Part shown: piece after piece, positions 1-24,893 of the stretch
How the letters are laid out: every line of letters begins with the position of its first letter
Position numbering within the stretch: position 1 is the stretch's first letter
Assembly (NCBI GenBank): GCA_016926735.1
Contig: JAFGOA010000199.1
Location: 1 to 24,893 of the forward strand
Source of the DNA: Promethearchaeota archaeon
GTDB taxonomy: Archaea > Asgardarchaeota > Lokiarchaeia > Sigyniarchaeales > SOKP01
Direction of reading: 5' to 3'
Length of the DNA stretch: 24,893 nucleotides
Notes under the pieces: model-generated
Told to the model about the DNA's origin: nothing
Database searches by the model: none
Seen by the model: only the letters and a program-made list of their open reading frames with translations
Made by a program: the position numbers and the translations under genes

Positions 1-85
1 CTTTTTGAAAAAAAAAGATTAATAATTAGAATAGAAATTGGTGATTTTTATAAAAATTACTAGATTTTTATAAATAATTTGAAGG

Positions 86-1342
86 TTAACTCTCAGAATA
101 TTCTAATTTAAATATTTTATCATTTTTTTTTACTGGGTAATCTACTTTAATACCAACAGCTATTCTATTTTCGACTGTATTAACAAATGGAGTTTCAGTT
201 AAATTCTTTTTTTGTTGGATTTGTAAAGAATTAATTTTTTGATGCAAATAGGTATCCGTGTGAGTTCCAATAATGAAAATTTCATCCCCTAACTTTAATT
301 TTCCTTTTGATAAAAGAATTTTAGCTGCTTTTATATTTGGAAAATAACTTAAAACTTTTCCAATATGAACTTTTTTATATTTTGAAACGTTACCATCATT
401 TTCTCTTTGAATTTCACTCCCTTTGGGAAAATCGAAAAAGAATCCTGTAGAAAATCCTCTATTATATACTTTTTTAAGTCGATTTAGCCAGTTCTCTATT
501 TTAGTTTGACTAAGACGATTATCATAATAGGCGTCAATGGCTTCCCGATAACAAGCTGTTGTTTCCTCAATATAAATTGGATCTCTCATTCTTCCTTCAA
601 TTTTAAAAACATCAATTCCGGTATTAATTAAGTCAGGGATATATTCAATCATGCATAAATCTTTTGTATTGATAAAGAAAGCTCCATCATATAGAAATTC
701 GTTATTGTTATCATCAATAACACGCCATTTCCTTCGACAGGGTTGAACACATTTACCTCGATTTGCCGAATAATCTTGTGTTTTGCAGATTTCTGCTGAA
801 AAATAGCATCTACCAGAAATAGCAGTACATTGAGCGCCATGAACAAATGTTTCTATTTTTGCTTTTGTTAATTTAGTTTTAATTTCTTTTATTTGATTAA
901 GTGATAATTCTCGAGCTAGAATCAATGTTGATGCTCCAAGATCTTCATAAAATTTAGCAGTTTTTGAATTTGATATATTAGCTTGCGTTGAAATATGGAA
1001 ATCAAGATCTCTATCTTTTATTAATTGAATTGCTCCGATATCTTGTACAATTATTGAATCAATTTCTGCTTCAATTGCTTTATCTAAGATCTTCTCCAAA
1101 CTTACAAGTTCATTTTCATAGATAATTATGTTAGTAGTAAGATGGGCTTTAATATTATTATCATGACATTTTTTTACAATCTGATTTAATTCATCCAATT
1201 TAAAATTATCACTAAATTGTCTCATGCTAAACGATTCTAATCCAAAATAAACAGCATCAGCATTTCCTAATACGGCATTTAGCGATTTTTCATTTTTTAA
1301 GGGTACTAAAAGTTCAACCTTATTTCTATTTTTATACATCAT
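86..1342 (-). CDS. Peptidase U32 family protein (TrhP/RlhA-like Fe-S dependent RNA hydroxylase)
   Basis: N-terminal ELLVP..ADAVYFG..FSMR; HISTQAN, ILARELS, ETFVHGAQCTAISGRC, NRGKCVQPCRR (four Cys for [4Fe-4S]), KIEGRMR; C-terminal beta-barrel (LKLGDEIFIIG). Confidence 0.9.
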   Translation of the reverse strand: MMYKNRNKVELLVPLKNEKSLNAVLGNADAVYFGLESFSMRQFSDNFKLDELNQIVKKCHDNNIKAHLTTNIIIYENELVSLEKILDKAIEAEIDSIIVQDIGAIQLIKDRDLDFHISTQANISNSKTAKFYEDLGASTLILARELSLNQIKEIKTKLTKAKIETFVHGAQCTAISGRCYFSAEICKTQDYSANRGKCVQPCRRKWRVIDDNNNEFLYDGAFFINTKDLCMIEYIPDLINTGIDVFKIEGRMRDPIYIEETTACYREAIDAYYDNRLSQTKIENWLNRLKKVYNRGFSTGFFFDFPKGSEIQRENDGNVSKYKKVHIGKVLSYFPNIKAAKILLSKGKLKLGDEIFIIGTHTDTYLHQKINSLQIQQKKNLTETPFVNTVENRIAVGIKVDYPVKKNDKIFKLEYSES

Positions 1343-1609
1343 AGTAGTTTTGAATTAAGTAGTATTCTTTCATTATATTAAAATCAATTTTTTCTTAATA
1401 GATTATTCCTATGATCATAATATAGTTTTGAAAATAATTTATTAAGGATATATTATCTGTTTATATACTTATACATAATTTTTTGATATTTTTAATCAAG
1501 ATCCTATAATAATTTTGAATAGTTGATTAATAATTATTATAAAAAAAAATATTAGATATTCTAATTTAAACAATATAAGTGAAAAGAGTGAAAAAATAAA
1601 ATAGTAGAA

Positions 1610-2743
1610 ATGATATATAAAGATGAAAAACCAGCAATTTTAATGCTTCAAGATGGAAGATATTTTCAAGGAATTGGTTTTGGTGCATCTAAAATAATTA
1701 CTGGTGAACTTGTATTTAATACCATGACAGGTGCGGGTTATAACGAAACTTTAACAGATCCATCTTATCAAGGTCAAATTGTTGTAATGACACATCCATT
1801 AATAGGTAATTATGGAGTACCTGCATGGGAGAAAGATGAGTTTGGTCTTACAAAATATTTTGAATCTGATTCTATAAAAGTGAGTGGATTTGTAGTTAAT
1901 GAATGCTGTAAAGAACCAAGTCATTATGAAAGTGTGAAGACTTTAGATGACTTTTTACAAGAACAGAATATACCCGGAATCGAATGGATTGACACGAGAG
2001 CAATTACAAAGATTCTAAGATCAGAAGGTGTTCAAATAGGATTATTAGCTGTATATGATCTTGATGCAAAACCAGATATTGAGGACTTAAGATCTATTGT
2101 AAATAAGGCAGAAGATCCTAATATTAGGCATTTAGCAAGTGAAGTCTCAACTAAAGAAGTAAAGAAATATACTCCTTCTAATCCTAAAGGAACTGTTGTA
2201 ATTTTAGATCTTGGGGTAAAATACAATATTATAAGAAATTTTTTGAGTAGAAATATAGACACAATAGTCGTACCATATAATTACTCATATGAAGAAATAA
2301 TGACCTTTAAACCTGATGGAGTTTTTATCTCCAATGGTCCAGGAGATCCAAAAGTTTATACTGAAGCTATTGAAACTTGTAAAAAATTCATTAATAACAA
2401 TATCCCGATGTTTGGAATATGTTTAGGGAATCAAATAATTGGATTAGCAGCAGGAGGGATTTCTTATAAATTAAAATATGGTCATCGTGGAGGAAATAAG
2501 ACTGTAATAAACATTGATACACAAAAATGCTACATTACGTCCCAAAACCATGGTTTTTGCGTGAAAGATTTTGAAAAGGGTGGATTTAAAGAATTTCTTA
2601 AAAATATTGATGATAATTCAAATGAAGGTATTGTTCATAATAATAAACCTATTTTAGCTGTTCAATTCCATCCAGAAGCAGCTCCAGGTCCCATGGACTC
2701 TACATATTTATTTGATGAATTTATAAAATTAATGGAGATATAA
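1610..2743 (+). CDS. carA: Carbamoyl-phosphate synthase small (glutaminase) subunit
   Basis: GELVFNT, LTDPSYQGQI, PLIGNYGVP, ISNGPGDP, FGICLGNQ (catalytic Cys), GHRGGN, TSQNHGF, QFHPEAAPGP (His-Glu). Confidence 0.97.
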   Translation: MIYKDEKPAILMLQDGRYFQGIGFGASKIITGELVFNTMTGAGYNETLTDPSYQGQIVVMTHPLIGNYGVPAWEKDEFGLTKYFESDSIKVSGFVVNECCKEPSHYESVKTLDDFLQEQNIPGIEWIDTRAITKILRSEGVQIGLLAVYDLDAKPDIEDLRSIVNKAEDPNIRHLASEVSTKEVKKYTPSNPKGTVVILDLGVKYNIIRNFLSRNIDTIVVPYNYSYEEIMTFKPDGVFISNGPGDPKVYTEAIETCKKFINNNIPMFGICLGNQIIGLAAGGISYKLKYGHRGGNKTVINIDTQKCYITSQNHGFCVKDFEKGGFKEFLKNIDDNSNEGIVHNNKPILAVQFHPEAAPGPMDSTYLFDEFIKLMEI

Positions 2744-2745
2744 TT

Positions 2746-5700
2746 ATGCCTTTAAATAAATCAATTAGAAAAGCTTTAGTATTAGGCTCAGGGGGAATTA
2801 GAATAGGTCAAGCAGGAGAATTTGATTATTCTGGATCACAAGTTCTAAAAGCACTAAAAGAAGAAGGAATAGAAACAATTCTTATAAATCCAAATATAGC
2901 TACAATACAGACAGACATTACTATGTCGGATAAATTATATCTTCTACCACTTACCTTAAAATATGTTGAAAAAATAATCGAAAAAGAGCGCCCTGATGGA
3001 ATTTTATTAGCTTTTGGAGGTCAAACTGCTTTAAATGTAGGTGTAGAGCTTGCTGAGCAAGGAATTCTGGAAAAATATAATATCCGTGTTCTAGGAACAC
3101 CAATAGAAGCAATTCAAGCTACAGAAGATAGAGAATTATTTGTAAAAGCTATGGAAGAATCTAAGGCACCTGTTTGTAAAAGCAAAGCAGTGACTTCTTA
3201 TAAGGAAGGAATAAAAGTTGTAAATGAATATGGATTTCCTTTGATGATTCGTGTAGCATATACTTTAGGTGGGCGAGGTTCAGGGATAGTAAAAAATTTA
3301 AAAGAGTTTGAGAAAAAAGCTCGAAAAGGGTTAGCACAATCTAGAATTAACCAGATATTAATAGAGGAAAGTGTTTGGGGTTGGAAAGAAATTGAATATG
3401 AAGTAGTCAGAGATGCTGCAGATAATTGTTTTATAAATTGTAATATGGAAAATTTTGATCCTGTTGGAATTCACACAGGAGAGAGTATTGTAATTGCTCC
3501 TTCTCAAACCTTAACAAATGAAGAATATCAAATGCTTCGATCAGCTTCAATTAGAGTTATACGTAATTTAGGTATTATTGGAGAATGTAATATTCAATAT
3601 GCTCTTCATCCTACATCAAAAGAATTCCGCGTTATTGAAGTAAATGCAAGATTATCACGTTCCTCAGCCCTAGCTTCTAAAGCTACAGGATATCCTTTAG
3701 CTTACATAGCGGCAAAATTAGCTATAGGGTTTAATTTACCTGAATTAAAAAACAAAATAACTGGTATCACCACTGCCTGTTTTGAGCCCGCATTAGACTA
3801 TCTAGTATTGAAAATACCTAGATGGGATATGACCAAATTTCAACGGGTTGATCGTCGTATTGGTAGTCAAATGAAGAGTGTTGGAGAAGTTATGGCTATT
3901 GGGAGAACATTCGAGGAAGTTCTACAAAAAGCTATAAGAATGTTGGATGTGGGAATGAAAGGAGTTGTTGCAAACGATTTAGAGACAGTTCAAGATATAA
4001 ATGAATTAAAATTTCGATTAAGAAATCCTACTGATTTAAGGATATTTAGGATTGTTGAGGCAATAAAAAACGGAATCTCAATCGATGAGATATATGAACG
4101 ATCAAGAGTAGATAAATGGTTTCTATACAAAATTAAAAATATTATAGATATTGAAAATAAACTAGAAAAAATAAATTTTTTAGAAGATAAGGAAGATTAT
4201 AAGCAATATTGGTTTGAAAGGGCTAAAAGATTTGGTTTTAGCGATGGTCAAATCTCTAAAATTATGAATATAAATACAATTACAATCAGAAGGATATTGA
4301 GAAGGAAATATCAAATTAGACCTTTTGTAAAAAGAATCGATACATTAGCAGCAGAATGGCCTGCTTCTACTAATTATTTATATTTAACTTATGGGGGTTC
4401 TGAACATGATATTAATTTTGATAAAGAAAATGGAGAAAAAATGAGGAAAATAATAGTATTAGGTTCAGGAACTTACCGTATTGGAGCTTCTGTAGAATTT
4501 GATTGGGGTTCTGTTAATTGTCTATGGGGATTACAGAAGCAAGGAATAGATCAAGCAATTATGATTAATTATAATCCAGAAACTGTTAGTACCGATTTTG
4601 ATATAAGTCAAAAACTTTATTTTGAAGAACTTTCAGGAGAACGAGTACTTGATATATGTGAACTCGAAAAAGCTGAGGGTATTATTGTATCTGTAGGAGG
4701 ACAAATAGCTCAAAATCTTGCTGCCAAATTTTCTAAATATTCTGAATTTTTTAGAAAAGTAAATCTAAATATTCTTGGGACTCATGGAAGTAGGATTGAT
4801 ATGGCTGAAGACCGATCTAAATTCAGTAATTTATTAGATCAATTGAATATTAAACAACCGAAATGGAGTATGCTAGTAAAAAAAGAGAAAGCTCTTGAAT
4901 TTGCTAATAAAGTGGGATATCCAGTTTTAGTAAGACCGTCATATGTATTAAGTGGTGCGGCAATGAGAGTTTCTTATGATGAAAAAACGCTAAAAGATAC
5001 TCTTGATCTTGCTGCAGCAGTATCTAATGAATTTCCAGTAGTAATAACAAAGTTTTTTAGAGGAGCTAGAGAGATTGAGGCTGATGGTGTATGTGATGGA
5101 ATAAATGTTTTTATTGGTGCTATTGTAGAACATATTGAAAATGCAGGTGTACATAGTGGAGATGCTACGATGTCAATACCGCCCCAAACGATATCTAAAA
5201 AGGTTATAACAACTATTGAAGATAACACAAAAAAAATTGCTTTAGCTCTGAAAATAAGGGGCCCTTTTAATATACAATATTTAGTAAAGGAAGAAAATGT
5301 CTATGTTATTGAATGTAATCTTAGATCAAGTAGAAGTATGCCTTATGTTTCAAAAACTAGAGGAATAAATTTAATGAGACTTGCATCAGAAGTTTTTATG
5401 GGAAAAAGCATTCCAGAAAGGCTTTTAAATTTACCTTATGGAGATTTTGTATCAATAAAAGCACCAATGTTTTCTTTTATGAGATTGGATAAAGCAGATC
5501 CAATTTTAGGGGTAGAAATGGCTTCTACAGGAGAAGTTGCCTGTATAGGAGATGATTTTTCTGATGCATTAATAAAATCATTAGAAGCAGCAGAACTAAA
5601 TATTCCTATGAATGGCGGAAATGTATTAATTTCAGTAGGAGGAAAAGAATTAAAGAAAAAAATAGTGCCATTAGCTCAAACACTAAAAGACTTGGGATTT

Positions 5701-6060
5701 ACAATATTTGCAACCCAAGATACTGCTTCTGTACTTAAAGAAAATGGCATTTATGCAGTAAGACTCTACAAGGTTAGAGAATATGATCAAGAACCAAATA
5801 TTATGGGATGCCTTCAAAATGGAGCAATTGATTTAGTCATTAACATACCTGTTCCCACATCCTTTAAAGAAAAATTCCGTGAAATTATGGATGATGAGTA
5901 TAAAATAAGAAGGATGGCAGTGGATTATAATCTTCCAGTTATTATAAATTTAGAACTTGCTGAAGCATTAGTTAATGCGATAAAAAATATGAAAAATAAA
6001 GAGATTTCAATAAAATCAATTAATGATTATCATAAAACATTAAAGGAAATATATTGGTAA
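2746..6060 (+). CDS. carB: Carbamoyl-phosphate synthase large subunit
   Basis: GSGGIRIGQAGEFDYSGSQ, duplicated ATP-grasp halves (GIHTGESI / GVHSGDA; IEVNARLSRSSALASKATGYP / IECNLRSSRS), C-terminal MGS-like domain; starts 2 nt after the carA stop. Confidence 0.98.
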   Translation: MPLNKSIRKALVLGSGGIRIGQAGEFDYSGSQVLKALKEEGIETILINPNIATIQTDITMSDKLYLLPLTLKYVEKIIEKERPDGILLAFGGQTALNVGVELAEQGILEKYNIRVLGTPIEAIQATEDRELFVKAMEESKAPVCKSKAVTSYKEGIKVVNEYGFPLMIRVAYTLGGRGSGIVKNLKEFEKKARKGLAQSRINQILIEESVWGWKEIEYEVVRDAADNCFINCNMENFDPVGIHTGESIVIAPSQTLTNEEYQMLRSASIRVIRNLGIIGECNIQYALHPTSKEFRVIEVNARLSRSSALASKATGYPLAYIAAKLAIGFNLPELKNKITGITTACFEPALDYLVLKIPRWDMTKFQRVDRRIGSQMKSVGEVMAIGRTFEEVLQKAIRMLDVGMKGVVANDLETVQDINELKFRLRNPTDLRIFRIVEAIKNGISIDEIYERSRVDKWFLYKIKNIIDIENKLEKINFLEDKEDYKQYWFERAKRFGFSDGQISKIMNINTITIRRILRRKYQIRPFVKRIDTLAAEWPASTNYLYLTYGGSEHDINFDKENGEKMRKIIVLGSGTYRIGASVEFDWGSVNCLWGLQKQGIDQAIMINYNPETVSTDFDISQKLYFEELSGERVLDICELEKAEGIIVSVGGQIAQNLAAKFSKYSEFFRKVNLNILGTHGSRIDMAEDRSKFSNLLDQLNIKQPKWSMLVKKEKALEFANKVGYPVLVRPSYVLSGAAMRVSYDEKTLKDTLDLAAAVSNEFPVVITKFFRGAREIEADGVCDGINVFIGAIVEHIENAGVHSGDATMSIPPQTISKKVITTIEDNTKKIALALKIRGPFNIQYLVKEENVYVIECNLRSSRSMPYVSKTRGINLMRLASEVFMGKSIPERLLNLPYGDFVSIKAPMFSFMRLDKADPILGVEMASTGEVACIGDDFSDALIKSLEAAELNIPMNGGNVLISVGGKELKKKIVPLAQTLKDLGFTIFATQDTASVLKENGIYAVRLYKVREYDQEPNIMGCLQNGAIDLVINIPVPTSFKEKFREIMDDEYKIRRMAVDYNLPVIINLELAEALVNAIKNMKNKEISIKSINDYHKTLKEIYW

Positions 6061-6080
6061 TTTTTTTAAACTTTTTTTTT
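6061..6080 (+). terminator. Archaeal oligo-T terminator candidate after carB
   Basis: T7-AAAC-T9 immediately after the carB stop; convergent gene follows. Confidence 0.55.
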
Positions 6081-6127
6081 AAATGACATTATTTAATTCA
6101 TTGGAAAATAAGAGAATTATAGAGCTT

Positions 6128-6397
6128 TTAACAATTTAAAGTTATATAAATCTGCAAATTATCCTCAATTACAGAAAAATTAAGTCCTATCTCGCTAAAT
6201 AGTTGAAATAATATTAATATAAAAGGTTTTATTAAATCTTTTTTCTGAAAGGTAAATCTGAAACTATATGAAGATTCCTTTCTGATTAAACAATAAGGAT
6301 TGCTGAATCTATTTAGATTATTATTAATATTTTTTTGAAGAAATCTTTCACAAGCTTCAAAAAAACTATAACTCTTTATTGATTTTGTCAAACTCAA
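6128..6397 (-). CDS. Small hypothetical protein (89 aa)
   Basis: Fills the gap between carB and the TPR gene without overlap; TTG start with AAGTGA just upstream; no recognisable motif. Confidence 0.45.
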   Translation of the reverse strand: MSLTKSIKSYSFFEACERFLQKNINNNLNRFSNPYCLIRKESSYSFRFTFQKKDLIKPFILILFQLFSEIGLNFSVIEDNLQIYITLNC

Positions 6398-6537
6398 TTC
6401 ATTTCACTTATAGATGACTTCAATTTCTTATGGATTATATAATAAAGCTATATTATTAACCAAATGTAGTATTATGTAAAAAGATTTAGATCTAACTATA
6501 TAAACTCGTTTTCTTTTTATTTTCAACTAGATTACAA

Positions 6538-8733
6538 TTAGAGAGGAAAATCATTTTTTACAAGGGTGTCTATTTGTAAATGAACACTATCAGATATTTC
6601 AATAAAGGAGTTTATTGCTAAATTAATAAAAGATAATATATTTTCCTTATTGAAAAAAGTTTGAATAAAATTATTAAGATTAGAGGTAGCTCGAGAATAA
6701 CTACCTTTAAATACATATCCAAATATCATTGTATCACTAACTTGAAATATAATTTGATAATCTCCATGTTTTATTCGATCAATCGTTCCAGAAGGAGAAA
6801 ATGCTTCTTTTCCAAACATATTAATTGCCGAAATAAATCCTGCTACAAGGTCTTCATTAAGAATCATTTTTTGGAATGATTTACTATATAAGCATCTACC
6901 ATCACGAGAACTCAGAATTACTAAATAAACAGGATAATCCTGATTTGCTTTTTTTATATCATTAATTTTTTTATCTACTAATTTAGTAAACAAGAAATCT
7001 TGTCTTGAATTTGCTATCCTTTCTTGAAGGGAGTTATTATTTTGTTTATCTTTCCAATTTTTTGTTTCTTTTGATACAGATTCATAAGCATCTAATATTT
7101 TCTTGGCTAATCTTTCATATCCTTGATCATTTGCTATATTCTCAGCTTTTGATAATAATATTTTGGCATTATCTATTTCTAATTTTAATATTGATATTTT
7201 GGCCATAAAAAAATATGTTTTTGCTAATAATTCGTATAAAAATTGAGATTTTGCAATTTGAAGTAGTTTTTCATTCAATTCTTCTATTTCTTTAAGAATC
7301 TTCTCATCTCCAGTTATTTCTAATTCATCTATTAATATTTCACATAGATTTGTCATTGCTTCAACAGTTATTTCATAATCAATTATTTCTTCCTGAGTTA
7401 TTTTCCTTAAAATCGCTCCTGCTTCCATTTTTTCCATAAGACGATCACTTATTTTTAAAAAGAGAGCTCTATCTAATCGATATAATTGTTTAAATTGTTT
7501 CATTTCAGGATATTGTGTTCTTAATTTATCCAATTCTTCTATATAGAAATTGACAAGATTATATTCTTTACTTCTAATTAAAATAGCAATTAATCCATGT
7601 AGAGTTTTTGATATTGATACATTAAAGTTTTGATAATGGAAGATATAACCTTCTTTATCTTTTAATAGATCTATTGCTTCTGTTAAATATTTTTTTGCAG
7701 TTTCTAAATCTCCAAGTTCTCCATAAATTCTTCCAATAATTGTAAGATAAGCTGGTTTAGAAACTTGATCTTCTTTAATTCCCGGTTTTTCTAAGATATT
7801 ATTAAAATAATCTAATCCTTCTTTTAATTCTCCTTTTTGGATATAAATATTCCCAATTGTATAATAAGATTGGGCTAATAGATAAGTATATTTACTTGCA
7901 ATTCTATTTGTTAAACTTTTTTGAAAATATATTAAGGCTTCATCTAAAAATCCTTTTTTATTTAAGCAATGCCCTATAATATCATAACAATTAGAACTTG
8001 AGTGAATATATCCATATTTTTCAGAAATGCTTAGTCCTCTTTCTGCATATGCCTTAGCTTTATCCAAATTTCGGAGATGATATTCAATTCCACCTAAATG
8101 AATTAAGCTCCAGATTATTCCAACCTCACAATTTATTTCTTCAGCAAGAGAAAGACTAGTGTTAAGATTATTTTTCGCTTTTTCAAATTTGCCTATGGAC
8201 ATTAATAATGAACCAGAATTAACTAAAGACCATAACATTCCATATTTATAATCTACATTTTTTCTTAATTCATAACTTTCTTCCATAAGCTTGATTGCTT
8301 TATGTACCTTACCTTTTTCAGCAAAGATCCGACCCATTAAAAATTTTATATATGCCTTTCTCTTAATAATTTCAATATTATCTAATTTCTGAATTGATTG
8401 ATTTAATAATTTGAATGCTTTATGTAAGAGAATTCTACCTTTATTGAGATATCCAAGACAAACCACATTCTCAACTTTCCCAAGTATACCATCAATTATT
8501 CCAAGAATATGTTCATTTTTTTCTGAAAATTTTATTTGTTCATCTGCGATTTTTACCCCTTTTATGAACATACCCTCATCAAGAGAGATAAATATACGAG
8601 CATATTTTTTAAGTATACGCTCATCATTAGATAGTTGTCTTTGTTTTTTTATAGAATTAATTAGGGATAAGGCTTCTTTAAATTTACCCAAAGAAATGTT
8701 TTCAGTGATTTCAGTATTTATATCGATATACAT
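6538..8733 (-). CDS. Tetratricopeptide-repeat protein with C-terminal longin-like domain
   Basis: Multiple TPR-like units (e.g. LAQSYYTIGNIYIQKGELKEGLDYF, IIGRIYGELGDLETAKKYL). The last ~130 aa (PVYLVILSSRDGRCLYSKSF..LVAGFISAINMFGKE..IDRIKHGDYQIIF..IFGYVF) has a longin-like beta-beta-alpha-beta-beta-beta-alpha pattern. Confidence 0.85.
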   Translation of the reverse strand: MYIDINTEITENISLGKFKEALSLINSIKKQRQLSNDERILKKYARIFISLDEGMFIKGVKIADEQIKFSEKNEHILGIIDGILGKVENVVCLGYLNKGRILLHKAFKLLNQSIQKLDNIEIIKRKAYIKFLMGRIFAEKGKVHKAIKLMEESYELRKNVDYKYGMLWSLVNSGSLLMSIGKFEKAKNNLNTSLSLAEEINCEVGIIWSLIHLGGIEYHLRNLDKAKAYAERGLSISEKYGYIHSSSNCYDIIGHCLNKKGFLDEALIYFQKSLTNRIASKYTYLLAQSYYTIGNIYIQKGELKEGLDYFNNILEKPGIKEDQVSKPAYLTIIGRIYGELGDLETAKKYLTEAIDLLKDKEGYIFHYQNFNVSISKTLHGLIAILIRSKEYNLVNFYIEELDKLRTQYPEMKQFKQLYRLDRALFLKISDRLMEKMEAGAILRKITQEEIIDYEITVEAMTNLCEILIDELEITGDEKILKEIEELNEKLLQIAKSQFLYELLAKTYFFMAKISILKLEIDNAKILLSKAENIANDQGYERLAKKILDAYESVSKETKNWKDKQNNNSLQERIANSRQDFLFTKLVDKKINDIKKANQDYPVYLVILSSRDGRCLYSKSFQKMILNEDLVAGFISAINMFGKEAFSPSGTIDRIKHGDYQIIFQVSDTMIFGYVFKGSYSRATSNLNNFIQTFFNKENILSFINLAINSFIEISDSVHLQIDTLVKNDFPL

Positions 8734-8858
8734 AATTCTTTTACTAAAATATGAATAACTAAAAAAATAATAAAGTAAAAATATTTAATATTTAGCTATT
8801 TTAAAGCAAGTTTATATCTGATACAGAAAAATAAAAAAAAATAATAAAATTTAAATTA

Positions 8859-8874
8859 AAATTGATATCAATTT
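8859..8874. promoter_or_regulatory. 16-bp perfect palindrome AAATTGATATCAATTT, possible operator
   Basis: Seen directly in the divergent intergenic region between the TPR gene and the leader/ilvE unit; binding protein unknown. Confidence 0.35.
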
Positions 8875-8925
8875 CACTTTTGTTCCAAAGATCTATGGGA
8901 AAAACTACCCAAAAAATTGTATAAT

Positions 8926-8933
8926 TTTAAATA
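8926..8933 (+). promoter_or_regulatory. Candidate TATA box (TTTAAATA) for the leader-ilvE transcript
   Basis: Lies at -30 to -23 from ATG 8956, the usual archaeal spacing for a leaderless or short-leader start. The AT-rich background weakens this. Confidence 0.3.
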
Positions 8934-8955
8934 AAATATAGGATTGATATAATTA

Positions 8956-9045
8956 ATGACCTTAATGAATACTAAAACGGAAAAAAATGTTTTTAACTAT
9001 TTAGCTGTAGCTCTAGCTGCCGCTATCGCCGTAGTAGTATTCTAA
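8956..9045 (+). CDS. Putative leader peptide (29 aa, MTLMNTKTEKNVFNYLAVALAAAIAVVVF; alternative start 8965) upstream of ilvE
   Basis: Hand-translated. Codons at 9001-9039 are tta gct gta gct cta gct gcc gct atc gcc gta gta gta, i.e. 13 consecutive L/A/V/I. 21 of 45 nt in 9001-9045 are G/C inside a very AT-rich intergenic region. Stop is 148 nt before the ilvE ATG. Confidence 0.7.
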   Translation: MTLMNTKTEKNVFNYLAVALAAAIAVVVF

Positions 9046-9148
9046 GTCAAGATAACTTTTCCTGACTTTTTCTAATAATTATTATTATGGATATTTTATC
9101 TTGATTTTTAAAAATGATTCTAATTAGCTAAGGTCAGGTAATAAAAGT
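9044..9148 (+). promoter_or_regulatory. Attenuator-like structured leader RNA with competing helices and U-tracts
   Basis: Complementary segments: 9044-9049/9063-9068; 9044-9055/9096-9107 (12 bp, 1 G-U); 9061-9069/9130-9138 plus 9055-9060/9143-9148. U-tracts at 9057-60, 9067-71, 9094-97 and 9105-09. Confidence 0.55.
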
Positions 9149-9193
9149 GCTTGTGTATAAAGGTCAATTCAATAATGAAGATGTGAAAAAAAA

Positions 9194-10234
9194 ATGCAGG
9201 CAAATGAATTAAAAATAGAAATAGATTTTAACAAACTTGGATTTGAAATAGTCCAGACAGAATGGATGTACGTCTCATATTTTAAAGATAATAAATGGGA
9301 TGATGGAAAGATAATGCCATATGGACCGATAGAAATATTCCCTTCAGCAAATATTTTAAGTTATGGACAAGGGATTTTTGAAGGACTAAAAGCATTAAAA
9401 TCAAAAGATAATCATATTTTGCTTTTTCGTCCAATTGAAAATGCAAAAAGATTTAATATAAGTGCTGAGAGACTTGCTATGCCCAGTTTCGATAATAATA
9501 AATTTCTAAAGGCAATTGAAGAAGTTGTTTTATTGAATAAAAAATTCATACCTCCATATAACAGCGGAGGTGCATTATATATACGTCCAATAATGATAGG
9601 TAGTGGTCCAATGTTAGGTGTTGCTCCAGCAAATGAATTTATGGTTATGATTTATTGCTCCCCTGTTGGATCTTATTTTAATGCAGAAGGTTCAGGAATA
9701 GAGCTTTTAATTTCTAAAAAATATACACGTTCTAGCCAAGGAGGCACTGGTTATTCAAAGATGTGTGGAAATTATGCAGGAATATTGAAACCAGCAAAAG
9801 AGGCAAAAAAATTAGGATATGATGAAGTTATATACTTAGATTCAATACACATGAAATATATTAGTGAAGTTGGAGCAGCAAATTTTTGCACAATAATTGA
9901 TGGAAAACTCGTGACTCCTAAAAGAGATGGTACTATTCTTGAAGGAATTACTTTGAAATCAGTTCTTGATTTAGCAAAAAAAGAATTAAAGATACCTGTT
10001 AGAGAAAGAGATATCTCATATGAAGAATTGTTTAAGCCTAATTGCACAGAAGCATTTTGTACAGGAACAGCAGCAGTTATTACTCCAATTGGTTCGATAA
10101 CTTATGGAAAAAAAAGAAAAGAATTTAATAATAAAGAACCGGGAGAAATTACAAAAACAATATATAACCTTCTAACAAGTATTCAGAGATTGGATAAAAA
10201 AGATAAATATAACTGGGTTGAGATTTTAGAATAA
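9194..10234 (+). CDS. ilvE: Branched-chain amino acid aminotransferase, group II (PLP fold type IV)
   Basis: LSYGQGIFEGLKA, LFRP..NAKRF..SAERLAMP, LYIRP, LGVAPA, GTGYSKMCGNYA (PLP Lys), EVGAANF, ILEGIT, TGTAAVITPIG. Confidence 0.95.
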   Translation: MQANELKIEIDFNKLGFEIVQTEWMYVSYFKDNKWDDGKIMPYGPIEIFPSANILSYGQGIFEGLKALKSKDNHILLFRPIENAKRFNISAERLAMPSFDNNKFLKAIEEVVLLNKKFIPPYNSGGALYIRPIMIGSGPMLGVAPANEFMVMIYCSPVGSYFNAEGSGIELLISKKYTRSSQGGTGYSKMCGNYAGILKPAKEAKKLGYDEVIYLDSIHMKYISEVGAANFCTIIDGKLVTPKRDGTILEGITLKSVLDLAKKELKIPVRERDISYEELFKPNCTEAFCTGTAAVITPIGSITYGKKRKEFNNKEPGEITKTIYNLLTSIQRLDKKDKYNWVEILE

Positions 10235-10242
10235 CTCAGTTC

Positions 10243-10251
10243 TTTTTTTTT
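10243..10251 (+). terminator. Oligo-T terminator candidate after ilvE
   Basis: T9 run 8 nt after the ilvE stop. Confidence 0.5.
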
Positions 10252-10338
10252 ATTTATAATTATTAATAAAAAATTATAATTTGCTTGTTTAAAATCTATT
10301 AGTAATATGCAGAATAAATAGATATAAAATAGTACAAA

Positions 10339-12174
10339 ATGTCCAATTTAAAAAGAAGTAACAATAATACCAAGGTTGAGTTTTCAATAGAAAATGATCC
10401 TTTTATCAATTTTAGAGATAAATCTCCCTCAAGATGGATTTTAGCTCATATTTTAAATGGCTCAAATAAAACCAATATTTGCATTGTATTAATCACAACT
10501 ATAATTGCTGCGATGTTATCATCTACACTAATGATAATTGTGGGTGAAACCATAAATGACTTGCTATTAGGTAAGGAATCTGCTCTTTTAATTAATATAT
10601 TGCTTATATTGATTATTGGAATAGGAGCTCCATTAATGCGAATAGGGAATTTTATGCTCAGAGAAGTTATTGCACAACGTATAGAAAGAGATACTCGAAA
10701 AGAATTTTATCTTAATTTACTAGGTAAGAGTCAATCCTTTCATGATCAGCAAAAGATTGGAGATTTAATGGCAAGAACTACAAATGATGTAAGAATGTTA
10801 AATTATTTGATTAGTCCTGCTCTTTCCCTGATTATTGAATCATTCACTTCTCTTATTATTCCACTTGGATATATTGTTATATTTTACCCTCCAGAACTCG
10901 TTATAATTCCATTGATATTTATCTTTACATTTATTGTAGCTCTAAGAGATTATATTAAAAAAATCGGACCAATAACAGAGAAATTAAGAGGGGATTTTGG
11001 AGAAATGAATATCGTTCTTAATGAATCTATTTCTGGTATAACCCTTATTAAAAGTACAGTACAAGAAGCAAGAGAAAAACATAAATATTTAATGACAATT
11101 AAAGGTTATAGAGATGCATTTGTAGAGCAAGGGAAGGTACAAGCAAAATATGTACCTATTCTCTTATTAGCATTGATGAATACAGTTAGTTTAGCTCATG
11201 CAATTATATTATTTCTAAATAATTCGATGACAATAGGTCAAATTATTGGATATTTAGGTTTGTTATCAGAATTTAGATTTCCAACATTTATATCATTTTT
11301 TGTATTTGCTATTATAAAATTAGCAGGAGCAGGTGCAAAACGACTTCTTGAATTAATGAATAAAAAGACAGAAATTGATGAAAATTTAGAAGGGGAATCA
11401 AGGAAAATAATTGGTAACATTGAATTTGAAAATGTATCTTTTTACTATCCAGGATTTAAAAATAGAGTTCTCCAAAATATATCTTTTAAAATAAAACAAG
11501 GCCAAACATTAGCTATTGTAGGAACAACAGGTTCGGGAAAAACAACACTTACTAAGTTAATTACAAGATTATATGATGTTTCGGAAGGAAGAATATTAAT
11601 AGATAATATAGATATTAGAAAGTATATCTTAAAATCTTTAAGAAGTCAAGTTTCATATATTGAACAAGATGTTTTTTTATTTTCTAACTCTATTATAGAC
11701 AATATTTCTTTTGGGAAAAAAGCATCATTCGAAGAAGTAAGAAATGCAGCTATACTAGCACAAGCACATGATTTTATCTCTTCCTTACCTAAATCTTATG
11801 ATTCTGAAATTGGAGAACGTGGAATTCAATTAAGCGGAGGAGAGCGACAAAGAATAGCATTAGCTAGAGCATTTTTAGTTAATCCTCGAATTTTAATTTT
11901 AGATGATTCAACTTCTGCTATAGATTCAAAAACTGAAGATGAAATTCAAAAAGCTATAAATAAAATCGAAGAAAATAGAACAACTATAATTATTACCCAT
12001 AGATTATCTCAAATAAGATGGGCGGATCTAATAATTGTATTAAAAAGTGGTAAAGTGGTAGCTCAAGGCACTCATGAATACCTAATTGAAAATTCACCCG
12101 AGTATCGAAAAATTTTTATCAAAAAATTTGATTTAGAAGAAGATAAATTAATAACCAGGAGTGGAAGGAAATAA
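10339..12174 (+). CDS. ABC exporter TMD+NBD half-transporter, subunit A of a heterodimer
   Basis: N-terminal TM domain (GDLMARTTNDV); Walker A GTTGSGKTT, signature LSGGERQ, Walker B ILILDD (non-canonical), switch ITHR. Confidence 0.95.
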   Translation: MSNLKRSNNNTKVEFSIENDPFINFRDKSPSRWILAHILNGSNKTNICIVLITTIIAAMLSSTLMIIVGETINDLLLGKESALLINILLILIIGIGAPLMRIGNFMLREVIAQRIERDTRKEFYLNLLGKSQSFHDQQKIGDLMARTTNDVRMLNYLISPALSLIIESFTSLIIPLGYIVIFYPPELVIIPLIFIFTFIVALRDYIKKIGPITEKLRGDFGEMNIVLNESISGITLIKSTVQEAREKHKYLMTIKGYRDAFVEQGKVQAKYVPILLLALMNTVSLAHAIILFLNNSMTIGQIIGYLGLLSEFRFPTFISFFVFAIIKLAGAGAKRLLELMNKKTEIDENLEGESRKIIGNIEFENVSFYYPGFKNRVLQNISFKIKQGQTLAIVGTTGSGKTTLTKLITRLYDVSEGRILIDNIDIRKYILKSLRSQVSYIEQDVFLFSNSIIDNISFGKKASFEEVRNAAILAQAHDFISSLPKSYDSEIGERGIQLSGGERQRIALARAFLVNPRILILDDSTSAIDSKTEDEIQKAINKIEENRTTIIITHRLSQIRWADLIIVLKSGKVVAQGTHEYLIENSPEYRKIFIKKFDLEEDKLITRSGRK

Positions 12175-12175
12175 A

Positions 12176-13981
12176 ATGGCATTTATTGGTTTAGATGCTG
12201 AAAAATATGATAGAAAATATAATGATATAGATTTATTTAAGAGAATCTATAAGTATTTTAGAATCTATAAAAGGAAGATTATGATTGTTGTATTATTATT
12301 GACAATTGCTTCATTAATAGAATCTTTCCTTCCTATTTTAATAACATTAGCTCTAAATTCATTACAAACAGGTCTAAATACACAATATTTAGTAACGATA
12401 ATAATTATTTCGCTGTTTTTTAATGCTTCAAGTTTTATAATCAATTACTTTCAACAAATAAATATATCAAAGGCTATTGGAAATGTTATTTTGGATATAA
12501 GAAAGGAAGCAAATGATTCTATACTAGAACATGATCTATCCTTCTTTGATAAAAATCCTTCAGGTAAAATAGTTAGCAGGATTAATACCGATAGTCAAGA
12601 ATTTGGGAGAGCTTTAGAATTATTTATGGAAGTTCTTTCCAGTGTTTTTATCGTCATTTTTTATACTTTCATAATGTTTTTCCTAAATCTTTTCTTATCA
12701 TTAATTTTTATGATAATGATCCCTGCTTTTTTTATAGTAGCTATATTATTTATGAAAGCTGCTAGAAGGAGAACATTATTAGGTCAAAGAGCAACAGCAT
12801 CCGTAAATGCTTTTGTTAAAGAAACCTATTCAGGAATTCAAATAGCTAAAACATTCAGTCAAGAAAAGAAATTATTTAATAGATTCGATCAGGTGAATCA
12901 ACAATCATATAAAGTAAATTTAAAAAGAGCATTTCTTCTTAATACAATATTTCCATCTTTGGGATTTATTCAAGCATTTGTTCTTACTCTAATTATTTAT
13001 TTTGGAGGTATTAGTTTTTTTGAGGGTTCTATTCCTATTGGAAGTCTAAATTTATTTATACAAGGATCTTGGTTATTGACATTCCCTATTTTTTCAATTG
13101 CATCGTTTTGGCCACAATTACAAGCAGGATTAGCGTCTGCAGAGAGAATATTCTCATTAATAGATACAAATCCAAAAGTAATTCAGATAGATAATATTAA
13201 GCCTAAGAATTTTAAGGGAAAAATAGAATTTAAAGATCTTACATTTGAATATGAAGATAATAAAAAAGTTTTTGAGAATTTCTCGCTATCTATAGAGCCT
13301 GGTGAATCAATTGCAATTGTTGGCCACACTGGAGCAGGAAAGTCAAGTTTAGCAAATTTAATCACTAGGTTTTATGAATTTCAATCAGGAGATATATTGG
13401 TTGATGGATTAAGCATTCGGAAGTATGATCTATCAGAATACAGAAAAAAGATTGGAATTATTTCTCAAACACCCTTTTTATGGGGAGATACTATAGAAAA
13501 TAATATCAGATATTGTTGCAAAAATGCATCTGAGACTGATATATTGGATTCATTAGAAAAAACAGGGGGATCAGAATGGATAGATGATTTACCGAATGGT
13601 TTAGAAACAAATATAAGGGAGAGAGGTACATTACTTTCTATGGGACAACGTCAATTAATTGTATTAGCAAGAGTATTACTAGAAAATCCATCAATTTTAA
13701 TTCTTGATGAAGCAACAGCATCAATAGATCCGTTTACAGAAACTAAGATTCAAGAAGCACTAGAAAAAGTAATTAAAAATAGAACTTCAATAATAATAGC
13801 CCATCGTTTATCAACAATCCGTCATGTAGATAGAATTGTTGTTTTAAAAAAAGGTAAAATTGTAGAAGAAGGAAATCATCAATTTTTAATGAGCAAAGGA
13901 GGATTGTATGCCAAGCTATACAACACTTATTTTAGACATCAATCATATGAATATCTTGAAAAAATTAAAGAATTAAAATAA
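12176..13981 (+). CDS. ABC exporter TMD+NBD half-transporter, subunit B of a heterodimer
   Basis: GKIVSRINTD; Walker A GHTGAGKSS, signature LSMGQRQ, Walker B ILILDE, IAHRLST. ATG 12176 (1 nt after the previous stop, purine-rich GGAAGGA upstream) preferred over GTG 12161. Confidence 0.95.
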   Translation: MAFIGLDAEKYDRKYNDIDLFKRIYKYFRIYKRKIMIVVLLLTIASLIESFLPILITLALNSLQTGLNTQYLVTIIIISLFFNASSFIINYFQQINISKAIGNVILDIRKEANDSILEHDLSFFDKNPSGKIVSRINTDSQEFGRALELFMEVLSSVFIVIFYTFIMFFLNLFLSLIFMIMIPAFFIVAILFMKAARRRTLLGQRATASVNAFVKETYSGIQIAKTFSQEKKLFNRFDQVNQQSYKVNLKRAFLLNTIFPSLGFIQAFVLTLIIYFGGISFFEGSIPIGSLNLFIQGSWLLTFPIFSIASFWPQLQAGLASAERIFSLIDTNPKVIQIDNIKPKNFKGKIEFKDLTFEYEDNKKVFENFSLSIEPGESIAIVGHTGAGKSSLANLITRFYEFQSGDILVDGLSIRKYDLSEYRKKIGIISQTPFLWGDTIENNIRYCCKNASETDILDSLEKTGGSEWIDDLPNGLETNIRERGTLLSMGQRQLIVLARVLLENPSILILDEATASIDPFTETKIQEALEKVIKNRTSIIIAHRLSTIRHVDRIVVLKKGKIVEEGNHQFLMSKGGLYAKLYNTYFRHQSYEYLEKIKELK

Positions 13982-14064
13982 ACTTAAAATTATATTTCAG
14001 TTTCTTCGGTTTGATAATATTTGCAAAAGTATCATTTTAAATAGATAAGAAAAGTTATTGAATC

Positions 14065-14394
14065 TTATTTCTTTACTACTAAAAATATATCTTCATCTTG
14101 AATATATCCTTCATTAACATCATATATTTCCGAAATAAATATACTTGATTGCATTTTTATAAGTTCGATATTCGACATTTCACCGTAATTATCTAATAAA
14201 TTCAATAATTCGGATGGCTTCATTTTTTTTTCTGAATTTTTATCAATAATGAGAGCTAATTTTATTGGATTTGGAGTAGAATTAATAACGTTATATATAT
14301 CTTCCTTTCCAAATTTTATTATTTTAGCATAAACATAACCATCTTTATTTGAATTTTTAATCATTTCTTCTAAAAATTGTACTGTAAGATTCAT
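14065..14394 (-). CDS. Hypothetical protein (~109 aa)
   Basis: ATG 14394 lies 10 nt downstream of the aldo/keto reductase stop. The track start 14439 would overlap that gene. No motif recognised. Confidence 0.65.
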   Translation of the reverse strand: MNLTVQFLEEMIKNSNKDGYVYAKIIKFGKEDIYNVINSTPNPIKLALIIDKNSEKKMKPSELLNLLDNYGEMSNIELIKMQSSIFISEIYDVNEGYIQDEDIFLVVKK

Positions 14395-14404
14395 TTTTTT
14401 AACT

Positions 14405-15376
14405 CTAATAGATATAAGTACCTGGAAATTGAGGTTCATTATTTAGTATTAGTTCAATTTGTTCAATGATATCCTTATTTAGTTTAATCTCAGATGCTTC
14501 AAGATTTGAATCAACATGTTGAACTTTAGAAGCTCCAGTAATTGCACAACTTATCTCCTTCCGTCGAAGTATCCAAGCAAGAGCAAGTTGACCAATAGTA
14601 ACATCCAATTCAGATGCTATTTCAGATATCTTTTTTATTTTCTCAATATTTTCTTGATTCAATTCACCTTGTAAAAATTCAGTAGTAGCTCCCCGACTAT
14701 TTGCGGGAATACCATCATTATATTTGCCAGTTAGTAACCCACCTGCTAATGGTGAAAAACACGTAATTCCCATTCCATTATATTCGCATGAACTCATAAC
14801 TTCTAATTCAATAAATCTATCAAACATATTATATCTGGGTTGTTCAACTATTGGCGGATTTAGACCTTCAATTTTAGATATAGCTAATGCTCTTTCAATT
14901 TGAGGCGCTGTCCAAACTGAAGTACCCCAATAATGAGTTAATCCTTGATCAACTAAATTAGACATTGCTCTAACAGTTTCCTCAATAGGAGTATTATAAT
15001 CAAATCTATGGCAAAAGTATATATCCAGATACTCTGTTTTAAGACGCTTTAATGAATCTTTTATAGATTCCATAATATGTTTTCTACTTAAACCCCTATC
15101 GTTTATATTATCACTCATAGGCCAATATACTTTACTTGAGATAACTAAATCTTTTCTTCGATAATTTTCTTCGATTAATATAGAGCCTACTATTTCTTCT
15201 GCATTACCATTAGCATAAACATCAGCAACATCAATAAAATTTACGCCTAACTCTACAGCTCGAATTATGCATTTTCTACTCATTTCTTTTTGAACAGCAT
15301 CTCCAAATGTTAACCAAGCTCCAAGAGAAAGTTCACTAATCTTTAAACCTGATTTTCCTATATTTCGATAATTCAT
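14405..15376 (-). CDS. Aldo/keto reductase (Kv-beta-like subgroup)
   Basis: YRNIGKSGLKISELSLGAWLTFG, DVADVY (Asp/Tyr), ISSKV (Lys), GLSRKHIMES, CHRFD (His), EQPRYNM, FSPLAGGLLTGKY, QLALAW, ITGAS. Confidence 0.95.
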   Translation of the reverse strand: MNYRNIGKSGLKISELSLGAWLTFGDAVQKEMSRKCIIRAVELGVNFIDVADVYANGNAEEIVGSILIEENYRRKDLVISSKVYWPMSDNINDRGLSRKHIMESIKDSLKRLKTEYLDIYFCHRFDYNTPIEETVRAMSNLVDQGLTHYWGTSVWTAPQIERALAISKIEGLNPPIVEQPRYNMFDRFIELEVMSSCEYNGMGITCFSPLAGGLLTGKYNDGIPANSRGATTEFLQGELNQENIEKIKKISEIASELDVTIGQLALAWILRRKEISCAITGASKVQHVDSNLEASEIKLNKDIIEQIELILNNEPQFPGTYIY

Positions 15377-15621
15377 AATTAATAATCCAATTTAATTGGT
15401 ACTTTTAATTAGGAATATTAGTGATACTTATCTATATATAGATTTCTCTGAATTATACTAATTATTTCTGATGAGAATTCAAAAAAAGAAAATTGCTTGT
15501 CCCTTTGAATTTATTAATTTTGTCGGAAATTGATATCCTATTATTTTTACAAAAATTATAAATATATTAAAAATCTCAATAAACCTAATAACAGGTCATT
15601 GTTAATAAATTCATTATTCTT

Positions 15622-18600
15622 ATGGCAGATATATTTTTTGATTATATTAATACATCAGAAGAAAACTACGAGTCTGAAAAAGATCTAGAAAATATTTTTC
15701 TAAATCTTTTGGATCAAATAAGCCATAATTTGGATATTGATCCTGTAATAAATAAAGTGAAAATCTATATTGAGGATGATATAATTGAAAGTCAAGATAT
15801 CTTTTCATTAGGGACAAATAGAGATTATCATGGATCATCTGTAATACTACACGTATCACCAAAATATAAGAAATTTTATCAATTTATCATTTTAAGAGAA
15901 ATCTATTATTGTTTCTTACCGTTAATATTATATGAAAATAAGATAATCAAAATTTTTATCAATATTATTATTCAAAATAATTTAAAAAAACATGAAGAAT
16001 GCAAACAATGGAGTCAAATAATAAAAGAGAATATTGTTGATCAAGAGTATTTGGATGCTCATTTTGATCTTTTGGGAAAATTCTTAGAAATACAGACAGA
16101 AGATAATGATAATCTTACTAAATTCTTTTTTAATTATGTAAGAAAGAATATTAATCTTTTAGAAAAGAAAACTGTGGATTTTTATGATGATTTATTTACC
16201 CAATTTATTTTTAAGATTTCTAAAACCATGAGAGATGATGAAATAATAGAAACACTTAGAATCTTAATCAAGATTTTTTATAGAGTTAAGTCATATAAGG
16301 CACTTCATGAATATAAAAGATATTTTTCTGAATTTAAAGAAGCTGGAACAATTAAAACAGAATTAAGTCTCAGAAAATTTGTACAAAATATGCGTTGGAT
16401 TAAAAATTTTACAATTATATCTCCATCATATAAAATTAATCATTTTCAGATGGGTGTGATTCCTTATATCCTTAAAATAGATTTCCATCCAAAAATCTCG
16501 AAATATAAAGTAAGAAATATACTTGAAAAATTCCCATTTCTACAAAATGTAAGAATCACGGAAAATGGATTCTCTACTAAAATGACGGGATATGAAATTC
16601 TTCCAAAACAATATAAAGAAGATTTTATTTTGTTATTGAAAAAATTGGAGAATCAGGGATATACAACTAAAATTTATTGTATTGAGTGTGATTATATTGA
16701 AAATAACCTAAATTTGAATTATTTTAGAGAATATCACAATGAGAATATACTTATAAATAAAAATCATAAAAAATATAATAATGAATATGAAATACAGTTT
16801 AAACATAAGTTAGAAAAAGATCCTCCTTTTTTTCCATTAAATCTTTTAGATTTTTTAATTATGGATAGTATCAGATATTTTTCAATAACAGGTTTTGGAT
16901 TTGATCCTAATAGAGAATCAATAAAGCAATTAAAAACAAAATTAATGAGTGAAATACTAAATCAAGCATCATTAATTAAAAATCTAAAATTAGAACTTAA
17001 AAAATTATATCAAAATGTTGATTTTAAAGATCATTTTTTATATATCTTAGATTATTTTAAAAATGCAGGGTCTTTCTTTGTTAAAGAATTTTTGGAGAGT
17101 ATTACTATATTATGTAAACAAATAGAAGAAATAATTTCTAATAATTCAGAAATATATAATATATCAACCTTTCAAACATTCTTAAATAAAAATAATTTAT
17201 CCTTATTTCCTTATTATATAATCAATGATGAATTGAAAACGAGATTTATAAATACATTAATTCCATTATTTTTCAGCAATAAGGGATTATATAAAAAAGA
17301 AGTTAAAAAATACACTCTCTTCCTAACTATTTTTAAATTATGCTTTAATCTTAAAATCTTCAGCCTTAAAGCAATTGAAAAAATTACTAAAAATGAAGAG
17401 ATGGTAAAAATTATTTATTCTAAAAAGCAATTAAAATTAAATGAATTATATGAAACATATAAATCTCAAGAATTAACCTATGAAAAAATTGATAACATCA
17501 TTGATAATTATTTAAATAGTGAGAAGCCGCTGATAAAACCCATCTTAATCAATACAATTCCTACAACTCATTTTGCAAAATATCATCTCTCTATCACCGT
17601 AAAAGATAATGCAAATACAAGAAGGGTTATCGAAAAAATAAAATCCAATTTTCCTAGATTTTCTCTAACTCGTGGTAGTGATATTATTTCAAATGAAAAA
17701 TTGGATCATATAGATATTTATTTTCCGAATATAGAAGTTGGAGAAAAGAGAAAAATAATTTTAATCCTTAAGAAATTATTCAAGGATGATCTAATTGATA
17801 CAAGAAGAATGTTCTTTCATGGATGCCTTTTTGCTTATTCTTTAAAGGATTATTTTGATTTTGAAAACTCTAGTTTTTTTTATACAAAAGACTTATTTGA
17901 ACAATATTACTTATTTATCGAAAAAATGTTTGGTCGAGGGTTTAATAAGATAGAATATAATAAAGATTTTTATGAAGATTTAGGGTATAATAACGATAAT
18001 TTTACCGATTTAATTGAAAAAATACGAGATCGTGAATCTAGGGAGCAAAATAATTATAATATCAAAGATATTTATCAACTTAGTGAATTCCATCAGAATC
18101 TAAATTTGTATTTATTGAATCAAGAAAAATATAAAATAATCAAGAAAAGCGCTTTTTTTAAAAAATATGTTAAAACTATAAAATTTAAACCAGCATTTCA
18201 GAATTTTGGACTATCAAATTATTATTTATGGTTAAAACCGACACATTTTGATCAAATAGATAAAAAATTACTTTTTTCAAATACATTTCTATCAATCAAA
18301 AATCCAATTGAATTCGATAAATCCTCTGATGCTTACCTAGTAAATTATATTTTTCCATTTAGGCGTCCTAACGATAAATATATTAATTGGTTAGCAAAAT
18401 CTAAAAAAATTGTAGGAGAATATTTTTTCTTTTATATAAAAAAAATATATCATATTCTTCAATTTAACAATAATTTATCATCATCAGACTGGAATTTAAA
18501 TGCTAAAAGATTTCAGAATTATTCAATGAATCTTTTATATAATGATCATTATAAGATTAAAAATCCATTCATTCGAGAATTTGATTTATCATCAATCTCA

Positions 18601-19212
18601 GACCAAGTTTATGATCCATCATCTAAAGAATTTAAATATTTATATAGTTTATTTAGCTTTAAACCTAAAAATATAAAATCTTTTTTGGGGAGAGAATCAC
18701 ATCATCATATAGAACCATTTCATTCATTACTTGAGAAAAACCTGATATTCCCTTACTTAGATTTGAAAAATCTGGGATTTAAAGAGAAGATATACATTTT
18801 TATTCCAAAGATTAGTTCAAAGATGAGAGATTTATTAGTTAGGATCTTTAGTTATTTTAACTATGTATTTTTATATGAGATTAGTGGAGATTTTTATATA
18901 AAAGAAACAAATAATATTAAAAGTTATGAAACGGGGTTATTCATTGAATTATATCTTCCAAATTGCGAATTTAGTGAATTTGAAAACACATTTTTTGATA
19001 TTTTTAAACGTATTAACGTTGGAAAGTATTTGATTCTTCATGATCTCGATAGAGCAAATATGATGATCTCTAATTTGTATGGAAATCTAGATTTTTTAAA
19101 AGAATATAATCCAATAACAAATCTTGAATGGAATAAAAAAGATAAAATATGGATGAATCCTAAGTTATTTGATGAAAAATTTAATTTTATTTATCCTAAA
19201 TTAAAGTTATAG
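15622..19212 (+). CDS. Large hypothetical protein (1196 aa) with repeated Lrp/AsnC-like segments
   Basis: Long uninterrupted ORF with no TM segment; recurring motifs PSYKINHFQMGVIPYILKI, KPAFQNFGLSNYYLWLK, PYLDLKNLGFKEKIYIFI and LNLLDFLIMD. The CDS is secure; the domain call is tentative. Confidence 0.75.
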   Translation: MADIFFDYINTSEENYESEKDLENIFLNLLDQISHNLDIDPVINKVKIYIEDDIIESQDIFSLGTNRDYHGSSVILHVSPKYKKFYQFIILREIYYCFLPLILYENKIIKIFINIIIQNNLKKHEECKQWSQIIKENIVDQEYLDAHFDLLGKFLEIQTEDNDNLTKFFFNYVRKNINLLEKKTVDFYDDLFTQFIFKISKTMRDDEIIETLRILIKIFYRVKSYKALHEYKRYFSEFKEAGTIKTELSLRKFVQNMRWIKNFTIISPSYKINHFQMGVIPYILKIDFHPKISKYKVRNILEKFPFLQNVRITENGFSTKMTGYEILPKQYKEDFILLLKKLENQGYTTKIYCIECDYIENNLNLNYFREYHNENILINKNHKKYNNEYEIQFKHKLEKDPPFFPLNLLDFLIMDSIRYFSITGFGFDPNRESIKQLKTKLMSEILNQASLIKNLKLELKKLYQNVDFKDHFLYILDYFKNAGSFFVKEFLESITILCKQIEEIISNNSEIYNISTFQTFLNKNNLSLFPYYIINDELKTRFINTLIPLFFSNKGLYKKEVKKYTLFLTIFKLCFNLKIFSLKAIEKITKNEEMVKIIYSKKQLKLNELYETYKSQELTYEKIDNIIDNYLNSEKPLIKPILINTIPTTHFAKYHLSITVKDNANTRRVIEKIKSNFPRFSLTRGSDIISNEKLDHIDIYFPNIEVGEKRKIILILKKLFKDDLIDTRRMFFHGCLFAYSLKDYFDFENSSFFYTKDLFEQYYLFIEKMFGRGFNKIEYNKDFYEDLGYNNDNFTDLIEKIRDRESREQNNYNIKDIYQLSEFHQNLNLYLLNQEKYKIIKKSAFFKKYVKTIKFKPAFQNFGLSNYYLWLKPTHFDQIDKKLLFSNTFLSIKNPIEFDKSSDAYLVNYIFPFRRPNDKYINWLAKSKKIVGEYFFFYIKKIYHILQFNNNLSSSDWNLNAKRFQNYSMNLLYNDHYKIKNPFIREFDLSSISDQVYDPSSKEFKYLYSLFSFKPKNIKSFLGRESHHHIEPFHSLLEKNLIFPYLDLKNLGFKEKIYIFIPKISSKMRDLLVRIFSYFNYVFLYEISGDFYIKETNNIKSYETGLFIELYLPNCEFSEFENTFFDIFKRINVGKYLILHDLDRANMMISNLYGNLDFLKEYNPITNLEWNKKDKIWMNPKLFDEKFNFIYPKLKL

Positions 19213-19394
19213 AAAAAAGTAACAAAACAGAGTCTTATAGAACTATATATTATGATTGATAGCTCAACCTTGTAATCAAATTTTGTTCGTGTTGATAGTA
19301 ATATATTTTTAAAAATATCAGAATTTTTATTATTGTACTCAATTAATATATTGGTTAAGGATTACTTTAACAATATTAAGAGGTAGGTACATTG

Positions 19395-19556
19395 ATGAAA
19401 GTTCAATATCCTGATCATTTTGAAAGATTTAGAAGTAGCTTTTCATGGAATAATAATGAAGAAAATATATTAAGTTATATTGAAAAAAATAGGGTAATAA
19501 AGAAAATTAGAGACTCTATAGCTGAAAAGCAAATTAAAAAAAGAAGGAACATTTAA
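19395..19556 (+). CDS. Small basic hypothetical protein (53 aa), not in the ORF track
   Basis: MKVQYPDHFERFRSSFSWNNNEENILSYIEKNRVIKKIRDSIAEKQIKKRRNI*; SD-like GAGGTAGGT at 19380-19388; sits in a 520-nt gap. Confidence 0.6.
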   Translation: MKVQYPDHFERFRSSFSWNNNEENILSYIEKNRVIKKIRDSIAEKQIKKRRNI

Positions 19557-19741
19557 ATAGTAATAAGAAAAAATATTGTAATAATATTAAATTAGAATCA
19601 AATTACTCTTCCTTTTGTTCATTAAATTATTTAGAATTACCGATTTTCAACTACTTTAAAATTTAGAGATTTATTAAAAAGATAAGTATTTAATTAGTTC
19701 ATAAATTAAGATTAATTAACAAATCAATCCTCTTGTGGTTT

Positions 19742-20200
19742 ATGAACATTAGAAAAGCAAGTGAAAAAGATATACCTAATTTAATTCAAATAATTATTGA
19801 ATATAAAAAAGAACAGAATATCTTATTTGAGATCAATCAAATTGAAGAATTAAGAAGGACTTTAGTTAATTCTATAAAAAATGAGGAAAATACACTGATT
19901 GTTAGTATTGATTCTGAAAGTCATATTGTTGATGGATTTATAAATTTTCATATATTGGATTTTCCACTAATTCTTGGAAAAGAATTATATATCTCTGATC
20001 TATTAATTCAAAGAAATAGTCGCGGAAAAGGTAAAGGAACATTATTATTAAAATATATTGAAGATATAGCCTATAATCAAGGATGTATTAGAATTATGTT
20101 AAATAATCGAATGGATTCAGAAGGATATATAAGAGATTTTTATAAAAAGAATGGGTTTTTTGAGAGAAATAATATCGCAAACTTTGTTAAGCATCTGTAA
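19742..20200 (+). CDS. GNAT family N-acetyltransferase
   Basis: MNIRKASEKDI start (ATG 19742 preferred to TTG 19733), LYISDLLIQRNSRGKGKGTLLL (motif A), DFYKKNGF. Confidence 0.92.
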   Translation: MNIRKASEKDIPNLIQIIIEYKKEQNILFEINQIEELRRTLVNSIKNEENTLIVSIDSESHIVDGFINFHILDFPLILGKELYISDLLIQRNSRGKGKGTLLLKYIEDIAYNQGCIRIMLNNRMDSEGYIRDFYKKNGFFERNNIANFVKHL

Positions 20201-20268
20201 ATTTTTATGATTATATCTATCAAAAATTAATGGGCAATCCCTTTTGGTCGTATTTAATATTTATTTTT

Positions 20269-20940
20269 CTATTTTTTAAAATAAAGGTATTTATTAGAAA
20301 TTTTTTTCTTTTCAACGAGATTGAATTCTGCTAATTTCTTCAGATATTTGGTAATTGTGTTAACATGCATCTTTAGATTTGTAGATAATTCTGATTTTGT
20401 TATTCCATCATTATTATAATCATTAAAGAACTCTATTATTTTATTTACCTTCTTTTTAGATAAATAAAATGATAATTCAACCTTTTTTGTATCTAAAGAT
20501 GATTCATGATAAACAAGATTATTTTCAATTTTTATTTCATTAATAATATTGAATTTCATAAGCATTTCTAAATGCCAAGTTGCAGATTGCCTTCCAATAT
20601 TAAATTTTTTCAATATTTTGGAATAATATACTCCGGGATTTTCTTTAATAAAATTATAGATCATTTTTCTAAGAGGAGGTCGTTTTAGGACTTTTTCTTT
20701 TGTTAATTTTGACCCTTCTGCAATGAGTTTTTGCTCAAATAAGGATTTTAAAATCCTGCATATTCCTTCTTCATTTAAATTTAAATCCATTTTTGTAATC
20801 CTAGATTTGATATATGGAATAACTTTTTTAATCTCAATATATCTATTCTTATTGAGATATTCAATAATATAAGATAAAACAATATCTTCATATTCTTTAA
20901 TATCAAAAGTCATTATGTCTTCTAGTTTTTCAACATTCAA
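20269..20940 (-). CDS. Predicted transcriptional regulator with tandem winged-HTH domains
   Basis: RKMIYNFIKENPGVYYSKILKKFNIGRQSATWHLEML and GITKSELSTNLKMHVNTITKYLKKLAEFNLV, typical of archaeal two-HTH proteins; TTG start. Confidence 0.85.
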   Translation of the reverse strand: MNVEKLEDIMTFDIKEYEDIVLSYIIEYLNKNRYIEIKKVIPYIKSRITKMDLNLNEEGICRILKSLFEQKLIAEGSKLTKEKVLKRPPLRKMIYNFIKENPGVYYSKILKKFNIGRQSATWHLEMLMKFNIINEIKIENNLVYHESSLDTKKVELSFYLSKKKVNKIIEFFNDYNNDGITKSELSTNLKMHVNTITKYLKKLAEFNLVEKKKISNKYLYFKK

Positions 20941-21080
20941 TTTTTATAGTATTTATGTTAATTTTTGATATAATTAATATTTTCTAATCTTCAGCATAAA
21001 TAAATATTAAATTTATTTCTTTAAATATGCATCTGGACTAAAATAATACATCATTTTTGGATTTCTTATTTTTGAATTAA

Positions 21081-23201
21081 TTATAATTCATTTTTATTTT
21101 TTAACTTAATCATCAATTGATTTCTCTCTTCTGGAGTTAAACTGCGCATATCTTCAAGGAATATACTTTTTTCTTCTTCTCCTAAATCTAATGATTCAAA
21201 TTCTTCTAAGAATTTTTTATCAAAAAAAGTTACATTAATATCTTCAGATTGATTAATTATATCTTCCGAAAGGTTCTCATCCCTAAAGATTTCATGAAGG
21301 GTCATAAATTTTTTATTAGTTTGAGTTGGAGATTTTTTTTCATTCAGATTCACATTATTTATTGAAGATGTAATCATCTTATCAATAATATAATTTCTTT
21401 CCTCTGGGGTTAAATATAACATATCTTCAAGAAATAATGCTTTTTCTTGAGAATCTAATTCTAAATTCTTAAATTTATCATAAAATTGTTTAGTGAAAAA
21501 AGTTAAATCTAATTCAGATTGATTAATTTTTTCCATTATATTATCGACTCCAAAAACTTCAATTAATTTTGAGATATTGATTTGAGGCTCTTTTAATTTA
21601 ATCTCTTTTTTCTTAGTTTTTTGAAAGAGAAACGGGATTGGTTTACCACAAATAATACAACCTACATTTTTTTCTGCTAGAGTAAAAGCACATTTAACAC
21701 AATATTTATGATGACATTCATAACATTCATAACCAGGACCATCAAACTTATCTTTATGCATAGTACATTGATCAATAAAGTCATGACATTCTTCTTGCAT
21801 AAATCTTTGAACTAATTCTTTTGAATAATGATCAGCTGTTTGTAATTCATTTTTCTCTTTAGATATTTCCATAGGTATTGGGGTCAATTTATCTGAATCA
21901 ATCTTTGACTTTGGTAATTTAGATTTGTCTAGTTGAGTATATTTTTCGAAATATTTTTTTTTTAAGTACGTTTTCTGTATTTTAATTTTCTTATTTTTAG
22001 CTTTTTTCTCAGAATATTTATTTTTTTGGTAATTTAATACAAAATAGGTTGATGGAATAGCAACTCCCGCAATACTTAGGATACTAATAGAGATTATAAT
22101 ACCTATATTGATTGGATTTGATGAGGTGAAGGTTATGTAAATTGAAAAATATATTTTATTAAGTACATAAGTTGTGCCATTTGAAAACCTACAATATGCT
22201 TGAAAGGAGTGTTTTCCATTTGAAAGGATTGGAATCACCCTATTACCAAATAATGTTTTATTATTTTGTCCATCTATTGAATATTTAATCCAATCCACTT
22301 GGGTAGAATTTGTATAACTAACTAAAATTCCCTCATAAAGATTATCTCCAAGATTATAATAAGGATCCCAAATAAATCCAAAAGCATCCCAATAAGAATT
22401 TAATCCATAATCTTCTATTGATGTTTCAATATATATTTTATCGATTGTATCCCCAGTAAAATCATTTTCAAATTCAATATTACTTACTCTTGCTATTTCT
22501 TCACCTTTTTCTGAAGATATAATCCATGTGAATTGTCCGTTGGTACCTGAATTACAATCAAATATAATTTTATGGTGACACCATATATTTGGATTGAGAA
22601 TTGCAATCTCTTGCCAATTTAGACCATTATAATATTGCATACTTCCATTCTGATGATTAAATTGAACTTGAAATGCAATTGTGTCACTACTAGATCTAAA
22701 TTGTATAGTTTCTCTCTGATTAATAGATCCTGATGGATTTTGAATAAAGAGATGATAATATTCAATTGTTCCAAGATATTGAGGATTTTTTATATAATGT
22801 ACTGCCCAAGTATTATTTGAACCATCGTTATCACTTATTCTTAGATAATTCTTATGTCCATTAAATGATTCTTCAATCATCCGAATCTCAGTACCAAGAG
22901 AAGAATTTTGATATTCATCTATAAAATCAATACTATTTCCAAGGGAATCATCAGTAACATTTTCGAATCCATATGTTGCAGGATAATATCCTGACATCGG
23001 TTGTGTATAAGTGATATTTTGTGGATTTAGGATAATGATGTCAGGAGCATTAATTTTTATAGTAGAAATATTATTATCAAAAGGATTATGAGTTACATTA
23101 CTTGATTTAAATGATATAATTGAAGAAATTGAAATAAATATAAGTAGAATAACTATTAATAAAATTTTAAATACTGACTTTTTTTTTTCCCTAAAATCCA
23201 C
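21081..23201 (-). CDS. Membrane protein: N-terminal signal/anchor, extracellular beta module, TM helix, cytoplasmic RING-like Zn finger, two helical repeats
   Basis: KKK + hydrophobic N-terminus; many N-x-S/T sequons; TM IGIIISISILSIAGVAIPSTYFVL followed by a Lys-rich stretch; CTMH..CYEC..CVKC..CIIC; duplicated FLEDM..LTPEER. Confidence 0.85.
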   Translation of the reverse strand: MDFREKKKSVFKILLIVILLIFISISSIISFKSSNVTHNPFDNNISTIKINAPDIIILNPQNITYTQPMSGYYPATYGFENVTDDSLGNSIDFIDEYQNSSLGTEIRMIEESFNGHKNYLRISDNDGSNNTWAVHYIKNPQYLGTIEYYHLFIQNPSGSINQRETIQFRSSSDTIAFQVQFNHQNGSMQYYNGLNWQEIAILNPNIWCHHKIIFDCNSGTNGQFTWIISSEKGEEIARVSNIEFENDFTGDTIDKIYIETSIEDYGLNSYWDAFGFIWDPYYNLGDNLYEGILVSYTNSTQVDWIKYSIDGQNNKTLFGNRVIPILSNGKHSFQAYCRFSNGTTYVLNKIYFSIYITFTSSNPINIGIIISISILSIAGVAIPSTYFVLNYQKNKYSEKKAKNKKIKIQKTYLKKKYFEKYTQLDKSKLPKSKIDSDKLTPIPMEISKEKNELQTADHYSKELVQRFMQEECHDFIDQCTMHKDKFDGPGYECYECHHKYCVKCAFTLAEKNVGCIICGKPIPFLFQKTKKKEIKLKEPQINISKLIEVFGVDNIMEKINQSELDLTFFTKQFYDKFKNLELDSQEKALFLEDMLYLTPEERNYIIDKMITSSINNVNLNEKKSPTQTNKKFMTLHEIFRDENLSEDIINQSEDINVTFFDKKFLEEFESLDLGEEEKSIFLEDMRSLTPEERNQLMIKLKNKNEL
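21102..21578 (-). repeat. Two ~68-aa intragenic repeats (about 21375-21578 and 21102-21311)
   Basis: INQSELDLTFFTKQFYDKFKNLELDSQEKALFLEDMLYLTPEERN vs INQSEDINVTFFDKKFLEEFESLDLGEEEKSIFLEDMRSLTPEERN. Confidence 0.85.
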
Positions 23202-23367
23202 ATTTAAAGATTATAATTTAAGACTAATAAAATTAATTGGGAAAACACTGAATATTCAATTTTTTAAAAAGCTTCTTATTTAAAGAAAAATAACTATAAT
23301 TCCAAGATTGATAAGCATATATTCCTAAAAATTAAAATCATTAAATAAATAAATGGAAAAAAAATAT

Positions 23368-24893
23368 TTAGGTATTAGGTTTGAATTTATTTTTTTTTAT
23401 AAATCCTATAATACAAATTGAAATTGCACTTATCATAAATAAAGCTAAAAGATCATATCCGGGTATTATAGGTTTATCTTTTTCTTTTACTTTTATTATC
23501 ACATCATGATACGCTGGATTTTCATGAGAATCAATAGCAATAATAGTATAGTTAAATTGCCCAGATGAATGTGTATCCACGGTAATTGAAATTACATCAC
23601 TATTTTCAAATGTACTCATACCTGCAAAGATATCATTAATAAAAATCTGATATGTTCCTCCATTGGGAGATAACAAAGTCCAATTGATCCTACAATATGA
23701 GTATTGTTGGATTTCAAGAATTGTGTTAATACCAATTATTTCTGGAGGGGTGAGATCTATGTCTATCGTGAATTGAACAAAATTAGAAGCAATATATTCT
23801 CCTAAGGATTTATTTCCAAATACTTGGATTGTATGTGCTCCATTATTTGGTAAAGAGATGGTTGTATTTCCCATGATAGTTCTATTTGCTAGTCCATCTA
23901 ATGAGTATCCCATCCAATCTAATTGAGTCGTATTTGTAAAGCTGAGTAATAAGCCCTCATTTAAGTTATATCCAATATTATAATTACTATCAGACGAGAA
24001 ACTAAAAGCATCAAGATAGACTACACCTTCCCATCCTGTATTTGTACCCATTCTAATTTTATTTACATTACCAGTATTATTGAAGATATCTGCATCACTC
24101 AAAACAATTTCGTTATTTATAGTGAAATTAGCTATATCATTTACCATATCAAAATCAATTCTTACATGAATCCATTCATCATCCTGATAATATTCTTCCG
24201 GAAGATAAATCCAATCTGTTGATGTTCTCCATTGCCATTGGCCATTATTAGCTGGGTCAACCCCAAAATCGATCTTAATATTATCATCTTCTCGTATTTG
24301 AAACTCACAACTAGTAGTCCCGCTGGCCTTTAAGAACCAGAACTCTATAATGTCCATAGTGGTTGTTGTAAAATCTAATTCACAAGTAGCAGCATGACTT
24401 GTCCAACTTGGATCAGAATATCCATCATAAAATTGTAGAATATTACTATGCCCTTTATATTCTTTTTGAACCTCAACAGAACAATAAGTATGATTTTGAG
24501 TGATATCTTCCCATTTTATTGGAAATTCTCCAATATTGTCATTCTCAAAACTATACGTTCCAGGATAATATCCCGCCATAGGCTCTGTATAGGTAATATT
24601 CTCAGGGGTAATAAGGTTTATTGATCCAGTATCCACTGTGAAATATCTCAAATCAGAAGAATAATAATTGCTTGAAGAATCATTTCCAAAGACTTGAATT
24701 GAATGTAATCCATTATTAGGTAAAGATATAGTTGTATTTCCAAGAATAGTTCTATTTGTTTGTCCATCTAATGAGTATCCCTTCCAATCTAATTGGGTTG
24801 TGTTTGTATAGCTGAGTAACAACCCTTCATTAAGATTATCTCCAATATTATAATTACTATCAGACGAGAAACTAAAAGCATCAAGATAGACTA
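23368..24893 (-). CDS. Cell-surface glycoprotein with Loki-CTERM-type anchor (5' partial, runs off the window)
   Basis: The frame stays open upstream of the track start 24822 (..VYLDAFSFSSDSNYNIGDNLNEGLLLSY) to the window edge. Repeated Ig-like segments (LDWxGYSLDG..NRTIxGNTTI), many sequons, C-terminus IIPGYDLLALFMISAISICIIGFIKKNKFKPNT. Confidence 0.88.
   Translation of the reverse strand, partial: VYLDAFSFSSDSNYNIGDNLNEGLLLSYTNTTQLDWKGYSLDGQTNRTILGNTTISLPNNGLHSIQVFGNDSSSNYYSSDLRYFTVDTGSINLITPENITYTEPMAGYYPGTYSFENDNIGEFPIKWEDITQNHTYCSVEVQKEYKGHSNILQFYDGYSDPSWTSHAATCELDFTTTTMDIIEFWFLKASGTTSCEFQIREDDNIKIDFGVDPANNGQWQWRTSTDWIYLPEEYYQDDEWIHVRIDFDMVNDIANFTINNEIVLSDADIFNNTGNVNKIRMGTNTGWEGVVYLDAFSFSSDSNYNIGYNLNEGLLLSFTNTTQLDWMGYSLDGLANRTIMGNTTISLPNNGAHTIQVFGNKSLGEYIASNFVQFTIDIDLTPPEIIGINTILEIQQYSYCRINWTLLSPNGGTYQIFINDIFAGMSTFENSDVISITVDTHSSGQFNYTIIAIDSHENPAYHDVIIKVKEKDKPIIPGYDLLALFMISAISICIIGFIKKNKFKPNT
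23810..24893 (-). repeat. Intragenic direct repeat with an 870-bp (290-aa) period
   Basis: About 23810-24023 matches 24680-24893; 23971-24023 and 24841-24893 are identical over 53 nt. Confidence 0.9.

Follow-up and report, generated by a model that had tools for sequence, protein, structure and literature searches.

A candidate amino-acid-sensing leader with a pseudoknotted RNA upstream of ilvE in a lokiarchaeal genome

Leader-peptide attenuation, in bacteria a textbook mechanism, needs ribosomes close behind the RNA polymerase, and its named branched-chain examples in enterobacteria are ilvL of ilvGMEDA, ivbL of ilvBN and leuL of leuABCD. In the E. coli tryptophanase operon the Rho-dependent leader tnaC senses free Trp in the ribosome tunnel, and T-boxes bind uncharged tRNA directly, with no ORF involved. 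The enterobacterial branched-chain attenuators are reviewed in PMC1262725 and PMC2965389. The polycysteine short ORFs of mycobacteria are reported to be leaderless, to carry runs of Cys codons and to report on Cys supply (bioRxiv 10.1101/834739), and the response of the whiB7 uORF is reported to be tied to alanine starvation (PMC10274678). A full-text literature search found no archaeal leader-peptide attenuator. A sequence-only reading of the DNA considered here had called the mechanism poorly documented in Archaea and had proposed that ilvE is a candidate for attenuation in this way.

The locus and its relatives share with ilvL, ivbL and leuL a short 5'-leader ORF that closes on a codon run for the amino acids of the operon, helices that reach into the ORF's end, a U-run ahead of the structural gene, and the existence of both multivalent (ilv) and single-amino-acid (leu) versions. 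In contrast to them the host is an archaeon, the mRNA is apparently leaderless, and a G+C-rich terminator hairpin is lacking; the U-tract lies within a hairpin loop, where it takes part in a pseudoknot, and the ORF is closed by a clamp (P0). Moreover leuS and catabolic genes are among the targets of the family, Ala leads among the codons, and no Rfam leader is matched. With tnaC the likeness holds under the coupling model described below, since there too a catabolic enzyme of amino acid metabolism would be ON when the amino acid is plentiful and a ribosome at the leader stop would decide termination; however the proposed input is codon runs and tRNA charging, and the factor would be FttA/aCPSF1 and not Rho. 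Sister leaders with Leu runs ahead of leuS would gauge the cognate amino acid of a synthetase gene, in the manner of the pheST leader (pheM) and the T-boxes, but unlike T-boxes they have an ORF. The idea that the GGUCA boxes of the RNA bind the 3' end of a tRNA, as a T-box does, was rejected, as no conserved UGGN-type motif is seen there by eye. The polycysteine ORFs and the whiB7 uORF are alike in that a short upstream ORF informs the genes that follow of how well one amino acid is supplied, the leaderless start recalling the former (10.1101/834739) and the alanine content the latter (PMC10274678); these are bacterial systems of other RNA architecture, with no conserved pseudoknot of the kind seen in the archaeal leader.

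The window, by which is meant the whole 24,893-nucleotide stretch of DNA analysed, comes from a genome of the Lokiarchaeia that encodes four actin-family genes (best 443 bits), in keeping with its Asgard placement. An ORF scan of the window finds an ATG-to-TAA frame of 29 codons and a stop that is not annotated (Table 1), and a 148-nt gap lies between its stop, ending at 9045, and the ilvE ATG at 9194. The tail is written with GCC twice, CTA, ATC, three tandem GTA and TTC, of which GCC (6%), ATC (11%) and CTA (11%) are rare by their usage in the long ORFs of the genome, and G+C is 0.46 over 9000-9049 against 0.06-0.30 in the flanks. On folding, the last two bases of the stop codon open a 12-bp helix (9044-9055 with 9096-9107), and U5 tracts stand at 9067-9071 and 9105-9109. 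The sequence-only reading had picked out the ORF with its Ala/Val/Leu/Ile tail 148 nt ahead of ilvE, the G+C-rich island, the choice of codons, and the overlap of the stop with helices and U-tracts, and each of these is present as it described.

Table 1. Features of the leader region and of ilvE, with positions in the window
Feature	Position	Strand	Basis
TATA-like box, 22 nt 5' of the leader ATG	8925..8934	+	position; family-wide peak of TATA-like hexamers
Leader ORF, 29 codons + stop	8956..9045	+	ORF call; in-frame conservation among relatives
P0 5' strand, codons 4-7, pairs with 9035-9042	8967..8974	+	fold; family stem comparison
Candidate sensing codons, the final 14 (6 Ala, 4 Val, 2 Leu, 1 Ile, 1 Phe)	9001..9042	+	translation; class-specific composition kept in 17 ilvE-linked leaders
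P1, G+C-rich hairpin of Ala/Val/Leu codons	9002..9025	+	fold; compatible same-genus changes by eye
P0 3' strand, last sense codons up to the stop	9035..9042	+	fold; family stem comparison
Helix A 5' arm, first bases within the stop codon	9044..9055	+	fold; covariation
Helix A loop motif with U-tract 9067-9073; S2 5' strand	9061..9073	+	conservation; covariation
Helix A 3' arm, then second U5 (9105-9109) in the source genus	9096..9107	+	fold; covariation
Purine-rich strand with first GGUCA box; S2 3' strand (9133-9138 pairs with 9061-9066)	9126..9138	+	
Segment a'', alternative partner of the distal part of the helix A 5' arm	9143..9153	+	fold
GGUCA box 2, conserved, 21 nt 5' of the ilvE ATG	9159..9172	+	conservation
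ilvE, type II branched-chain aminotransferase, presumed controlled gene	9194..10234	+	PF01063; NF009897, TIGR01123
T9 tract, probable terminator of the unit, 8 nt past the ilvE stop	10243..10251	+	T5 enrichment after long ORFs

Scans of known RNA classes and signals are silent over the region: with E allowed to rise to 10, Rfam still has no match within 8956-9193, searches for tRNA and tmRNA in the leader region find nothing, and a promoter/terminator scan of the bacterial type gives 0 terminator-like sites there, its sigma-70 promoter matches at the locus being discounted because the host is an archaeon. Three metatranscriptome runs from the same study as the genome yielded no contig over 8700-10300, a result that carries no information on expression. 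Archaeal promoter signals can be placed through the family. Across 49 family loci TATA-like hexamers begin sharply at −34 to −29 relative to the leader ATG, which is the archaeal spacing for a transcript beginning at that ATG, and so the leader mRNA is probably leaderless or nearly so. A further TATA-like hexamer at 9156-9161 may be a promoter of ilvE's own in the source genus; it is not conserved in other genera.

The product of the downstream gene matches Pfam PF01063 and scores over the cut-off of both NCBIfam NF009897 and TIGR01123. The genome holds two ilvE paralogues, and in an ilvE tree, of a quick version, the leaderless copies of the family make one fully supported clade with the leader-linked copies falling outside it, so that by this tree the leader is restricted to one of the two paralogue lines.

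Three other species of the source genus have the same ORF in the same place before the orthologous ilvE, with a 3-nt length difference, T, E and N substitutions in the tail and a near-identical RNA past the stop; more distant copies are present in two further genera also, and at 17 loci in 5 genera the same small ORF, 26-37 codons long and always in frame, precedes the orthologous ilvE. The sequence-only reading had suggested inspecting the upstream regions of ilvE orthologues for short ORFs and had held that their absence from relatives would speak against it; instead the ORF is kept before ilvE through these 5 genera.

A covariance model of the RNA (R1) was built from 12 nt before the stop to the second GGUCA box, a 7-bp helix being the sole structure given to it. 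Searched against 135 genomes of the taxonomic family it returned strong matches in 7 genera with at most three per genome, so that R1-type elements number about 50 loci in all (51 matches aligned after fetched loci were added). In the source genome no second R1-type element appeared at E up to 1, and 14 genomes of a neighbouring family gave no R1 matches, which may reflect divergence and not absence. A degenerate-pattern search recovers true relatives at 0-1 mismatch only, matches with two mismatches being mostly chance as judged by a reversed-pattern control. An ORF that starts at ATG and ends at the modelled stop is callable in 49 of the 51 R1 matches and not in the other two. In each of the 49 this frame runs open over 26 codons or more 5' of the conserved stop; of the remaining frames one extends to 19 codons in 33% of family loci and the other in 0%, and because of this difference between frames the leader ORF is, as read from the aligned loci, more than chance. 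Its length runs from 20 to 38 codons with 14 different lengths, always in frame; two longer calls beyond that range probably begin at an internal ATG. The R1 element is always co-directional with a gene and immediately 5' of it, and in most loci the conserved RNA ends 10-40 nt before the target ATG.

The genes that follow are of several kinds and the codon runs differ between them. Over the last 12 leader residues the ilvE class (17 loci, 5 genera) averages Ala 5.2, Val 2.5, Ile 1.5 and Leu 1.7; leaders of leuS, for leucyl-tRNA synthetase (5 loci, 2 genera), average Leu 7.4 and Ala 0.4; those of acyl-CoA dehydrogenase genes (3 loci) Val 6.3; and those of genes for small proteins of 41-52 residues (at least 12 loci, 4 genera) Ala 0.1, Val 4.8 and Leu 5.2. 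An ABC exporter and a PLP-dependent decarboxylase are targets at one locus each. Ala-richness is confined to the ilvE class (5.2 of 12 against at most 0.4 in the leuS, acyl-CoA dehydrogenase and small-protein classes), and the weight that the sequence-only reading gave to its six Ala codons is thereby matched by a property of the whole class. The model R1 covers only the last four codons, leaving 8 of the 12 scored codons independent of the search. The match of codon class and target amounts to about five ancestral pairings inherited by kin and not to 50 independent events; they are old pairings maintained by selection. The Ala codons also provide the G+C of the hairpin P1, and part of the Ala-richness could be structural.

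A second type of leader is found in the source genome on another contig, where a 32-codon ORF with 12 Leu codons lies about 95 nt before leuA (NF002085 above cut-off); it was the sole find of a motif screen. Leu-run leaders precede leuA in 8 genera of the source family and in a second family, and these start in Shine-Dalgarno-like fashion and have a long hairpin of another kind immediately past the stop, followed in some loci by U4. Of what is looked for in an attenuator, a short co-directional ORF near the regulated gene is there at the 17 ilvE loci, and enrichment of cognate codons is seen as Ala/Ile/Val with ilvE, Leu with leuS and leuA, and Val with acyl-CoA dehydrogenase; a G+C-rich hairpin with a U-run, as in an intrinsic terminator, is not found, a hairpin with U5 occurring in the source genus only.

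At the level of the RNA, comparison within the family backs three helices. The first, P0, closes the ORF upon itself: family-wide it joins codons 4-8 to the final sense codons and to a portion of the stop. Its perfect stem averages 10.6 bp, where shuffled sequences give 6.8, and the sequence of P0 co-varies with codon class. This explains the Asn/Thr-rich N-termini of the leaders, these being the complement of Val and Leu codons, and the preference in the family for GTA (85% versus 39% genome-wide) and TTA (79% versus 53%) is consistent with it. Helix A has 10-16 bp across the family and starts inside the stop or 0-3 nt after it; its core is 94% paired over 54 aligned loci with both sides changed in 6 of 7 pairs, one pair being U-A in 17, A-U in 11, G-C in 11 and C-G in 2. 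In S2, the loop motif of helix A in turn reaches over 50-70 nt to pair with the downstream purine tract and GGUCA box, so that an H-type pseudoknot results. Although S2 was absent from the search model, 78% of it is paired, and U-A, U-G and C-G replace one another there. Taken together the helices are 80.7% paired; shuffled controls give 72.8%, none of the 500 equalling the real value, and partners slid out of register give 45-62%. The two GGUCA boxes stand about 30 nt apart. Covariation of this kind indicates that the RNA, and not DNA alone, is under selection.

The U-tract in the loop of helix A begins 21 nt past the leader stop in 24 of 49 loci; a range of 21-25 nt takes in 37. Oligo-U is an ordinary gene-end signal in archaea. 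It is the usual one in the source genome, since T5 tracts are enriched 0-50 nt past the stops of long ORFs (0.31-0.47 per 10 nt) and depleted inside genes (0.045), and ilvE itself ends in T9. No terminator-capable hairpin was found before the leader U-tract, nor any pairing acting as a terminator across the whole family, helix A and S2 being the pairings that covary. The attenuator-like RNA layout of the sequence-only reading stands in a changed form: the structure is a long hairpin and a pseudoknot with no G+C-rich terminator hairpin, and not a classical terminator/antiterminator pair. The core of that reading, a candidate leader ORF whose Ala, Val, Ile and Leu codons would gauge amino-acid supply for ilvE, has strong comparative backing, both across genera and from the match of codons with targets. 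In about a fifth of members the U-run is broken by C (11 of 54, with C-G at one S2 pair), which suggests that the S2 pairing, rather than oligo-U itself, is possibly what is conserved.

Overall 8925-9193 is probably a cis-acting amino-acid-sensing leader of ilvE, as judged from these comparisons, and the best overall explanation, a fairly likely one held a shade less firmly, is such a leader with a coupling-type switch as its tentative second part. The promoter would start the mRNA at or beside the ATG of the 29-codon ORF, and the last dozen or so codons (about 12; Ala, Val, Ile, Leu) would act as a gauge, as the speed of the ribosome there would depend on charging of the matching tRNAs. P0 would clamp the ORF, the stop would open helix A, and the loop U-tract would form the pseudoknot with the downstream purine tract. 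That the decision is taken at the U-tract, with ilvE ON when amino acids are plentiful, is that tentative part and rates in our judgement clearly below an even chance. The U-tract lies at a fixed 21-28 nt past the stop. In bacteria, and the host here is an archaeon, a ribosome covers about 10 nt beyond the stop in its A site, the polymerase encloses 14-18 nt of RNA, and in collided expressomes the P site is separated from the polymerase active site by about 34 nt; on these bacterial figures a ribosome at the stop would come into bare contact with a polymerase that has reached the tract's end. A ribosome keeping pace would then carry the polymerase through, or shield the RNA from a termination factor, and ilvE would be made. 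A ribosome delayed on hungry Ala, Val, Ile or Leu codons would leave the polymerase alone, with termination the outcome, and the pseudoknot would fold on read-through transcripts and hide the U-tract. Since no hairpin precedes the tract and its pairing partner is transcribed later, only a ribosome or a protein could act on the polymerase at the tract. ON-when-plentiful would suit a catabolic aminotransferase and the catabolic and export targets of the family (acyl-CoA dehydrogenase, PLP decarboxylase, ABC exporter). However it would be odd for leuS, a target in the same family, and the best-conserved RNA lies 3' of the decision point and is given only a secondary role; the C-broken U-run in about a fifth of members also counts against a decision there, as does the resemblance of helix A and the U5 after it in the source genus to a classical terminator, which would work with the opposite sign.

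That opposite sign is the strongest of the rivals, though an unlikely one. Here a ribosome stalled or sitting at the stop would cover the 5' arm of helix A, neither hairpin nor pseudoknot would form and ilvE would be ON in starvation; with quick release of the ribosome helix A would fold and, together with U5 at 9105-9109, act as a terminator in the source genus. Helix A does begin inside the stop codon, U3-U5 follows its 3' arm in the four same-genus copies, and the sensing codons reach right up to the stop in all members of the family. Starvation induction would fit leuS, and would fit ilvE if that enzyme is biosynthetic, and the leuA-type leaders with a long hairpin immediately after the stop, and with U4 in some loci, are of the same mould. 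But it makes little sense for acyl-CoA dehydrogenase, the decarboxylase or the exporter, and outside the source genus no U-run follows helix A in the family comparison. No hairpin requirement is known for archaeal termination, and the consensus terminator scan found no such site.

Less probable again is a sensor acting after transcription, in which the position of the ribosome would pick between the pseudoknot and a long hairpin and so set the translation of ilvE or the life of its mRNA, for example by a block to a 5'-3' nuclease or by hiding of a U-rich site. The placing of the most conserved RNA would be in its favour, as helix A, S2 and the two GGUCA boxes come after the U-tract and mostly end 10-40 nt before the target ATG, and so would the third segment, a'', able in some family members to take the place of helix A's 3' arm and to extend S2 into one long hairpin, the MFE fold of the window RNA. 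Across the family, however, a'' complementarity is modestly above chance (6.7 bp versus 5.4 in shuffles) and weak in the window itself, and in nested folds the mean unpaired probability of the target ribosome-binding site is 0.62 free against 0.54 or 0.55 with a ribosome at the end of the ORF, with no consistent direction of change over 40 loci.

A stand-alone mini-gene is very improbable by comparison. It would make a small hydrophobic peptide, a membrane micropeptide or something like a type I toxin, and would end at a U-tract terminator of its own, with ilvE served by its own promoter. The tail is indeed hydrophobic, an ORF followed by T5 resembles an ordinary small gene of the source genome, the TATA-like hexamer at 9156-9161 could serve ilvE, and long 5'-3' pairing like P0 occurs in type I toxin mRNAs. 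But that internal hexamer is not conserved, helix A and S2 span the supposed terminator, and the element is always co-directional with and directly 5' of a gene. The peptide itself does not behave as a membrane segment: D, R, E, N and K occur within the tails, breaking them, while the Ala/Val/Ile/Leu content is retained, and some leaders have only 20 codons in total, for which reasons a conserved membrane helix was rejected. No uninterrupted hydrophobic helix of about 18-20 residues is kept, and it is the identity of the residues, not their hydrophobicity, that tracks the neighbouring gene, so that both the membrane and the type I toxin peptide fail as readings; a mobile repeat was rejected on the same evidence. 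The sequence-only reading had itself named conserved hydrophobicity as the mark of a membrane micropeptide, and the retention of L/I/V/A identity with polar and charged residues tolerated does not support one. Just as improbable is a reading in which the ORF is incidental and the leader is either a structured, riboswitch-like non-coding RNA or a binding site for protein, with the GGUCA boxes as operators of a DNA-binding regulator, for which the strong nucleotide conservation with covariation and the two boxes about 30 nt apart could be cited, but which leaves aside a frame open in 49 of 49 loci over 14 lengths with the others closed, an ATG at a fixed distance from the TATA box, codon runs that are specific to the target, and covariation that speaks for selection on RNA and not on DNA alone.

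Returning to the sensing leader, what is new here comprises, for the RNA, the pseudoknot, the P0 clamp and a constant distance between stop and U-tract, and, for the family, the covariance model, the range of targets and a class of Ala/Ile/Val leaders tied to one ilvE paralogue. The leader would single out the ilvE to which it is linked as an enzyme under regulation of its own, with a possible tie to alanine, and for annotation the family flags dozens of mini-genes that are not annotated. The boldest form of the proposal is that the source family runs an ilvE paralogue, leuS, acyl-CoA dehydrogenase, an exporter and a small protein by a new-build coupling riboregulator, with a leaderless sensing ORF, ON when amino acids are plentiful and locked in its outcome by a pseudoknot, and this we regard as possible but doubtful. 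If such a riboregulator were real it would be the first attenuator known to use coupling and not a terminator hairpin, and would be found in the archaeal lineage closest to eukaryotes. If true, the leader would also provide compact amino-acid-responsive parts for archaeal genetics and a natural handle on archaeal U-tract termination and FttA-type factors, and it would mean that coupled transcription and translation serves regulation in relatives of the eukaryotic ancestor.

A separate leader lies in the window's own genome, where an ORF with a Leu run at its end sits around 95 nt upstream of the gene for 2-isopropylmalate synthase, leuA. Its start is preceded by a Shine-Dalgarno-like sequence and nested hairpins are found 3' of its stop. 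The Leu-run leader upstream of leuA is kept in eight genera of the window's family and also in the neighbouring family f2; the G+C-rich families f3 and f4 yielded none.

Features of the leader loci and of the ilvE region (L-numbers, loci fetched from genomes; C-numbers, contigs)
Feature	Location	Strand	Remark
Leu-rich leader ORF	C146 of the window's genome, 12122-12220 (= L100:1759-1857)	minus	32 codons, 12 of them Leu
leuA	L100:54-1664	minus	2-isopropylmalate synthase
TATAAA hexamer	window 9156-9161		38 nt upstream of the ilvE ATG
T9 tract, probable terminator	window 10243-10251		
Two ABC exporter genes	window 10339-13981		downstream of ilvE
Small-protein loci	L059, L062, L064, L068, L070, L074, L081-L083, L086, L090		gene 30-50 nt past the RNA element
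Additional small-protein loci	L073, L077, L093, L098		
ilvE-type leader, possibly displaced or decaying	L076 (genome G007, C178:13783-13931)		Ala-rich tail

Downstream of the Val-run and Leu/Val-run leaders, a strong Shine-Dalgarno site introduces the gene for a small conserved protein (41-52 residues). This protein has no Pfam match; it contains an LDYT(R/K)F-like motif, and its C-terminus is often AW. A class I/II aminotransferase gene is convergent with the small-protein gene in three genera, and the same convergent aminotransferase is adjoined by leaders of 20-25 codons (L092, L094, L095 and L096, in genera g2 and g5) that stand upstream of a distinct small ORF, roughly 65 residues long, whose C-terminal tail is Lys-rich. 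In another genome, G007, the ilvE-type leader at L076 lies some 3 kb away from ilvE and faces a convergent gene of 467 residues, with no co-directional target close by; this leader is possibly a copy that has been displaced or is decaying.

Around ilvE itself, a TATAAA hexamer overlapping the region immediately 5' of the second GGUCA box of the folded leader RNA could serve as a secondary ilvE promoter, and is found in the window's genus and absent from other genera. The exporter pair 3' of ilvE probably has a promoter of its own, because a T9 tract, a probable terminator, intervenes. In a sister species a 51%-identical exporter (locus L080, G001:C6) has a separate leader that belongs to the RNA family of the ilvE leader.

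Four actin-family (PF00022) genes, on contigs C4, C125, C100 and C202, fit the genome being that of an Asgard archaeon, the best match scoring 443 bits and covering nearly the whole profile. Across the whole genome, coding-strand T5 tracts are some 8-10 times commoner 0-50 nt past the stop codons of long ORFs than within genes, with no such enrichment of A5 tracts in that interval, and a T5 enrichment of this kind past gene ends is typical of archaeal U-tract terminators.
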